The position numbers and the translations under genes are program-made. Below, piece after piece: positions 1-64,000 of a stretch of DNA of 64,000 nucleotides (its first letter is position 1; every line of letters starts with the position of its first letter). The stretch comes from an uncultured virus (IMG/VR IMGVR_UViG_3300041809_001460). Its lineage: Duplodnaviria > Heunggongvirae > Uroviricota > Caudoviricetes. The notes below the pieces were generated by a model. It saw only the letters and a list, made by a program, of their open reading frames with translations, had not been told where the DNA came from and did no database searches. The stretch is from IMG/VR virus record IMGVR_UViG_3300041809_001460; one strand, given 5' to 3'.

Positions 1-291
1 GAAGATGAAACTCTGTGCGGCGCAATTCGTAATCTCCAGCAAGCGCATGTAACCGAACGCGACAATGCAATAAAAGCCGAAGTCCGCCTCCGCGACCTGG
101 ACTGGACTCCGATCAGCGAGAGCAATCTGCCGAAGGTGGGGGACGAGACGCTGCGCGAATGGAACGGAAGGCCGTCAGCCGAAACCGTGACGCCCTTGCG
201 CGCCCAAATGAATCGCTGCGCGGGCGATTGGCACGAGGACGGCTGGACCCACCGCCGCCCGATCAACGCGCCGGACAGGACTGCGAAATGA
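1..291 (+). CDS. Partial (5'-truncated) small phage protein, DUF551-like; paralog of 43555..43887
   Basis: Frame 1 open from the window edge to TGA at 289-291; translation ...RLRDLDWTPISESNLPKVGDETL...GWTHRRPINAPDRTAK matches the 43555 ORF. Confidence 0.75.
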   Translation, partial: EDETLCGAIRNLQQAHVTERDNAIKAEVRLRDLDWTPISESNLPKVGDETLREWNGRPSAETVTPLRAQMNRCAGDWHEDGWTHRRPINAPDRTAK

Positions 292-509
292 CCACGGACG
301 AGGATGAACTAACTGGCAATATCCGAGTGGTTAAATCCGTTTGGGCGAGTGCTCATGCGGTCACTGACTACCCCGGTAAAGTCACGATCCGTCGCTTCAG
401 CCCATTCAAAAAGGTTCGCGTTGAGGGCGAGGGAAAGACCGTCGAGGAAGCGTGGAGGAACACTGCCGAGAAAATCAGGGCGATATGGGCAGCGGACATT
501 ACAGGGTGA
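288..509 (+). CDS. Hypothetical phage protein
   Basis: ATGA overlap with the upstream stop; MTTDEDELTGNIRVV... Confidence 0.65.
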   Translation: MTTDEDELTGNIRVVKSVWASAHAVTDYPGKVTIRRFSPFKKVRVEGEGKTVEEAWRNTAEKIRAIWAADITG

Positions 510-560
510 TGAAGCGCGGCATGAAGTGACCCCGCGCCGGGTGCGCGGAGGAGGAGGACT

Positions 561-872
561 ATGGAAAGCGAATTGAGGAAAGCAGCGCAGAGTATTTGCG
601 ATAAATGGGACTCCGGGAAAGCGATGGCGCACGACTTCATTGCGCTCAAAGCCGCCCTCTCCGCGCAGCAGAGTGCGCCACGACCGAATGATCCGCAAGC
701 GATACTGACAGGGGGCACCGTGTCGCAGCCCACGCAGGCGCACAGGCCGGAGCAGGATGCGGCGGTGGAAGCGGTCAAACTACTGCTCTACGAGAGATTT
801 GGAATTCTTGCGGACGCACAGCCAGCAACTGATCAGATCATCGCCGCCGTTCGCAAGGCCGACGCCAAGTAG
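561..872 (+). CDS. Hypothetical phage protein (ends KADAK)
   Basis: GGAGGAGGA RBS upstream; 103 aa. Confidence 0.75.
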   Translation: MESELRKAAQSICDKWDSGKAMAHDFIALKAALSAQQSAPRPNDPQAILTGGTVSQPTQAHRPEQDAAVEAVKLLLYERFGILADAQPATDQIIAAVRKADAK

Positions 873-921
873 CAGCGCAACCGCGACTACGATGTGGAGT
901 TTTCCGACGAGAGGTGATCGT

Positions 922-1515
922 ATGAAGGACAAAAGGCTTCAAGTGAAGGGCATCAAGACCTTCAAGGGCCGCGAAGGAGTGGGGCTGAACGCGACGCTCT
1001 ATTTCGACGGTAAGAAGGTCTGCGAGGTGATGGATTCGGCTGACGGCGGCGAGATGGACTACCACTGGATCAAGCCGTCCTGGGAGGATGAGGTCGAGGC
1101 TTACGTCAAGACCCTCACTCCGCGACTTGCCTCGGTGAACATCAGAGCCGGCTTTGTGCTTGACGAGAAGCGCGAGGAGCGGCCAGACCTGAGGTGCCCG
1201 AAGTGCGGAAGCGCCAAGGTCTTCGAGGTTTTGGGTGGACGGTTGCACGGCGATCTTTACTGCGAACCCTGCAACGAGCTTTTGGAGTTCGTCGGCAATA
1301 CTCTGGATTCGTTCGTGAATGATTGGGTGGATGAGGCTGAGACCGAAAAGGCGTGGAAGAGGGCTTGCAAGACCAAGACTCTCTTCCGTCGCGCTGGAGA
1401 CCCGGCCGAGAGAGTTCACCAAGTCGGTATTGCTTTCACGCCCGCCAACAAGGCCGCGATTTTGAAGAAGTGGCCGGATGTGGTGGAGTGGATCAACGAG
1501 CGGTACGCGGCATAA
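922..1515 (+). CDS. Hypothetical phage protein with Zn-ribbon (CPKC...CEPC)
   Basis: GAGGTG RBS before ATG 922; in frame with ORF 757..1515. Confidence 0.75.
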   Translation: MKDKRLQVKGIKTFKGREGVGLNATLYFDGKKVCEVMDSADGGEMDYHWIKPSWEDEVEAYVKTLTPRLASVNIRAGFVLDEKREERPDLRCPKCGSAKVFEVLGGRLHGDLYCEPCNELLEFVGNTLDSFVNDWVDEAETEKAWKRACKTKTLFRRAGDPAERVHQVGIAFTPANKAAILKKWPDVVEWINERYAA

Positions 1516-1632
1516 GTTTACCGCTGGCCGATCGGCAGCCTACTAGGCTGATCATGCAGCGACCAGCAGAGCGGCGGTTGTGGCGAAGGAGCGAGTCGCT
1601 GGGCCGCCGCCAAGTTTTGAAGATGAGGGACT

Positions 1633-1926
1633 ATGAAGACCGATCAAGAACTTGCCAACACCCACGCTGAGGGAACTACTGACTATGGTAAGGTGCGGCT
1701 CATCATGCAGGGCGAGCGTTACGCGATCTTCCGCTGGCCCGGTGGTTACTGGTATGACAACGGAGGACCGCACTACGGGCGGGTGACCTACTGCCTCGCA
1801 GTGAAGGGTAAGAGGCGCTTTGGACACGACAATCCCGTTGTCAAGGAGTGGGATGGCCGCGTCTCGAAGAAGTTGCTGAGGGCTGCGCTCGACGAAGCTG
1901 AGAGAAGCGAGGTGAAAAAGCTATGA
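1633..1926 (+). CDS. Hypothetical phage protein
   Basis: GAGGG RBS; coupled to the next gene by ATGA overlap. Confidence 0.7.
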   Translation: MKTDQELANTHAEGTTDYGKVRLIMQGERYAIFRWPGGYWYDNGGPHYGRVTYCLAVKGKRRFGHDNPVVKEWDGRVSKKLLRAALDEAERSEVKKL

Positions 1927-2153
1927 CCATTATTTCGATGGACCTGAACAAATTCCTGGGTGCGCTCGAGAAGAGCGCGATCGCGGACGGTGAGATGAAG
2001 ATGACCCGCGAAGAGGCCCTGGCGAAAGGACTCTGCGTGGTCTGCGGAGAACCGGCCCTGGCCAAGTGCTACAGCGAGGCCGGCCGTCGGGAGTACCAAA
2101 TCTCAGGCAGCTGCGAGAGCTGTTTCGATGAGATGTTCAAAGAAGAGGAATGA
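1923..2153 (+). CDS. Small Cys-rich (CxxC...CxxC) phage protein
   Basis: CVVCG...SGSCESCFD; ATGA overlaps at both ends. Confidence 0.75.
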   Translation: MTIISMDLNKFLGALEKSAIADGEMKMTREEALAKGLCVVCGEPALAKCYSEAGRREYQISGSCESCFDEMFKEEE

Positions 2154-2428
2154 GTATGACGTACTTTGGGTTATCGCACAACGGGAACTTGCTAGGAGTC
2201 AGCACCACTTCAAACGGGGATGCTGAATTCTGTGTGTCCGTGGCTTATGAGCTTCGGGACGGTGGCGACACCGGACCGGAGCAGCCTTGGCTTGTTAAGG
2301 ATCGAGCTGTGGCTGAGCGGGTAGCGAACCGGGCTGGCGATTGGTTCAACGCTGGCTACGAAGCGCCGCTGAATTCGTATCACGGGAAATGCCGGGTGAC
2401 CGAAGTGGAACTCAGCTTTCCTGTTTGA
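2150..2428 (+). CDS. Hypothetical phage protein
   Basis: ATGA overlap; 92 aa. Confidence 0.7.
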   Translation: MSMTYFGLSHNGNLLGVSTTSNGDAEFCVSVAYELRDGGDTGPEQPWLVKDRAVAERVANRAGDWFNAGYEAPLNSYHGKCRVTEVELSFPV

Positions 2429-2475
2429 CCAAAACGCTCGGGTAGCGTAGGAGGAAGAAAACCTACCCATGAGGA

Positions 2476-2512
2476 GAAACGCCCTGGCCGCGGCTGGGGC
2501 GTTTCTGTTTCT
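2476..2512 (+). terminator. Probable intrinsic terminator closing the small-gene operon
   Basis: GAAACGCCCTGGCC-GC-GGCTGGGGCGTTTC hairpin (G-U pairs) followed by TGTTTCT. Confidence 0.6.
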
Positions 2513-2518
2513 GTGGCG

Positions 2519-2562
2519 AGCTTGCTGTTGTAGACCAAACTGCTAAGGGTTAGCTTCGGAGT
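2519..2562 (+). promoter_or_regulatory. Putative late promoter, copy 1 (portal; leaderless)
   Basis: AGCTTGCTGTTG at 2519, GGGT-TAGCTT -10-like box, ATG 44 nt after the motif start. Confidence 0.75.
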
Positions 2563-5500
2563 ATGGTCGCCTTCCTGCGCAGGCTGCATCTGGCATTGCA
2601 CGCCCGTTTTCTCCGCTACTTTCGCACTCGCGAGGTGGTGAAGGCCTATTCCCTGATGCACGCCGAAGAGATGGCCATCACGCCGATCCAGAACTGGCCG
2701 ATGATGAAAGCCAGGCAGGCTCAAGAGATCAGGCAGGTGAAGGCTGGAAAGCTGGACATTGTAGACCGCAAGAGCTGGGCGTTCCCCTATCTGCCTTCGA
2801 GCGTGCAACGGCTGTCGATGCCGGTGATGAAGTCAACCCCTTACAATCTGCGCCGTTTCTCACGCACGCCAGTCGCCCGGCGCGCCATCAACCTGATCAA
2901 GAACTCAGTGACCGCACAAACCTGGGACATTAGACCAATCGACGGTGCGGCGGTCGAGGATGAGGACGAGCAGAAGGCGCGGATAAAAATCGCCAAGGGT
3001 CTTTTCAAGCATCCCAATAACGTAGACTCGATGCAGTCTTGGATGGAGATGGGCATCGAGGACCTTTGCTGCTTCGGCGCCTTCGCTTCTGAGATTATGC
3101 TGACCATCGATCCTGAGCGGCCGGTGAAGATGTGGGCGATGGATGTGTCTACGGTCCGCATCTTCGTATCCTGGTCTGAGTCCACTACCGATCTGCCGCA
3201 CTACGCACAGATGACCGGACTACAGGGCGAGCGTGGAGCGATCCTGTTCTACGACGATGAGATCATGTACATCAAGGACAACCCCGCCACCGACAATCCT
3301 TTCGGCCTGGGCAAGATGGAAGTGGCCTTCCAGCAGCTGAACGATTTGCTGGGTGTGCAGAGAATGGCTGGAATGGCTGGAGCGGATCAAGTCCACAAGT
3401 GCTTCCCCGGAGACACCGAGGTATTGACGCGGCGCGGATGGATGGCTTGGCGTGATGTGGGAGACGATGAGGAATTCGCCACACGCAGCTCGGATGGCAA
3501 GCTGCAGTGGCAGCGCGCTCTCGGATTTGTGCGCGAACAGCACGACGGAGACATGATCCAGTTCCGCAACCGGGAACTGACCATTACCGTCACACCGAAT
3601 CATAGGATGTATGGGCAGCGCTTCACTAAGGACTGGAAAACGGGGAAGCGTGTGGCCGAGCCTATCGGATTCATTGAAGCGCGTGAGCTGTTTGATGGCG
3701 TCGCAAACCGCCCGGGTAAGGGATGGAGAGGAGCGGACAAGAAGGAACGGTCGCTCTTCGACTTCAGGATTCCGACAAGGGCTACGTGGGAAGACGGCGT
3801 TTTGCCGGAGCCTGTCTGCCGTGTCGGGACAAAGACATTCGACTGGGAGGATTGGGCGGCGTTTCTTGGCGTCTGGATTGCCGAGGGTTCGTGCATGAAG
3901 GCGAGCGGAGAGAAGCCGAACAACGGAGAGTACCGCATACAGGTTGCGCAGTCGAAAAAGGCCAACCCGTCAAAATACGAGAAGATCAAGCACCTTCTAG
4001 GGCGCATGGGTTTTGCACACCAAGCAAAATCCGACCGCTTTGTTTTCAGTGACCACGATGTTTGGGCATATCTGTCCGGTCTGGGAGACAGTCATACCAA
4101 ATTCGTTCCTCAGTGGATAAAGGATGCCCCCACGCCCATTATCCAGGCGTTCTTTGACTGGGCTATGCTGGGCGACGGAACTGTCCGTGGGAAGAAGCGG
4201 ACGTACTATACAGCCAGCGCGCGTCTAGCTGGCGATATGCAGGAGCTGTTTCAAAAGATAGGCTCCAGCGCTGCGGTCAAACCTTATCTCGACGGGCGCA
4301 GTCAGATGTACGCTGTCGAGGAGATGCTGCGACCTGAGTTGAGCATTATCCCTGCCGGTTGCCGAGGCAAGGCGCGCACGCCGAAGCGGATTCCGTATAG
4401 CGGCATGGTTTATTGCGCGATGGTTCCGAATGGGACGCTCTATTGCCGTGAAAATGGATACGCGTTCTTCACAGGCAACACATGGCTATGGTGGGAGCAG
4501 CCGCAAAGTGATTCGGCGTACCAGATCGTGCGCCGGCACATTCAGAACGAACTCGAGGGACAGGCCAAGGTTTCGATCATCGGCGGCATGAAGAAGCCGG
4601 AAGTCCTCGAGATCACCCCTGTCACCGAAGAGGACCTGCTGCTCAACTGGCAGGAGATGATGATTCGCATGGTAGCCAACGCCTTCGACATGACCGCGAT
4701 GGCGCTGGGAGTCGAGCATGATGTGAACCGGGCCGTCGGCGAAGTGCTCAAGGACCAGGACTTCAGATCGGCTGTGGTGCCGATGGCCAAGAGAGTGCAG
4801 GAAGCATTCACGCGTAAGGTTCTGCATGAGGCGCTGGGCTGGCGTGACCTCGAATTCGCGTTTCTGCAACTCGACGACCCCGACCTCGAAACCAAAACCG
4901 ACATGAATGCGCGGATGTACTCGGCCAATGCCCTGACCCCGAATGAGTGGAGGATCAGTGTGGGCAAACAGCCATTGAAGAGCCCGTTTGGCGACATGAC
5001 CCAGTTCGAGTCCATGATGCTTAACCAGGAGCTGATGGCTGAGATTCAGAACCGGCAGCAAGAGCAGAGCATGAACCGCCAACAGCAACAGCAGCTGCCG
5101 GGAAGTGGCGGAGGGTATCCGCCAGGTGGTGGCGGCCAGCCCTACCAGAAACCGATTTCGCAGGGCGAGATTTCACGCGGCGGGCAGATCGAGTCGCCAC
5201 GGCCGCTGATGCTGCCTAAGTTCCCCATCGCCGGTTCCAAGTGGAATGCGAGGGAGATTGCGAGAATGCCGGTCAACGATTTGGCCGACCGGATCGATGG
5301 CGGAGAACTGCCGCCAGCGAAGAGCCTGCTTCTGGACATGGACGATCAGGAACCAAACATCCTCGAGCAGATGGCCGACGAGGTGAAGGAATACTTCAAG
5401 TACGTGCTGCAGGAAGACGAGCAGGACGATGCTGATGAGACACCGGACCAGTATTTGCAGAGCTGGCTGAAGAAGCAGCGCAAGCGTGTGAACAAGAGGA

Positions 5501-5649
5501 AGGCCCGTTCCGACGACATGACCCAGTATTTGCAGGACGTGAACCAGAGGTGGCGTATGGCGACGCCGTCGAAGCCTGGAGCCAAGGCTTATCGGGCTGT
5601 GAAGAATCCAGGCAAGCCGGGCACGCCGCCCGCGGCACGTTCTTTGTAA
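2563..5649 (+). CDS. Phage portal protein interrupted by an intein, with a long Q/G-rich and charged C-terminal extension
   Basis: Portal-like features (HPNNVDS, EIMYIKDNP...PFGLGKME, LTPNEWR...G.QPL); first gene of the head module; intein at aa ~280-639. Confidence 0.85.
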   Translation: MVAFLRRLHLALHARFLRYFRTREVVKAYSLMHAEEMAITPIQNWPMMKARQAQEIRQVKAGKLDIVDRKSWAFPYLPSSVQRLSMPVMKSTPYNLRRFSRTPVARRAINLIKNSVTAQTWDIRPIDGAAVEDEDEQKARIKIAKGLFKHPNNVDSMQSWMEMGIEDLCCFGAFASEIMLTIDPERPVKMWAMDVSTVRIFVSWSESTTDLPHYAQMTGLQGERGAILFYDDEIMYIKDNPATDNPFGLGKMEVAFQQLNDLLGVQRMAGMAGADQVHKCFPGDTEVLTRRGWMAWRDVGDDEEFATRSSDGKLQWQRALGFVREQHDGDMIQFRNRELTITVTPNHRMYGQRFTKDWKTGKRVAEPIGFIEARELFDGVANRPGKGWRGADKKERSLFDFRIPTRATWEDGVLPEPVCRVGTKTFDWEDWAAFLGVWIAEGSCMKASGEKPNNGEYRIQVAQSKKANPSKYEKIKHLLGRMGFAHQAKSDRFVFSDHDVWAYLSGLGDSHTKFVPQWIKDAPTPIIQAFFDWAMLGDGTVRGKKRTYYTASARLAGDMQELFQKIGSSAAVKPYLDGRSQMYAVEEMLRPELSIIPAGCRGKARTPKRIPYSGMVYCAMVPNGTLYCRENGYAFFTGNTWLWWEQPQSDSAYQIVRRHIQNELEGQAKVSIIGGMKKPEVLEITPVTEEDLLLNWQEMMIRMVANAFDMTAMALGVEHDVNRAVGEVLKDQDFRSAVVPMAKRVQEAFTRKVLHEALGWRDLEFAFLQLDDPDLETKTDMNARMYSANALTPNEWRISVGKQPLKSPFGDMTQFESMMLNQELMAEIQNRQQEQSMNRQQQQQLPGSGGGYPPGGGGQPYQKPISQGEISRGGQIESPRPLMLPKFPIAGSKWNAREIARMPVNDLADRIDGGELPPAKSLLLDMDDQEPNILEQMADEVKEYFKYVLQEDEQDDADETPDQYLQSWLKKQRKRVNKRKARSDDMTQYLQDVNQRWRMATPSKPGAKAYRAVKNPGKPGTPPAARSL
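3400..4479 (+). mobile_element. Intein (360 aa) with LAGLIDADG-type homing endonuclease, in the portal gene
   Basis: N-term CFPGDTEVLTRRGW; block B VTPNHRMY; LAGLIDADG-like FLGVWIAEGS and AMLGDGT; C-term YSGMVYCAMVPNGTLYCRENG...TGN followed by +1 Thr. Confidence 0.9.
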
Positions 5650-5658
5650 GAGGGAACA

Positions 5659-6567
5659 GTGAGGAAATGTCTACAATGGCTCGTCTTGCTTTGCGCCGTC
5701 CCTTGCGCGGCGCAGACCGTCATTGTCAGCGCCTCTAATCTTCGCGACGGATTGAACCCGGCCAACGGCACGATTGTTTTTAGCCCCGTGAATGCTGCTG
5801 GAGCCCCTGTCAGCTATCACACCCCCGGAGGCCAGGTAAGTTCGTCGCCCATCACTGCCAAGGTGGTTGCAGGGGCATTTTCTGTAGCGTTGCCCGACGT
5901 CGCGCTGACCATACCGGCGAACCTGTGTTTTGCGGGCGCTCTCAATGTACTGAGCGGCTACGGGTTCGGACCGGGATATTCGTGCATCCAGCCAACCCAA
6001 AGCAATTATTGGTGCTCCAACGGCCTGTGCGATTTCGACAACTACATACCGAGCCTGCCCGCGCTCCCCGTCTACGGCGGTGGTTTGACTCTTAATGGGT
6101 ATGCTGGAGCGTTCACCTTCAGTGGACCTGGCGTGAGCTGTGACTGGATTACGTTGACCTGTGTGTTTAACGGGCTTTCCAGCCCCGTTGTGCCTACGAT
6201 AGGAGATTCTGACGTGACCGGGCAAGTTGCGTCTCTACCCACCGTCAATCTGGTTGGGGCGACGCCCGCTACGGGCAAGTATCGGATCAACTATTATGCG
6301 AATGGGAATACGGCCTGCGGCAGCGGCACTGTGTTTGTCACGTTCACCTTCAGCTGGGTCGATCCCATCAGCGCGCGGTCCGTCGCCAGCATTGCTTTGA
6401 CACTTGGGCCTTCTGAGGCGCCTATATCCAATTCAATTCGCGGAGCGATTCCCATATACGCCCTCGCTTCGACAGCTGTAAGCTACAACTCAACCGTCGT
6501 AGGCTCATGCGCAACTGGTGGGCCGGCAAGCTACGACGCGCACGTTGCTGTGGAGGAACTACAATGA
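5659..6567 (+). CDS. Signal-peptide-bearing beta-rich, Cys-containing protein 1
   Basis: MRKCLQWLVLLCAVPCAA|QT Sec-type leader; C-terminal domain similar to that of the 6564 protein. Confidence 0.75.
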   Translation: MRKCLQWLVLLCAVPCAAQTVIVSASNLRDGLNPANGTIVFSPVNAAGAPVSYHTPGGQVSSSPITAKVVAGAFSVALPDVALTIPANLCFAGALNVLSGYGFGPGYSCIQPTQSNYWCSNGLCDFDNYIPSLPALPVYGGGLTLNGYAGAFTFSGPGVSCDWITLTCVFNGLSSPVVPTIGDSDVTGQVASLPTVNLVGATPATGKYRINYYANGNTACGSGTVFVTFTFSWVDPISARSVASIALTLGPSEAPISNSIRGAIPIYALASTAVSYNSTVVGSCATGGPASYDAHVAVEELQ

Positions 6568-8450
6568 AAAAGAATCTTTTTGCGGCTGCTATTCTGGTTA
6601 TTCTTCTCTGCAGCATCAATGGTGTGAACGCGCAAACCGCTGGGTATCCGGCGGTGCAGCTGACTCCCGCCTACGCCGCTGATACAGGGTCAGTCAACGT
6701 GCTGGCCGCCACGGTGCTCAGCTGCCCCACCGCTTACACCACCGGAGCGTCGTTCAAGGTACTGCCTGGACACGCCAACACAACGACCACCCCGACCTTG
6801 AACTTCTGCGGCCTGGGAGCCAAGACCATCACGAAGTATGGCCAATCCGCGGTGGCTGCGAATGATCTGACTACGACGGCCATCGCTGAATTTGTCTATG
6901 ACGGCACCTACATGGAGCTGGAGAATCCGCAGACCGTAACTGGCGGCGGCACTGTTACGGTTGTGAGTTCGGGAAGTCTGACCTCATCGGCCCTGGTAAC
7001 TGGTGGTGGATCACAAACTCTGCAAACTGTGTGCGCGACCTGCACTCTGAGCAGCGCTGGTGTGTTGCAACTGGCCGCTGGTGGATCGATTGGCAGCGCC
7101 GATACCGGATCGCCGGCGCTGACCTTCGGGACGAGCAAAGGAACGTTCAACCAGCCGCTCTATCTGGGAACGACCAGCAACCAGCTTGTCACCGGCACAT
7201 CGACCAACCTCACTACGTCTACCTACCCCGCGTCCTCGGGGGCGGTTACGCTGACCTTCCCGAATACGACCGAGTATATGGTCGGCGCCAACAGCGACAC
7301 GACAACCACGCATGTGCTGCACGCGACGGGGGTAGCTGGCGTAGGTAGTTTCTCCGCCATCGCGACCGGCGACTTGCCGACAATCCCGATTGCTGGCGGC
7401 GGCACGAATGCCACCAGCGCCAGCGCTGGCCAAGTGCCGAACAGCACCAGCGGCAGCGCCTCGAGCTGGACATCGACGATCACTTTGGGGGCCTCAGGCA
7501 CTCTTGGATCGGTGACAATGGGCAACGCCTCTACCGGTACTCTTACCGTGGAACCGTCGAGCGGCACTCTTGGGACCATCACCGAATACTTCCCTACAGC
7601 TTCGGGAGACACGCTGATTGCTGAGTCGGCATCGGACACCACAACCACCCATCTTCTGCACGCGACAGCGACTGGCGGAATTGGTACGTTCTCTGCCATC
7701 GCTGCTGGAGATATTGGGTTTACATTGCTAGGCGATACGCTCTACGGCGGCGCCAGCGGCGCGCCGACCAAATTGGCTGGCCCTACAGCCGGAGCGGGAA
7801 CCTACGCCTTGGTAGATGTGACGGTGGGAGCGAGCGCCGTGGCCCCGACCTGGAGCAGCGCTCCGGCTTTGAGCATGGCGAATATGACTGGCCTAACTTC
7901 AGGCCAGGTAACCGGCGCTTGCACAACCTGCGTTACTTCGGCGTCATCCCTCACCAGCGGCAATCTTATGACTGGTGCAGGAAGCCAGGGAGCGCAGGTC
8001 AACGCGAACGTTGCAGTAAACAGCAACGGCGCCTTCACCCAATACGACGGGATCACCACGGCTGGCATCGGCGTTCCTGCGGTAGAGGGAGTATCAGACA
8101 AAACGGCGCAATCAGCCAGCATCACCTCGACCAACCTGATTGCCTCTACCGGAGCTGCTGGGCATTATCTGGCGCGCTTCTATATCGATCAGAACGCGCT
8201 TTGCACCACAGGCACAGGATCGGTGTACGCTACCCTAACCTGGACCGACGCCTCGGCCTCCCATACAGCATCGACCGTTCCACTGACGCTGGCCAACACA
8301 TCGATCTCGTCGGCATCTGGATACATAGACGTTGCGCTTCCGTTCTGGTCAGCCTCGGGAGACGCCGTCTCCTATACGGCAACTTACGCGTCTTGTACAT
8401 CGGGAACCGGGACCTACGACCTGCACGCAGAAGTGGAACGGACCAACTAG
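6564..8450 (+). CDS. Signal-peptide-bearing Thr/Ser/Gly-rich fibre-like protein 2
   Basis: GGAGG RBS; MKKNLFAAAILVILLCSINGVNA|QT; fibre-like YAADTGS...TLNFCGLGAKTI...YDGT domain. Confidence 0.8.
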   Translation: MKKNLFAAAILVILLCSINGVNAQTAGYPAVQLTPAYAADTGSVNVLAATVLSCPTAYTTGASFKVLPGHANTTTTPTLNFCGLGAKTITKYGQSAVAANDLTTTAIAEFVYDGTYMELENPQTVTGGGTVTVVSSGSLTSSALVTGGGSQTLQTVCATCTLSSAGVLQLAAGGSIGSADTGSPALTFGTSKGTFNQPLYLGTTSNQLVTGTSTNLTTSTYPASSGAVTLTFPNTTEYMVGANSDTTTTHVLHATGVAGVGSFSAIATGDLPTIPIAGGGTNATSASAGQVPNSTSGSASSWTSTITLGASGTLGSVTMGNASTGTLTVEPSSGTLGTITEYFPTASGDTLIAESASDTTTTHLLHATATGGIGTFSAIAAGDIGFTLLGDTLYGGASGAPTKLAGPTAGAGTYALVDVTVGASAVAPTWSSAPALSMANMTGLTSGQVTGACTTCVTSASSLTSGNLMTGAGSQGAQVNANVAVNSNGAFTQYDGITTAGIGVPAVEGVSDKTAQSASITSTNLIASTGAAGHYLARFYIDQNALCTTGTGSVYATLTWTDASASHTASTVPLTLANTSISSASGYIDVALPFWSASGDAVSYTATYASCTSGTGTYDLHAEVERTN

Positions 8451-8472
8451 CCGCCTTGAAACGGAGAATGGG

Positions 8473-9642
8473 ATGAAAAGGCTAGTCATCATTCTCGCAC
8501 TCGCGTTGGCTTGCGGGGAGACGGCCCGAGCACAGGCGGTCGGATACCCGGAAGTGCAGCTGACCCCGGACTACGCTGCTGATACCGGCTCGGCGAACGC
8601 GCTGGTTGCTACGGTACTCAGCTGCCCTACCGCTTATACATCGGGGCAAACGATCAGGGTTCTACCGGGGCACGCGAATACGACAACCACCCCGACCCTG
8701 AACTTCTGCAATCTGGGAACTAAGACTATTACCAAATTCGGGCAGTCTGCGCTCGCGGCTAGCGACCTGCTGACAACCGCCATTGCTGTTTTTATTTACG
8801 ACGGCACCGACATGGAGCTACAGAACCCGGCGACTTTGGGAACGGCGGCGCAGATCAACACGCTGCTGCAAGGATTGACCGGATGCTCCACCGCAAATTA
8901 TGTACTGACTCCGGCGGGAAGCGACTGTGTAGCAGCTGGTTCCGGTACAGTGACCGACGGCAGCGGCACAACCACAGCGAACTACATGGCGGAATCGACC
9001 AGCAGCGCCCACGTCATCGGTTACGATACAGCGGTTTCAGACAACGGAACGACCTTCTCCTACAGCGGCACGGGCGGCATCGCGGCAACGGGTGGCAGTG
9101 TGAGCGAGATTCAGGGCACCGCCATCGCTTCTCCCGCGGCGCCGGGCGGGAGTTTGTACAATCTGTACGTCAACAGCACTTCGGATGAGATCGAGTGCGA
9201 CTACGGGGCGACGCCGACTGCTTGCGTCCCGTCTTATACGAACGGGTCGAGCAGCAGTTTCAATAGCAATGCTAATCTGACCATGACCTCGACGAGCACG
9301 TTCTACGATGGCCCAACTACCGGGTCGCTGTCGGCTGGAACGTATTTCGTTACCGAGACGTTGACTTTAGGAAAGGCGAGCGCCACCGCCCCGGCCTACG
9401 CGGTGTGCAAGTTGTGGGACGGAACCACAGCCTTTGCCGCGGCCTACCCAGGAATGCCTTATGTGACTTCGGCTGCGATCACTTATACGACCGTGACCCT
9501 CTCCGCAGTTATAACTGAAAGTGGTGGTGCCACGATCAAGACGAGCTGCGAGCCGCAGACCGGAAGCGAGATTATGTACTACACGACACCGGTCGGCAGT
9601 TTGAACTTTGGAGCGACTATCTCCTGGGTGAGACTAAAATGA
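8473..9642 (+). CDS. Signal-peptide-bearing fibre-like protein 3
   Basis: GGAG RBS; MKRLVIILALALACGETARA|QA; N-terminal ~100 aa nearly colinear with protein 2. Confidence 0.8.
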   Translation: MKRLVIILALALACGETARAQAVGYPEVQLTPDYAADTGSANALVATVLSCPTAYTSGQTIRVLPGHANTTTTPTLNFCNLGTKTITKFGQSALAASDLLTTAIAVFIYDGTDMELQNPATLGTAAQINTLLQGLTGCSTANYVLTPAGSDCVAAGSGTVTDGSGTTTANYMAESTSSAHVIGYDTAVSDNGTTFSYSGTGGIAATGGSVSEIQGTAIASPAAPGGSLYNLYVNSTSDEIECDYGATPTACVPSYTNGSSSSFNSNANLTMTSTSTFYDGPTTGSLSAGTYFVTETLTLGKASATAPAYAVCKLWDGTTAFAAAYPGMPYVTSAAITYTTVTLSAVITESGGATIKTSCEPQTGSEIMYYTTPVGSLNFGATISWVRLK

Positions 9643-10442
9643 ACCTTGGCAAAATTGTTTTACTGACGCTATTCGGATCATCGGTCGGCTTCGCGCAGAC
9701 GACCCTCAGTAAGATCACGATTAAGGACATCACGATCCGGGAGCCTACGGCCGCTGCCCCCACATTTTCGCCTGCGGCTGGAGCGGTGTCGAATCCGACG
9801 ACGGTTACGGCTTCCTCGGTAAGCGGCTGCTCCTCCTACATCTACTTCGACACCAACTCGTCGCCTACGACAAAGCAGACCACCTACAGCGTGACGACGG
9901 CAGTGACGTTGTATGCTCAGATTCGAGGCTGCCCCGGCTTTCTGAACTCTTCGGTGAGCAGCGCAGCCTACACCATTACGATTCCTAACTTCGGTTATTC
10001 CGTTGTTGGGTCATCGAGCGCGTCATCATCGGGCTATCTCAACGGAAGCATCTTTACCGCGTCGGCTACGGCCAGCTATACGACTGTGCATTTGTACTGC
10101 TCGAGCACCGGCGGGACTGGCACGGCCCTTGTCGGCGTCTACAACTCCACATCGACGACGCCCTCGAACGAGAGCCAAGTCGGGTCCACATCCGGCACCA
10201 TAACCTGCCCTTCTACGGCCGGATGGGCCACAGCATCAATATCAGCATCTCTGACTTCCGGCACCCTCTATGCGCTAGCGGTTAGCGTTAGCGGGAGCAC
10301 GGTTCTAATCTATTGGGCCGGCTCCGGAGGAGCAGGTTTTCAAGCGACGTATGCCTACACCGGGAGCATGCCCAATCCGTTTCCAACATTCACCGGTGGA
10401 ACGGACTCGGACAACGATTCGCTTTATCTATCGAATCCGTAA
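9639..10442 (+). CDS. Signal-peptide-bearing protein 4 with Fn3-associated/CHB_HEX_C-like domain
   Basis: MNLGKIVLLTLFGSSVGFA|QT; AAPTFSPAAG...IYF...SSVSSAAYTI pattern. Confidence 0.75.
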   Translation: MNLGKIVLLTLFGSSVGFAQTTLSKITIKDITIREPTAAAPTFSPAAGAVSNPTTVTASSVSGCSSYIYFDTNSSPTTKQTTYSVTTAVTLYAQIRGCPGFLNSSVSSAAYTITIPNFGYSVVGSSSASSSGYLNGSIFTASATASYTTVHLYCSSTGGTGTALVGVYNSTSTTPSNESQVGSTSGTITCPSTAGWATASISASLTSGTLYALAVSVSGSTVLIYWAGSGGAGFQATYAYTGSMPNPFPTFTGGTDSDNDSLYLSNP

Positions 10443-10478
10443 GAGCAGCGACGTAGGCATCGCCTTTGCTCCTAGACC

Positions 10479-10522
10479 AGCTTGCTGTTGAGCACGCCCG
10501 ATGGCTGGGGCATTCTGACATC
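10479..10522 (+). promoter_or_regulatory. Putative late promoter, copy 2 (protease/scaffold; leaderless)
   Basis: AGCTTGCTGTTG at 10479, GGGG-CATTCT, ATG at +44 (10523). Confidence 0.75.
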
Positions 10523-11962
10523 ATGAGTCGCGGACTACAGCTTGTTGAGGCTTCGCTTAAAGCCGTTGAGGCTGGCGCTGGCCATCCCAACAAGATGCGC
10601 GTTCGCGGAATGCTTGTGCAGCTGGACACCCCCAGCAATAAGCCACCCAACGGCGCCCAGGGGCATCGCATTTTGGTGCCGATGGAAGTCGCCAAGCGAC
10701 GCCTGAAGACTTTGGTGGGGATGGGCCTGAACTACTCGCCCGACCTCGATGCGCACGCCCAGCGGCGTAAGGTGGGCGTGATCGACAAGGCCTGGATCGC
10801 GGGCAACGAATTGATGATCGAGGGTCATGTTTGGAAGCACGACTTCCCCGAGGCTGAGAAGGACCTGAAGCAGTCCGGGCTGGGCATGAGCATGGAGCTG
10901 GGAGAGGTTCGGGTAGACAACCCCAACGCCGATGTTTGGACCCTGGATGACTTTCAATTTTTAGGGGCAACTATCTTGTGGCGGAAATCCGCGGCCTACA
11001 ACAACACGCGGGCGATTGCGGCGCGAGCCGAGCAAAGGAGAGGAAGCATGTCGAAGACGGTGAATAAGACGGGGAAAGCGTCTCGCGAGCAAGGTGAGCG
11101 TGTGGCGCAGATCGCCGCCGAAGCTGCCGCTGGTGCTGTGCGTAAGGGCACCTCGAAGATTCTGGCGGTCCTCGAAACGCAGACGAATGCGCTGGCGGAA
11201 ATCACCGCCCAGCAAGAGGAGTTCGATAGCCGTCTTTCGGCGATCGAAACCGGAACCACCCACCTCAGCGCTGATGCCGACGATGATGTGAGCGCAGCCG
11301 GCAAGAAGGCGTCGAGCAGCACCACCACCTCCTCATCGACAGCGAGCGAGGATGGAGGCTGGAGCGCGGCTGAGGACGACGCTGCGGCGGCTGCCAAAGC
11401 CTCCAGCAGCACCACTTCCTCATCGACGGCAAGCGAGGATGTAGGCGCCGAGGGCGTGGACAAGGGCGACCTCGACGAGGAAGACACCGACCTTGGGCAG
11501 AAAGCTGGCCACGCCAACGAGGACGCAGAGAACCGCGGCAGCGATGGCGCCGAGGACGTTGTGAAGAAGGTCGGCTCTACCGTGTCGAGTGCGCGGATGC
11601 GGGCGCTGAAGACTGCTAACAAGCAGCTACAGCGGCAGCTTGCAGCCAGCCAGCAACAGATCGCGAAGCTGGAGCACAAGCTGGGCCACAAGATCGAGAA
11701 GCTGCAGGCGCAGGTGACCGACGCTGCTCAGAGAATGAGCCGCAGGTCGCTCTCACCTGAGATCACGGCGATGATGGCCAAGGCCAACATCGATCCGGTT
11801 GACATGTTCCGCTCCGGCAGCAAGCTGAGTGTGGCTGAGGTGGACGGTGTTATCAGCTCCAGCGGCATTCCCATGAATCCGGTGGACCGGGTCGCCTGGA
11901 AACAGGCTTTTCTCCACGCTGGTCTGATGGACGAGGGCCGTGTGGAGCGTAGCCCCCGCTAG
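10523..11962 (+). CDS. Prohead protease / scaffold fusion
   Basis: Directly upstream of the capsid gene; protease-like N-terminal domain (DAH...KVGVIDKAWI...GMSMEL...FLGATIL), then acidic low-complexity and coiled-coil region. Confidence 0.7.
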   Translation: MSRGLQLVEASLKAVEAGAGHPNKMRVRGMLVQLDTPSNKPPNGAQGHRILVPMEVAKRRLKTLVGMGLNYSPDLDAHAQRRKVGVIDKAWIAGNELMIEGHVWKHDFPEAEKDLKQSGLGMSMELGEVRVDNPNADVWTLDDFQFLGATILWRKSAAYNNTRAIAARAEQRRGSMSKTVNKTGKASREQGERVAQIAAEAAAGAVRKGTSKILAVLETQTNALAEITAQQEEFDSRLSAIETGTTHLSADADDDVSAAGKKASSSTTTSSSTASEDGGWSAAEDDAAAAAKASSSTTSSSTASEDVGAEGVDKGDLDEEDTDLGQKAGHANEDAENRGSDGAEDVVKKVGSTVSSARMRALKTANKQLQRQLAASQQQIAKLEHKLGHKIEKLQAQVTDAAQRMSRRSLSPEITAMMAKANIDPVDMFRSGSKLSVAEVDGVISSSGIPMNPVDRVAWKQAFLHAGLMDEGRVERSPR

Positions 11963-11998
11963 TAGGTTGGCGGACATCAACAGGAAGGAGACTTGAAT

Positions 11999-13057
11999 AT
12001 GAAAGGCGTTGCGCAATTTGTTGATCCGTCAAACAGCCCAGTTCTGACCGCGATTATGGCGGCGGGAAGGGGCCGGAGTGCCGAAGGTGTAGGCAATATC
12101 TCGGCTGCGGCGGATTACCTGGCTCCCGGCGCGATTGAAGTGAATCGGTACGCGACGGAAATCGTGGACATGGTGCGGAGGCGTTTCGTGCTCGGCCAAC
12201 GCATCAACCAGACGCTGGCAACCGGCCAGCCTCACCGCTACTTCGAGCAGATTGCAATTCCGTCTGCTGTGCCGGCGAACCCGCGGGCTTTGACCACCAC
12301 CGCATCTCAACCCGTAAGGCAAGAGCGCGTGGTTGGCCTCAAGGCCATCACCGCGCAGATCAACTACGGGCTGTTCGATGTGGAGATCAACCAGCAGCAG
12401 GGCCAATTCGCCTACCTCGAGGCGAAGGACCTCACCGACACCGTGGACGGCGTGCTCAAGCTGCACGACTCGACGTTGTGGACCGGTAACGACACCGATC
12501 TGTTTATCGCTACCAGCACCCAGTATTACGGCATCAGCGGCCAGATTTTGGCTGGCGCTGCCTCTTCGCTGGGACTTGGAGCGGTGTCGATCCCGGCCAG
12601 CGGTTCGCTGGTGGATGGATACAAGACCGCGGTGGCTGCGATGGCCAATCGGCAGGACTTTGAAGTACGGCCGACCGCCATCTACGGCAACCCCACGCTG
12701 CTCAACCTGTTCGACCAGGAAGTTTACGACAACAACCGCCAGCTGTTCTACAACCAGACAGAGGTGCTGCCGGGCGTCGTAGTGAATGGACTGCCGACGC
12801 AGGTGGGCATTCTGCCTCTGGTAAGCGACTCAGCTCTGGTGAACATCAGCGCTGGCGGCGGCAAGAACCAGTACACCGGGTTCATTCTCTCCGATGTGGA
12901 CATGATCAAGTATGCGTACTTGACCGACCCGCTGCCGAGAGTCTTCCAACTCGGGTTGCTGGGCAACCTCAGCTCGCAGTACGTGGTGGTGAAGTTCGGT
13001 GCCCCGTTTGTCGAGGGACCGGGCTACGCGCACCAGGCTGTGCTGACCATCCGGTAA
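11999..13057 (+). CDS. Major capsid protein (HK97-fold)
   Basis: Strong AGGAAGGAG RBS, 352 aa, follows the protease/scaffold and is followed by a terminator; LWTGND...YYGI and PTAIYGNP segments. Confidence 0.8.
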   Translation: MKGVAQFVDPSNSPVLTAIMAAGRGRSAEGVGNISAAADYLAPGAIEVNRYATEIVDMVRRRFVLGQRINQTLATGQPHRYFEQIAIPSAVPANPRALTTTASQPVRQERVVGLKAITAQINYGLFDVEINQQQGQFAYLEAKDLTDTVDGVLKLHDSTLWTGNDTDLFIATSTQYYGISGQILAGAASSLGLGAVSIPASGSLVDGYKTAVAAMANRQDFEVRPTAIYGNPTLLNLFDQEVYDNNRQLFYNQTEVLPGVVVNGLPTQVGILPLVSDSALVNISAGGGKNQYTGFILSDVDMIKYAYLTDPLPRVFQLGLLGNLSSQYVVVKFGAPFVEGPGYAHQAVLTIR

Positions 13058-13076
13058 GAGCAGCGGTAGTGAGTGT

Positions 13077-13105
13077 AAAGCCCCGGGCTTAGGCTCGGGG
13101 CTTTT
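13077..13105 (+). terminator. Intrinsic terminator after the capsid gene
   Basis: AAAGCCCCGGGC-TTAG-GCTCGGGGCTTTT. Confidence 0.8.
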
Positions 13106-13119
13106 GCTTAGGAGAGCTG

Positions 13120-13389
13120 ATGAACGTCGCTGACCTAATTGCGATACGCTCCCTCAAAGTTGACCAATCCCACATCAAGGGTGAGGCTGGGACCGGCTAC
13201 GAGCCGCCCGGCAAGAAGGGACCGTTCCGGTGTGACAACTGCGAATACTTTTCCGGCCCCGGCGGCAATACCTGCGGGCAGCGGACGATGATGAAGCTGT
13301 CCAAGCAGCCGCGGGTGAACAGTGGGCGCGTGATTGTCGATCCAGCTGGATGCTGTGAGATGATTTCGCGTATAGGGAAAGTGAAATGA
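13120..13389 (+). CDS. Small Cys-rich protein with HiPIP-like Cys spacing
   Basis: AGGAG RBS; RCDNCEYF...TCG...VDPAGCCEM. Confidence 0.65.
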   Translation: MNVADLIAIRSLKVDQSHIKGEAGTGYEPPGKKGPFRCDNCEYFSGPGGNTCGQRTMMKLSKQPRVNSGRVIVDPAGCCEMISRIGKVK

Positions 13390-13440
13390 AGGCTGCTACG
13401 CATTGCCCGCAAGACCAACCACTGAACAAGGAGCCAATAC

Positions 13441-13611
13441 ATGTCATTTGTGATCGACAACTCGAAGGTTGAGGAGCTACTCAAGTCAAGCAGTCCGCCT
13501 TACGCGCTTACTTACTCTCCAATGGTGAGCGAAAACTACAACGCAGAGCCTGTTTATGCTGATCTTCCGACATGCGAGACATGCGCAGATGATCCGCTTA
13601 CTGTGGAATGA
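13441..13611 (+). CDS. Small hypothetical protein (56 aa; below the ORF-track cut-off)
   Basis: AAGGAG RBS; MSFVIDNSKVEELL...CETCADDPLTVE. Confidence 0.5.
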   Translation: MSFVIDNSKVEELLKSSSPPYALTYSPMVSENYNAEPVYADLPTCETCADDPLTVE

Positions 13612-13674
13612 TCGCGACCTATATTGACTCTGGCGTTCGGGCAAGTACGGCCGTGATTGATCGTGTCGGGTAGG

Positions 13675-13718
13675 AGCTTGCTGTTGGCCTAGGAGCGACC
13701 AAGGGGCAATCTATGGGT
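13675..13718 (+). promoter_or_regulatory. Putative late promoter, copy 3 (polyprotein; leaderless)
   Basis: AGCTTGCTGTTG at 13675, GGGG-CAATCT, in-frame ATG at +44 (13719). Confidence 0.75.
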
Positions 13719-16700
13719 ATGGCCCTATCCTCGAGCGCCGCGGCCTCCCTACGGTCAAACCCGTTCGACCTTGAGCTGCTCCAAGCGCAGGTTGCGGCTG
13801 ATCTGGAAGCCTTTGATCCTGATGAGGAACGTGATCCTCACGGCCGCTGGGTTCGTGGGATGCCCGAGCAGGGCGAGCTGTTCGAGAAATACCAGCAAAA
13901 GCAGTCGGACCGTATTGCGCAGGTGCTAAAGCGGGCTGCCGCCGACAAGAGAGTAGCCCAGGCCGCGCAGGAAGCTGCTACGAGGGGTGACGCCCGCAAT
14001 GATCCTGGTGTGACCACAGACGGACAGCACTACACTCCGCAGACCGACGACTTCAACAAGAGAGTGGCTGAAAGCTTTCTCGATCCCAAAGCCAAAGTGC
14101 CGGAGGGCAAGCAGCCGATCGCTGTGTTCATGCTGGGTAAGCCTGGAGCCGGTAAGAGTGCGATGATGGGGTCGTTGCGGGACAAGCTGCCGCCGATGGT
14201 GAACATCAACGCTGACGATGTGATGGACAAGCTGCCTGGGTACAAGGGGACCTTGGCCCAGGCCTATCATGAGTGGGGGTGCGACGTAGCGCGCCACTAT
14301 CTCACGCCTGAGGCTTTGACCGGACACTACAACGTCAACTTTGATATGACCGACAATGTGTCTCGGCTGGAGCGGACCGCGCAAGAGTGCAAGCTGATGG
14401 GGTATCGGATTGTGGTGCTGCACGCGGATGTAGACACCGCGACCTCGGTCGAAAGAGCCTACAATAGATTTGTTGTCAAAGGGCGCTACGTTCCGCTTGA
14501 TGTGGTCAAGAGCTACGGCGAGCGGCCGAAGCAAGCCTACGACCACATCAAGGCCAGCGGCATCGCTGATGAATGGAGGGAGTATGACACAACCGACGCA
14601 GGACTCGGACGAGCACGTGGCGGAGCGCCAGTCAGAGCAAGACTTGTCGAATCCGGCTACCGCACCCCTGGGCCGGTACTCATCGGAGCCGAGCGAAGCC
14701 TGGGCACAGGCGCTGGAAGAGGGCGTTCACACCGCCTATCTCGACTGGCGCAAGAAACATCCCGAGCAAAAGTAGCGCTGCTGCAGGCTGCCAACGAGCT
14801 TGGAGTGCTGGCCTACAGCGACGACGAGGCTCGTGATGCTCATGGGGAATGGACTCGAGGCGATAGCGTAGAGGATTCCTATCAGGTGCTTGGGGAGCTG
14901 GGGAAGCGTGGGAAGAGCGCCGCGCTTATAACCGGCACCGGCAAGATTGGGATTGGAGATTCGCATCCTCATGTCGCCAATTCGCTGGGATACGGGGATA
15001 AGAATGACCCATTTGGCGTGGACTGGGACCGCTTTTACGCTGATGGCGGCGTGCTTGTTCGGTATCGGCCATACAACGTGGACGTGAGTTTTGGAAGCCC
15101 CAACGAGGAAGACATGGATCGGGTGCGGAGCATCCTCGATGCCGTGCCTAATTCCGATGGAAATCACTACACGATGGACTACTTTCAGCCTGGAGCGGAC
15201 GGTAGATTCGCTATGGGCGATAAGCAGAACGTACTGCGGGCGATGAACCGCTGGCAGCGTGGGCTTGCTGGAGCGGGTGTGCAAGCCTACTCCGAAGACG
15301 AAGAGCGCGACGATCACGGCCGCTGGACCTCCGGCATGGACGCGAATCTGAAAGCGCTGTCCCGGACCGCTAAGGGCGAAGAGAGGCATTCAGACCGCCC
15401 CGGCCTGGCGAAGTCCGGGCAGGAGTTGGCCGACAAAGCCACCGACAATTTCCATAAAGCTGCCGAGTGGGTGTGGCAGAACCGCGAACTCGAGATGGAC
15501 CGCAGCAATCTCCCCTACATCGTGACCAAGATCGGCGACATGGTGAATGAGGGGCTGCTGAAGCCCGGCCAGAGCTTATGGCGCAATTATGAAGACCCCA
15601 AGCTGCACTACCCACCGGCCTCTGAGATCAAGGGTCTGATGCAGAACTTCTATTCCGAGCTGGCCCACCGGATCAAGTCTGGAGACGATCCTAAGGGCAT
15701 CGCCGCCTGGGCCGAGCACGAGTTCAACGTGAAGATTCACCCGTTTTCGGATGGCATGGGCCGGGCTACGCAGCTGCTCAGCGGCATGATCCTGTTGCAG
15801 AAGGGGCATGACCTGCCGAAGTACGAAGGCCGCGACAGCTTCTACAAAAACATGACCGGGCCTGATTGGGAGAAATACTACCGCGGCCTGTTCGGGGTCG
15901 AAGCATATAGCCCCGATGAAGAGCGTGATTCTCACGGTGAATGGACGAGTGGCGGGATTGTTTATCACGGCACCAGCTCTGCTGCTTTGAAGCAGATCGC
16001 CAAAGAAGGACTGATCCCAGGTAAAGGACAAGGCGGCGACGCGTGGGCCAGGAAGTTTGGACGTGAAAGGGGTATGGGGTCGGCTCCAGCCGAGATGCTG
16101 GGGAGGGCCAAGAGCATATTCTTCACACGCGACCGGATCAACATGGTGAACTTTGCTGCGGCCGCGGCAGAGGTGAACAAGGGATCGCTTCCTGTCATTC
16201 TTAAAGTGAACCTGCCAGCTGATGTGGCGAAGAAGATGAAGCAAGACGAGTTCAGCGGCCCCGGGAACTGGCGCTACACACATACCATTCCTGCAAAATA
16301 CATCACCGCCTACAGGCCTGCCACGAAATTTGAGGGTGGTTACTTCCCGCCTGCTGAGGGAACAACCTGGGGTAAATGGAAGAAGTTCGACCCGAGCCAA
16401 CTGGCGGCATCCGGCACCGTTACGTTCTACACCTTCATTCTTTGCCATCCCGGATTGGAAGCCTACAGTCCCGACGAAGCGCGCGACGCCCACGGCCGCT
16501 GGGGCAACAGCGGCGACGCTCCTGAGAAATGGATCGGCTTTGACCTCGACGGGACCTTGGCCCACTACGAACATTGGGAGGGACCGGGGAAGATTGGCGC
16601 GCCGCTCAAGGACACTGAAGTTTGGAAAGCGCTCGAGGATCACCTGGCTGCTGGAGATCATGTCAAGATTATGACCGCTCGCGTGGCCCACGATCCCGGC

Positions 16701-18890
16701 GGCGTGGAGCGCAAAGCTATTCAGGCCTGGTGCAAGAAGCGCATCGGCCGCGTCCTGCCGATCACCAGCGTAAAGGACCAGGGGCTGACCAAGCTGTACG
16801 ACGACCGCGCCGTGGCTGTGGCCAAGAACAGCGGCAAGCTGCTGAACGATCCGACGAAGATCAAAGCCAGGGCTGTAGAAAAGACTGGATGCGTCGCCTG
16901 CGAGCGTGGCGATTGCGAAATGCACGGATACAGCCCTGATGAAGAGCGAAATGCTCACGGTGAGTGGAGCCAAGGGGGCGACGAAGAAAAAGACCTGACA
17001 CCGCAGCAGACCGAGCAGGAGATGCTGAATCTTTATCACGGCACCGCCTCCGACGCGCTGCGTTCGATTGCCAGAGAAGGGCTGGTTCCGGGTAAGGGAC
17101 AGGGAGGAGATGCAGCGGCGATTGCTGCTGGACTGCACGGGATTGCTGTGCATTCGCTGATAGCGCGCCCGAAAAGCACTTATTTTACGACTTCAGAAAG
17201 GGACGCCAAGTTTTTCGCTATGATCGCCGCTGCTGTCAACCCTGGATCGAAGCCCGTGGTATTGCAGGTGCGCGTGCCCCGCGCGCTAGCCGACACGTTC
17301 AAGGCTGACGAGCTGAACAAGCTGGACGGGGTAGCGCTGCGTGATGAAAAGCCGCTCCCTCCCAAATACATCGCCGCTTATCAGACGCCGCCGATGGAAT
17401 GGACGCCCAGCGGTTCCAGCATAGAACAGATTGTGAACCGCTGGAACAGTTCCTGGAAGAGATTCAGCCCAAGCGTGTTTGCTGCTGCCGATGGCTACGT
17501 GACCTATTACAGCTTCATCCTGCATCATCCCGGCGACGTGGAGGCTTACTCTGACGACGAGGAGCGGGATGAGCGTGGGCGCTGGGTGAAGGTCGGCTCC
17601 GAGCTTTTTGTTTCGCCTAACACCGGCGAATCGACCTTGGACGAGGCACTGAGCGAGATGAACAGCGACCGGCAGAAGAGCTTCATTGGACTGAGCAATC
17701 GTGTGGTGGGAGCCGTTGCCCGTTCCAGCGCTGTTCATTCTGCGATCGGCGTCTGGGCTGACGGCGCTGAGACCTCAGCTAGCATTGACCTGCCGAAGAG
17801 TGTTGACGCCGACACCAGCCGCTACATCGGCGCGCTGCTGGCCAAGGCCGCTGCGCAGAAGGCCTATCTGAATTTCGTGCGCGATCCACAGGGCAGCAAC
17901 CTACTTTACGAGTGCAAGACTGGTGACGATCTGGGTACTATAAACAAGAAGCTGACCGCTGCTGGGATTGGTTTTCATACCATGATCCCTGGTGGGGGTG
18001 GAACCGAAGTCCGGGTGTTCGATGCCGACGGCTCCCAGGCTGCAAAGATGGAGTCCTTCGCCAAGGACAACGATCTGCATGTCGAGGTCAGCCGCGGCAC
18101 CGGAACCTTTGTGGGGAGTGAAGAAAGCCGTGAAGAAGGAGCTAACGAGTATGACCAAATCATCCAGCGGTACGAGCGAGAACACCCCGACAAAGCCTAT
18201 CGAGATTCCCTCCAGTTTCGAGGATGTGACGAGCAAGGGCGGAACCGTGGTGATTGTGGGAGGAGTGCCTACGCCCAAGAAGAAATCTTCACCCTCGATC
18301 TAGGAGCGTTAGAGGAGCGCATTCACGCCGCCATTTCGACTGCTGAAGTGGTGAGGCGCATCCGTGGTCTTAGGACCGTCCCCGAACCCAAAGGCAAGTG
18401 GTCTACGATGCGGCGGGCCAAGCAGCGCCGCTACAACACCGCGTCCGTGTGGAAAGAGAATCCCATGACCCGCATCGACAAGCCTGCCGATGCTGAGGCC
18501 TTCAAGCGCCTGCCGGTCAAGATACGCGATCACATTGTTGACACCGCGCCGCTGCGGACCTTCAACCCGAAAGACCTCAAGAGCAATCAGCCTGCTGTGT
18601 ATCAGGCCGACCTCGAGCACTTTGCTCATCACGGCCACGATCCTGAGCCTGTGATTGTTCTGAAGACGCGAGTTGGGTTGTACGTTCACAACGGCAATCA
18701 CCGCGCGACCGTAGCCATGCTCTCGGGCCGCCGCATCAAAGCCAGGTATGTCGATCTCAGCAAGGTCAAGGAAATTCAGGCTATGATCCCAATAATTGAC
18801 GGTATGCTGGAGGCGAGGAACATCTTCGCGCCCGAGGAATCGGCTGGGCGCAGGTTGTCATTGGCGGTGAATCTGGCGGTGGAGCAATGA
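13719..18890 (+). CDS. Polyvalent multi-effector polyprotein: zeta-like P-loop kinase, unknown, Fic, ART/Tpt1-like x2, HAD-like, unknown and ParB-like modules separated by a repeated leader
   Basis: GKPGAGKS+INADD; HPFSDGMGR; YHGT...EGL.P twice; WIGFDLDGTLA; NGNHRA; seven copies of the xxAYSxDExRDxHGxW leader. Confidence 0.85.
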   Translation: MALSSSAAASLRSNPFDLELLQAQVAADLEAFDPDEERDPHGRWVRGMPEQGELFEKYQQKQSDRIAQVLKRAAADKRVAQAAQEAATRGDARNDPGVTTDGQHYTPQTDDFNKRVAESFLDPKAKVPEGKQPIAVFMLGKPGAGKSAMMGSLRDKLPPMVNINADDVMDKLPGYKGTLAQAYHEWGCDVARHYLTPEALTGHYNVNFDMTDNVSRLERTAQECKLMGYRIVVLHADVDTATSVERAYNRFVVKGRYVPLDVVKSYGERPKQAYDHIKASGIADEWREYDTTDAGLGRARGGAPVRARLVESGYRTPGPVLIGAERSLGTGAGRGRSHRLSRLAQETSRAKVALLQAANELGVLAYSDDEARDAHGEWTRGDSVEDSYQVLGELGKRGKSAALITGTGKIGIGDSHPHVANSLGYGDKNDPFGVDWDRFYADGGVLVRYRPYNVDVSFGSPNEEDMDRVRSILDAVPNSDGNHYTMDYFQPGADGRFAMGDKQNVLRAMNRWQRGLAGAGVQAYSEDEERDDHGRWTSGMDANLKALSRTAKGEERHSDRPGLAKSGQELADKATDNFHKAAEWVWQNRELEMDRSNLPYIVTKIGDMVNEGLLKPGQSLWRNYEDPKLHYPPASEIKGLMQNFYSELAHRIKSGDDPKGIAAWAEHEFNVKIHPFSDGMGRATQLLSGMILLQKGHDLPKYEGRDSFYKNMTGPDWEKYYRGLFGVEAYSPDEERDSHGEWTSGGIVYHGTSSAALKQIAKEGLIPGKGQGGDAWARKFGRERGMGSAPAEMLGRAKSIFFTRDRINMVNFAAAAAEVNKGSLPVILKVNLPADVAKKMKQDEFSGPGNWRYTHTIPAKYITAYRPATKFEGGYFPPAEGTTWGKWKKFDPSQLAASGTVTFYTFILCHPGLEAYSPDEARDAHGRWGNSGDAPEKWIGFDLDGTLAHYEHWEGPGKIGAPLKDTEVWKALEDHLAAGDHVKIMTARVAHDPGGVERKAIQAWCKKRIGRVLPITSVKDQGLTKLYDDRAVAVAKNSGKLLNDPTKIKARAVEKTGCVACERGDCEMHGYSPDEERNAHGEWSQGGDEEKDLTPQQTEQEMLNLYHGTASDALRSIAREGLVPGKGQGGDAAAIAAGLHGIAVHSLIARPKSTYFTTSERDAKFFAMIAAAVNPGSKPVVLQVRVPRALADTFKADELNKLDGVALRDEKPLPPKYIAAYQTPPMEWTPSGSSIEQIVNRWNSSWKRFSPSVFAAADGYVTYYSFILHHPGDVEAYSDDEERDERGRWVKVGSELFVSPNTGESTLDEALSEMNSDRQKSFIGLSNRVVGAVARSSAVHSAIGVWADGAETSASIDLPKSVDADTSRYIGALLAKAAAQKAYLNFVRDPQGSNLLYECKTGDDLGTINKKLTAAGIGFHTMIPGGGGTEVRVFDADGSQAAKMESFAKDNDLHVEVSRGTGTFVGSEESREEGANEYDQIIQRYEREHPDKAYRDSLQFRGCDEQGRNRGDCGRSAYAQEEIFTLDLGALEERIHAAISTAEVVRRIRGLRTVPEPKGKWSTMRRAKQRRYNTASVWKENPMTRIDKPADAEAFKRLPVKIRDHIVDTAPLRTFNPKDLKSNQPAVYQADLEHFAHHGHDPEPVIVLKTRVGLYVHNGNHRATVAMLSGRRIKARYVDLSKVKEIQAMIPIIDGMLEARNIFAPEESAGRRLSLAVNLAVEQ

Positions 18891-19000
18891 GTCTTGCTGC
18901 GATGGTAGAGGGTCTGGCACGGGACGCTGTCGAGGCCGCGCTGCGTGCGATCGAGGCTTGGAACGAGCAGGACCACCCGCGTGATGATCACGGCCGCTTC
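13803..19000 (+). repeat. Dispersed peptide-level repeat (8 copies) of the module leader
   Basis: Copies begin at ~13803, 14805, 15279, 15897, 16455, 16920 and 17538, plus 18950 in the next gene (IEAWNEQDHPRDDHGRF). Confidence 0.9.
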
Positions 19001-22000
19001 ACCGACAAGGGCGGAGTGCCTGCTAGGCACACACCCGCTGGACATGCTGCCAAGCTGGCCAATGCCGGGTATCGCCTGTATCACGCTGGAGTCGGCCCGT
19101 CTGATGCCGACGAATGGCATTACCACGGCAAACTGAACGGCGACGGTGTTCTTGTGAGGCCTTACGGCCATGGCGGCGCCAAGTACGCGCATCAGGTGAA
19201 GCTGCAGGGAGTGGATAAGGACGGCAACACCTTCTACAAAGGCCACCAGATCAACCAGCTGCTGCAGGAAAACGCTAAGCGGCATCCACCTGAGCCTGGC
19301 GTCGCCCCACCAAAGCCCGTGGTGCCGCGGGGAGCCCAACCGGCCAAGGCCGCGCCAGCGAAAGCGGCCCCTGCCGTACAGCAGATGCTGCTTCCGGGGC
19401 AGCAGCAGAAGATCGATAACGTTGTGAGCCCGGCCGTGCAGCAAAAACTTGCTGCTGCCGGGTTTACAGCCGTGAGGGTGAACCAAGATGGAAAAGCTGT
19501 ATTCAACCAGGGTGATGTGCAGCTGCAGATCGGAAAGGGGGATGACGGCAAGCCGAACTATCAGATTTTGCAGAGTGGAAAGGCTTTGGGGGGTGCGGTG
19601 GCTCATCGACCCTTCGATGCTCAAGGCAATCTGCGGCCAGACATTGCCTGGGCCGTCAACAAAGGAGCAGCCAACTTTGGACTGCCGGTGAAGAAAGGCG
19701 CCGCACCGCCGAATGGACTGGTATACGGCAACTCGGCCAAAGCCCTGGCCACCGCTGGATTCATTTATCGAGGAGTAGCTACGGCGTCGGATGGCTCCCG
19801 CCGCGCCTGCTATGAGACGCCGGACAAATCCGCGCAGATGTATGTAGGGAAATATGTCGGGTACAACTTGTTTGTGAACGGAAAGCAGGTGAATTCCGGT
19901 GGCCAGCTTTACGACATCAATCACAACGGTGAGCCCTATCTGAAACAGGATATTCGCGAGGCGGCTGGACTGCCTAAGCCTAAATTTGATGTGGACCCGC
20001 AGCAAGTGTACCAGAGCCTCATCAGCAAAGACGATCGCAGCGCCCTGGATCGAGCTGGATTTACGGTGAAGGACGTGAAGTTCAACGAAGGCGGCGACCC
20101 CACCCTCGTTCTGAGCAAGGGCGATGTACAGATACGGAGGGCAGCCGGGAAAGACTTGAAAGTATTCCAGAATGGTATAGAGGTCAACGCGCCTGGGTGG
20201 CGCGGGTGGAGATTTCGAGACCAGTGGGGGAACCTGGACAAGCCATTGCGGGACTTGATTGGGATGCCCGATCCCGATCTGAAAATTCCTACCCATCTTC
20301 CTTCATCGGATAAGACGTCGCCGCCTGTTAATTTAGTTGGTGATGAGGGAAACAGACTGCTGACCGGACGTGGTGGTTTTACTTATGTGGGAGTGGGGCG
20401 CGACAGCCAAGGCGGCCAATATGCGAAGTATCAGAACGCTAACGGCGTGACGCTGCGGGTCAACGATGCTGGTAAGACCATCGCCGTGGATAAGAACGGC
20501 AATAAATTAGGAGAGTGGACCGGCGTTCCGTTTGAACGCAACAACAACGGCCAGAGATACCTGCTGCCCGACTTTCGCCAGGCCGTAGGCATTCCTGATA
20601 GGCCCTACAACGGCGCCAACGCCGAGCAAGACTACAAAAGAGCAACAAGCGCCGTTCAACGCGACGCCCTGGCCAAAGCTGGCTTTGTACTTGATGGCGC
20701 GAAGTACAACGAGAAGGAAGAGCCGGTTGTTGTACTGCGCCGGCCCGACGGCGCTGAGATGCAGATCAACAGCGCCGGATACCAGCTCAAGCCTAAGGGA
20801 CAGCAGGCAGCGAATCCTGTGCAGCCGATGTATCAGTTGATGGACAAGTTCGGTTTTTTGAACCAAAACATTCGACAGACTCTTGGGCTGCCTCAGCCGG
20901 ATTTGAGGCTGCCGGTGACCAACCCCGACAAGGACACACGACCAGACTCGCGGCTTGTGAGTCGCAGCGCCGACGAAGCCTTTCAAAAAGCTGGTTTTGT
21001 TTATATGGGCAACGGCCGCGACAAGGACGGCAACGACTTTGCTCAATATATTCATCCAGCTGGAGCTATTCTGCGGAAGCAGGATGGAGGAGACTTCTAC
21101 ATCACCCCGCCTGGCGGTAAGGAAGTGGCGCTGAACGATGACCATCCTTATGAGCGCGACTCGAACCGGCAGGCAAAGTTGAAGATGACGGTGCGTGAGG
21201 CTGCTGGACTGCCGACCTGGTGGTTGTCGGCTCCGCCATCCAAGACTCCGCCTGTGCCACAAGCCACGCCACAGCGGCCGATTCCAAGCCCCAGCATCCA
21301 GCCTGATCTGCCTATGACGCTGCCGCCGCACGACGAGATGAATGCTATTGAAAGAGAACTGGCGCAGGGAAAATCGTCGGGCAGCAGCCGCATGGGCGGA
21401 GGCGTGAACGAGACTGTTAAGGTGCAGCTCGAGAACGGCATGAAGTGCGTTTTTAAGCCCAACGACGGTGAGGACAAATTCTGCGCTGGTGGCTGGAACA
21501 TCGAGGTGAAAGCCGGAGCCCAGGCCATGAGAGAGGTAGCCGCGTATCAGGTAGCGAAGCTGGTGGGGATGAAGGACCTCGTGCCACCGACCGTCTACCG
21601 CAACCAGAACGGCAAGATGGGGATCATTCACCCCTTTGCTGAGGGAGAAACGGCCGGAAACGTCGGAGAGGCAAAGCGTTACGACGGCGACCGGGATTGT
21701 GCCCGCTGCGCCGCCTTTGATTACGTGATTGCCGATGGCGACCGCCACAACGGCAACTGGATTTGCCAAGGAGACGGCCCTAAGATTCAGCTGATCGATC
21801 ATGGGATGTGTTTTCCCAACGGCGACAAGATGCAAAATGTAAGGGGATTTTTAGTGAAGATGAAAAATGACAAGGACGACATCAACGGTCTACGGCCGAG
21901 GGACATGGCGGCACCGTTTGTGGATAAGAAAAACGAGATCATCGGCAAAATGTCAAAGCTGGGATTCAGCAAGGAAGCTATTCATGGAGTAGCGGCGCGG

Positions 22001-22048
22001 ATCGATGACCTTGCTACCGCTAGGAAGTGGGAAGATTTGAAGTATTGA
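18887..22048 (+). CDS. Repeat-containing protein with C-terminal PI3/PI4-kinase-like (HipA-like) kinase domain
   Basis: ~7 imperfect ~100-aa repeats (LxxAGF...RxxxGLP); kinase motifs GGGVN, VFKP, REVAAY, DRHNGN, LIDHG. Confidence 0.8.
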   Translation: MSLAAMVEGLARDAVEAALRAIEAWNEQDHPRDDHGRFTDKGGVPARHTPAGHAAKLANAGYRLYHAGVGPSDADEWHYHGKLNGDGVLVRPYGHGGAKYAHQVKLQGVDKDGNTFYKGHQINQLLQENAKRHPPEPGVAPPKPVVPRGAQPAKAAPAKAAPAVQQMLLPGQQQKIDNVVSPAVQQKLAAAGFTAVRVNQDGKAVFNQGDVQLQIGKGDDGKPNYQILQSGKALGGAVAHRPFDAQGNLRPDIAWAVNKGAANFGLPVKKGAAPPNGLVYGNSAKALATAGFIYRGVATASDGSRRACYETPDKSAQMYVGKYVGYNLFVNGKQVNSGGQLYDINHNGEPYLKQDIREAAGLPKPKFDVDPQQVYQSLISKDDRSALDRAGFTVKDVKFNEGGDPTLVLSKGDVQIRRAAGKDLKVFQNGIEVNAPGWRGWRFRDQWGNLDKPLRDLIGMPDPDLKIPTHLPSSDKTSPPVNLVGDEGNRLLTGRGGFTYVGVGRDSQGGQYAKYQNANGVTLRVNDAGKTIAVDKNGNKLGEWTGVPFERNNNGQRYLLPDFRQAVGIPDRPYNGANAEQDYKRATSAVQRDALAKAGFVLDGAKYNEKEEPVVVLRRPDGAEMQINSAGYQLKPKGQQAANPVQPMYQLMDKFGFLNQNIRQTLGLPQPDLRLPVTNPDKDTRPDSRLVSRSADEAFQKAGFVYMGNGRDKDGNDFAQYIHPAGAILRKQDGGDFYITPPGGKEVALNDDHPYERDSNRQAKLKMTVREAAGLPTWWLSAPPSKTPPVPQATPQRPIPSPSIQPDLPMTLPPHDEMNAIERELAQGKSSGSSRMGGGVNETVKVQLENGMKCVFKPNDGEDKFCAGGWNIEVKAGAQAMREVAAYQVAKLVGMKDLVPPTVYRNQNGKMGIIHPFAEGETAGNVGEAKRYDGDRDCARCAAFDYVIADGDRHNGNWICQGDGPKIQLIDHGMCFPNGDKMQNVRGFLVKMKNDKDDINGLRPRDMAAPFVDKKNEIIGKMSKLGFSKEAIHGVAARIDDLATARKWEDLKY

Positions 22049-22055
22049 GGTGGGT

Positions 22056-23051
22056 ATGGACCTGAGCTGCACCTTTTTAGAGACAACCGACAAAGGGCAG
22101 AGACCTGTATTTAAGATTCTGTCGCGTGACGGGATTATCACAGGCCGGCTGATCAATCCCCGCTCCGCTATGATGATGGACGCGGTTTTGGCTGATGATC
22201 CGCTGCGTATCGGGAGCATGGCTTTTCCGAAGTCGAATCCCGAGGCCTATATGCGGGCTCTTCCGCACGCCTACAGCGGCGAGCGTCTGCGGGCGCAACT
22301 ACAGGACGCGCGAGGGAAAGATATACAAGCTGTGTCGCCTCCGGGCTGGCGTGGCACGACCGAACACATGAAGGACCATCCCGAGATAACCAATCCCTAT
22401 GCGCTGGCCTGGTCGATGTATAAGAAAGGCGACAGCTCGCATAAGGCCGAGCCACCGGATACGCCGCGGGTGAAGGTGTCAAAGAAGACGAAGAAGGCGA
22501 GGCAGAAGGCGCTCGAGGAGAAGGATGTGAAGACCGCTGCTGATGGTTTTGGACCGGGAGAGATCGCGCGGAACGTGATCCGCGAAAAGGCTCTTGGCGT
22601 GGAATCGAAAGCCTACAAGCTGGCTGGATACACCAGCTTTCAGGGGCTGCCGATCAGCATCGAGAACCGAAAGGGAGATATTCGTAAGGGCCTCGATCAC
22701 GACGGCACACCCTGGTCCGTGAAGATGCCATGCGACTACGGCTATATCAAAGGCACCCAGGGCAGCGATGGCGATGAGGTGGACTGCTTCATCGGGCCAC
22801 TCAAGAACGCCAAGTTTGCCTACATCTTTCACATCGAGAACGACGCCGACCATACTTACGATGAGGACAAGTGTTTTCTGGGATTTTCATCGGACGAAGC
22901 GGCGCGCAAAATCTTCAATCTGGCCTACGACAACGCCGGCGAGATATTCCATTCCGTGACCATGCTGCCTATGCACGAGTTCATTGAGAAGGTTTTGCAT
23001 ACCCACGATTTGAAGAGACCGGGTAAGATACATGCGGAGGTGAAGGCATGA
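22056..23051 (+). CDS. Multi-domain protein with C-terminal inorganic pyrophosphatase-like (InPase) domain
   Basis: FQGLPISIENRKG...DYGYIKGT.G.DGDEVDCFIGP...DEDKCFLGF. Confidence 0.75.
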   Translation: MDLSCTFLETTDKGQRPVFKILSRDGIITGRLINPRSAMMMDAVLADDPLRIGSMAFPKSNPEAYMRALPHAYSGERLRAQLQDARGKDIQAVSPPGWRGTTEHMKDHPEITNPYALAWSMYKKGDSSHKAEPPDTPRVKVSKKTKKARQKALEEKDVKTAADGFGPGEIARNVIREKALGVESKAYKLAGYTSFQGLPISIENRKGDIRKGLDHDGTPWSVKMPCDYGYIKGTQGSDGDEVDCFIGPLKNAKFAYIFHIENDADHTYDEDKCFLGFSSDEAARKIFNLAYDNAGEIFHSVTMLPMHEFIEKVLHTHDLKRPGKIHAEVKA

Positions 23052-23863
23052 GCGCCGGACCGTTTATACCATGCTACGTGCTCCCTAGCGAGCTGACGAG
23101 CTACGGACTGCCATCGCCTGTCGCGCAGCCAGACATTCTGAACCTCATCTACCTGGCCTCCTCCATCATCGATGAGGCTTGTGGGAGAATCGACGGCGAC
23201 GGCAACGGCTCGCTGGTGTTCACGACCTACACGCAGCGCATTCTGATGCAGACCAGAAACCGCAACCTGGCGCTGCTGCCTTTGAAGCCGATCGTGCCGC
23301 TCACGCAGGACCAGATCGACAATTTGGCGGCCTCGGGCAGCAACGGAACGCCGAACTATTATTTGACCGGCGCTTTACAGCCAAGCGTCTTCCTGAATCC
23401 CTGGGGAACGTTGTCTGGGATTGTAGGCGCCAGCGGCCGCTATGGTTATACGCGGCAGGATATGTCGATTGCCTACCCCGACCTGTTCGCGTTTATCAAT
23501 CCGTTGAACCTGGTGACCATGTTCGGCGGCCCCGCTCCTTGGGTGGCGGTAGACGTTACGAACACCGACTACGACGCGAAAACCGGGGAGGTGTGGATAC
23601 CGGCTGGTTTGCAGCTGCAGCGGTACTCCGAAATTCTCATCACCTACAACTCCGGCTACGACCCGACGTGTATGCCGATCGGCATTAAGATGGCCTGCGC
23701 CTGCTTGGTCAAGAATGCCATGGCCAAGGGCGACGGCACCACCGCCCTGACGTCGATGAGGCTGGGAAGATCGGGGGCTAACATGGAGTTTGTGCCGGGA
23801 TCGCTGATCGATCCGACTGTCGATGCGCTTCTGACCCCGTACAAGGTAGTGCGCGCATACTAA
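23048..23863 (+). CDS. Head-tail adaptor/connector-like protein
   Basis: ASSIIDEACGR...ITYNSGY...P.GIKMAC...LLTPYK pattern; first neck gene. Confidence 0.65.
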   Translation: MSAGPFIPCYVLPSELTSYGLPSPVAQPDILNLIYLASSIIDEACGRIDGDGNGSLVFTTYTQRILMQTRNRNLALLPLKPIVPLTQDQIDNLAASGSNGTPNYYLTGALQPSVFLNPWGTLSGIVGASGRYGYTRQDMSIAYPDLFAFINPLNLVTMFGGPAPWVAVDVTNTDYDAKTGEVWIPAGLQLQRYSEILITYNSGYDPTCMPIGIKMACACLVKNAMAKGDGTTALTSMRLGRSGANMEFVPGSLIDPTVDALLTPYKVVRAY

Positions 23864-23872
23864 GAGGCGATA

Positions 23873-24352
23873 ATGGGCTATGGCGGAATAAATATCGGTT
23901 ATGGAATTCAGCGTCTCATCGACGCGCAGATGCGCTATCTCGATGCGAACCGGGTTCCGGTATCCATGCGCTTTCGAGACTTTGTGCCACCCACAGATCA
24001 GCTGTATGCGCAGCTGGGATACGTGATTACGCCCGACAGCGGCGGAGCTGGGACGACCGACGTGCTGATCAACCCGCCCTGCAGCACGCGGCTGGTTTCG
24101 ATGCACAATATCGGCATGTCGCAGGGCAAACTGCGCTTCGGAGCTAGGGAATTTACCATCTCGCAGAGCTTTATAAACGCTCAGCAGCTTGCTCTTGGCT
24201 TGGCGACGCCGGAGCAGTTATGGTTGAGCAAGCAATTGGTAGGGCTTGTGGGCTATGGGGTTTTGTGGAGCATTGAGCTGTACGCCTCCGATGATGTGGG
24301 GGGTATTCCCGTAGTCTGGACTGTTACGGCAAACGCGAACGAGTTGAGGTGA
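23873..24352 (+). CDS. Probable head-closure (stopper) protein
   Basis: Synteny after the adaptor; 159 aa, beta-rich. Confidence 0.5.
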   Translation: MGYGGINIGYGIQRLIDAQMRYLDANRVPVSMRFRDFVPPTDQLYAQLGYVITPDSGGAGTTDVLINPPCSTRLVSMHNIGMSQGKLRFGAREFTISQSFINAQQLALGLATPEQLWLSKQLVGLVGYGVLWSIELYASDDVGGIPVVWTVTANANELR

Positions 24353-24355
24353 GCT

Positions 24356-24820
24356 ATGAATCTGACTGGAGCCGCGGAACTGCGAAGCAAAGGGCGGCAG
24401 ATCATGGCCGGAAGCGTCGGAGAGGCCCGTTTCCAGCCCGTTCATGCTGGAGCCCACATGCACTTTATGAAGGTGGGCTATATGCACACCGGCAACAAGG
24501 TGCGTGGCGGCATCACGACCAGCGAGTATTTTAAGGCTAAGAGGGGCAACTCGCGCAGCGTCTCCGTGCAGAACGACGGTAGCTACACAAAAACTTCACG
24601 GACCGCTCGCGGCGTGTACAAGCGCCGTGGTAAGCTGGACGCGAAAGGGATGAAGTGCCACAACTTCTCGCCGGACATGGGGTCGCTCAAGAAGCACCAT
24701 GCCGCTGAGAGGATGAGCGTGAGGGGCACGAAGCAATGCTCCTGCGGGCACGAGCCGTGGATGCACTCGAAAGACGGCAGCTGCAATGTGGTTGGCTGTG
24801 AAGACAAGTGCGGGAAATGA
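24356..24820 (+). CDS. Basic hypothetical protein with C-terminal Cys/His cluster
   Basis: GAGGTG RBS; K/R-rich; CSCGH...H...C...C...C. Confidence 0.6.
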   Translation: MNLTGAAELRSKGRQIMAGSVGEARFQPVHAGAHMHFMKVGYMHTGNKVRGGITTSEYFKAKRGNSRSVSVQNDGSYTKTSRTARGVYKRRGKLDAKGMKCHNFSPDMGSLKKHHAAERMSVRGTKQCSCGHEPWMHSKDGSCNVVGCEDKCGK

Positions 24821-25074
24821 GGGCTGACATGACTAAGACAGTTTTGATTCGTAGGCCGATGGTCCGTGGCAACACATCGCAGATGGTGAGGGCCTCGGTG
24901 CTCTCGGAGCAGGGCGACACGATGCGTGTGGTGCTGGAGGGGCAGAGCAAGCCCGTCACCGTGAGAGCATCTGAAGTGGTGGCGACGCCTGGGGTCAACG
25001 GCAGGATCATGCACAGCAGCCTCCCCGACAGCCCAAACAGCTTGATAAGGATTTTGGAGAAGAGAGGGTTTTAA
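24817..25074 (+). CDS. Hypothetical protein
   Basis: ATGA overlap; MRADMTKTVLIRRP... Confidence 0.6.
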   Translation: MRADMTKTVLIRRPMVRGNTSQMVRASVLSEQGDTMRVVLEGQSKPVTVRASEVVATPGVNGRIMHSSLPDSPNSLIRILEKRGF

Positions 25075-25112
25075 GACCGGCCTCGGGCCGAAACTAGCAA
25101 AGGAGAACAAAA

Positions 25113-25376
25113 ATGCCTTCACCAAGCACGACGTTGATCACGAATATGAACTCCGTGATTGCCACCGGCCCGACGGCAGCTACCACAGCGAAAGCCGATG
25201 CGGCCGCTGGAGAGATCATGGACTACCCTGGGATGCTGCAGAGCGTCCTGCTGAACCTGCAGGAAGCGAAGAACAAGCTGCAGGGGATAACCGGCAGCGG
25301 CGGCATCATCGGCGACACCGATGCTGGCGATCCGAACCTCGCTACGCTTCAGAACGTCCTTGCATCCTTGTCGTAA
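25113..25376 (+). CDS. Hypothetical virion-region protein
   Basis: AAGGAG RBS; 87 aa. Confidence 0.7.
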   Translation: MPSPSTTLITNMNSVIATGPTAATTAKADAAAGEIMDYPGMLQSVLLNLQEAKNKLQGITGSGGIIGDTDAGDPNLATLQNVLASLS

Positions 25377-25387
25377 CGGAGACCGGG

Positions 25388-25918
25388 ATGCCGGTGACCA
25401 TGAAGATTACGGGGATCGATGAGCTGGTGCAGGCTCTTGGGTCTGTGCCAGCCATAGTCACCTCCGGCGTCAAAACGACAGACGAGCTGAACTACATCAA
25501 GGCCCTGGTTTGGGACATGGGGTACGTGACCCGTGTAATCAAGCCGGGGCCTAAAACTTTGTGGAGCGTGAACGTGCTGGGAGAGCCAAAGGTGCTGACT
25601 ATCACAGCCCCGACTGGTTTTATTCGCGTTCAGAGGCAACAGTACCTCGCCGTCCTTCGTGACGAGTTTGCCAAAGCACAATTCGCTCGGCATCCGATTG
25701 GAACCTGGGCTGAGCTGGCGACGACGATGATGACGAACGCCGCTCAGCGGTGCGCTCAGCTTGTGTCTAACGCTGCTCCGATTGATACCGGGCAACTGCG
25801 GCAGAGTATTGTGGCTGCTCCACCTGGAGACGGCGCACTTGCGGGTGAAGGAGGTTTTTACACCTCCGGCTATGGGCCGTATGGAACATTCGACGTAGGC
25901 GACTTGTTGAGCGCCTAG
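25388..25918 (+). CDS. HK97 gp10-like neck/tail component
   Basis: MKITGIDEL...APIDTGQLRQSI motif. Confidence 0.65.
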   Translation: MPVTMKITGIDELVQALGSVPAIVTSGVKTTDELNYIKALVWDMGYVTRVIKPGPKTLWSVNVLGEPKVLTITAPTGFIRVQRQQYLAVLRDEFAKAQFARHPIGTWAELATTMMTNAAQRCAQLVSNAAPIDTGQLRQSIVAAPPGDGALAGEGGFYTSGYGPYGTFDVGDLLSA

Positions 25919-25941
25919 AAATTCTTTGTGGGGTAGCGTAT

Positions 25942-26409
25942 ATGGTATTCAAGCAGGATTATCGCGGGCGCGACCTGTCCCGACAGAAGTTTTACCAAAC
26001 CGACTTCAGCGGGCAGGACCTGAGTAAGTTGAGAATGAAGCAGAGCCTCTTTCACCGCTGCAATTTCGACAACGCTGATTTGACTGAGGCTGATTGCGAG
26101 GGTTCGGAATTTCTCGGCAGCACCTTTCGCGATACGGTCATGTATCGGACCAACTGCAAGGATGCCAAGCTGGGAGGAACAGTTTTCGAGCCGCGTGACT
26201 GCTTCGGATTGACACTTACGATGCAATGTAAGACCTTCAACAAGACGAAGGTTTCGCCAACGTGGTGGTACAGCTACATCATGTTTGCGGCCTTGATGAT
26301 TCCGGGGAACGTGCAGCAGAGCGAGGAAATGATCAACAAGCTGATTCAGGTTGTGGGGCCTGAGCGGTATGTGAAGCTGAGAACGCTGCTGGCGAAGAGG
26401 GAACTGTGA
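25942..26409 (+). CDS. Pentapeptide-repeat protein
   Basis: 5-residue periodicity RDLSR-QKFYQ-TDFSG-QDLSK...CNFDN-ADLTE-ADCEG-SEFLG-STFRD. Confidence 0.85.
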   Translation: MVFKQDYRGRDLSRQKFYQTDFSGQDLSKLRMKQSLFHRCNFDNADLTEADCEGSEFLGSTFRDTVMYRTNCKDAKLGGTVFEPRDCFGLTLTMQCKTFNKTKVSPTWWYSYIMFAALMIPGNVQQSEEMINKLIQVVGPERYVKLRTLLAKREL

Positions 26410-26972
26410 CTACTCCTGCCAATCCCGCGATGATCGACGTCATCGACACTTTCTACGCCTACATCGCCAACAACCTCGGGAAGCTGACGATTCCCACATC
26501 CGTACCTGTGACTATGCAGGGGGTGGCCAACGCCCAGGACTGGCCGCAAACCGAGATCGTTGACGGCGGCCTCTATCTCATCTATCTCAGCTCTGTACCG
26601 GTCCAGGAAGAGGGAACGCGGGCCGAGACCTATTTCGAGCATTATGTGCAGTGGGCCTGGGTTTTTCTGGGCAACGACCTGACGCAGGCACAGGTGGGGG
26701 CCAACCGGGGGAGCCGCCATCGCGACAACCTGGCTGTTATCGAAGCGCTGCGGCAGGCCCATTTTCCTGGGTTCTGCATCAAGCAATTTTCCGCGGCTGA
26801 TCCGAATACAGGCAACGTCACATTCGGCAATTACGCTCCTGTAGAGATGATTCATTGGTCGATGCCGCGCCTGGGCACGAAGCTGGCTGCGGCCCAGTCC
26901 GGGGTGCTCTATGGCACGGCCCCGCTCGAGATTTACGGCTGGAGCACCGTGAACGCTCTTGTGAACGCGTAG
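26406..26972 (+). CDS. Probable tail terminator/completion protein
   Basis: Synteny immediately before the tail tube gene; GTGA overlap. Confidence 0.5.
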   Translation: MTTPANPAMIDVIDTFYAYIANNLGKLTIPTSVPVTMQGVANAQDWPQTEIVDGGLYLIYLSSVPVQEEGTRAETYFEHYVQWAWVFLGNDLTQAQVGANRGSRHRDNLAVIEALRQAHFPGFCIKQFSAADPNTGNVTFGNYAPVEMIHWSMPRLGTKLAAAQSGVLYGTAPLEIYGWSTVNALVNA

Positions 26973-26975
26973 AAC

Positions 26976-27019
26976 AGCTTGCTGTTGCGGCTCTATAAGG
27001 GGGTGGGTACTCTTAGGAT
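26976..27019 (+). promoter_or_regulatory. Putative late promoter, copy 4 (tail tube; leadered)
   Basis: AGCTTGCTGTTG at 26976 with TGGG-TACTCT at the same spacing; the gene has its own AAAGGAG RBS. Confidence 0.7.
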
Positions 27020-27068
27020 GGGTTTGAGCAACGTGTAACCGCAGACCTCGCGCAAAGGAGATTTGATT

Positions 27069-28196
27069 ATGCCTCTACCTCGTTCCCTTACACAAGTGCT
27101 CCGCCAAGGGCAACTTACCGTTGGCGCTGGCTGGCGCGCATATTTCGCTCCTTTCAACCAAGCGCTGGCGGTGAGCACGAGTTCGACGGTAAGTGGACCG
27201 TCGATTTACGACCTGATCGCGTTCCAGAAGATGCTGGATGCGAACTTCCAACCTGTAGCCGGGCAGCCCTGGTTTGATCTTGGTTACTCCGACAACTTCA
27301 AGTTCACTGCCGGCTCGAAGGTCGGCAATGTGGTTACCGGATACCGTGGCGCCATCCGTGCGAAGTATCGCGCTGAGGTGGGAGAGAAAGTGTCATTCGA
27401 CTTCCAAGAGGTGTCGAGACTGACCCTGGGAATCTCTACCGGTATGCAGGTGTTCAACCTGTTAGCGACGACCGTCACCGCCGGCAGCACCACCGGTCCG
27501 TTGTCCACCAGCGGCACGCCCGCGATCGCCATTGGAGCTAGCGGTTACTCAGCGACTGGATTTGCTGGCGTGACCTCAGGCTATCCGGCGCTGTGCGTAC
27601 CTTCCGGCAGCGGCGCTTTGTTCCCCGCTGGATCGATGATCGTTTGCGATCAGGACTACAACGGCACCTCCTTCGGGTTTGTGGGAGCGGCTGGTGCCAA
27701 CGTCTTCTCCGGTGCTGTGGCCAGCGTCGATTTCATCCGCATGACCTCCGACTTCGTGGCCGGTGTTTCCGGTGTGTTTACCGGCGCCAACCAGGTGGGG
27801 GGCCAGGATGTGCTGGTGCTGACTGCCCCGTTTGTGGGCGGCGGCAACTACGCCCTGGGATCGGGAGTGCCGTACCAGACACCACCCGCCGGATCGAAGG
27901 TGCAGGCCATTACCGGATACGCCGCGAGAGAGGGCGGCTCATTCATCCGTGAGTGGTCGGCCGTGTTTGTACTCGACACCGTGGACGGGTCGCAGTTCCT
28001 GAAGTATTACCCGCGTGTGGCCCCGGACAGCTCGCCTGGGATGGTGAGCAAGAACTTGACCGGCGCGACGAGCATTCAGCAAACGGGACTCAGCTGCGCG
28101 CTGGATGCGATGGCGTTCGACGATCCGCTGGATGGTGAGACGGTGGTTTGCTATACCGCCTACTTCCCGCACACCGGAACCACACCGCAGATTTAA
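27069..28196 (+). CDS. Major tail tube protein (with probable inserted domain)
   Basis: Strong RBS, own promoter and terminator, WFDLGY motif, precedes the chaperone and tape-measure genes. Confidence 0.7.
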   Translation: MPLPRSLTQVLRQGQLTVGAGWRAYFAPFNQALAVSTSSTVSGPSIYDLIAFQKMLDANFQPVAGQPWFDLGYSDNFKFTAGSKVGNVVTGYRGAIRAKYRAEVGEKVSFDFQEVSRLTLGISTGMQVFNLLATTVTAGSTTGPLSTSGTPAIAIGASGYSATGFAGVTSGYPALCVPSGSGALFPAGSMIVCDQDYNGTSFGFVGAAGANVFSGAVASVDFIRMTSDFVAGVSGVFTGANQVGGQDVLVLTAPFVGGGNYALGSGVPYQTPPAGSKVQAITGYAAREGGSFIREWSAVFVLDTVDGSQFLKYYPRVAPDSSPGMVSKNLTGATSIQQTGLSCALDAMAFDDPLDGETVVCYTAYFPHTGTTPQI

Positions 28197-28238
28197 GTGT
28201 TTGTCGCCAACGTAAAAATGGAAAACGGCTGCTTTACT

Positions 28239-28273
28239 TGGGAGTCCGGAGAGAAAACCGGGCTCCCATCTTT
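28239..28273 (+). terminator. Probable intrinsic terminator
   Basis: TGGGAGTCCGG-AGAGAAAA-CCGGGCTCCCA-TCTTT. Confidence 0.65.
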
Positions 28274-28310
28274 GATGTGGAAATAACTATATCGACTTGA
28301 GGAGATATGT

Positions 28311-29030
28311 ATGGAAGACCCAGAGAAGGAATTTGTGCCCACCCCTGAGCAGGTACGGGCCGCGATCGAGATTGAAGAGCGCGACGATACGCTGGACGTT
28401 CTTGCTTCCGATGAAGAAAAACAAGTTGCTGCAAAGTTTCTCCCCGCTCTGGTTGCGCGCATCACCGCCAAGGTAGAGGCACGGTCTGCGCAGCGATTGG
28501 CTGAGAAGACGCAGGAACTGATCGCCCAAAACACCCGCATGATGGATGAGGAAGTCAAGAAGTTCCGTGACGCCCTCAAACCCCCCGATCCCAAGGAACT
28601 GGAGCAGCTGCTTTCGCAGGAGTATGGGGAGATCATTCTGCAGCTGCCGCTGCGTGGCGGCTCTAAGACCTACACGCTGCGCGAACTCTCTCAGGCCAAC
28701 GAAAAGAAGCTGATGGACATCATTGTGAGAAACCTGGTGCCACAGCTCAAGGACCTGGCTGCTGTGGAGTGGGCTAGCGTGACCAGCAATGCCGAGAAGC
28801 TGCAGAAGGTACTGGATATTCTGCCCGCCGGGCTGGACATGCTGGCCGAGTGCTGCGCTATCTGCCTCGACCCTTATAACGAAGAAGGGCTGACGAAGGA
28901 CTGGGTGCAGAAGAACCTGGGATCGAACCGCATCCTGGGCATTGTACGGGCGCAGCTTGAGGTATCGAAGATTCGGGATTTCGGCTCAGCTGTCTACCAG
29001 CTATTCCCGCAGGTGACTCGGAGGGGGTAG
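28311..29030 (+). CDS. Tail assembly chaperone (G-like)
   Basis: GAGGAG RBS; lies between the tube and tape-measure genes. Confidence 0.65.
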   Translation: MEDPEKEFVPTPEQVRAAIEIEERDDTLDVLASDEEKQVAAKFLPALVARITAKVEARSAQRLAEKTQELIAQNTRMMDEEVKKFRDALKPPDPKELEQLLSQEYGEIILQLPLRGGSKTYTLRELSQANEKKLMDIIVRNLVPQLKDLAAVEWASVTSNAEKLQKVLDILPAGLDMLAECCAICLDPYNEEGLTKDWVQKNLGSNRILGIVRAQLEVSKIRDFGSAVYQLFPQVTRRG

Positions 29031-29413
29031 GCAGAAGCGCACTCCCGACCCTGGCCGCGGCAGCGTCGTGGATGGAGGCGCTGAGTATTCCGAACCGTGA
29101 GATTCGTCGGCGCTTTACTAAGTCCGACTTGGCGATCATAGCTTGGAGAGGAGCTGAAGTGGCAGCCAACATGCGCGAGCGTACGCTACCTATGGCCAAT
29201 CTGCCGCCCAAGCTGGACGGAAGCGGTAAATATGATGTGATGGAGAACGTCGATCATGATGAGATGCTGAAGGGGATCGAGGATCGGCTGGGCGGGATCG
29301 TATACAAGATGGTGGATGAGCGAGGACAGGTTGACCTACGCAAGCTGACCGGTGATGAGGCCCTCCAGTACATGCAGGCGCTGGGTATGCCGGTGATGAC
29401 AATGGGGCGTTGA
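28976..29413 (+). CDS. Tail assembly chaperone frameshift extension (T-like)
   Basis: -1 frame is open from 28961 into ORF 29072..29413; candidate slippery G-GAT-TTC at 28976-28982. Confidence 0.55.
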   Translation, partial: GFRLSCLPAIPAGDSEGVGRSALPTLAAAASWMEALSIPNREIRRRFTKSDLAIIAWRGAEVAANMRERTLPMANLPPKLDGSGKYDVMENVDHDEMLKGIEDRLGGIVYKMVDERGQVDLRKLTGDEALQYMQALGMPVMTMGR

Positions 29414-29414
29414 C

Positions 29415-32400
29415 ATGGGTAGCACCGCCACGGGACCGAACCTGCTTGTGAGCATGGGGCTTGACCTCACTGCGGTCAAGCAGGCCTCCGACGTCATCGG
29501 AAACATTCTCAAGGGGCTCAACGATCTGGCTGATAAGCTTTCTGCGGCGGCTGCACAGGGCGCTCGAGTGCAGGGAGCTGGGCTAGAGCAGATTCAAGGC
29601 AGCATGGCTGGCATCGCGGACCTGGCCCAACAGGCCGTTGCCAGCCAGAAGCAGCTTGAGGCAACTACGGCAGCGACCGCCGAGCAAGCACGAATTCAGG
29701 TTCGCACCCAGGTAGAGATAACCGAAGAGACCAAGGCCTCTGTGAACGCCTCCATTGCTCAGAAGGCGGCGGCTGAGGCCTACACGGCCGAGCTAAATAA
29801 GCAGAACGCGCTGCTGCGCCAACAGACTTTGATGCAACGGCAGACTGCTGTCGCACAGAGTGGCACTGCTGGGATGGGAGCGGTTGCCGGGCTTGGGGGC
29901 AACGTTGCCAAGGGGCTGCTGGGCACAGGCCTAGCTGGAAGCGTGGCTGGCGGACTGTTGGCTGGTGCGGGAATCGTCGCGGTGATCGAGATGGCCGGGT
30001 CAGCGCTGCAGGGATTCCTGACGCATCTACGCGAAGTGACTGTCGAGGCCGGCAAGCTGGAAGTGCTGCGGGACGTATTTACACAACTAGCGGCTGGCCG
30101 TGGCATGAGCATCGACCAGTCCACAGCCTTTCTGGACCAGCTTACCGATGCGACTCGTCATCTTGTGAACAACATAACACTGCTGCGCGACGCCAATATC
30201 ATGCTGCGCAGCCCTGTGCAGTTGACCCGGGACCAGATGGTGCAGCTCACAGCGGATGTGACGAAGCTTTCGCTCGCCGCTGGAGAGACTGCTGAGCAAG
30301 GGATGGAGAGGCTGGCGCGCGGCCTGGAGCGAGGCAATCTCGGCGTTGTGGGGATGACGCTACAGATTCCAGGCCTTATGCAGGCTGTGCGTTCGATTCC
30401 GCCTGGAATGAGTGCTGTGGAGCGTGAGACGCGGCTAGTCAATATACAGATGGAAATGCTGCACCAGCAGGCCCAGAAGATTAAAGACATTCCCGAGACA
30501 CTCGACCAAGTGATGACGCGATTCGCTTCGGCTCGGTCGGACGTTGAACTGGCCTTTGGTGGGGGTTTTCAAACCTCTTCGGGTACGCAAGCCTTCTTGA
30601 AGGACATCGACGAACTGTCTAAAAGGATCGACGGGTTTCAGGACCTAGCAAGGGAGGCTGGAGCAGCGTTAGGCAATATGTTTGCCGCCGTGGTCCCCGC
30701 CGCGCAGGCTTTTGCGCGCGCCGCGGAAGATGTGTGGAACGCGCTTGTCAAGGTCCACGACATTTTCGCCGCCACATTTGGGGCTGAGCAGGGAAGCGCT
30801 GGAGCTATCAAGACCTTCCTAGCCATGATGGTGGACAACTGGATTCTGATCGCTACAGCGATCTCGGTCGCCGCGCGCGCTCTGCAGGGATTTCTGGGTA
30901 CGCTTGCGGCTGGCGTGCCGCTGCTGAAGGCGCAGGTGGACGCTATACGCGCCTTTATCGATTACCACGAGCTCAACTTCAGCGCTGCGCTGCAAGACGC
31001 TAAGAACTACGCCAACGACATTGGCGACTCGGCGACTGGAGTGAAGAAAGCGTGGGAGACGGCCTTCAAGGGAATGGGGGATTCGGTCGTAGACGAGTTT
31101 CAGCGGGCACACGACGCCATTGCGCGTATGTTCACGGACCCCACTTTCCTGCAGCAATTTATCAGCCAACTCAAAACCAATATGCCTCACGCCTACGCCT
31201 CGGCAGCCGAAGCTGCTGCGGCTGGGCTTTTCGGGCCTGGGGCTTTGCAGCCGCCGGATAAGCAGCCGCCCGACCTGAGCCAGCAACTTCGTGAAGCCCA
31301 GGCTCGAATGCAGGACCAGATCGCACAGGCCAAGGAGAGGCTCGACCAAAAGAAGGAAGAGATTTCCCAGCTCAAGGCCCTCGACGACGACTACTATAAA
31401 TATGCTGACGAGTCGCTGCAGCAGCACTACGCCACGCAGCAGAGACTTATCGATGAGGAGTACAAAGCCGAGCAGGAGAACGCGAGGGATAACTACGCGA
31501 CTCAGAAAGCGATGTACGAAAAGCAGTTTGGGGCTGACGCCCAGGTGCTGGCCGACAAGATCAAGACCCTCGACGCTAAGCTGGCTGATGAGCTGAACGC
31601 AGCCTTCAGCAAGCACCAGATGGGCGGAATTCAGCTGCTCGCCAGCCAGATGAAGGATGAGCAGGAGGCCACGCAGAAGGCCATCGAGGGCCAGCTGAAG
31701 CAGACCTCCGATGCTGTGGCCGAGGCTGAGAAGAAATTACAGACCCAGCTGCAGCAGGGAGAGACGAGCCCCGACGCCTATTTTGCCAAGCAAATAGAGT
31801 TGACCGAGCAATTGGCCCAGGCCCGCATCGATGCCGCCAACCGTGAATACCAGAACAGCGCGCAGAATGACGCTGCGAGACAGACCCGGATCAACGCCAT
31901 CAACGCTGCTATCGATCAAGCGACGGCGAAAATTGATGAGCTGCAATCGGCTGAGGCACAGGTTCGGATGCAGTACGTGGAGAGGCAGTTCCAGCCGCAG
32001 CAGCAGGCGATCCAGGCTCAGATCGGCGGGATGCAACCTGGTGAGAATCCGGCTGGACTGCAGCAACAGATGCTCACGCTTTTGCAGGCTGAGCGTGAGG
32101 AGCTGGAGAAGCAGGCGCAGGCGCTGGTGCCACAGACCGACGGCTGGTATCAGATTTTGGACAAGATCGAGCAGGTCTACCAGACGCAGCAAAAGTACAA
32201 CGATGAGCTGCGCAAATCGACTGACCTATCGCAGAACCTTGCTGGTCTGCTCGGTGGTATGTCCAAACTGGTCGGAGACATCTGGACTTCACGCTTTGTA
32301 AAGGGACTGACCGCGGGAATGTCGGGGGCTGTCGAGGCCCTGAAAGGGGGCACCCAGGCTGCCGCGACCGTCCGCAACGCGATACGTCCTGGATCAGTAG

Positions 32401-34043
32401 ACGTGCCGAAAGACCCGCAGATGCTAGCGATGGAGAGCGCAGCGCGATCCTTCTCCACCAGCACCGATGCGGCTAAGACCGGCACCGACGATCTGACCGC
32501 CGAGTTCGGGAAGGCCCGCGACGCCCTTGAGCAGCAGAGGGCCAGTACCGGAAATATGCAGAGCGCCACCGACACGGTGACGATCGCGCTGCACGACCTT
32601 CAAGCCGAGATTCAAGACCTTATCGCATGGCTCAACGCCCAGATGAAGGGCGGACCTTCTGCGCCAGCTGGCTCCGCTGCGGCTACTCTTCAGCAGGCAC
32701 AGGGGCCGTCTTCCGGCCTGGATGTGACCGAGCCGACGGACAATGAGCAGATTCCGTCGGAGCCGATGCAGAATTTGGGGAATCTGCCAACCCAGAGCGC
32801 GATGCCGTCGATGAGCGGATTTATCGATGGGCTTACGGCCGCTATTGGAGAACTGGCGAGCTTTGCTGATGCCGTTTCACACTCGACCTCGGCGCTCGGC
32901 GGCGCTATCAGCGGCGCCACGGCCGGTGCGGGCGTGGGACAGATGCTACAAGGCCTGGGATTGCCTTTTGGGCAAGCGATTGGAGCTGTTGCTGGTGCGT
33001 TGGTTGGAGCCATCGCCGGACAGAAGAACGCTGAAATGTCGAGCGAACTGAGCTCGTTGAATACGGCCTACACCTCGATCATGGACGCCTTTCACTCGAA
33101 CACCGACAACCTGCAGGCGACCATCTCGCAATTGGAAGAGTTGATGGAACAGGCGCAGATCGATGAAGCGAACTCCAAGAAGGGGAGCCAGCAATTCGCC
33201 TCGCTCGTTTCGCAGTATAGCCAGCAGCTGATTCAGCTACAGGATCAGCAATCATCGGTCATCTCCTCGCTCGAGGTGCAGCTGGGAATTTTCCAAACGC
33301 CGACCGGGATGCAGCAGTTCTTGACGAACCTGCAGCAGATCATCGACCAGTACGACAAGTTTGCTGGAGCAGCTGAGAACGCCAGCCAGCTGGCGCAGGC
33401 CAACTCTTGGTTGACCGACAGCCTGTCGAGCTACACGACGCAGATGGAGAACACCTTTGTGCAGGATGAAGAGCAGGGCATTGAGGACGCCTTGAATCTC
33501 AACAGCCTGCTTTCCGAGCGATCGACCTTGATTAGCAACCTCAACACCTCGATCATGGGTGTGCTGGAGCAGGGAGTTCTGACGCGGCAGCAGACTCAGG
33601 CTCAGACCAAGGGGCAGCAGATCGAGCAGCTGGAGAGCCAGGCCAGCCTGCAGTTGACCAGCATCAACAACGAAATCTCACTGGAGCAATATAAAGTGGG
33701 GATCGAGACCTCGCTCTACAACCTGGGCATGACCTCGATGGCCCTGCAAGCGCAGCTGCTAGCGTTGCAGGAAGGGCAGGCGTCGCAATCACTGGCTGCG
33801 ATTGCGGCTCTGGCTGAGCTGATTCAGTTGCTGCAGGGAGGCTCCTACAACTTCACAACCATCTCGGGCATTTTGGCTGGACTTGGGTACGCTGGGGCTG
33901 CTGGGAACATTCCGCCTTCTGGAATTCTGCCTGGAGGCTCCGCTCCTGCAGCATCGACGAATGCTATGGACGCGCTGATGGCGGCGGCTTACCAATCGCG
34001 GGCGACTCTTGGGTATGGTGTATATCGCGGGCAGACGTTGTAA
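29415..34043 (+). CDS. Tail tape measure protein
   Basis: 1542 aa, A/Q/L-rich helical with hydrophobic Gly-rich stretches; canonical position. Confidence 0.85.
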   Translation: MGSTATGPNLLVSMGLDLTAVKQASDVIGNILKGLNDLADKLSAAAAQGARVQGAGLEQIQGSMAGIADLAQQAVASQKQLEATTAATAEQARIQVRTQVEITEETKASVNASIAQKAAAEAYTAELNKQNALLRQQTLMQRQTAVAQSGTAGMGAVAGLGGNVAKGLLGTGLAGSVAGGLLAGAGIVAVIEMAGSALQGFLTHLREVTVEAGKLEVLRDVFTQLAAGRGMSIDQSTAFLDQLTDATRHLVNNITLLRDANIMLRSPVQLTRDQMVQLTADVTKLSLAAGETAEQGMERLARGLERGNLGVVGMTLQIPGLMQAVRSIPPGMSAVERETRLVNIQMEMLHQQAQKIKDIPETLDQVMTRFASARSDVELAFGGGFQTSSGTQAFLKDIDELSKRIDGFQDLAREAGAALGNMFAAVVPAAQAFARAAEDVWNALVKVHDIFAATFGAEQGSAGAIKTFLAMMVDNWILIATAISVAARALQGFLGTLAAGVPLLKAQVDAIRAFIDYHELNFSAALQDAKNYANDIGDSATGVKKAWETAFKGMGDSVVDEFQRAHDAIARMFTDPTFLQQFISQLKTNMPHAYASAAEAAAAGLFGPGALQPPDKQPPDLSQQLREAQARMQDQIAQAKERLDQKKEEISQLKALDDDYYKYADESLQQHYATQQRLIDEEYKAEQENARDNYATQKAMYEKQFGADAQVLADKIKTLDAKLADELNAAFSKHQMGGIQLLASQMKDEQEATQKAIEGQLKQTSDAVAEAEKKLQTQLQQGETSPDAYFAKQIELTEQLAQARIDAANREYQNSAQNDAARQTRINAINAAIDQATAKIDELQSAEAQVRMQYVERQFQPQQQAIQAQIGGMQPGENPAGLQQQMLTLLQAEREELEKQAQALVPQTDGWYQILDKIEQVYQTQQKYNDELRKSTDLSQNLAGLLGGMSKLVGDIWTSRFVKGLTAGMSGAVEALKGGTQAAATVRNAIRPGSVDVPKDPQMLAMESAARSFSTSTDAAKTGTDDLTAEFGKARDALEQQRASTGNMQSATDTVTIALHDLQAEIQDLIAWLNAQMKGGPSAPAGSAAATLQQAQGPSSGLDVTEPTDNEQIPSEPMQNLGNLPTQSAMPSMSGFIDGLTAAIGELASFADAVSHSTSALGGAISGATAGAGVGQMLQGLGLPFGQAIGAVAGALVGAIAGQKNAEMSSELSSLNTAYTSIMDAFHSNTDNLQATISQLEELMEQAQIDEANSKKGSQQFASLVSQYSQQLIQLQDQQSSVISSLEVQLGIFQTPTGMQQFLTNLQQIIDQYDKFAGAAENASQLAQANSWLTDSLSSYTTQMENTFVQDEEQGIEDALNLNSLLSERSTLISNLNTSIMGVLEQGVLTRQQTQAQTKGQQIEQLESQASLQLTSINNEISLEQYKVGIETSLYNLGMTSMALQAQLLALQEGQASQSLAAIAALAELIQLLQGGSYNFTTISGILAGLGYAGAAGNIPPSGILPGGSAPAASTNAMDALMAAAYQSRATLGYGVYRGQTL

Positions 34044-34056
34044 GGAGTATTGATTC

Positions 34057-37000
34057 ATGCTGGTGATGACCTATACAGTCGGGTCGGTGGAGACCGACAT
34101 TTCCAGTTATGTAGACTGGGCGTCCGTCAGCATCCAAGAGCAGATCAATGTTCCTACGCAACTGACCTTCAACGCTTATAACAAGGACAGCGGCTTTCCT
34201 GCTGTTGTCCAGCGGGCCTACATCCAGCTCTTCTCGACCGCCTTCAACCGCAGCCTCTTTACCGGGTTTGTTGCCAGCCAGCCCAACGCCGTTTTTCAAG
34301 GGATACGACCTGGGGGCGTGCAGCTTTTTCAATATCAATTCATCTGTACCTCCGATGAGTACCTGCTGAACATCAAGGCTGTGCCGTTCATCCCCGCGTT
34401 CGTAGACCAGACGCAGGGAGAGATTCTGGCTGGACTAGCGGAACTGCTCTGCCCGGGGTACTTCGACACCTCAGCCATCGGCTCCGGCGACATCGAGCCC
34501 TTCTATCAATACGACCCGACCCAGAGCTGGTGCGAGATTGCCAAGAACTTCGCCGACGACAGCCGCTATCGTTACCACGCGCGAGACAAGAAGATTTGGT
34601 TCCAACCCTACGGCGACGGGCCGCTAGGGGTTAAGTACGACGAGACGCTGCCTGATCGCACCTTCGACCCTAGTTCTGCTGGACTGCAGACGCAGGTGCT
34701 GGCTGTGCCGATCGTGAACGATGTGACTATCATTGGCGATGTGGAGGCGGGCAACAGTCGCGAGGACTACTTTATCGGAGATGGATTTACCGGCAACTTC
34801 CCCTTGAGGCATAAGGTATTTCGTGGATCGAGCACGCTGCTGGTGAGCGACGACTGGACCGAGTCCTCTTACAACACGCAGCAGTGGTACGTGAACGATC
34901 CAGGAGACCAGTTCAATATCGGTGCTGGTGCTCTGAACCTCGTGAGCAGCTTTGCGCTGCCGTTGGGGCAGGCCTATATCCAGTACAACAACGGTTTGGA
35001 GCTGGCTGGAGGAATCGACCTGGAGCACGGAGAGTTCGGCTTCAACGACTACTCCGTGGGAATCATTGGCGGCCTCTACACCGAGGCTCTGGACACAAAC
35101 GCGCCCTACTCAAGCGGCAACTGTCTAGGAGGGTTTTTCATTTCGTCGCCCAGCGGTGTAGAGACCAGCGCCTCTGGTGCTGCTGGCGTAGTGATGCAGC
35201 CGACTTGGGAAGGACAGCCAATCGGCACCCCGGTGGTGTCGGAGATCAACCACACCTACGTGCTTCAGACTGTGATCACCGCCCCGCAATACGTGCGCTA
35301 CAACCGCTGGTATCGTTCGCTGGCGGGCACCCAGTACGGCGGAGTGGAGACAGCCGTGACCGGCGATGTTACCTTCATTATTCAGGACTACGACATCGCT
35401 GCCGCTACCGGCTTCTATTACCTGCCGAACATCACCAAGGTATCGGTGAACGCCGTCAATCTGCCTGCTTTTGCTGTTTACGGACTGATCAACAATCAGC
35501 AGCTGAACTTGACTGTGAACTACACTACGCTGGCGATCATGCCTATGGGGTCGCTGTCGGCTTACGAGGGACCAAGCGGTCTGTGGCAGCCTACCGGACT
35601 GATTCTGCCCATGCTGCCTCCGGGGATTGTCGCGCCGCAGACACCCGAGTTTCAGGTATGCGAGAACGCCCCGCTGATCACCGAGCCGTGGACTAATCCA
35701 CAAAACGCCTTGCTGGACGTGCCTCTGTCTACAGCCTGTGCCGAGGGCACCGCTGGGTCCGCGCGGACCATAGGACCGATGGTCGCTTCCGGGGCTGTAT
35801 TTGACATTCCTTCTGACGCGACGATTGTCGGAGTCGAGTTGTCTTTTGATGCGTTCGGGGTTGCTGGAGAGACGTTGACCGCGCAGTTGATGCTGGGAGG
35901 GGTGCTGATTGGATCGCCGCGGAGCATGTCCTTCGATGAGGTCGGCAGCGGTCCTCCTTTGGGAGGCCAAACTGATTTGTGGGGAACCGCGACCCTTACG
36001 CCAGCCAACATCAATGAACTTCAGTTCGCGATCACCGCGTATCTGGAGAGCGGCGCTGTTGTACAGGTGAACACGCTAGCGCCGGTTGTTTACTACACCG
36101 GCGGGACGCCCACTTATCCTGGACCGGTGCCTCCGTGGCCATCCGATGCTAGCGGGAACATCTGGCCGCCGCCTCTGCCACGAAGCAACACGCCGACGCA
36201 GGAAGTGCTGGGCAACGGATTTGAATTGCAGGCCGCGCAGGTGACCCAGGGCAACGAGGTTGATACGCTGGCCTTCTACGCGCAGAGTCTTCCCGCGGCT
36301 GGTACGCCGGTGAGATTTTTGTCCTGGGAAGCGCGGGCCGCTATTTCACGCATTCAGTCCTCCGGCAGCATCGCTGCTGAAGCCGCGGTGGTGGGAGATG
36401 ACGGCATTCGCTCCGCCATTGTGTCAAATCTGAGCCCGCTGCCGCGGACCAGTGAGGATTGCGATGCCGCCGCGCAGGCCTTCATCGATGACCGCACTGG
36501 CGTGTTCTACAACGGCACCTATAACTGCACTTCATATTTCCTCGGGCAGCTTACCTCCGATGAGCAGTTCTGGCCGACCTGCGGGCGCTATTTGTACGTG
36601 AACTCCCCGGCGCGAGGCATCAACAAACAGTGGATGCTGGTGACACAGCTGACCATTACCGTGCTCGACGCTGTAGGCAATCCTGGAGCTACGCTGACCG
36701 CGGAGGGGCAGCCTGGAGGGCCGGTTGGAGAGGTGCTGCATTTCTCCATCGGCTTTGGAGCCGACCTGCATTTGGAGAAGGTGCTGTACAACTTCGTGGA
36801 CATCCAGCCGCCGAATGTGCTTTCGCCGCAAGACACCGCCGAGGCTGTGATCCCGCGCTTCGGGTATCAGGTGGACAACGCCTTCCAGCCCGACCTTTCG
36901 AGCATCATGGTCTACCCCATAACCGACACCGAGGCGCAGGTGACCGTGCGTGACAATATGGTGGCGCCGATCGAGATTCGGCTGGAGGACGCCAACTGGG

Positions 37001-38448
37001 GGCAGGGAGCGACCCCTGATTATGTGGGAACCGTGGACACGCCGAACTTTACGCTCAAGCGCCTGCAGTTCGAGCAGATATGGTATATGCGCTTTGTCGA
37101 TTCTACGACCGGTACATACAGCCGCCGCTCCAAGGTGGTGAGAATCTATTACCCCGTGCAGCCGCTGCCGCCGACGTTGATCTCAGCGCAATCCGACTTC
37201 ATCCAGTTCGACTTCAACGGCGACATTCGCAACGTCTATGGATTCGAGCTGCGGATATTCGAGAATGGTGTGTGGACGCCGATTGTACAGAAGCCGTGCG
37301 AGTCTTACGGCGACCTCAACATTGATCTTACGAAGACTATAGACACCGCACCGTTTGCTGCTGGACTGCCCTATCCGCGTACCCTGCAAGCCTACTTTTT
37401 CAATCATCAATGGTCTTACTCGGCCGCTACCGAGGTGACCATTCCGGTGCCGAACATTCTTGGGGTCGAAGCGGGATACCGTTTCGGGCAGAACCTGAAC
37501 ATACTCTGCACGCTGCCGAACCGCAGCGACCTGATACAACAGGTGTGGCAAGTGGCGTCGGACTTCGCCTTCAGCGATTTGCTGGTGGATCAGAGCACGA
37601 ACTATGCTGGGCCGCTGAATGTGAATATGAGTTCGATGGCCACAAGCAGCGGCGTGTGGGTGAGGACCGCTATATCCGACTATATCGGCAGCGGCAGCTG
37701 GTATCCGCCTGAAGGATTGTTCATTCCATCGGGGAACTTCATCGCTTCCGACTATCTCGTGGGGCAGGGCAGTGTGCCGCCGTTCCATCTAGGTAACCTG
37801 GCTTTTGGCAGCATCTTGTCCTACACGACCGCGGTGGGAGCCTCTGGGGCTACGCTGAACCTGTACGCCCAGGCCTTCAATGTGTGGTTTCCTAACAGCA
37901 CCGTAGTCGATGTACCCGCCGCCTCCGCTGCATTTACCCAGTCTTTGGACAACGACGGCGACTATCTGGAATTCAATACCGAGTACGGGTTTTTCCCGTC
38001 GCTGAAGAATCCCAACTCGCCCAATCCTTACCTCGAGTTCAACGGCCCGTACCTCGACTATAGCGGCAACGCGCTGTCACAGGCCGCGCTGACCGGAGCG
38101 TATCAGGACGGTTCGGTGCCGCTGACGAATGCCGCTTACACCGCTCAGACCTGCGCTACCGGCGGGCCTGGAAGCGGTGGGGTCGCCAACATCGATGTAG
38201 AGAACGCTGGCTATGGCTACGTGCCCTACGCATCTTATCCGTTAGAGATCATCGGTGACGGCAGCGGAGCCGCGGCCTTGGCTTACGCTGGGCCGCAGGA
38301 AGGCCCTGAGGGGGCTGTTATTGTGACCGTAGTAATGCAGAGTCTCGGGTCCGGGTATACCCATGCCACAGCAACCATTTCGAGCTTCATTGCTGATATA
38401 CCCGCGACCTTCGAGTGCATCATCGGATCGGGAGGCGGTGGCGGATAA
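34057..38448 (+). CDS. Large tail-tip / hub / central fibre protein
   Basis: AAGGAG RBS; 1463 aa, acidic and beta-rich; immediately after the tape measure gene. Confidence 0.7.
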   Translation: MLVMTYTVGSVETDISSYVDWASVSIQEQINVPTQLTFNAYNKDSGFPAVVQRAYIQLFSTAFNRSLFTGFVASQPNAVFQGIRPGGVQLFQYQFICTSDEYLLNIKAVPFIPAFVDQTQGEILAGLAELLCPGYFDTSAIGSGDIEPFYQYDPTQSWCEIAKNFADDSRYRYHARDKKIWFQPYGDGPLGVKYDETLPDRTFDPSSAGLQTQVLAVPIVNDVTIIGDVEAGNSREDYFIGDGFTGNFPLRHKVFRGSSTLLVSDDWTESSYNTQQWYVNDPGDQFNIGAGALNLVSSFALPLGQAYIQYNNGLELAGGIDLEHGEFGFNDYSVGIIGGLYTEALDTNAPYSSGNCLGGFFISSPSGVETSASGAAGVVMQPTWEGQPIGTPVVSEINHTYVLQTVITAPQYVRYNRWYRSLAGTQYGGVETAVTGDVTFIIQDYDIAAATGFYYLPNITKVSVNAVNLPAFAVYGLINNQQLNLTVNYTTLAIMPMGSLSAYEGPSGLWQPTGLILPMLPPGIVAPQTPEFQVCENAPLITEPWTNPQNALLDVPLSTACAEGTAGSARTIGPMVASGAVFDIPSDATIVGVELSFDAFGVAGETLTAQLMLGGVLIGSPRSMSFDEVGSGPPLGGQTDLWGTATLTPANINELQFAITAYLESGAVVQVNTLAPVVYYTGGTPTYPGPVPPWPSDASGNIWPPPLPRSNTPTQEVLGNGFELQAAQVTQGNEVDTLAFYAQSLPAAGTPVRFLSWEARAAISRIQSSGSIAAEAAVVGDDGIRSAIVSNLSPLPRTSEDCDAAAQAFIDDRTGVFYNGTYNCTSYFLGQLTSDEQFWPTCGRYLYVNSPARGINKQWMLVTQLTITVLDAVGNPGATLTAEGQPGGPVGEVLHFSIGFGADLHLEKVLYNFVDIQPPNVLSPQDTAEAVIPRFGYQVDNAFQPDLSSIMVYPITDTEAQVTVRDNMVAPIEIRLEDANWGQGATPDYVGTVDTPNFTLKRLQFEQIWYMRFVDSTTGTYSRRSKVVRIYYPVQPLPPTLISAQSDFIQFDFNGDIRNVYGFELRIFENGVWTPIVQKPCESYGDLNIDLTKTIDTAPFAAGLPYPRTLQAYFFNHQWSYSAATEVTIPVPNILGVEAGYRFGQNLNILCTLPNRSDLIQQVWQVASDFAFSDLLVDQSTNYAGPLNVNMSSMATSSGVWVRTAISDYIGSGSWYPPEGLFIPSGNFIASDYLVGQGSVPPFHLGNLAFGSILSYTTAVGASGATLNLYAQAFNVWFPNSTVVDVPAASAAFTQSLDNDGDYLEFNTEYGFFPSLKNPNSPNPYLEFNGPYLDYSGNALSQAALTGAYQDGSVPLTNAAYTAQTCATGGPGSGGVANIDVENAGYGYVPYASYPLEIIGDGSGAAALAYAGPQEGPEGAVIVTVVMQSLGSGYTHATATISSFIADIPATFECIIGSGGGGG

Positions 38449-38855
38449 TGCTAGTCCAGAGCATCGACGGAAAAAATCTGGTGCGGCGTTATATGGTTGT
38501 GGAGTATTCTATCAGCCAGAGAAGCCGCATGGGCTTTGACGCTGATGGGCACTTCAAAAATCATCTGCCCATTCACCATCTGCTGCATTCATACCATTGG
38601 CGTCCTCTGGATGAAAAGCATGTGCTGGTGGTGGCTTATGTTCCGCACCACCATTTGAGGAAGCTGGACGAACGACTGGACGTTTCTGTTTTGCCTTCGG
38701 TTTACTCACTCGATACCATCAAAGGAGCGATGAAGAAAGCCGAGCATTGGTTCGCTTTTCAGAAGTGTCATGGCATAGGCGATGACACGGTGTTGCGCGA
38801 CGTGGTAGGATCGTTCGCAGGTAAGTACGGCCCTTTATTCATGCCGACGCAATGA
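38448..38855 (+). CDS. Hypothetical His-rich protein
   Basis: TAATG overlap with the upstream stop. Confidence 0.6.
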   Translation: MLVQSIDGKNLVRRYMVVEYSISQRSRMGFDADGHFKNHLPIHHLLHSYHWRPLDEKHVLVVAYVPHHHLRKLDERLDVSVLPSVYSLDTIKGAMKKAEHWFAFQKCHGIGDDTVLRDVVGSFAGKYGPLFMPTQ

Positions 38856-38893
38856 GGATTGTATATGATGTAGCCTGATTGGCGAGGTTAGAT

Positions 38894-39334
38894 ATGCAAC
38901 TGCCCGATTGGCATCACCACCGGCCACGCTTGACGAGTATCAAAATTCGCTTCCACCACCATCATCACCACCATGAGGAGATGAACATGAGCGCTACGCA
39001 ACCAGTACCCGGCGCGGTCACGTTGACCACCCTGGGCCAGCAGGTCACAGCCTCGATTCTCGGCTTCGACCAGTTCGGCAACCCCTGGACGGGAGCGATC
39101 CCGCCCGTGGACTATTCGATTGACAACTCCGCTGTTGCGACTTCGGTGCCAAACGCCGATGGCGTGACCGATGAAGTGACGGCGGTCGCAAACGGCACCG
39201 CGAACCTGACTGCGAGTCTGACCACGGCCGAAGGTCTTCCGCTGACGGATACCGAGCAGGTGATCGTGAACATTCCTGGTCCTCCGCCACCGCCGACCCC
39301 GGTTCTGACCAGCATCAAGATCGGGTTTGAATAA
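38894..39334 (+). CDS. Ig-like (Big_2-type) domain protein with His-rich N-terminal extension; alternative start at 38987
   Basis: DQFGNP...YSIDNSAVATS...VTAVANGTANLTAS; two RBS-like sites (GAGGT, GAGGAG). Confidence 0.7.
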   Translation: MQLPDWHHHRPRLTSIKIRFHHHHHHHEEMNMSATQPVPGAVTLTTLGQQVTASILGFDQFGNPWTGAIPPVDYSIDNSAVATSVPNADGVTDEVTAVANGTANLTASLTTAEGLPLTDTEQVIVNIPGPPPPPTPVLTSIKIGFE

Positions 39335-39354
39335 CCAAGTTCCCTCCTAAGGGG

Positions 39355-39411
39355 AAATGCGCGGGCTGATAGGTTTCGGAACCGACCGAACGGCCCGCGC
39401 ATTTAATTTAT
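39355..39411 (+). terminator. Long stem-loop at the end of the structural module
   Basis: AAATGCGCGGGCTG...CGGCCCGCGCATTT stem with inner GGTT-TCGG-AACC hairpin, followed by an A/T-rich tract. Confidence 0.5.
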
Positions 39412-39429
39412 TGGGGAGGTGTATTGAGT

Positions 39430-39603
39430 ATGGATGTAGGACAGATATTGAAAATCCTGCTGCCGCTTCCGACTAAAACAGAAATTTTTGTTTTGGGAGC
39501 TGATCGGGAGCCTTTGCAGGTGAAGAGCGTCGAAGTCGAGCATCCAGCGGACTCATCGGAAGGCGAGGTTTGTGTGAACATCGCCTTGCTGGGAGATGAC
39601 TGA
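39430..39603 (+). CDS. Small hypothetical protein (57 aa)
   Basis: GGAGGT RBS; MDVGQILKILLPLP... Confidence 0.55.
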   Translation: MDVGQILKILLPLPTKTEIFVLGADREPLQVKSVEVEHPADSSEGEVCVNIALLGDD

Positions 39604-41284
39604 TGCGATGCTCGTTCCGATTCTACTGACGAATCGCAGCGCTACGCTGCCTTCGCTGCCGGAGGAGACCTACAACCGGCTGCGCGACTTCTGGGCCTAT
39701 GCTCCGAAGGGTCTGTGGTATATGCCACAGTACAAGCAGACGAAAATTCTACGCGGCCAGCGCACCGCGACCCTCAAACAAATTGAAAGACTCGAGCGAA
39801 GCCCGCTCAAGCCTGTGGAGCGCATCAAGAAGCTGCGTGGGATGGTGGCCGAGTCGGATGAGAAGCTGTCCCAGATGTGGGACGGCAAGATTCGACTGCT
39901 CAAGCGCAACCGTATGTCGGCTGGTTTGTTTCGAGCCACATGGAAGGAGGCTGAGGAGAAGTGCGAGGTCAAGTTTGTTTGGAACCGGCAACGGCAGACT
40001 GTGGTGATGCGGGACGGACTGAAGCCTGCGGGCGTGCAGTACAAGCACCAGAACGCCTGCGTCGCAGCCATGATGCAAGCGTTGCCTCGGGGAGGGGGGA
40101 TTGTTCTGGCCGCCACCGCCTCGGGCAAGACCGCCATCGCTGCCAGGCTCTTTGCCAAAGTGGATTGTGATTGCCTGTTTGTGGTCGATCAACTGGACCT
40201 GCTCTACCAGCAGCAAAAGGAACTGGCCAGCTGGCTCGGGGAAGATGTGGGGTATGTGGGCGACAGCGAGTACAAGCCCAAGCGAGTGACAGTCGCTACC
40301 ATCCAGACCTTGAACCTCTATCGCAACGATCCACAATTTACGAAATGGTACGCGTGTGTCGAAGTGATGGTGGTCGATGAGCTGCATGAGCAGCTGTCGA
40401 AGCGGGACTTCAACGTGCTCGAGGCGATCGAGCCGGTCGCCATCTTCGGCTTGACCGCGACCTTGCAGCTCAAGCATAAGGAGACCAGGATGCGCGCCTA
40501 CTCCTTTGCTGGCCCGGTAATTTTCAGCTTCCCCATTGCTGAGGGTGTAAAGCGTGGGGTGCTGACGAAGGGCTATGCGTTGCAGCTGCTGTTCGCGCCC
40601 GATGAGGCTTTGTCGGATGACGTGGATTATCGGACGGAGTTGGAAGCCAGGGTGCTGCAGAACGATATGAAGCTGGTGACTTGCGAGGAGCTGGTGCGGT
40701 TGCTGCTGCTGATGGATCGACATGTGGTGGTGCTCACCGAGAGAGTGGCGCATTTGAAGGACGTGAGCGATGTGCTGCGGGACATTCCGCATGGGCTGGC
40801 CTATGGTGAGGTGCCTGTCGAAGTGCGCTCCGATGTGAAGCGGGAGTTCGAGGATGAGGAGATCAAGGTTATTGTGACCAACAAGGTGTTCAAAAAGGGC
40901 GTGAACATCAAGCGCATCGATGCCATGATTGATCTAGCGGAGGGGAAGTCCAAGAACGACCCGGTGCAGAAATTCGGCCGCGGGTTGAGGCTGCACCCGG
41001 CGAAGGATGAATTGATCTACATCGACATCGGAACCGACGGCAAAGGACGATTTGCCCGCCGCGCCGCTATTCGGCGCAAGGCTCTGCGCGACGCTGGAAT
41101 TGACGTAACCGTGGTAAGAAACCTATGCGACACCGGTCAGGCCACAGCTGCATTGAAGAAATTCGTGGGCAGGATCAGGAATGGAAGCGGCAAGCGCACC
41201 GACCCTCATGGAAGAGAAGCTGATCTTAGCTTCGGTGACATTGGTCACTCAGAAGCTGGATCGAGTGAAGCATTATCTGGTTGA
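39596..41284 (+). CDS. Superfamily 2 DNA helicase (UvsW/ResIII-like)
   Basis: ATASGKT, VVDELH, GLTAT, QKFGRGLR. Confidence 0.9.
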   Translation: MTDAMLVPILLTNRSATLPSLPEETYNRLRDFWAYAPKGLWYMPQYKQTKILRGQRTATLKQIERLERSPLKPVERIKKLRGMVAESDEKLSQMWDGKIRLLKRNRMSAGLFRATWKEAEEKCEVKFVWNRQRQTVVMRDGLKPAGVQYKHQNACVAAMMQALPRGGGIVLAATASGKTAIAARLFAKVDCDCLFVVDQLDLLYQQQKELASWLGEDVGYVGDSEYKPKRVTVATIQTLNLYRNDPQFTKWYACVEVMVVDELHEQLSKRDFNVLEAIEPVAIFGLTATLQLKHKETRMRAYSFAGPVIFSFPIAEGVKRGVLTKGYALQLLFAPDEALSDDVDYRTELEARVLQNDMKLVTCEELVRLLLLMDRHVVVLTERVAHLKDVSDVLRDIPHGLAYGEVPVEVRSDVKREFEDEEIKVIVTNKVFKKGVNIKRIDAMIDLAEGKSKNDPVQKFGRGLRLHPAKDELIYIDIGTDGKGRFARRAAIRRKALRDAGIDVTVVRNLCDTGQATAALKKFVGRIRNGSGKRTDPHGREADLSFGDIGHSEAGSSEALSG

Positions 41285-41813
41285 CCGCTACAGCGTCAAT
41301 GGAAGACTCGAACCCGCCGACCAGCACGCGCTGCGGGTGATCGAATCACGCAAACGCGAACTACAACGAATCCTCTTGATTAAGACTCGCCCTGCCGGGG
41401 ATACGGAGCGGCAGAAGGCTGAGGCCGAGCTGCGGATGAAGCGCCGCGACAACGGCGAAATCTTCCGCTGGCGGCTGACCAGCCACGGTTACGGCCAACT
41501 CGGGTGCCACGGCTGTGAGTACATCTACAAGAACACGATGGTGGGCACGCACGGGATGCAGATAGCGCTGCCTGTGCCCGTGAAGGTGGTGATCAACAGA
41601 GTGTGCCCGGAGTGCGGCCAAGGGGTGATGCACTCCCAGGTGGTCGAATCGGCCCAAGAGGCCCTGGGTGGGGTCGAGGCTTTCTGGAGGGTGTGTGAGA
41701 TTGCCACGGAGGCAGGAACTCGCCCAGGGTCAACAGAACTCGAAGAATCGGCTATTCTGATGGTCTGTGAGGCCTGCGGCCGGTGGGAGATGTGCCCATG
41801 TTCGGATTTTTGA
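41181..41813 (+). CDS. Hypothetical Cys-rich protein
   Basis: CHGC, CPEC, CEAC motifs; start uncertain. Confidence 0.6.
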   Translation: MEAASAPTLMEEKLILASVTLVTQKLDRVKHYLVDRYSVNGRLEPADQHALRVIESRKRELQRILLIKTRPAGDTERQKAEAELRMKRRDNGEIFRWRLTSHGYGQLGCHGCEYIYKNTMVGTHGMQIALPVPVKVVINRVCPECGQGVMHSQVVESAQEALGGVEAFWRVCEIATEAGTRPGSTELEESAILMVCEACGRWEMCPCSDF

Positions 41814-42181
41814 TTGGGTGCGCTGAGTTCTTTGCTGGCTGGTGGATCAGGGGGCTGTCCTCCGCCCGTAACCTGAAGCAGATAAACAACGCCTTGGTAA
41901 TGAAGAACTTAGAGCTGACAAGAACTCAGGTCGAAGTGCAGACGCAGCGGCTACAGATAGCTATACTGAAGAAAGAGAAGGACTTAGCCGCCAACAGCCC
42001 CAAGCCTCGGGGAAGAACCATGACCGAGCAGATCGACTTCCAGACCATCGAGGATGCCCTGCACCGGGAACAGCGGGCCAAGGCCGCGCTGCGCGCCGTG
42101 TTGAAGAGGAACAACTGCACCGAGGCCCAGATCGAGGATGTTTTGAACAGCGTGGACAACCGTGAAGACGGCGACTTTTGA
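41798..42181 (+). CDS. Hypothetical protein with N-terminal hydrophobic helix and coiled coil
   Basis: GGAG RBS; MFGFLIGCAEFFAGWWIRG. Confidence 0.6.
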   Translation: MFGFLIGCAEFFAGWWIRGLSSARNLKQINNALVMKNLELTRTQVEVQTQRLQIAILKKEKDLAANSPKPRGRTMTEQIDFQTIEDALHREQRAKAALRAVLKRNNCTEAQIEDVLNSVDNREDGDF

Positions 42182-42308
42182 GCCGTAACTAGCCTAACGG
42201 CTAGTTCCGTTATTCCTCCTATAAGAAGAACAACCATTAAAGACTATATTCCTATTACCTATAATCCTTCACTATGGCGTTCTTATCGTGGCTGAGAACT
42301 GCGTGGCT

Positions 42309-42509
42309 ATGCCTAAAATCAAGCTGACGTTTGGTAAATACGCGATCGTGGACGCGGCGGTGGAAGCAGACAGACGGCGCAAAGCGGAGACAGCTTTAGC
42401 AAACTATGAAAGAGAGTTTGAACTCACGGTGCCCATAGAGCAACGCGAAGAAGTTCTTACCCACATAACCGCGATTTTATTTGCCAGAGCCAAGGCCGAC
42501 GCGAAGTAG
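42309..42509 (+). CDS. Small chimeric-looking protein ending KADAK
   Basis: Shares DAAVEA and KADAK blocks with 561..872. Confidence 0.5.
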   Translation: MPKIKLTFGKYAIVDAAVEADRRRKAETALANYEREFELTVPIEQREEVLTHITAILFARAKADAK

Positions 42510-42534
42510 CAGCGCAACCGCGCAGGAGATGAAG

Positions 42535-43158
42535 ATGGGTGAGATTCAGAGAAACACGTTGGAAGTGGGCACAACTGGGAAGGGCGAAGTTGTCATCAAC
42601 CATCCCGATCTGGAGCCTGATGAGAATGGTATCGGCCACATCATTTTCTCGGTCGAACAGGCACGCAGTCTAGCGAACCTGCTGATGTCTAAATCGGCGG
42701 ATGCGGCGGCGGAGCGCGGAGATTTTAAGACCACAATGACAAACTATTCACGGCGATTGTGGTCCGTTATCGACCCTCGCACCGGGATGCAAAAAGACAG
42801 AGCCGCTACTGTTCTGGTTCGAGAAGTACGGAAAGGATGTGACCAAGTGACCCAGGGAGCGCCGATACCGGAAGATTTGCGCGGACTGTACGCACAGGCC
42901 GTTGCTGACAAGAGCGGAGCCAGCACAACGCGCGGATTCCAGTTTGCCAACATCCAGCGGCTCATCGAGCGCATCGCCCGCCTCGAAGCCAAGAACCGCG
43001 AACTGAAGGCGCAGCTAGAGCGCATGGGCAAGCCGGTGAGTAACGAGGAGTGGGGCACGCTGCCTTGGATGAATGTGCGCAATCCCCGCTACTTTATGGA
43101 ACGCAAAGACGTGAACGCGCTCATCGCCGCCCGCGCCAGCAAGGAGGCCCACTCATGA
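42535..43158 (+). CDS. Hypothetical phage protein
   Basis: AGGAG RBS; in frame with ORF 42481..43158. Confidence 0.7.
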   Translation: MGEIQRNTLEVGTTGKGEVVINHPDLEPDENGIGHIIFSVEQARSLANLLMSKSADAAAERGDFKTTMTNYSRRLWSVIDPRTGMQKDRAATVLVREVRKGCDQVTQGAPIPEDLRGLYAQAVADKSGASTTRGFQFANIQRLIERIARLEAKNRELKAQLERMGKPVSNEEWGTLPWMNVRNPRYFMERKDVNALIAARASKEAHS

Positions 43159-43292
43159 GCTGTACGATTCCGTTCAAATGGCGTTGGCGGGCCTTCTGGT
43201 GGGGATTCTTTCACCCATTCGTTGGGGATGCAGCGCAATTAGAACGCGCTGAATACTATGCGCACCAAATGGAAAGAGAGGCCCACTCATGA
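43155..43292 (+). CDS. Small Trp/Phe-rich protein (45 aa) flanked by 17-bp direct repeats
   Basis: AAGGAGG RBS, ATGA overlaps; MSCTIPFKWRWRAFWWGFFHPF. Confidence 0.6.
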   Translation: MSCTIPFKWRWRAFWWGFFHPFVGDAAQLERAEYYAHQMEREAHS

Positions 43293-43558
43293 GCGATCAA
43301 CCATCCATCAGCGTCCGCGTGGCGCAGGAGCAGCGACGCAAAATGAATGACACTCCACTCATGGCTGAGGCGCGGGACTTGATCGAGTTCTACGATGCAC
43401 GCGGGAAGAATTGGGAATCTGCACTGTCGTTCATCATGACGCGCGGCTGGTTTGGCCCCGGCTACTCGGTCATCGACAATAGCACACACTTTGCGATGCC
43501 TAAAAGACACGCCAAGACGCACCGGCAACCGCTCCCCGATCCGCCAAAGGAGAAATGA
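43289..43558 (+). CDS. Hypothetical phage protein
   Basis: ATGA overlap. Confidence 0.65.
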   Translation: MSDQPSISVRVAQEQRRKMNDTPLMAEARDLIEFYDARGKNWESALSFIMTRGWFGPGYSVIDNSTHFAMPKRHAKTHRQPLPDPPKEK

Positions 43559-43887
43559 TGGCACACCGTTCCCGTGCTGACCAGGAATTAGTCGCAGCGG
43601 CAGGAAAGATCGCACGCGACCTGACGCGAGAAGTTGTGGACGCACAATCGCGCAGCACTGATTTATGGGGTGAAGTTCTGCGCCTTCGTGCCCGCCTCCG
43701 CGACCTCGACTGGAGTCCGATCGGCGAGAGCAATCTGCCGCAGGTGGGGGATGAGACGCTCGACGAGGACGGCCAGGTTGATCGAGTTGTAGAAGCAGAC
43801 AGCGGTACTACGGCTAAGGAATGGATAGCAACAGGCTTCCTCTACCGCCGCCCCATCAACGCACCGGGCACGACTGCGAAGACGTGA
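43555..43887 (+). CDS. DUF551-like small phage protein; paralog of 1..291
   Basis: AAGGAG RBS; RLRDLDWSPIGESNLPQVGDETL...RRPINAP. Confidence 0.75.
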   Translation: MMAHRSRADQELVAAAGKIARDLTREVVDAQSRSTDLWGEVLRLRARLRDLDWSPIGESNLPQVGDETLDEDGQVDRVVEADSGTTAKEWIATGFLYRRPINAPGTTAKT

Positions 43888-43945
43888 TTGGAATGTTCTA
43901 TAATAAGACTGTCTGGGGTAAACCCCAGCGGAGAGGAAACACAAT

Positions 43946-44326
43946 ATGCCGAGACTTGAGAATTGGGAAATCGTAGTCTGTGCGGCTGTTCCGGCGATTG
44001 TCGCCGCGATCGTGCCTAGGAAAGAACTGGAAAAGATGGCCCAAGAGCTGCCACCGCGGCTCTGCGGCGATCTATACGACGACGAGCTGCAGCGGAAGGG
44101 TTCGGACAGCAAGGTGATGGAGGGGAGTCGTATCACGACCAGCGTGTTGAAGTCTTACGACCTCCGGGAGGGAAAGGCCGTGACCCAGAACACCGAGTAC
44201 CAGTTGGGTGTGGCCGATGCCGACTTTGCCAAACACATGCGCGAGCATGCGCCCGAGGCCTTTGCTACGCTGCTTGCGGCTGGGCGTATTCCGCTTGAGG
44301 CGATGGAGTCCCAGGCCCAGGCCTGA
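43946..44326 (+). CDS. Hypothetical phage protein
   Basis: GAGG RBS; MPRLENW...G.RITTS...TQNTEYQLG. Confidence 0.7.
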   Translation: MPRLENWEIVVCAAVPAIVAAIVPRKELEKMAQELPPRLCGDLYDDELQRKGSDSKVMEGSRITTSVLKSYDLREGKAVTQNTEYQLGVADADFAKHMREHAPEAFATLLAAGRIPLEAMESQAQA

Positions 44327-44401
44327 GACCACCGAACCACTTAAAACCGACGCGCTGGCTAGCTTTGCCCTGGCCAGCGCATCTTTATGAGAGGAGATCG
44401 T

Positions 44402-45004
44402 ATGAAAAACGTTTTGGATATGCTGCTCGAGGAGATTAAGCACAGCGACGACTTCAAGAGTGAGCATTACGGCGCTATTGGTGGTGAGGACTATCCCGAC
44501 ATCGCTGACCAGGTGCTGAACAACCACCGGGGAGCCACGCTGCTGATGATGGCTTTTATGAAGTCCACCTCCGGCATTCCGAAGATGGCTTGCTATATGC
44601 AGGAGCACGGCATGGACGGTGAGACTCTGGAGAGCGGAGAGGTGGTCGCGAAGTTCATGCGCGATAACTTCGACACCTTCCGGCCCTGGCTGGACATGCT
44701 CTATTGGGGCATCAAGATCGGGCGTAAGCTGGAGCGTGAGGACGGGAAGATTGACGAGACGCTGAAGCGGATGGAGGAGACGCTTGCGGAAGCGCCGGCG
44801 GCTGCGGCCACGAGCGACCGCGGCCAGTGCCCGGTCTGTCACAAGCCGATCGAGGATGGTGATGAGCTGGAGATGGCTGGTGGGCCTCATTGCATCTGCA
44901 CCGACCCCAAGTTGAAGGATCACCGGAAGCTTTTTCGCGTGGCTCCCAATGGAGAGACCGAGCGCGGCTTCGTCGGTAATGACGGCAAGGAGCATTGGCT
45001 CTAA
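44402..45004 (+). CDS. Hypothetical phage protein with C-terminal Cys/His motif
   Basis: GAGGAG RBS; CPVC...HCIC. Confidence 0.7.
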   Translation: MKNVLDMLLEEIKHSDDFKSEHYGAIGGEDYPDIADQVLNNHRGATLLMMAFMKSTSGIPKMACYMQEHGMDGETLESGEVVAKFMRDNFDTFRPWLDMLYWGIKIGRKLEREDGKIDETLKRMEETLAEAPAAAATSDRGQCPVCHKPIEDGDELEMAGGPHCICTDPKLKDHRKLFRVAPNGETERGFVGNDGKEHWL

Positions 45005-45014
45005 CCCCATAAAC

Positions 45015-45081
45015 GACTGAAAACAGACTGAATAAAGACTGTAACCTTGGCTGTTTACACCTCATCTAATAGGTGTATAAT
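45015..45081 (+). promoter_or_regulatory. Sigma70-like promoter with upstream tandem repeat and overlapping palindrome
   Basis: GACTGAAAACAGACTGAATAAAGAC, then TTTACA-16-TATAAT; TACACCT-N8-AGGTGTA inverted repeat. Confidence 0.65.
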
Positions 45082-45104
45082 CGTGTTATGGGGAGGTGAG
45101 GATT

Positions 45105-45563
45105 ATGCGGTTGTGGTTAGATGATGTACGCGATCCCGAGAAGCGGGAATACTTCGGCGTGAATGACGAAGTGCATCTGCCTTCGATGAACTGGGTCTGG
45201 GTGAAGACCTACGAACAGGCGATCGCCGCGCTCGAGACCGGTGAGGTGACCTACGCCTCGCTCGATCATGATCTGGACTTTGCTTGCCCGGATTGCGAAC
45301 GGGCGTTTGAGAAGATGCGCAAGGAAGGGGGCAAATACCACGGATTCCAGAACGGCTACGTTTGGGATGACCGGCATTGGGAGCCTTATCTGGTCTGCAA
45401 CCACAAGAACGGCTATGATGTGGTGCGCTGGATGGATAAGCACAATGTATGGCCCGCGCAGGGCGTTCGGATTCACTCCGCCAATGCCCGGGGAGCTGCG
45501 CGGATGAAGCAACTGGTGGACGCGCACTACAACGCGCTGCGCACAGATGGGGATGGAATCTAA
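45105..45563 (+). CDS. Cyclic-phosphate-processing Receiver-domain protein
   Basis: RLWLDDVR.P...WVKTY..AI...SLDHDL...GYD...IHSAN..G..RM. Confidence 0.75.
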   Translation: MRLWLDDVRDPEKREYFGVNDEVHLPSMNWVWVKTYEQAIAALETGEVTYASLDHDLDFACPDCERAFEKMRKEGGKYHGFQNGYVWDDRHWEPYLVCNHKNGYDVVRWMDKHNVWPAQGVRIHSANARGAARMKQLVDAHYNALRTDGDGI

Positions 45564-45593
45564 GACTCCATCCCTTCTCTCTTTAATAGCTCC

Positions 45594-46157
45594 GTGACGG
45601 AAACCTCACATCTTTGGAATCGAGCCAACGAAATTAGGGATCGACTTGTGCGCTGGCTCGAGGCGCGAGAGGGAAAGAGCATCTACGGCAAGTTCAAGCG
45701 GATCGACATTCTGCGAATGGTCAAGCTACAGGTGTGGAGCTGGCGCTATCGGCTGGAGATTGAGGAGATTCTGGACCTGGTGGTGCCCTACCTGCGTGAT
45801 ACCGTAACGACCAAGCAAAAGAAAAAGTATGGCCTGGGCTGTTCCATCGCCTCTCTGACCGGTGACGGTAGCGAGAAGATTCTGGTGAACGCTATCGCCC
45901 AGGAATATCCCGATGGCGAGCACAAGTACGCCTGGCGCCAGCGTGAGCAGCAGCGGCAGCTGGAGGCTGAGCGCCTTGAAGAGAGCGACGGCCTCGTTGT
46001 GAAGGAACGCGCTCCGCGGGGGATTCTCGATTTCGACTCAGTAGAGGAATTTCTACAATATAGTGCGCGGCGTGTGGAACGTATTCGGAGAAAACGAAGC
46101 GCTGAGTACGGACCCAAACGCAGGAGCAAAAAATACCGGGGCAATCCCTGGTTGTGA
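45594..46157 (+). CDS. Hypothetical basic protein
   Basis: 187-aa ORF filling the gap on the + strand. Confidence 0.65.
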   Translation: MTETSHLWNRANEIRDRLVRWLEAREGKSIYGKFKRIDILRMVKLQVWSWRYRLEIEEILDLVVPYLRDTVTTKQKKKYGLGCSIASLTGDGSEKILVNAIAQEYPDGEHKYAWRQREQQRQLEAERLEESDGLVVKERAPRGILDFDSVEEFLQYSARRVERIRRKRSAEYGPKRRSKKYRGNPWL

Positions 46158-46167
46158 GGAGAACACC

Positions 46168-46494
46168 ATGAAGAAGAATGATGTGAAGAAGAATGATGTG
46201 AAGACGTTGCTCGAGTCGGCATTGAGGCAGATGCCTACGAAGGCTGAGAGCATAATCGTGATCGCCGTCCCCAAGGACAAGAATATAGCCGGCAAAGGAA
46301 ACTGGGTCGCATCGACTATCAGCGATCCTGTGGAGCAGCTGCGTGTGCTGCACGAAACCTACGCTGGTTGGGCGGACAAGATCAGAACCGACATCTTGGA
46401 CGCCGACGCCGTTGTGATGATGAAGATTGCGGCCGCGGCTCGAGAAGCGGAACAGCCGAAAGCGAAGGCGACGGCGAGAAAAGCTGGGAGGTAA
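46168..46494 (+). CDS. Hypothetical protein (N-terminal KKNDV tandem duplication)
   Basis: GAGGAG RBS. Confidence 0.65.
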   Translation: MKKNDVKKNDVKTLLESALRQMPTKAESIIVIAVPKDKNIAGKGNWVASTISDPVEQLRVLHETYAGWADKIRTDILDADAVVMMKIAAAAREAEQPKAKATARKAGR

Positions 46495-46500
46495 CCGTAT

Positions 46501-46860
46501 ATGGAGATACCGCGGCCCTTGATAGACTGGTTCCTGCGGAAGTTGGTGCTGAGCCGCAACGGCAGCTTTGGGCCGCGAATTCTCAACCTTCCCAGTGGGC
46601 AATCCTTCTACGCTTTATACAGTGAACAACAAATGATCGACAACCCCATGCCAGCCGATGGCGGCTGGTCGTATTGGAAGGGGATACAGGAATTCCCCCT
46701 CAACTTGACTGTAGCGCAGTTCATGGAACTCGTTGTTGAGCTGGCGGTGGTGAAGATAGAGAAGGGCGAGTGTGTGGCTTTCGATGGCAACGGCAAAGAA
46801 CTTGCGTGGCTTGTGAGGGGCCATCCGGAACTTGTGATTAGCACTATTCGAGGGCGTTGA
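46501..46860 (+). CDS. Hypothetical protein
   Basis: GGAGGT RBS. Confidence 0.65.
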   Translation: MEIPRPLIDWFLRKLVLSRNGSFGPRILNLPSGQSFYALYSEQQMIDNPMPADGGWSYWKGIQEFPLNLTVAQFMELVVELAVVKIEKGECVAFDGNGKELAWLVRGHPELVISTIRGR

Positions 46861-46875
46861 TCTTAGAGGGAGAAA

Positions 46876-48189
46876 ATGGAAGCTACTTTAAGGCGGCAGG
46901 TGCTGCGGGCGGCGGTACGCGACCGTATGTTTCTAAAGACCGTCTGCCATGATGTATCCCCGAATGACTTTCCCGACCGAGCTGAACAGATCGTCGCTAC
47001 CATTGCCTTAAAATTCTGGGATGAGCACAACGAGCCTATAGGAGCCCTGCTCCGCTCCGATGCTGAGGATGCCGCTCGACACCAGCGTCTCAATCAGGAA
47101 GAGCGCAAGCAGCTGCGCCAGCTGATTGATGACATCCAGGGAACGAAGATGGACCTGGTGCCGATCAAGGCGCTCGAGGATCGGGTGTTGGCTCTGAAAC
47201 GCGACACCTTCTTCGATCACGCGTTGGAGCAGGTAGTTACCGCACAGGAGAAGGGCCGTCTGGACGCGACGGTGCTTGAGGATATTGTCGAGCAGGCGCG
47301 CCGGGAATTGGCTGATCGCGTCTATGTAGCAACCGACTACATGGATGAGCTGGAAAAGCGTATTTTACGGCGGCGGCTCAACCAGGACACTGAGAAATAT
47401 CCGCGGTTGATGATCGATCCGATTGACGAAGAGATACGCGCCATCGGCCGCGGCCACTTCGCTATATTCGTCGGCCCCTATTCATCCGGCAAGTCGCTGT
47501 TCCTGATGCACGTGGCCATGGCCTACGCGATGCAGGGACTGAATGTTATCTATGTCACGCTCGAGGACCCGAAGGACATTCTGGAGAACCGCATGGACGC
47601 AAGTATGGGCGGCATCCCCATGTCCAAGCTGAACCTGCTGCCAAACCGACTGCGGCATCGCTTCAACAATCTAAAGCAGATGATTCGTGGGCGCATCAAG
47701 ATTGTGGACGCGACTGAGGGTGGCTTTACCATTTCCAAGTGCGAGAAGATGTGGGACCAGCTGCGCAGCGATGGTTTTATTGCTGATGCGATCATCATTG
47801 ATTACGATGAGGAGATCGAGTGTGAGAAGAAATTCTCTGGAGAGATGCAGCGCAAGCAGGAATTCATGGAAATTTACAAGCGCATCCGCCGTATGGCCAA
47901 GAAGCTGGACGTCCTGGTGTGGACCGCATCGCAGACCAAACGTGGAACCGCCGACAAGAAGGTGATCACCGGAGACATGGTCGGTGAGGATATTTCCAAG
48001 ATCAAGAAGTCGTTCCTAGCTATCGGGATCGGGAAGGTTCCTGACGAGGACAATGTGACGAATCTCTACATCATGCGCCATCGGCTCGACCGCAGCAAGT
48101 TTAGTGTCGAGGTGGTGAGCGATTTCGCGTCGGGCCTGGCTGTCGATGCCGAGGCCACACGGCTGCGGATGAGAAAACCAAAGAGGTGA
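46876..48189 (+). CDS. Replicative DnaB/T4 gp41-like SF4 helicase
   Basis: Walker A GPYSSGKS, YVTLED, IIIDY, WTASQ. Confidence 0.85.
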   Translation: MEATLRRQVLRAAVRDRMFLKTVCHDVSPNDFPDRAEQIVATIALKFWDEHNEPIGALLRSDAEDAARHQRLNQEERKQLRQLIDDIQGTKMDLVPIKALEDRVLALKRDTFFDHALEQVVTAQEKGRLDATVLEDIVEQARRELADRVYVATDYMDELEKRILRRRLNQDTEKYPRLMIDPIDEEIRAIGRGHFAIFVGPYSSGKSLFLMHVAMAYAMQGLNVIYVTLEDPKDILENRMDASMGGIPMSKLNLLPNRLRHRFNNLKQMIRGRIKIVDATEGGFTISKCEKMWDQLRSDGFIADAIIIDYDEEIECEKKFSGEMQRKQEFMEIYKRIRRMAKKLDVLVWTASQTKRGTADKKVITGDMVGEDISKIKKSFLAIGIGKVPDEDNVTNLYIMRHRLDRSKFSVEVVSDFASGLAVDAEATRLRMRKPKR

Positions 48190-48191
48190 CT

Positions 48192-48431
48192 ATGGAAGAC
48201 TTTGTTAGCTACGGGCAGTACAAGAAACTCTACGACGTGCTTAAGGCGCTTGTGGATCGTCTGGATGAGATCGAAGCTGACGACAGCTACAAGCACTTGT
48301 TCTATCTCGCCTTTGTGACTGGAATGAAGTACACCGGGCCGAACTGGCTAGACCAGCTCAAAGCCGCTAAGAGGATTTTGAAGGGGGAACCGAATGCGTT
48401 ACCTGATGAACGGACAGGAAGTTCTACCTGA
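48192..48431 (+). CDS. Hypothetical protein
   Basis: GAGGTG RBS. Confidence 0.6.
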   Translation: MEDFVSYGQYKKLYDVLKALVDRLDEIEADDSYKHLFYLAFVTGMKYTGPNWLDQLKAAKRILKGEPNALPDERTGSST

Positions 48432-48582
48432 GGACGTCAACCAGCTATTCGAGAATATTGAGAAAAAGACTGGGCTGGACCGTGCGATGGCTGAAGCGAT
48501 TTTGAGCGGCGGAGCGCCGATTCGGCATCCTAACTTCAATGTCCGCGCGCTCCCGGACTATAAGCGTGGGATTCTGAAGTGA
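48394..48582 (+). CDS. Hypothetical protein
   Basis: GGGG RBS; GTGA overlap downstream. Confidence 0.55.
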   Translation: MRYLMNGQEVLPEDVNQLFENIEKKTGLDRAMAEAILSGGAPIRHPNFNVRALPDYKRGILK

Positions 48583-50762
48583 GGCCAATTCCGCAATTCG
48601 CTCACTCGCCCGAGTATCTGCGGACTCGTAATGATCTGCGCCTGCGTTTGCTGCTGTGCGGAGAGGAGATGCGGGCGCGATACCGCTGTCCGGTTTATCT
48701 GTGCGGCTCCGGTTTGGAGACCGCCGACCCACAGGATTGGGACATACGCCCGATTGTCGAGAGCGCCATCTTCGGCGCCTACGATACGCAGTATTGGGGA
48801 ATTGAATCGGCCATGCGTACCGAGGAGCAGCGGAAGATGAACCTGCTGCCATTCGATGTGCGTATTTATCCGGATCGCCTCTGGTACTCTGCCAACGCGC
48901 TGCGGCTGGATGACCTGGAGTTTGCAGCCGAGCCTGTGGAGGCGCCACATTCCGAACCTTCGGCGGAGTGTGTCGAAGAGAACAAGCGGATGATCGAGGC
49001 CAACAAGGACAAGCCTGAATTTCACATCTTTCTAGGCGCGATGCTCTTTTTGCGGGGCGACAAGCAGACCGCGCTGCAGGCCTTCGTGAGAGCGCTTCAG
49101 CTGGACCCGAATAACGCTGGGGCCTGGCTCAATCTGGGTAATGTGTACTACGAATTTGGGGAGTTCCGCCGCGCTGCGATTTACTATCGGCGGGCGCTTT
49201 TGCTGAAGCCGGACTACGCTAAGGGGTGGATCAACATGGCCAACTCACTTTCGCAGTTGGGCTTCTATGCCTCCGCGCTGCCTTTCTACGAGCACGCCAT
49301 CAAGCTGGACCCGACCATTCCTGATGCCCACCATAACCGGGCCAACTGTCTGACTGCGCTCAAGCGCTATCCCGAGGCTGATGTGGCATTGAATCGGGCA
49401 TTTGAGATCAAGGCCGACCAGCCCTTCTATTTGAATACCCTGGGCAACCTGCGCAGCTCCGAGGGATACGACTACGCCGCGGCTGCTGCTTATAGAGTGG
49501 CGATCATGCTGGCTCCCAGGCACGCGCCGTTGTATACGAACCTGGGCAACATCTACGCCAACTTCGGCCGCTCCGAGGAAGCTGTTTTGAATTACGAACG
49601 TGGTCTGCTGCTGGACCCGAAAAACCCCGGGGTTCGATACAATCTGGCGCTGGCCTATCTCCGGGCTGGGAACTACCGGCTGGGATGGAAGGCCTACGAG
49701 GGGCGCTGGGGCTTTCGCGATCTAGGAGTGAAGAAGCGTGAATTCCCACAACCACTGTGGAAAGGTGAGCCGTTGTGCGGGAAGAAGATTTTGGTACACG
49801 CCGAGCAGGGTCTAGGTGATACGATGCAGTTCTGTCGATACATACCGTTGGTAGCGAAGCGTGGCGGGGTCGTCTATTTCGAGGTGCAGCACGGCCTGCA
49901 GAGGCTGATGGCGAACGTGGATGGGGTGCGTGTCGTATGCACGCGCGGCTTGAAACTACCAGAGTTCGATGTGCATTGCCCGCTGATGAGTATGCCCGCT
50001 ATCTTTGAAACCGACATCGACACCGTGCCCCTGAGCATTCCCTATGTCCATCCGTGGAAGTGGGAGGTCGAGAAGATGCTGAAGCGTTTTCCTCGAACCG
50101 GCCGCTTGCGGGTAGGCATTAGCTGGGCTGGGAATCCTAAATACAAAAAAGACCGTGTGCGATCGTTCTCGCTGCTTGAATTCGCGCCGCTGATGGAAAT
50201 TGACGGTGTCGATTTCTATTCCTTGCAAAAAGGAGCTGCCGCGCGGCAGATCGATAAATACAGCGGCCAGATTCGGGTGATCGACGCTTCATCTGATGCT
50301 GTTGATTTCGCTGAGAGCGCCGCGTTGGTCGAGACCCTGGACCTGGTGATCACCAGCGACAGCGCACCCATGCACCTGGCCGCCTCGATGGGCAAGGAAG
50401 TGTGGCTGGCGCTGGCTTACCTACCCGACTGGAGATGGATGGCGTCTGGAGACAAGACGCCCTGGTATCCCAATGTGCGTCTGTTTCGCCAGTCTGCCCC
50501 CGGAGACTGGCGGGGAGTTTTTCTGGAAATGAAAAATGCGTTGGAGAATAAAATGAACGTCCTTCGTGTCACGCAAGACAAGGTGGACTGCGTTGTGATG
50601 AGCGGGCTAGCGCCCGACGTCGCTAAGAGAACCGCGAACATACTCAACTCCAGCGCCGCTGCTGGAATCGCTTTTATCACTGATGGGGGAGAGCATGATT
50701 CTGGAGGACATCCTAAGTCAAGCTGGAGTGAAGTACCGCCAGCTGCCGGGCCGGCAAAATGA
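48579..50762 (+). CDS. TPR-repeat + GT9-like (GT-B) glycosyltransferase with N-terminal nucleotidyltransferase-like segment
   Basis: Tandem TPRs (A..LDP....AW.NLG); EQGLGDTMQFCRY, RVGISWAGNP, LDLVITSDSAPMHLA, PDWRW...TPWYP. Confidence 0.85.
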   Translation: MRPIPQFAHSPEYLRTRNDLRLRLLLCGEEMRARYRCPVYLCGSGLETADPQDWDIRPIVESAIFGAYDTQYWGIESAMRTEEQRKMNLLPFDVRIYPDRLWYSANALRLDDLEFAAEPVEAPHSEPSAECVEENKRMIEANKDKPEFHIFLGAMLFLRGDKQTALQAFVRALQLDPNNAGAWLNLGNVYYEFGEFRRAAIYYRRALLLKPDYAKGWINMANSLSQLGFYASALPFYEHAIKLDPTIPDAHHNRANCLTALKRYPEADVALNRAFEIKADQPFYLNTLGNLRSSEGYDYAAAAAYRVAIMLAPRHAPLYTNLGNIYANFGRSEEAVLNYERGLLLDPKNPGVRYNLALAYLRAGNYRLGWKAYEGRWGFRDLGVKKREFPQPLWKGEPLCGKKILVHAEQGLGDTMQFCRYIPLVAKRGGVVYFEVQHGLQRLMANVDGVRVVCTRGLKLPEFDVHCPLMSMPAIFETDIDTVPLSIPYVHPWKWEVEKMLKRFPRTGRLRVGISWAGNPKYKKDRVRSFSLLEFAPLMEIDGVDFYSLQKGAAARQIDKYSGQIRVIDASSDAVDFAESAALVETLDLVITSDSAPMHLAASMGKEVWLALAYLPDWRWMASGDKTPWYPNVRLFRQSAPGDWRGVFLEMKNALENKMNVLRVTQDKVDCVVMSGLAPDVAKRTANILNSSAAAGIAFITDGGEHDSGGHPKSSWSEVPPAAGPAK

Positions 50763-51666
50763 AGTTGTGCTGTGTTGCCCGTTTTGCGGCGACACCGAAT
50801 TCAAGTTCGGCCTGAATCTGGAAAATGGGAAAGCCCACTGCTTCCACGGGAGCTGTGAGTGGAAGTCGCGCAGCGTGGTCTATACCGCGCGCGAGCTCTG
50901 CAAGGTGTGGGGAATCCCCTTCGACTGGCGGCTGCGTCTGAGCGCTGCTAAGGCTGACGAGGAGCCGATAGTAGAGGAGCCAGCGCCGGAGCCAGTGCCC
51001 GCCGGGTTGCCGGACGAGTACGAGCCGTTCCATTGGATCGGCCAAGAGGTTGATGGACTCGAGAGGCGGGCCTACGACTATCTGCAGCGCCGCGGCGTGA
51101 CCGATGCAGAGATTCACGAATACCAGATCGGATTCGCTGTTGTGGGAAGATTCGCCTGGCGCGTGCTGTTCCCGGTGATTGGGGAAGACGAACTGGTTTA
51201 CGGTTGCGTGGGCCGCGACTTCTCCGGTGAAGGCGAACCCAAGTATCTCAATACCCAGGGAATCAAACTGCTGTGGAACGCGCAGCACGAGGCGCGTACG
51301 GCTGTGGTGGTCGAGGGAGCGCTCGACGGCATAAAGACCAATCGTGTGCTGCGGAAGTATTTTCGCAACTGCGTCTGCGTCGCCGATCTGGGCAGCGTGA
51401 TGACTCCACAACAGATGGCGCAGCTGGCGAAGTATCGGCTGGTGATTCACTTTCCCGACTTTGACACGGCGGGGGTAAAAGGAGCCATGCGACGCGCTGA
51501 GGAGACCGCGGCGGCTGGGATCGAGACCAGGATTGTGGAGCCGCCGACGATGGACGGCAGCGATCCAGACAGTCTTGATGAGAGCGTGATTGTAGAGTGT
51601 CTACGCCGGGCCAGGCCATGGACCCGGGTCGAAAAATATAGGATGCGGCTAGCGGCACTTAGATGA
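50695..51666 (+). CDS. DNA primase (Zn-finger + TOPRIM)
   Basis: CPFC...HCFHGSC; GRDF...PKYLN; VVVEGALD; DFDTAG. Confidence 0.85.
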   Translation: MILEDILSQAGVKYRQLPGRQNEVVLCCPFCGDTEFKFGLNLENGKAHCFHGSCEWKSRSVVYTARELCKVWGIPFDWRLRLSAAKADEEPIVEEPAPEPVPAGLPDEYEPFHWIGQEVDGLERRAYDYLQRRGVTDAEIHEYQIGFAVVGRFAWRVLFPVIGEDELVYGCVGRDFSGEGEPKYLNTQGIKLLWNAQHEARTAVVVEGALDGIKTNRVLRKYFRNCVCVADLGSVMTPQQMAQLAKYRLVIHFPDFDTAGVKGAMRRAEETAAAGIETRIVEPPTMDGSDPDSLDESVIVECLRRARPWTRVEKYRMRLAALR

Positions 51667-51845
51667 GGGCTTTATGCGAGCAAGTGGGCCTCTCGAAACT
51701 TACCTGGGAGGATGTTAGGTACATCCGCAGGCATTACTCTAAGGGTAAGAAAAACGGGCTAGCCAAAAAGTTCGACGTGAGTTATGGGCAGGTGTGGAAA
51801 ATTGCAAACGGATTAGTTTGGAAGGGTGGAGAGAAAACGATATGA
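51663..51845 (+). CDS. Small HTH-like DNA-binding protein (resembles C-terminal domain of HNH homing endonucleases)
   Basis: SKLTWEDVRYIR...LAKKFDVS...I.NG..W. Confidence 0.55.
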   Translation: MRALCEQVGLSKLTWEDVRYIRRHYSKGKKNGLAKKFDVSYGQVWKIANGLVWKGGEKTI

Positions 51846-52801
51846 GAGTGATTTGCATCGATGCACGGAATATGTGCTACAAGGCTGGATGGGTGGGTAA
51901 GCGCTTCAGGTCATCGGGCGGTGAAGAGACCGGCGTCGTACACGGAATTCTCTTGGGCATGGCCGCCATCAAGAGGCGTTATCCGCTGGCTAAGTTTGTG
52001 ATGGTCTGGGATGGCCTGGACAGGAAGAACAACTGGCGATTGAAAATCTTTCCGCAATACAAGTCGAATCGTAGTGAAAGCATCTCGCAGGAGCACCGGG
52101 ACCTGCGTGAGTCAGTGACGCGGCAGATTGGGCTTGTGAAGGAGCTGCTGTTGTCCGTGGGCGTTCCGCAGATCGAAATTCCGCTGCTCGAGGCCGATGA
52201 TGTGATCGGGATACTGACCGAGAAGATCGCGGCCCGCGGCTGGAAGCCAATGGTTTTCTCCTCCGACCAGGACTATCTGCAACTGATGGACTATGGAGTG
52301 GAGATCATCACCTCCGCATCAGGCCCGCCGATCGACGAAAGGGCTGTGAAAAGCAAGTGGCGCTGCACCTCCGAGAATGTGCTGCGTCTGAGGTCGTTGC
52401 TGGGGGATTCTAGCGATGGCGTGCCACGGCCGGTGTCTGGGGTCGGCCCGGTGGCTGCGGCTCGCTATATCGAAGCTGGTGTGACCCCAGAGGTATCCAG
52501 GTTCGAGGACATGCCACGGTCTACCCGTGAGCAGGCTGAGAGGCTGCGGGAGCAGTGGCCGCTGATCCACATGAACTACCGGCTGATGCGCATTCTTAGG
52601 GGGTGCCATGACCCGGACTTTCCCAAAGAGCTGGTGGCCCAGGTCAGTGTCGAGACGCGGCGTGTATTGAAGGCACTGGCCGAGCCGACGAAGCTGAAGC
52701 CGAGCGACTATCAGGCGATGCTGGACACGCTGGCCAGGCTCGATCTACAGGAGGCCATCGCCAACCGGCGGGATATTTGGAACCTCCAGTCCTCTAAATG
52801 A
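51842..52801 (+). CDS. 5'-3' exonuclease / flap endonuclease (PolI 5'-nuclease family)
   Basis: IDA.N; VWDG; YKSNR; LEADDVIG; SSDQDYLQ; LLGDSSDGVP..V.GVG. Confidence 0.9.
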   Translation: MRVICIDARNMCYKAGWVGKRFRSSGGEETGVVHGILLGMAAIKRRYPLAKFVMVWDGLDRKNNWRLKIFPQYKSNRSESISQEHRDLRESVTRQIGLVKELLLSVGVPQIEIPLLEADDVIGILTEKIAARGWKPMVFSSDQDYLQLMDYGVEIITSASGPPIDERAVKSKWRCTSENVLRLRSLLGDSSDGVPRPVSGVGPVAAARYIEAGVTPEVSRFEDMPRSTREQAERLREQWPLIHMNYRLMRILRGCHDPDFPKELVAQVSVETRRVLKALAEPTKLKPSDYQAMLDTLARLDLQEAIANRRDIWNLQSSK

Positions 52802-52853
52802 CTGAAAATAGACTGAATAAAGACGTTGACTTTACGCCCCAGCGCGGTAGAAT
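52800..52853 (+). promoter_or_regulatory. Sigma70-like promoter with the same upstream tandem repeat
   Basis: GACTGAAAATAGACTGAATAAAGAC followed by TTGACT-16-TAGAAT. Confidence 0.65.
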
Positions 52854-52867
52854 TATGACTGGTTGAG

Positions 52868-53134
52868 GTGAAGACTATGGCAATGAGCAAACAGGACTTT
52901 ATCGCACTGGCTGATTCGATCAGGGAATTCAATCGCACAGCGTTTTGGGGAACCGATAAAAACGGGGTTCAAGGCACAGGGAACGCCCCGCTGCAAGGTG
53001 ATGCCCTGAAAATGCTGGCCGACTTCTGCCAAAGGCAGAGCGGACCGGGCGGATTCAAACGGCAGCGGTGGATGGACTATATCGCTGGCGAGTGCGGCCC
53101 GAACGGCGGCCCGAGGGGTGAGGCGAAGCTGTGA
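52868..53134 (+). CDS. Hypothetical phage protein
   Basis: GAGGTG RBS; MSKQDFIALAD...F...RW..YIAG. Confidence 0.7.
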   Translation: MKTMAMSKQDFIALADSIREFNRTAFWGTDKNGVQGTGNAPLQGDALKMLADFCQRQSGPGGFKRQRWMDYIAGECGPNGGPRGEAKL

Positions 53135-53403
53135 AGAAATGCCAACATTGCCGAGAGGAAGTTTTACCGGGCGACGCTATCATGGCGTTCAACAACGGCG
53201 ACGTGATCATGCACCGTGTCTGCGGACTTCGAGGCGTGATCGGCTCCGTGGCGCATCTCCAACGCCGGTGCTCCTGCTATGTCAAGGGATCGACCGAGGA
53301 CGATCCGCCCGAGATGACACGCCGCCAGGCCGCGGAAGCAGCGGTTACGCTCTGGGAAACACAGAATCTAGGTAGTAAAGATGGGCCGAAAATTCACAGT
53401 TGA
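53131..53403 (+). CDS. Small Cys/His-rich protein
   Basis: GTGA overlap; CQHC...HRVC...H...CSC. Confidence 0.65.
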   Translation: MKKCQHCREEVLPGDAIMAFNNGDVIMHRVCGLRGVIGSVAHLQRRCSCYVKGSTEDDPPEMTRRQAAEAAVTLWETQNLGSKDGPKIHS

Positions 53404-53465
53404 CAGGAGCGCCCGGCGGCGCTCTACTGTGTATCTCTCTCGATTTCGTTTTGAAGGTGAAGTCT

Positions 53466-55112
53466 ATGCAAGTTTCTCCTCTAGTGGACAGCTGCCAACG
53501 CCTAATCCACCAAAAAGCCTTTCGTACCTACCATCGAATCGCACCGGAAAACCGGCGCTGGATCGATCCTGAGGACGTGATACAGGACGGGATCATCGCT
53601 GCCTGGGAAGCCGAGCAGCGCTACAAGAAGAACCGCGGCGCTAAGTTTTCTACCTATCTCTACAACGGTCTGGACATGCTGTTCTCGGGGAAGTATACCG
53701 TTCCTTTGAGACAGAAGAAGCGCCAAGCGTCGCTGCTGGAGCTGGACGCGCCGTTGCAGCTTGAGGACGGTAGTACCGCGCTGCACGAGTCCATTTCCGA
53801 TGACGAGCATCCCAGCCAGTCCCCAGACAAAATGTTCGAGGCCATCTCCGGGGTTCTGCGGGTCTGCCATTCGATCCCGCCCTCAGCCCTGAGTTTCTTT
53901 CTGCAGGTGATCACCGACGAGACCGGACGGATACTGCGGCGGGACATTGTTGACAAGAACAAACAGCTGCGAAGACGTAATGTAGACTTTATAGGATGTA
54001 TACCTGAGACCTGCCGACGGTACAAAGTGACTCGGGAGGACTTGGCGCTGGTTATGGCGAGCGGTTATGCAAAGGGGATCGTGGTGGATGGAGTAGTGAA
54101 GTCCGCCGAGCACCTGGGAGAAGACGATGCCAAGGTGCTGGAGTGTCTTGAGTGCCGAGAACTGTTTTCATTGAACGATGCCCGGGCTGGGCGATACTCC
54201 GCTACGAGCCTTACTTGCTCGGCCTGTCTGCGCGGTCTACATCAGATCGGCCCGGATAACTCTTGCTTTGGACGGCGCAAGGTGGTAAAAAACGGTAGGA
54301 CGGCAGCGGAGGGATATTCCGAAGCCGACGTCGAATGCAGATTGCATTGCCGCGACCGTGCAGCGTGCAGGAAGTATATCGAGGAAAGGGAGAAGGGTAT
54401 GGCAGAGTCAGTTGACAACCTGGAACTCGAGTCGGAGCTGGAGGGGGTTGACTTCAGCGACATCGAGGAAGAGGAAGAAGTTCCTGAAGTAGAACCTGAA
54501 ACCAAAAAGCCCGCAACGTCGAAGAAGGCCGTGAAGCCGGCCGCGACGAAGACCGTCAAGGCAGCAAAGGCTGCACCGGCGAAAGCCGCGAAACCAACCA
54601 AGACGGTGAAAGCAGCCCCGGCCAAGGCTGTGAAGGCAACCAAGACGGTGAAAGCGGCTAAGAACGTGAAGAAAGCCGCTCCGGCTAAGGCTGCTAAAGC
54701 AGCGCCGGCGAAGCGCCTGCGCGCTGAACCTGGCCATGCGAAGACCCCGCGGAATACCCCATCGGGGAAGATCGACCCCAAGGTGGCATTGAAGAAGGGG
54801 CTGATCAAGCTGGATGCGAAGGGACGCGATCTGCCTTACAAGGATGGGAGCGTGATGCGCTACTACCTTGAGCAGGCGTTGCAGCCCGGCGGAGTCAGCG
54901 AGGACTCGCTCGAGAAGTGGGCGATGAAGAACGGCTACGACCACCGCTATCAGCGTGCGGTTCTGGTTTCCGGGCAGAACGGCGGCACCGCCGTACGGCC
55001 CTACGCCACGACCCACACCTGGAAGGTGGAAGTGAAGAATGGCCGCATCCGCGTGTACGACCTGAAGCGGATCGCCTACTACAAGAAGATCGGGCGGCTG
55101 TTCAAGAAATAA
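53466..55112 (+). CDS. Sigma-factor-like protein fused to Cys-rich, acidic and histone-H1-like (A/K/P) regions
   Basis: Region-2-like DPEDVIQDGIIAAWEA...RGAKFSTYLY; region-3-like LDAPL..DG..L.E.I.D; AKAAPAKA repeats. Confidence 0.7.
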   Translation: MQVSPLVDSCQRLIHQKAFRTYHRIAPENRRWIDPEDVIQDGIIAAWEAEQRYKKNRGAKFSTYLYNGLDMLFSGKYTVPLRQKKRQASLLELDAPLQLEDGSTALHESISDDEHPSQSPDKMFEAISGVLRVCHSIPPSALSFFLQVITDETGRILRRDIVDKNKQLRRRNVDFIGCIPETCRRYKVTREDLALVMASGYAKGIVVDGVVKSAEHLGEDDAKVLECLECRELFSLNDARAGRYSATSLTCSACLRGLHQIGPDNSCFGRRKVVKNGRTAAEGYSEADVECRLHCRDRAACRKYIEEREKGMAESVDNLELESELEGVDFSDIEEEEEVPEVEPETKKPATSKKAVKPAATKTVKAAKAAPAKAAKPTKTVKAAPAKAVKATKTVKAAKNVKKAAPAKAAKAAPAKRLRAEPGHAKTPRNTPSGKIDPKVALKKGLIKLDAKGRDLPYKDGSVMRYYLEQALQPGGVSEDSLEKWAMKNGYDHRYQRAVLVSGQNGGTAVRPYATTHTWKVEVKNGRIRVYDLKRIAYYKKIGRLFKK

Positions 55113-55133
55113 CTTTTCTCTCGGAGAGGGAAT

Positions 55134-55164
55134 AAACCGGCGTCGCTGACGCCGGTTTTCTTTT
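55134..55164 (+). terminator. Intrinsic terminator
   Basis: AAACCGGCGTC-GCT-GACGCCGGTTT-TCTTTT. Confidence 0.85.
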
Positions 55165-55177
55165 ATAGAATGAACTT

Positions 55178-56233
55178 ATGTCGGTGAAGGCGCGGTACAA
55201 AATTCTCTGTGGCGATGCGCTCGAGATGCTGAAAAAACTCCCCGACAATTCCATCCAAGTCTGCGTGACCAGCCCGCCATACTACAACCTCCGCGACTAT
55301 GGAACAGCGACCTGGATTGGCGGAGACCCGAAGTGCGGCCACAAGCAGAAGATCGCCCGCTCGACAAAATCGAACTTGACCCAGCCGAAGAGCGGCAAGC
55401 GGAAGGTCGAAGAAGCTGGAAGGCCGTTTGGCTCTGTATGCCCGCTGTGCGGGGCGACGAGGACCGATCAGCAGATCGGCATCGAGGAGACTCCACAGCA
55501 ATACATCGACCGGCTGGTGGCCGTCTTCGAGCAGGTGCGGCGCGTTCTCAAGCCGGGAGGGACCTGCTGGATCAACATCGGAGACAGCTACAACGGATTG
55601 GGCGCGCATTCTAATGAGCTGCGTGGGGCGAAAGCGCATCCGCTCGAACGTGAAGGGTGTTTGAAACAGGCTACGCATTTGGACGGCCTGAAGCCGAAGG
55701 ACTTGATCGGCATTCCCTGGATGCTGGCCTTCGCTATGCGGAGCGCTGGATGGTACTGGCGGCAGGACATAGTCTGGTCGAAGACCTTCTGCCTGCCCAG
55801 CCCTATCAAGGATCGCTGCACCACTTCACATGAGCCAATCCTGTTTTTCTCGAAAAGCCGGTGTTACGAGTTCAATGCTGAGGCTATCGCCGAGCCTGCT
55901 GTGAGCGCGGGTACAACCTATGTAGTGAATGGCGAAGTGAAGACCATCGGTGAGATGAGGAATCGACGCAGTGTGTGGGCGATCGCTCCTTCATCGGTGC
56001 GAGATGAGCACTATGCACCGTTCCCGCAGGAGATTCCAAAGACCTGCATTCTCGCGGGCAGCGCCGAGAACGATATTATCCTGGACCCTTTCATGGGCAG
56101 CGGGACCACCGGGTTTGTAGCACTCAAACTCGGCCGCCGCTTTGTCGGCGTTGACCTTGATCCGCGCTCTGTGAAGATCGCTGAGAAGAGATTTGTGCGC
56201 GCCATCCCCAGCTTGGCCTGGGAGATGTACTAG
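55178..56233 (+). CDS. DNA N4-cytosine/N6-adenine methyltransferase (beta class)
   Basis: TSPPY near the N-terminus, [10 protein letters not shown] near the C-terminus. Confidence 0.9.
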
Positions 56234-56265
56234 CTGGACGCGAAAGGAGTTTTATAAAGTAGGGC

Positions 56266-57336
56266 ATGGCTACGCAGCAAGCGAAGATTCCTGCAAAAAA
56301 CTTTCGCGCCCTGATCAGAGGAATTCTAAAGTTCCGGCCTTCTGCAGCAGCGCCAACGTCCCAGATCGTCAACTTCTCTGTGAACAACGGCCGCGCCCGC
56401 GCCTCTATTGGCGGGGGCCAGGGCACCGTGATTACGACCGGCGCTGTACTAGCGACACGGGAGGTCGAACCATTCGGCGCTTATTACAGCCACCTGGAGA
56501 GCTACGCTAATCTGCTGCCGGACGAGGGCGACGTGGAGTTGTCCAGGACCGACGGGGATGTGCTGTTTTTGTGTGGGCCGAAACGCCGCCTCAAGCTGGC
56601 GCTGACCCCGGGCATCGTGATCCCGAGGCCCAAGGTGCCCGAGCCTTTCTTCGTGGCTGATGAGGAGACCGCGAAGATGCTGAAGTGGCTCGTGAGCGTA
56701 GCGGAGAAGGATGAGACCAAGCCGGACATGTGCTGCGTTTATCTGCGCAACGGCAGCGCCATGGCCGGGAATCAGAAGTGCATCGCCGTGGTGAAGCATG
56801 AGCGGCTGCCTGACGTGGAGTTGCCGCTGCCGCTGGCCGTATGCAATGTGCTCGAGCCGGGCGACAAGCTGGCCCGAACCGATAAGGGGCTGCTGCTGGT
56901 CAGCGGTGGATGCGTCTCTCAGATTCCGTATCTGATCCAGACCTTGCACTTCCCTGTAGGGACGATAGACCGCCTGGACAACGCTAAAGCTGAGAACTAT
57001 GGGCACAGCACCGGCGACGCTATGAGAGTGGTGTTCAAGGAATCAGCTGATTGTGTGGCGCGGGTCCCGGGAGCGCAGGCCTGTGTGGTTCTGACCTTTG
57101 GCAAGGACGGAATCCAGGCTCGAGCGCAAAGCCAGAACGCGGCCTTCCGCACGGTGCTGGATGGGACGGTTGAGAAGGACGGTGAATTGTGGCTGGAGCT
57201 GCCGGAAGCTGAAGAGGCTCTGGACCTGTTTGCTAATGGTGATGTGTTCTGCAAGAAGCTGTTGCCCAAGGGTGAGGCGATGCTCGAGGGGAACGGGGCG
57301 AAAGCCTTCTTCGCCCCCGTGCATCCGATCGGTTAA
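56266..57336 (+). CDS. Probable sliding clamp (DnaN-like)
   Basis: 356 aa, three-domain alpha/beta pattern, V...D..KP....VYL motif; located next to the polymerase. Confidence 0.5.
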   Translation: MATQQAKIPAKNFRALIRGILKFRPSAAAPTSQIVNFSVNNGRARASIGGGQGTVITTGAVLATREVEPFGAYYSHLESYANLLPDEGDVELSRTDGDVLFLCGPKRRLKLALTPGIVIPRPKVPEPFFVADEETAKMLKWLVSVAEKDETKPDMCCVYLRNGSAMAGNQKCIAVVKHERLPDVELPLPLAVCNVLEPGDKLARTDKGLLLVSGGCVSQIPYLIQTLHFPVGTIDRLDNAKAENYGHSTGDAMRVVFKESADCVARVPGAQACVVLTFGKDGIQARAQSQNAAFRTVLDGTVEKDGELWLELPEAEEALDLFANGDVFCKKLLPKGEAMLEGNGAKAFFAPVHPIG

Positions 57337-57446
57337 CCCGTCTTCTTCTTCGGCGCAGGCTTCGGAAGACGCACCGGCTTGGGAGGACGGAGCGCCACCG
57401 TAGCCTGGAGCTGTTTGATGTACCGACGCTCTGACCAAAAACTCAT
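57333..57446 (-). CDS. Small basic peptide (37 aa); the only supported minus-strand gene
   Basis: MSFWSERRYIKQLQATVALRPPKPVRLPKPAPKKKTG; stop shares TTAA with the clamp gene; promoter directly upstream. Confidence 0.55.
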   Translation of the reverse strand: MSFWSERRYIKQLQATVALRPPKPVRLPKPAPKKKTG

Positions 57447-57481
57447 AACCCGACGGTAGCAAACTTTGAAATAGACGTCAA
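57447..57481 (-). promoter_or_regulatory. Sigma70-like promoter for the leaderless minus-strand gene
   Basis: TTGACG-17 nt (ending TGC)-TACCGT-6 nt-ATG. Confidence 0.55.
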
Positions 57482-57500
57482 ACTGAAGGGAGCACGAATC

Positions 57501-57752
57501 ATGGACGTAGAAGGTTCTTCCTATACCGATGAGGACGTGACGAAGGCATTTCGCGATGGTGAGCGCTGCTATCTCTGCGGCGGCACTTCATGGCTGGCTG
57601 GGCCTGAAGCTGGTCTAAGCCGGAACATTGAGTGCGAGGGATGTGGTGTTGATCTCAACGTTTCACCGCTCTCCGTAGAGAGGATTGGCTGGAACCTGTC
57701 CGGCCGCTTCAATGATGACGGAACACTGAAACAGAAAATCCATGCCATTTGA
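57501..57752 (+). CDS. Small Zn-ribbon protein
   Basis: AGGGAG RBS; CYLCG...GP..GLSRNIECEGC. Confidence 0.65.
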   Translation: MDVEGSSYTDEDVTKAFRDGERCYLCGGTSWLAGPEAGLSRNIECEGCGVDLNVSPLSVERIGWNLSGRFNDDGTLKQKIHAI

Positions 57753-60606
57753 AGAGCTAGTACAGGTTCGGACCGTCAAGCGAAAAAGCTTGAAGACGGA
57801 CCCGCGCGGCTGCGAAGTGTGCCCGCTGAACGAGATCAAGGGAATTCAGAAGATCATGGGCACCGTCGAGGGCAAGTCCATTCTCATTGTCGGGCAGAGC
57901 CCAGGCCAGAATGAGAACCGCGAGGGACAGGAATTCATTGGCGATGCCGGAGAATTTCTCTGGAACGAGCTGGACCTGGTGGGAATACACCGTGAGGACT
58001 GCGACATCTTCAACGTGGTTCGATGCCTGCCAGCGGACCAAATAGCCGGGACCTACAGCTCGCGGCTTGTGATGCGGAGTCCGACGCCAGTCGAGATTCA
58101 CTGCTGCTCTATCCACACTGAGGAAGCCCTGACGAAAACCAAGGCTCGGCACATCCTGATTCTGGGGCAGATCGCGCAGAAGGCATTTCTCAAGACCCGA
58201 TCAGTCCCCGCGCAGAAGATTTTCTGGAGTGAGGAGCATCAAGCCAAAATCTATTTAGCCGACCACCCAGCGTTCTTTGTGCGTGGCTACGGAGCCGGAG
58301 CCAGGATCGAGGCGTTCCGCGAGACCATGAAGCAGCTGGCTGCTGATTGGCAGAGCGCCGACGACGACACAGCGTCCGACAACTATCGCTACCTGCGGGA
58401 GCAGAAATACCATCTGATCCTAACTGAGGAGAGGGCCTGGAATGTCGGCCGTTTTCTACTCGCGTACGCTCGCAAAGGCATTCGCGTATCCGCCGACATC
58501 GAGTACGACATCATCGACGGAAAGAAGCTGATCTTCGCCGTCGGTTTCAGCCCCAAACCGGGCTTGTCTTTCATCTTCGTGTTCGACCATCCGAAGATCG
58601 CGCAGGCGCCACGCGACAGCAAGAAGTGCCGTGAGATGGCCTGGGCGCTGCTCAAGGCTGAGAACGTAAAGAAGGTGATGCACTTCGGGTGCTCCGACGT
58701 GAACGCGCTGCGAGAGGCCGGCGTCGAGACCAAGGGATACGACTGGGATACGAATTACAGCGAGTATCTTTACTATCCCGATGAGCACAACAAATACGGA
58801 CTGGCGAACATCGCTGAGAGGAGATTCCAGCAATTCTCCGGTTACAAGTCCATCATCTTTGACGATCTTTTTGACGCTGCGCCGCCGGGGGTCGAGCCCC
58901 CTGCCAATATCCGCAATGGCTCTTACGATGCTAAGGAAACGTGGTTGAAGCAGCACGACCTGTTTCACCTGACGAACCTGAGGCCAGACACGCTGCGCTT
59001 GTATACGGGAGGCGACGCCGATCTGACCAAGCGTATCGAGATCGACAACAAGAAGAAGGTGCCGCACGCGCTGGTGAAGCTGTACATGGACCTCGGGTTT
59101 TTGCTGCTGGCGATGGAGGACAACGGTCCCTGGTTCGACGAGTGGCAGCACCGGCAGGTGCATCGGCTCTGGCCGCATCTAGCTGCTGAGGCGCTCGAGA
59201 AGGTGCGGAAGATGATCGGAGACCCCGATTTCAACCCTGGCAGTTCCAAACAGGTCTACGACGCTATCTACCGGCGGCTCCATTTGCAATACCCGCTGCA
59301 CAAGGGGAAGCCCAATACGCGAAAGCAGACCATGATGATGCTCTCGCGGGAGCACCCATTTCCGGGGGCTGTTCTTGCTTGGAGGAAGGCGAGTAAGGTT
59401 GTCTCCACCTACATTGACGGCCCCTATGAGGTAGCCAAGAGATTCGGTGGCCGTGTGAGGACTACGTGGTGGGCCACCGGCACAGCTGCCGGCCGGTTGT
59501 CGAGCAGCGGTGGTGATGAAGGGGGCATGAACCTGCAGAACCTGCACAAGGACAAGCGTCTGCAGAATCTCTACGTGTCCGATAAACGCTGGCGGCGAGT
59601 ATTCAACGCGATCAAGAGCATTCTTAAAACCGAGCCGCGGGTGATGTGGGAGCAGCTGATCGAGCAGTGGGTTCGCGAGAATATGCCCGATCTCAAGACC
59701 TTTCTGATTCTGGACTACGGGCAGATTGAAGTGCGTGTGGCCGCGCAGGTGTCGGGCGACGAGAACCTGATCGCGGATTGCGCCTCAGCCGACATCCACA
59801 GCACAGTCGGATCGCGTATGACCGGTTGGAGTGTCGTGAAGATCAAACACGACAACAAAACCCGTACCTTGACCAAGAACGTCCACTTCGGGATTATGTT
59901 CGGCATCGACCGCCGGAACCTGTTTGAGTTCATCAAGGCTATGGACCCTGATTTCAACGGCACCGAGGAAGAGGTGTTCGCGCAGTTCGACCGCTACTTC
60001 GAGCGGTATACCGGCATCGCCAGATACATCGAATCGCAGCGGGAGCTGGCGCAGGATCAGGGGTATGTGGAGACGATATTCGGATTGCACCGAGCGCTGA
60101 ACCTCACCAGCTTCCGCAAGGACTTCGATGACGAGGACGGTGATAGCGACGACTACATTGACGCAGCTGGTGAGAGGCAGACTTCGTGGCGCAATCAATG
60201 TATCAATACGCCGGTGCAGGGATCAGCCCACCAGCTGCTCGAGTGCGGGATGGTGAATATGGTGAGGAAGCCCCAAGAGTATACGGTCCTGGGAACGCCA
60301 TCGATGGACGTACACGACGCACTCTACTTTATTGTGAACGTGCTGGAGCTGCAGGAGGCTTACCGCAAGGCGCGGTATTTGATGGAAGTGGATTCCCTCG
60401 CAACCGTGAAGAGCGACTTTCCTGAGATCGATTGGAAAGTGCCGATCGTGGTTGAGGCTGAGGCTGGGCTGAGGCTGGGCACGCGTGTGGAGCTGAAGGA
60501 TGACCAGTTCACCGTGGGAGGCTATTTGCTGGATTGGTACAACGTGACTAAGAAGCAAATCCTTGATATGAAGAAGCAGCTGGATGAGCTGCCGGGGGCT
60601 GCATGA
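57742..60606 (+). CDS. Family A DNA polymerase with N-terminal family-4 uracil-DNA-glycosylase-like domain and 3'-5' exonuclease
   Basis: CEVCPL...GQSPG..E...F.GDAG...NVVRC...HPA; ADIEY exo I; GRLSS, NLQN, LDYGQIEVR, KNVHFG, VHD. Confidence 0.9.
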   Translation: MPFEELVQVRTVKRKSLKTDPRGCEVCPLNEIKGIQKIMGTVEGKSILIVGQSPGQNENREGQEFIGDAGEFLWNELDLVGIHREDCDIFNVVRCLPADQIAGTYSSRLVMRSPTPVEIHCCSIHTEEALTKTKARHILILGQIAQKAFLKTRSVPAQKIFWSEEHQAKIYLADHPAFFVRGYGAGARIEAFRETMKQLAADWQSADDDTASDNYRYLREQKYHLILTEERAWNVGRFLLAYARKGIRVSADIEYDIIDGKKLIFAVGFSPKPGLSFIFVFDHPKIAQAPRDSKKCREMAWALLKAENVKKVMHFGCSDVNALREAGVETKGYDWDTNYSEYLYYPDEHNKYGLANIAERRFQQFSGYKSIIFDDLFDAAPPGVEPPANIRNGSYDAKETWLKQHDLFHLTNLRPDTLRLYTGGDADLTKRIEIDNKKKVPHALVKLYMDLGFLLLAMEDNGPWFDEWQHRQVHRLWPHLAAEALEKVRKMIGDPDFNPGSSKQVYDAIYRRLHLQYPLHKGKPNTRKQTMMMLSREHPFPGAVLAWRKASKVVSTYIDGPYEVAKRFGGRVRTTWWATGTAAGRLSSSGGDEGGMNLQNLHKDKRLQNLYVSDKRWRRVFNAIKSILKTEPRVMWEQLIEQWVRENMPDLKTFLILDYGQIEVRVAAQVSGDENLIADCASADIHSTVGSRMTGWSVVKIKHDNKTRTLTKNVHFGIMFGIDRRNLFEFIKAMDPDFNGTEEEVFAQFDRYFERYTGIARYIESQRELAQDQGYVETIFGLHRALNLTSFRKDFDDEDGDSDDYIDAAGERQTSWRNQCINTPVQGSAHQLLECGMVNMVRKPQEYTVLGTPSMDVHDALYFIVNVLELQEAYRKARYLMEVDSLATVKSDFPEIDWKVPIVVEAEAGLRLGTRVELKDDQFTVGGYLLDWYNVTKKQILDMKKQLDELPGAA

Positions 60607-61025
60607 TCGACCGCTTCGAGGGTGAGAACAGGTTTCTCTCCAACTTTTATCCGTCGCCCGTGATGTATCAGGGGATTGTCTACCCCTCCGTGGAGTGTGC
60701 TTTTCAGGCTGCGAAGACTTTGGACACCAAGGTGCGCGCTGAGTTCGCGCAGCTTACAGCAGCGCAGGCCAAGAGCCATGGGCGCAGGGTCAAGCTACGT
60801 GAGGATTGGGAGAGCGTGAAGTTAGAGATTATGGAGATACTGCTGCGACGTAAGTTCAAGGACTCGACGCTGAGAGCTAAGCTGCTCGCGACCGGCCAGG
60901 AACAGCTGATTGAAGGCAACTGGTGGCATGACACCTTTTGGGGGGTCTGCAACGGCGTGGGCGAGAACCACCTCGGCCGACTGCTGATGCGGGTGCGAGA
61001 CGAGATTCGAGTTGACGGCCGCTGA
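60603..61025 (+). CDS. NADAR (YbiA-like) family protein
   Basis: FLSNFY, YPSVE..FQAAK, AK..GR, DW..VK..IM, L..TG...LIEGN..DTFWG, GEN.LG.LLM. Confidence 0.9.
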   Translation: MIDRFEGENRFLSNFYPSPVMYQGIVYPSVECAFQAAKTLDTKVRAEFAQLTAAQAKSHGRRVKLREDWESVKLEIMEILLRRKFKDSTLRAKLLATGQEQLIEGNWWHDTFWGVCNGVGENHLGRLLMRVRDEIRVDGR

Positions 61026-61040
61026 ATTTTATAGGATGTA

Positions 61041-61589
61041 ATGATGGCGATTACCGCTGACGTGCTAATCAAACGACTGGCCTTGGTGGACGAGAACGTT
61101 CTTGTCGAGGCCGCGCAGCAGCCGCTGCGATTTGTCGATGCTGCCAGGTATCGTGTCGCCGCGATGAAGAACCGAGCACAGGTGACCGCCGAGCTTGGGT
61201 ATTTGAAGAGCCGTCTTGCGATGGCCATCCGGGCTAAGGGGAATGAGGCTGGAGAGCGCGTCACCGACAAGGCTTGTGCTGAGCGTGTGGAGAAGCATCG
61301 ACTGGTACGGGCGCTGAGCGCGAAGCTGGACCGAGCCTTGGAGCTTGAGGAGTTTGCTCGGCTGATCATGGAGGCCTACAGGATGCGCCGTGACGCGATT
61401 CGAGTGATTGCCGAGACCCAGATCGCTGAGGGTGTGAAAGAGGGGCATGAGGTTGATCGGATCGAGCAACGCCGCCGACTACATACAGCTGCACGGAATT
61501 TGGAGCAGAAACGGTCGAGAATCGAAGCCCCGGGCAACGATGACCCGGACATTGCCGACGGCGTGGAGCAGGAAGAGAACTTGAGATGA
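61041..61589 (+). CDS. Helical protein, possibly UvsY-like recombination mediator
   Basis: Coiled-coil; located among the SSB and RecA-like genes. Confidence 0.45.
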   Translation: MMAITADVLIKRLALVDENVLVEAAQQPLRFVDAARYRVAAMKNRAQVTAELGYLKSRLAMAIRAKGNEAGERVTDKACAERVEKHRLVRALSAKLDRALELEEFARLIMEAYRMRRDAIRVIAETQIAEGVKEGHEVDRIEQRRRLHTAARNLEQKRSRIEAPGNDDPDIADGVEQEENLR

Positions 61590-61918
61590 GCGACAAGCCG
61601 CTAAGTAAACTCGGCATTTCGGCTATTACCGTGAGCGTGGAGATAGCTGACAAGACCTACGGCTCCGGCGAGTCGTTGTTTATGTCGGTAGGATCGCGGC
61701 TGCCTGAATCCACGCCGGGTCTACCATTGACCGCTGATGAAGCCATTGACGACGGCATCGATAAATACCTCGTGGCCTGGCAGACGCTGCTTCAGGCTGC
61801 GTTGGCGGAAGGAAGGATTTCTCAGGGCGATTATAAGAGGCAGACGGTTAACACATTGCATAGAGTAAAGCAGGTTCGCGAACTCTATCGTCGGATCGTG
61901 AAGGCGGAAGCCGTATGA
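61586..61918 (+). CDS. Hypothetical protein
   Basis: ATGA overlap. Confidence 0.65.
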   Translation: MSDKPLSKLGISAITVSVEIADKTYGSGESLFMSVGSRLPESTPGLPLTADEAIDDGIDKYLVAWQTLLQAALAEGRISQGDYKRQTVNTLHRVKQVRELYRRIVKAEAV

Positions 61919-61948
61919 TGTGCGGTATCTCAACTGGAGAAGAAGAAA

Positions 61949-63082
61949 ATGGCGATCGACGAAAGAGAGTACGCGCGAAAGCGCGCCGAACAGCGGCAGC
62001 AGAGTTCCTGGTACAAGCTGAAGGAAGGTGACAACTGCTTCCGCATTCTGCCTACCCCGCCGTCCGATGATGTGCAGACGAACTGGTTTGAGTACGCTGT
62101 GCATCGTGAGGTCGGACCTAAGAAGACAACCGTGCGCTGTGGCATCGACCCTGTGAGCGGCGAAGGTCAATGCTGGATTTGCGACAAGCTGATTCCGCAT
62201 CTGAAAGCGAAGAAGCTGGAGCAGCGGGCGACGGCCCTGGCGCCTCGGGCCAACGTGCTGATCCAAGTGGCTAAGGTGGATGAGAATGGGAAGATGACCG
62301 GGCCTTATCTCTTTACCCCAGCCAAGACCCTGGCCGACCAGCTGCTGGCGTCGATCTTCGGATCGCGGAAGCGCAGCTATATTGATCCCGTTCGGGGATA
62401 CAACATCAATGTGAGCCGCACCGGCACCGGAAGGCTGGACACCAAATACGGAATGCTCGAGCCTGACCAGGACTCGACAGCCGTTCCCAAGACATTGCTG
62501 GCCAAGGTGCAGCCCTTCAGTGAGCTGAAGGAAGTGCCTGTTTACTCGCAGGCCAAGCAGCAGGCCGCTTACAGCGGCAAGGATGTGGCTGAGGAGCCGG
62601 AACAAGATGAAGAAGAGCCACCCCGCCGCCGCGCCCGTGTTGCTGCGCCTGTCGAAGAGGAAGAGGTTGCGGACGCTGGTCTGGATGATGACGAGCTAGC
62701 CACCGACGACGTCGGCGACGAGGACCTGGTGGACGACCCGGACCCTGATGCTGAAGAGGAGCCGGCGCCACCCAGACGGGCGGCGAAGCCTGCTGCGAAG
62801 CCGGCCGCAAGGCCAGCTGCGCGGAGAGCCGCCCCGGTGGAAGAGGAAGAGCCGGAGGCGGAACTGGCCGGCGACGATGAAGAGCTGCTCGAGGACGATC
62901 TACCGGATGAGATCGACCTCAACGACCTCGGCGACGAGCCGCCGCTCGAAGAAGAGGAAGAGGCGCCTGCTCCGAAGCCACGGGCCGCAGCTAAGCCCGC
63001 GGCGCGGCCAGCAGCGAAACCTGCGGCACGGCCTGCCAGCAAGGTAGCGGTGCCCGCACCGAAGCCGAAGGCGCGGCGATAA
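61949..63082 (+). CDS. Phage single-stranded DNA-binding protein (gp32-like) with long acidic/PAK-rich tail
   Basis: YKLKEGDNCFRILP, C...CWIC, DP..GY...V.R.G.G..T.Y; acidic C-terminus. Confidence 0.7.
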   Translation: MAIDEREYARKRAEQRQQSSWYKLKEGDNCFRILPTPPSDDVQTNWFEYAVHREVGPKKTTVRCGIDPVSGEGQCWICDKLIPHLKAKKLEQRATALAPRANVLIQVAKVDENGKMTGPYLFTPAKTLADQLLASIFGSRKRSYIDPVRGYNINVSRTGTGRLDTKYGMLEPDQDSTAVPKTLLAKVQPFSELKEVPVYSQAKQQAAYSGKDVAEEPEQDEEEPPRRRARVAAPVEEEEVADAGLDDDELATDDVGDEDLVDDPDPDAEEEPAPPRRAAKPAAKPAARPAARRAAPVEEEEPEAELAGDDEELLEDDLPDEIDLNDLGDEPPLEEEEEAPAPKPRAAAKPAARPAAKPAARPASKVAVPAPKPKARR

Positions 63083-63137
63083 CCGATCAAACTGTGAGTG
63101 GGGCCCGAACCTGGGCCCCTTGCATCTAGGAGCAGAT

Positions 63138-64000
63138 ATGGCTGTGCCCAAACCCAAAGCTAAGAAGGTGGCGAAGCAGAGCGAGCGTGAGATGCAGGCC
63201 ATCGAAGACGCCGTTGACAAGGCCGGCGAAGAGTTTGATGAAGAGCAAGAGACCGAGGACCTTGTAGAGGACGTTGGGATACAGATCAACGGCGACGAAA
63301 TTCAGGCTGCGGTGCGAAAGATGATGAAGCTGTCGCTGTTTGAGCCGCCGGAGAATTTCTGGTTGAACACAGGATCGCCGGAACTGAACTCCGTTTTCGG
63401 CTCACGCAAGCTGGGCATTCCCTACGGCAAGGTGATCGAGGTAGCTGGGCCCGAACACTGTGGAAAGACGCTAATTGCCAATGTGATGATGGGCATGGCG
63501 CAGCGTGATGGAGCCGCGGCGGGATATATCGATTTGGAAGAGAGCCGCGACGCCAACTGGGCAACCAAGCTGGGTGTGAATTGGGAGGCTGTGACAAAAA
63601 TCTATCCTGAGCTGGTGAAGCAGAAAAGCGGCCCGCCGATGCTGTTGAGCGCCGAGCAGATTTGCAATCAGGCCGAGCAGGCCATGTATCTGCTGCACAA
63701 GGCCGGGGCCAGAAAGCAGTTCTGGTTTCTGGACTCTATCGCCATGCTGATACCAGCGACGCAGATGGAAGCTGGGCTGACCGGAATCAATATGCGGACG
63801 AAGCTGGCCCGAGCCGACTTTCTAGCTACACTGATGCCGAGATGGGCTGGCCTGGCTGCGAACTACAACGCGTTGATGCTGGTGTCCAACCAGCTTCGAG
63901 CTAAGATCGGCTCCTTTGTGATGGGCGATCCCGACGAGACCACCGGCGGCAGGGCCCTGCGTCATGTAGCCTCGATCAGAGTCCGCGGCAGGCGCTTAAA
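63138..64000 (+). CDS. RecA/UvsX-like recombinase, 3'-truncated (absent from the ORF track)
   Basis: AGGAG RBS; TGSPELN...GIPYGKVIEVAGPEHCGKT, YIDLE, FLDSIAML, NQLRAKIG, TTGGRAL...ASIR. Confidence 0.9.
   Translation, partial: MAVPKPKAKKVAKQSEREMQAIEDAVDKAGEEFDEEQETEDLVEDVGIQINGDEIQAAVRKMMKLSLFEPPENFWLNTGSPELNSVFGSRKLGIPYGKVIEVAGPEHCGKTLIANVMMGMAQRDGAAAGYIDLEESRDANWATKLGVNWEAVTKIYPELVKQKSGPPMLLSAEQICNQAEQAMYLLHKAGARKQFWFLDSIAMLIPATQMEAGLTGINMRTKLARADFLATLMPRWAGLAANYNALMLVSNQLRAKIGSFVMGDPDETTGGRALRHVASIRVRGRRL

Follow-up and report, generated by a model that had tools for sequence, protein, structure and literature searches.

The open reading frame (ORF) at 13713-18890 of the window (the whole 64,000-nucleotide stretch of uncultured-virus DNA analyzed here) probably encodes a head-cargo polyprotein that is cut by the prohead protease, leaving a docking tag at the N-terminus of every product but one. 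The leader that recurs in this polyprotein has two parts, a conserved core and a preceding anchor residue that varies with the prohead protease. We propose only tentatively, and with some doubt, that the two parts form a portable cargo code in many unrelated phages, consisting of a protease-tuned cut site and a near-universal docking tag. The ORF sits among the virion and head genes, between the protease and capsid genes and a head-tail adaptor. It is one chain of eight modules, seven of them tagged by the leader, and the ParB-like M8 lacks the core. A second ATG lies at 13719, and one 90% cluster holds four 1725-aa members of the cargo polyprotein.

13675..13686, plus strand: shared upstream word AGCTTGCTGTTG, candidate late-promoter element
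13713..18890, plus strand: cargo polyprotein, 1725 aa, a 33-aa N-terminal propeptide plus eight modules
13803..13850, plus strand: leader 1, LEA plus core
14805..14852, plus strand: leader 2, VLA plus core
15279..15326, plus strand: leader 3, VQA plus core
15897..15944, plus strand: leader 4, VEA plus core
16455..16502, plus strand: leader 5, LEA plus core
16920..16967, plus strand: leader 6, MHG plus core, the sole G site
17538..17585, plus strand: leader 7, VEA plus core, modelled as a short hairpin
18887..22048, plus strand: second cargo ORF, with a 24-aa propeptide, leader 8, repeats and a C-terminal PI3/4K- or SCO1664-like kinase
22050..23051, plus strand: third cargo ORF, a polyvalent-type InPase (Pfam E 3e-35) without the core; its PHROG matches are a minor head protein and DarB-like

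A sequence-only reading had described seven copies of [VLM]x[AG]-[YF][SD]xDExR[DN]xxG[RE]W in the cargo ORF, and our analysis confirmed them. Its coordinates correspond to the [VLM] residue, 9 nt before the aromatic residue (aa 34, 368, 526, 732, 918, 1073 and 1279; nt 13812, 14814, 15288, 15906, 16464, 16929 and 17547). [VLM]x[AG] fits 7/7 leaders of the ORF, and not even one leader copy arose in 20000 shuffles of the polyprotein. The eighth copy said to open the next gene is present as IEA-WNEQDHPRDDHGRF at 18950-19000 in ORF 18887-22048, and the I-H-A before the ParB-like module does start at 18321. At the junction homologous to leader 6, relative L002 has IHA, not MHG. The core follows the predicted P1 in 8/8 window copies, each of which would expose Y, F or W upon the predicted cut, and we found no residue conservation upstream of the core beyond P3-P1. 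DNA identity between cores is just 54-85%, and of 174 codon pairs that encode the same residue, 100 differ synonymously, indicating conservation at the peptide level. The leader 7 model has an AF2 bridge at residues 16 and 22 (pLDDT 75-88). With a mean net charge of -1.4 over 537 cores (-1 to -4 for the window copies), the core is acidic, which makes a direct DNA-binding tag unlikely.

The ORF had also been thought to share a late promoter with the portal and protease genes. The shared part stands: the word AGCTTGCTGTTG is common to the cargo, portal and protease genes and occurs exactly at 2519, 10479, 13675 and 26976 and with one mismatch at 24186, against 0.38 occurrences expected by chance. 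Its role as a promoter is a suggestion drawn from this sharing, and a sigma-70 promoter scan gave no more than chance level.

The presumed processing enzyme and its neighbor are encoded directly upstream.

10523..11962, plus strand: prohead protease-scaffold gene, with an assemblin fold at aa ~21-167 and invariant H78 and S123
11993..13057, plus strand: probable major capsid protein, by synteny, carrying [ILMF]xA-AAD at aa 36-41 as a conserved site

The claim that the 10523 product is a protease is supported by the prohead-protease (assemblin/T4 gp21) fold of its predicted structure. In a fold search over 48161 chains with the domain model (pLDDT 84.7), the top four structures were the VZV (Z 11.1), T4 gp21 (Z 10.7), HCMV (Z 9.3) and KSHV proteases, with Z 11.1-7.3 and rmsd 2.5-3.2. 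H78 and S123, the candidate catalytic residues, are invariant in 113 10523-family sequences. The N-terminal domain had no match in Pfam, PHROG or NCBIfam, and the protein is not a member of S78, S78_2 or DUF2213, for which records G002-G005 were also negative. PDB sequence searches with protease, M7 and capsid profiles returned nothing meaningful. Synteny is joined, for the capsid call, by a weak phrog_10 match in 1/10 homologs (E 0.0025).

The sequence-only reading had placed a protease site after xxA. What stands is that [ILVM]xA behaves like a 10523 cut site, being enriched in the scaffold, and we treat it as a predicted site. Counted by region in 104 of 120 homologs of the 10523 protease, [ILVM]xA is depleted within the protease domain (0.52x) and enriched beyond it, at 2.4x immediately behind the domain and 1.9x in the scaffold; other spacings of the motif in the scaffold gave 1.0-1.1x, and I-A-A is conserved directly after the protease domain. 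Only this family-wide, region-wise count is informative. A simple count in the window is weak: the motif is frequent, with 46 occurrences in the polyprotein (21 of them inside rough domain cores), and its enrichment is just 1.3-1.4x across the protease, capsid and polyprotein of the window.

The residue before the core follows the class of the resident protease: K/R with S78 and S78_2, D with DUF2213, and [ILVM]xA with the protease family of the window. Among 113 proteins with 3 or more leaders, the anchor is genome-specific (consistency 0.97 versus 0.71 shuffled) and fully uniform in 98, versus 22 when shuffled. In a post hoc comparison it matches the protease class in 24/24 classed records, where permutation gives 12.7 on average; for 18 of the first 50 records, neither Pfam nor A2 yielded a protease. 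We wrote down the anchor-protease prediction before scoring held-out records, and it held in 19/19 of them, with K/R in 17/17 S78/S78_2 records versus 11/25 others (p 8e-5) and D in 2/2 strong DUF2213 records versus 3/40 (p 0.012), p-values that overstate independence because the records are related. Of another 64 loci examined, 16 had a protease together with an internal leader, and the rule holds in all 16. It holds as well in two cultured phages, Faecalibacterium phage FP_Brigit (DUF2213 and D, the leader being in its portal protein) and Streptomyces phage Gilgamesh (S78 and K, in gp48). Exceptions occur in 3/17 own-family leaders (G, S, E), 1/20 with S78 and 2/17 with S78_2. Scaffolds are enriched in the anchors D (p 0.003) and R-x-A/L (p 0.008), and K and N showed no enrichment in the scaffolds of their classes. 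A tree of 13 DUF2213-like proteases sets D apart from the N and R-x-A/L types; 7/10 of its inner branches are weak, and we do not use it as proof. For F-type leaders (L070, L098, G070), no protease was found among the profiles tried.

The core itself had been expected to be tied to the protease family of the window. This expectation failed, as the core also occurs with S78, S78_2 and DUF2213. A protease-specific leader was likewise rejected: the core accompanies four protease classes, and 7 loci with the window-type protease had no leader in the DNA fetched. With ClpP-type proteases the core was found in 1/39, at an apparent native start, and with S49 proteases in 0/50; the figure for Mu-like proteases is also 0/50, but that search matched no control either.

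The core is widespread: at E<=1e-3 it was found in 1008 or more protein clusters, up to ten times per protein, and it almost never falls inside a Pfam domain. As had been supposed, leaders lie between domains: the 39 Pfam stretches, located in 23 of the 27 relatives scanned, include just one that runs into a leader, by 4 residues, where random placement would give 16.7. Their spacing has a median of 246 aa, with 1/387 gaps below 60 aa. The idea of plug-and-play modules also gained support, since relatives have cassettes shuffled or deleted at leaders. Variant P0121, which rests on one contig, lacks exactly M2, with the deletion junction inside a leader; no M2-skipping joint was found in contigs of four public runs, one of them an RNA library, with 21-30 of 30 bins covered, and such contigs carry no information on transcription. 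In L002 the module order is zeta-HAD-Fic-M7-ParB, and the leader immediately before M7 is of the A, K, D or F type, depending on the relative. Sequence comparison thus shows the leader as a unit boundary for module gain, loss and reordering. Not every module is tagged, contrary to what had been proposed, as M8 and ORF 22050 lack the core. Leader-bearing relatives carry MuF, ART-PolyVal, GNAT, 2H and Acb1. Several standalone ORFs start with M, 0-3 residues and the core, their copies beginning MS-, MA- or MT-; gp15 of the Mycobacterium smegmatis phage Konstantine, for example, starts with MS plus the core. Tags also follow cargo already fused to portal, protease or MuF, which suggests a role after cleavage. 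A match in Arthrobacter Seahorse proved not to be a leader.

The modules of the 1725-aa polyprotein were assigned as follows.

13812..14813, plus strand: M1, zeta-toxin-like P-loop kinase (Pfam Zeta_toxin E 4e-17; Walker A at aa 142)
14814..15287, plus strand: M2, orphan module, precisely missing from variant P0121
15288..15905, plus strand: M3, Fic domain (Pfam Fic E 8e-5; HPFSDGMGR; PADLOC SoFic E 8e-6)
15906..16463, plus strand: M4, ART-fold, weakly Tpt1/KptA-like (YHGT motif; NCBIfam E 0.001)
16464..16928, plus strand: M5, HAD-type phosphatase (PHROG 1238 and 415, E 4-6e-4; FDLDGT)
16929..17546, plus strand: M6, second ART-fold, weakly Tpt1/KptA-like (NCBIfam E 5e-6; Pfam E 0.03)
17547..18329, plus strand: M7, tandem ferredoxin-like, SAM-lyase-like (AF2 pLDDT 93.6)
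18321..18890, plus strand: IHA site and M8, ParB-like module without the core (PHROG 1033 E 1e-3; NGNHR)

The zeta-toxin-like, Fic, HAD-like and ParB-like calls made earlier agree with these Pfam and PHROG matches and motifs. For the ART/Tpt1-like pair M4 and M6, which are 42% identical, a family match was seen but is weak (Pfam E 0.03 and 0.33). Of the two modules called unknown, M2 is still an orphan, with the window's own protein alone found among longer proteins, and M7 is now SAM-lyase-like; the ESM Atlas gave no usable match for either. A structure search with the M7 model scored the phage SAM lyase 6zm9 at Z 8.2 and T3 SAMase at Z 7.3, on a level with RND efflux domains at Z 8.8 and 8.3, and Foldseek ranked 8bb1 18th (probability 1.00, rmsd 4.1). 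Pfam S-AdoMet_lyase matched 5/116 M7 family members. The invariant residues G77, E84 and Q113 follow the order of the strictly conserved SAM-lyase residues (PMC7877911), with different spacing. We therefore predict a SAM-lyase-like module, with putative SAM-to-MTA activity. Among M7 homologs, 66/124 have no profile-detected core, though many show variant tags.

In the mechanism that we favor, the polyprotein would be expressed late with the portal and protease genes, if the shared word is indeed a promoter, and would enter the procapsid. The 10523 protease would cut after [ILVM]-x-A, a site that we infer from the covariation and from the protease's own scaffold, releasing eight products of 17-37 kDa and a propeptide of 3 kDa. 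Seven of these would then start with the same acidic 13-residue hairpin. The core would serve as a protease-independent docking tag, active at or near a free N-terminus. There is about an even chance that the tag binds a head or ejection component, so that each released enzyme stays in the head until its separate delivery. Once injected, the kinase, Fic, ART, phosphatase and SAM-lyase-like enzymes may act early against host defence, as their domain families suggest.

Could the core instead be only a procapsid-loading tag, whose internal copies are relics of separate tagged genes that add avidity? Standalone genes that begin with the core fit this idea, as does the Patience virion protein gp18, a homolog of Konstantine gp15 that has a different shared N-terminal leader instead. 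However, all internal copies are conserved at the peptide level, and cores stand behind cargo already fused to portal, protease or MuF, so we consider the idea unlikely. Less probable still is a core without any transport role, forming the prime-side half of a longer recognition site that the protease reads through an exosite on the assemblin fold. Among the classed proteases, nearly all are of the assemblin type (S78, S78_2, DUF2213 and the 10523 family), and the S49, ClpP and Mu-like counts point the same way, the last with its control unmatched. Yet cores occur at native N-termini without a cut site, neither the 10523 protease's own junction nor the capsid N-arm site has a core, and seven loci with a 10523-family protease show no leader.

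We give very little credence to two further readings. Under the ClpS rule, a new N-terminal Y, F or W is an N-degron, and the exposed residues in the window would allow the core to be read in the host after injection, as an N-degron or a host-factor binding site; but the aromatic is preceded by a spacer residue in 90/359 K/R-type leaders, and MS-, MA- or MT- opens the standalone copies. The leader might also be a structural linker or a DNA recombination repeat in an intact polyvalent protein. The M2 deletion junction inside a leader and the small hairpin in the core model would suit that reading, which leaves the dependence of the anchor on protease class unexplained and sits poorly with the low DNA identity between cores. 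Cutting by the prohead protease with retention of a docking tag is the reading that we prefer.

The choice, loading and release of injected phage proteins are known for few systems (T4, P1 and giant phages). Through a 13-residue tag, domain boundaries and candidate injected enzymes can be read from sequence alone; the candidates behind it include Acb1, ART, DRAT, GNAT, 2H, topoisomerase IB and a common SAM-lyase-like family. The anchor also predicts the cut rule of unassayed prohead proteases, which, if true, would be Asp for DUF2213, Asn or Arg-x-Ala/Leu for its distant clades, and Ala here. If the portable code holds, any domain behind the tag would be an injected effector, and the tag would offer a general way to load phage heads. 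Cultured phages of laboratory hosts carry it.

The 10523 protease has its best fold matches in herpesvirus assemblin (VZV, HCMV), and the protease is fused to the scaffold in both. The assemblin cut consensus resembles the hydrophobic-x-Ala rule. Unlike assemblin, the enzyme studied here belongs to a phage, and its predicted substrates include enzyme cargo. Polyvalent proteins, as the main text of Iyer et al. 2017 (PMC5512222) describes them, are large late-gene products for which packaging and injection are predicted. Their domains include ART, kinase, zeta-like, ParB-like and InPase, and embedded peptidases, chiefly zincin-like metallopeptidases, are proposed to release them. The cargo polyprotein resembles them in joining unrelated conflict domains in one chain (zeta, Fic, two ART-like, HAD, SAM-lyase-like and ParB-like). 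It differs in that its joints match a separate prohead protease, and profile searches matched no embedded peptidase in it. Of the domains typical of polyvalent proteins, InPase occurs in ORF 22050 and ART-PolyVal and MuF in relatives, and none scored in the 1725-aa ORF. A repeated leader between modules is not described in that main text, where GRF, GRW and linker appear 0 times.

Effectors fused to MuF, portal or head peptidase are predicted to be packaged in the head through the fusion, and the relevant passages of PMC3482391 and PMC9503650 mention no such tag. Many leader-bearing proteins are fusions of this kind, whereas profile searches matched no MuF or portal domain in the 1725-aa polyprotein. 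M7 shares a ferredoxin-like fold match and the G, E, Q order with Svi3-3 and T3 SAMase (PMC7877911), but has two ferredoxin-like units, with W and K at the positions of Svi3-3 Y58 and E105 (a pattern match, not a superposition); it is virion-type cargo, whereas those SAM lyases are early gene products.

In SPN3US and phiKZ, gp245/gp175 cut ejection proteins packaged with the DNA at A-X-E, removing N-terminal propeptides, according to the sections of PMC10052503 on these proteins. A three-residue motif, a prohead protease and packaged proteins are common to both systems, the cutting here being predicted; the chain of separately tagged enzymes has no counterpart in those sections. In T4, as outlined in the parts of PMC9026906 on IPI-III and Alt, each protein has one capsid-targeting sequence, which lies before the cut and is removed, and gp21 cuts at L/I-X-E. 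The window resembles T4 in its short shared leader on unrelated head cargo, its protease fold and its hydrophobic-x-P1 rule. It differs in a P1 of A, not E, and in a core that is repeated in one chain, common to several protease families and, on our prediction, kept. The analogy with the T4 leader that the sequence-only reading had drawn is thus inverted: a removable tag of the T4 type is ruled out on topology, as the core lies after the predicted P1 in every window copy.

Seven copies of the core [YF][SD]xDExR[DN]xxG[RE]W start at residues 34, 368, 526, 732, 918, 1073, and 1279 of the 1725-aa cargo polyprotein, each directly preceded by [VLM]x[AG], the anchor that together with the core makes up the leader. 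An eighth core opens the next gene, and a six-frame search of the window with the core profile found no further copies. The seven leaders and the eighth noticed in the sequence-only reading are thus confirmed by motif and profile scan, and the interpretation placed on them is partly supported and extended here. None of 20,000 shuffles of the polyprotein contained even one core. The 39-nt core DNAs are 54 to 85% identical between copies, and where two copies share a residue the codons differ in 100 of 174 pairs, so the core is conserved at the peptide level. Judged by its portal, head-tail adaptor, and tape measure genes, the window is a tailed phage, with replication genes beyond the tape measure:

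2563: portal gene (ORF 2563-5649)
10523-11962 (+): prohead protease-scaffold gene (10523)
13713-18890 (+): cargo polyprotein, modules M1 to M8
18887-22048: ORF opening with the eighth core
23048: head-tail adaptor gene
29415: tape measure gene

The word AGCTTGCTGTTG lies upstream of the portal, protease, and polyprotein genes and of ORF 27063 (5 matches versus 0.38 expected). The putative promoter said to be shared by the first three stands as a common upstream word, a candidate promoter element; the five matches include those at 24186 (inside ORF 23873, one mismatch) and 26976 (before ORF 27063). The portal ORF has an intein-like insertion at ~3400-4490 (Cys first, Asn last before Thr, weak LAGLIDADG match). 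Between leader 8 and the kinase of ORF 18887, long imperfect repeats (G-F-x-Y/L-x-G units; 18959-21250) gave no family match. The minus-strand ORFs 15576-17153 (525 aa) and 18776-20296 (506 aa), antisense to the cargo genes, are probably shadows of the coding strand. In two DNA runs, 255-nt loose contig ends at 14547 and 18879 may come from other organisms.

The core occurs in many other proteins, where it marks the borders between domains. Searched as a profile, the eight copies matched 1,008 of 1.84 billion cluster representatives at E ≤ 1e-3, and the best 150 have 2 to 10 matched stretches per protein at domain-sized spacing (median, 246 aa; below 60 aa in 1 of 387). When 27 of these 150 (ranks 2 to 28) were scanned with Pfam, 23 had matches, and of 39 merged stretches just 1 reached into a leader (4 residues), where random placement gave 16.7 (minimum of 6 in 20,000). 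The check proposed in the sequence-only reading, whether a leader profile marks boundaries in other proteins, thus has a positive outcome. Their cargo includes MuF, Acb1, ART-PolyVal, DRAT, GNAT, 2H, zeta, and topoisomerase IB. The leader itself drew no score from any Pfam, PHROG, or NCBIfam model in the window proteins or the scanned relatives. Gilgamesh gp48 (L205:3479-17353), an unannotated 4,624-aa protein between the portal-MuF and protease genes, has one leader, at residue 32 or so.

The polyprotein is built likewise, its leaders falling between and not inside domains: family matches are inter-leader bar one weak NCBIfam stretch (residues 740-772), which overlaps leader 4 by five residues. 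M1 is zeta-toxin-like (Pfam E, 4e-17), M3 is Fic (Pfam E, 8e-5), M5 is HAD-like (PHROG E, about 4e-4), and M8 is ParB-like (PHROG E, about 1e-3), the last two with their motifs present. M4 and M6, 42% identical, are ART-like with weak Tpt1/KptA scores (Pfam, NCBIfam); sequence and ESM Atlas searches found no relatives of M2. The M7 model, from 116 sequences, is a tandem ferredoxin-like fold (pLDDT, 93.6) that most specifically resembles phage SAM lyases (6zm9, Z 8.2; T3 SAMase, Z 7.3), with RND efflux domains scoring equally well. Pfam S-AdoMet_lyase scores weakly in 5 of 116 members, and the invariant G, E, and Q come in the order of the three conserved SAM-lyase residues, with different spacing (PMC7877911). 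A SAM-lyase-like activity for M7 is moderately likely.

Modules move at leaders. A variant polyprotein, P0121, supported by one contig, lacks exactly M2 (158 aa), with its junction inside the leader; four public runs contained no M2-skipping joint. Relative locus L002 has the order zeta-HAD-Fic-M7-ParB, with the Fic, HAD, and M7 alignments beginning 1 to 2 residues past the leader, and L001 and L003 have different module sets. Among 124 untruncated M7 homologs, chosen by catalytic motif alone, the profile detected a core directly upstream in 58, with A, K, D, or F anchors, and many of the other 66 have variant tags; the M7 fold thus does not include the core. Variant short tags at the same position (L224, L247, L256, L263, L279, L290, L298, and L333; for example NPxHDxxGRF, HPRxxxGxxxGGEF, GGPGSG..GRP, NCGTGxGGF..C, and HEFHGNQW) may belong, with the core, to a larger family of post-cleavage tags.

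By sequence comparison, the residue ahead of the core follows the class of the resident protease. In 113 proteins with at least three leaders, the recurring -1/-2 residue had a consistency of 0.97 (shuffled, 0.71; maximum, 0.75), and the anchor was uniform in 98 (shuffled, 22). Fifty records, selected on their size and on how many leaders they had, comprised 9 with Peptidase_S78, 6 with S78_2, 13 with DUF2213 (5 strong, 8 weak), 4 with the family of 10523, and 18 with none. K/R preceded the core in 19 of 20 S78 and 15 of 17 S78_2 leaders, D in 10 of 10 strong DUF2213 leaders, and [ILVM]xA in 14 of 17 own-family leaders. Under rules set post hoc and excluding the weak DUF2213 records, which divide into D, N, and R-x-A/L types, anchor fitted class in 24 of 24 records (permutation mean, 12.7). 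For 50 consecutive further loci (44 records, 2 repeats removed), the prediction was written with anchors seen and proteases unseen: K/R occurred in 17 of 17 S78/S78_2 records, two scoring below the family cut-off, versus 11 of 25 others (p 8e-5), and D in 2 of 2 strong DUF2213 records versus 3 of 40 others (p 0.012), p-values that overstate independence since the records are related. Local profiles found a protease in 25 of 64 more loci, and all 16 with an internal leader, near-duplicates included, fit; the phages FP_Brigit (D with DUF2213) and Gilgamesh (K with S78) also obey the rule. L070, L098, and L373 (G035, G070) are from phages with F or FA in front of their leaders; the profiles tried found no protease in them, though G070 is a complete 54-kb record.

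The modeled N-terminal domain of 10523 (pLDDT, 84.7) matched the VZV (Z 11.1), T4 gp21 (10.7), HCMV (9.3), and KSHV (7.3) proteases as its top four of 48,161 chains, and H78 and S123 are invariant in its family. The herpes assemblin cleavage consensus resembles the hydrophobic-x-Ala rule. Partitioning succeeded for 104 of 120 homologs, and in these [ILVM]xA exceeded the shuffled count in the scaffold (1.9x), the 15 residues past the domain (2.4x), and the N-propeptide (1.6x) and was depleted in the catalytic domain (0.52x); three alternative spacings gave 1.0 to 1.1x in the scaffold. Each of the 11 capsid N-arms compared carries [ILMF]xA ahead of AAD. Enrichment in the window's own head proteins is only 1.3- to 1.4-fold, 21 of 46 polyprotein sites lie within rough domain cores, and scaffolds are enriched for the anchor in the D and R-x-A/L classes but not in the K and N classes; site accessibility would therefore have to play a part, as with other prohead proteases. 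We have good confidence that the prohead protease cleaves at leaders. A relative has a second, standalone protease-domain copy distant from its head genes (G003:C1:87897-88343), and in L201, L202, and L203 (G020, G026, G038) the protease-scaffold gene has an internal leader or variant and cargo straight after the catalytic domain.

The acidic core, a short hairpin in the AF2 model, is identical in kind across protease classes and lies C-terminal to the predicted cut. It starts standalone genes (Konstantine gp15, as MS plus core; Nocardia P3.1; some ten environmental ORFs, of which several have a ribosome-binding site) and stands at the apparent native start in the 1 of 39 ClpP-type records that has it. 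It thus seems to act at or near a free N terminus, which the predicted cleavage creates: cutting before each core would expose it as a tag for retention or ejection. Loading alone is the less favored role because cargo that is already part of a portal, protease-scaffold, or MuF fusion, and so is likely sure of loading, still retains the core. We lean slightly toward a head or ejection docking tag; the whole mechanism, head cargo cut by the prohead protease into products with N-terminal docking tags, we hold with moderate confidence. Gp18 of phage Patience, a virion protein (PMC4324244), is homologous to Konstantine gp15 yet has a different leader, which suggests that such tags are exchangeable. 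This other leader, the basic N-terminal TPxRxAALxKAQxASA, is common to five Patience virion proteins, gp13, 14, 15, 17, and 18 (L209:7977-11075). The proposed co-occurrence of leader and 10523 protease family holds for the [ILVM]xA anchor but not for the core, which is common to other protease classes, and seven own-family loci show no leader in the DNA covered; because M8 and the third cargo ORF, 22050, also lack a core, the tag is optional.

We found no description of the core in the literature searched, which covered mainly open-access papers and, for polyvalent proteins, the main text. In SPN3US, cutting at A-X-E takes off propeptides (PMC10052503), effectors fused to MuF, portal, or peptidase are described (PMC3482391, PMC9503650), and release of polyvalent proteins is proposed mainly via embedded metallopeptidases (PMC5512222). 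The polyprotein matches the polyvalent-protein class, as outlined in that last text, in architecture and context. In its working it resembles the loading and processing of T4 internal proteins, but the core departs from the defining topology of the T4 capsid-targeting sequence (PMC9026906): the T4 sequence is N-terminal to the cut and is removed, whereas the core would stay on the product.
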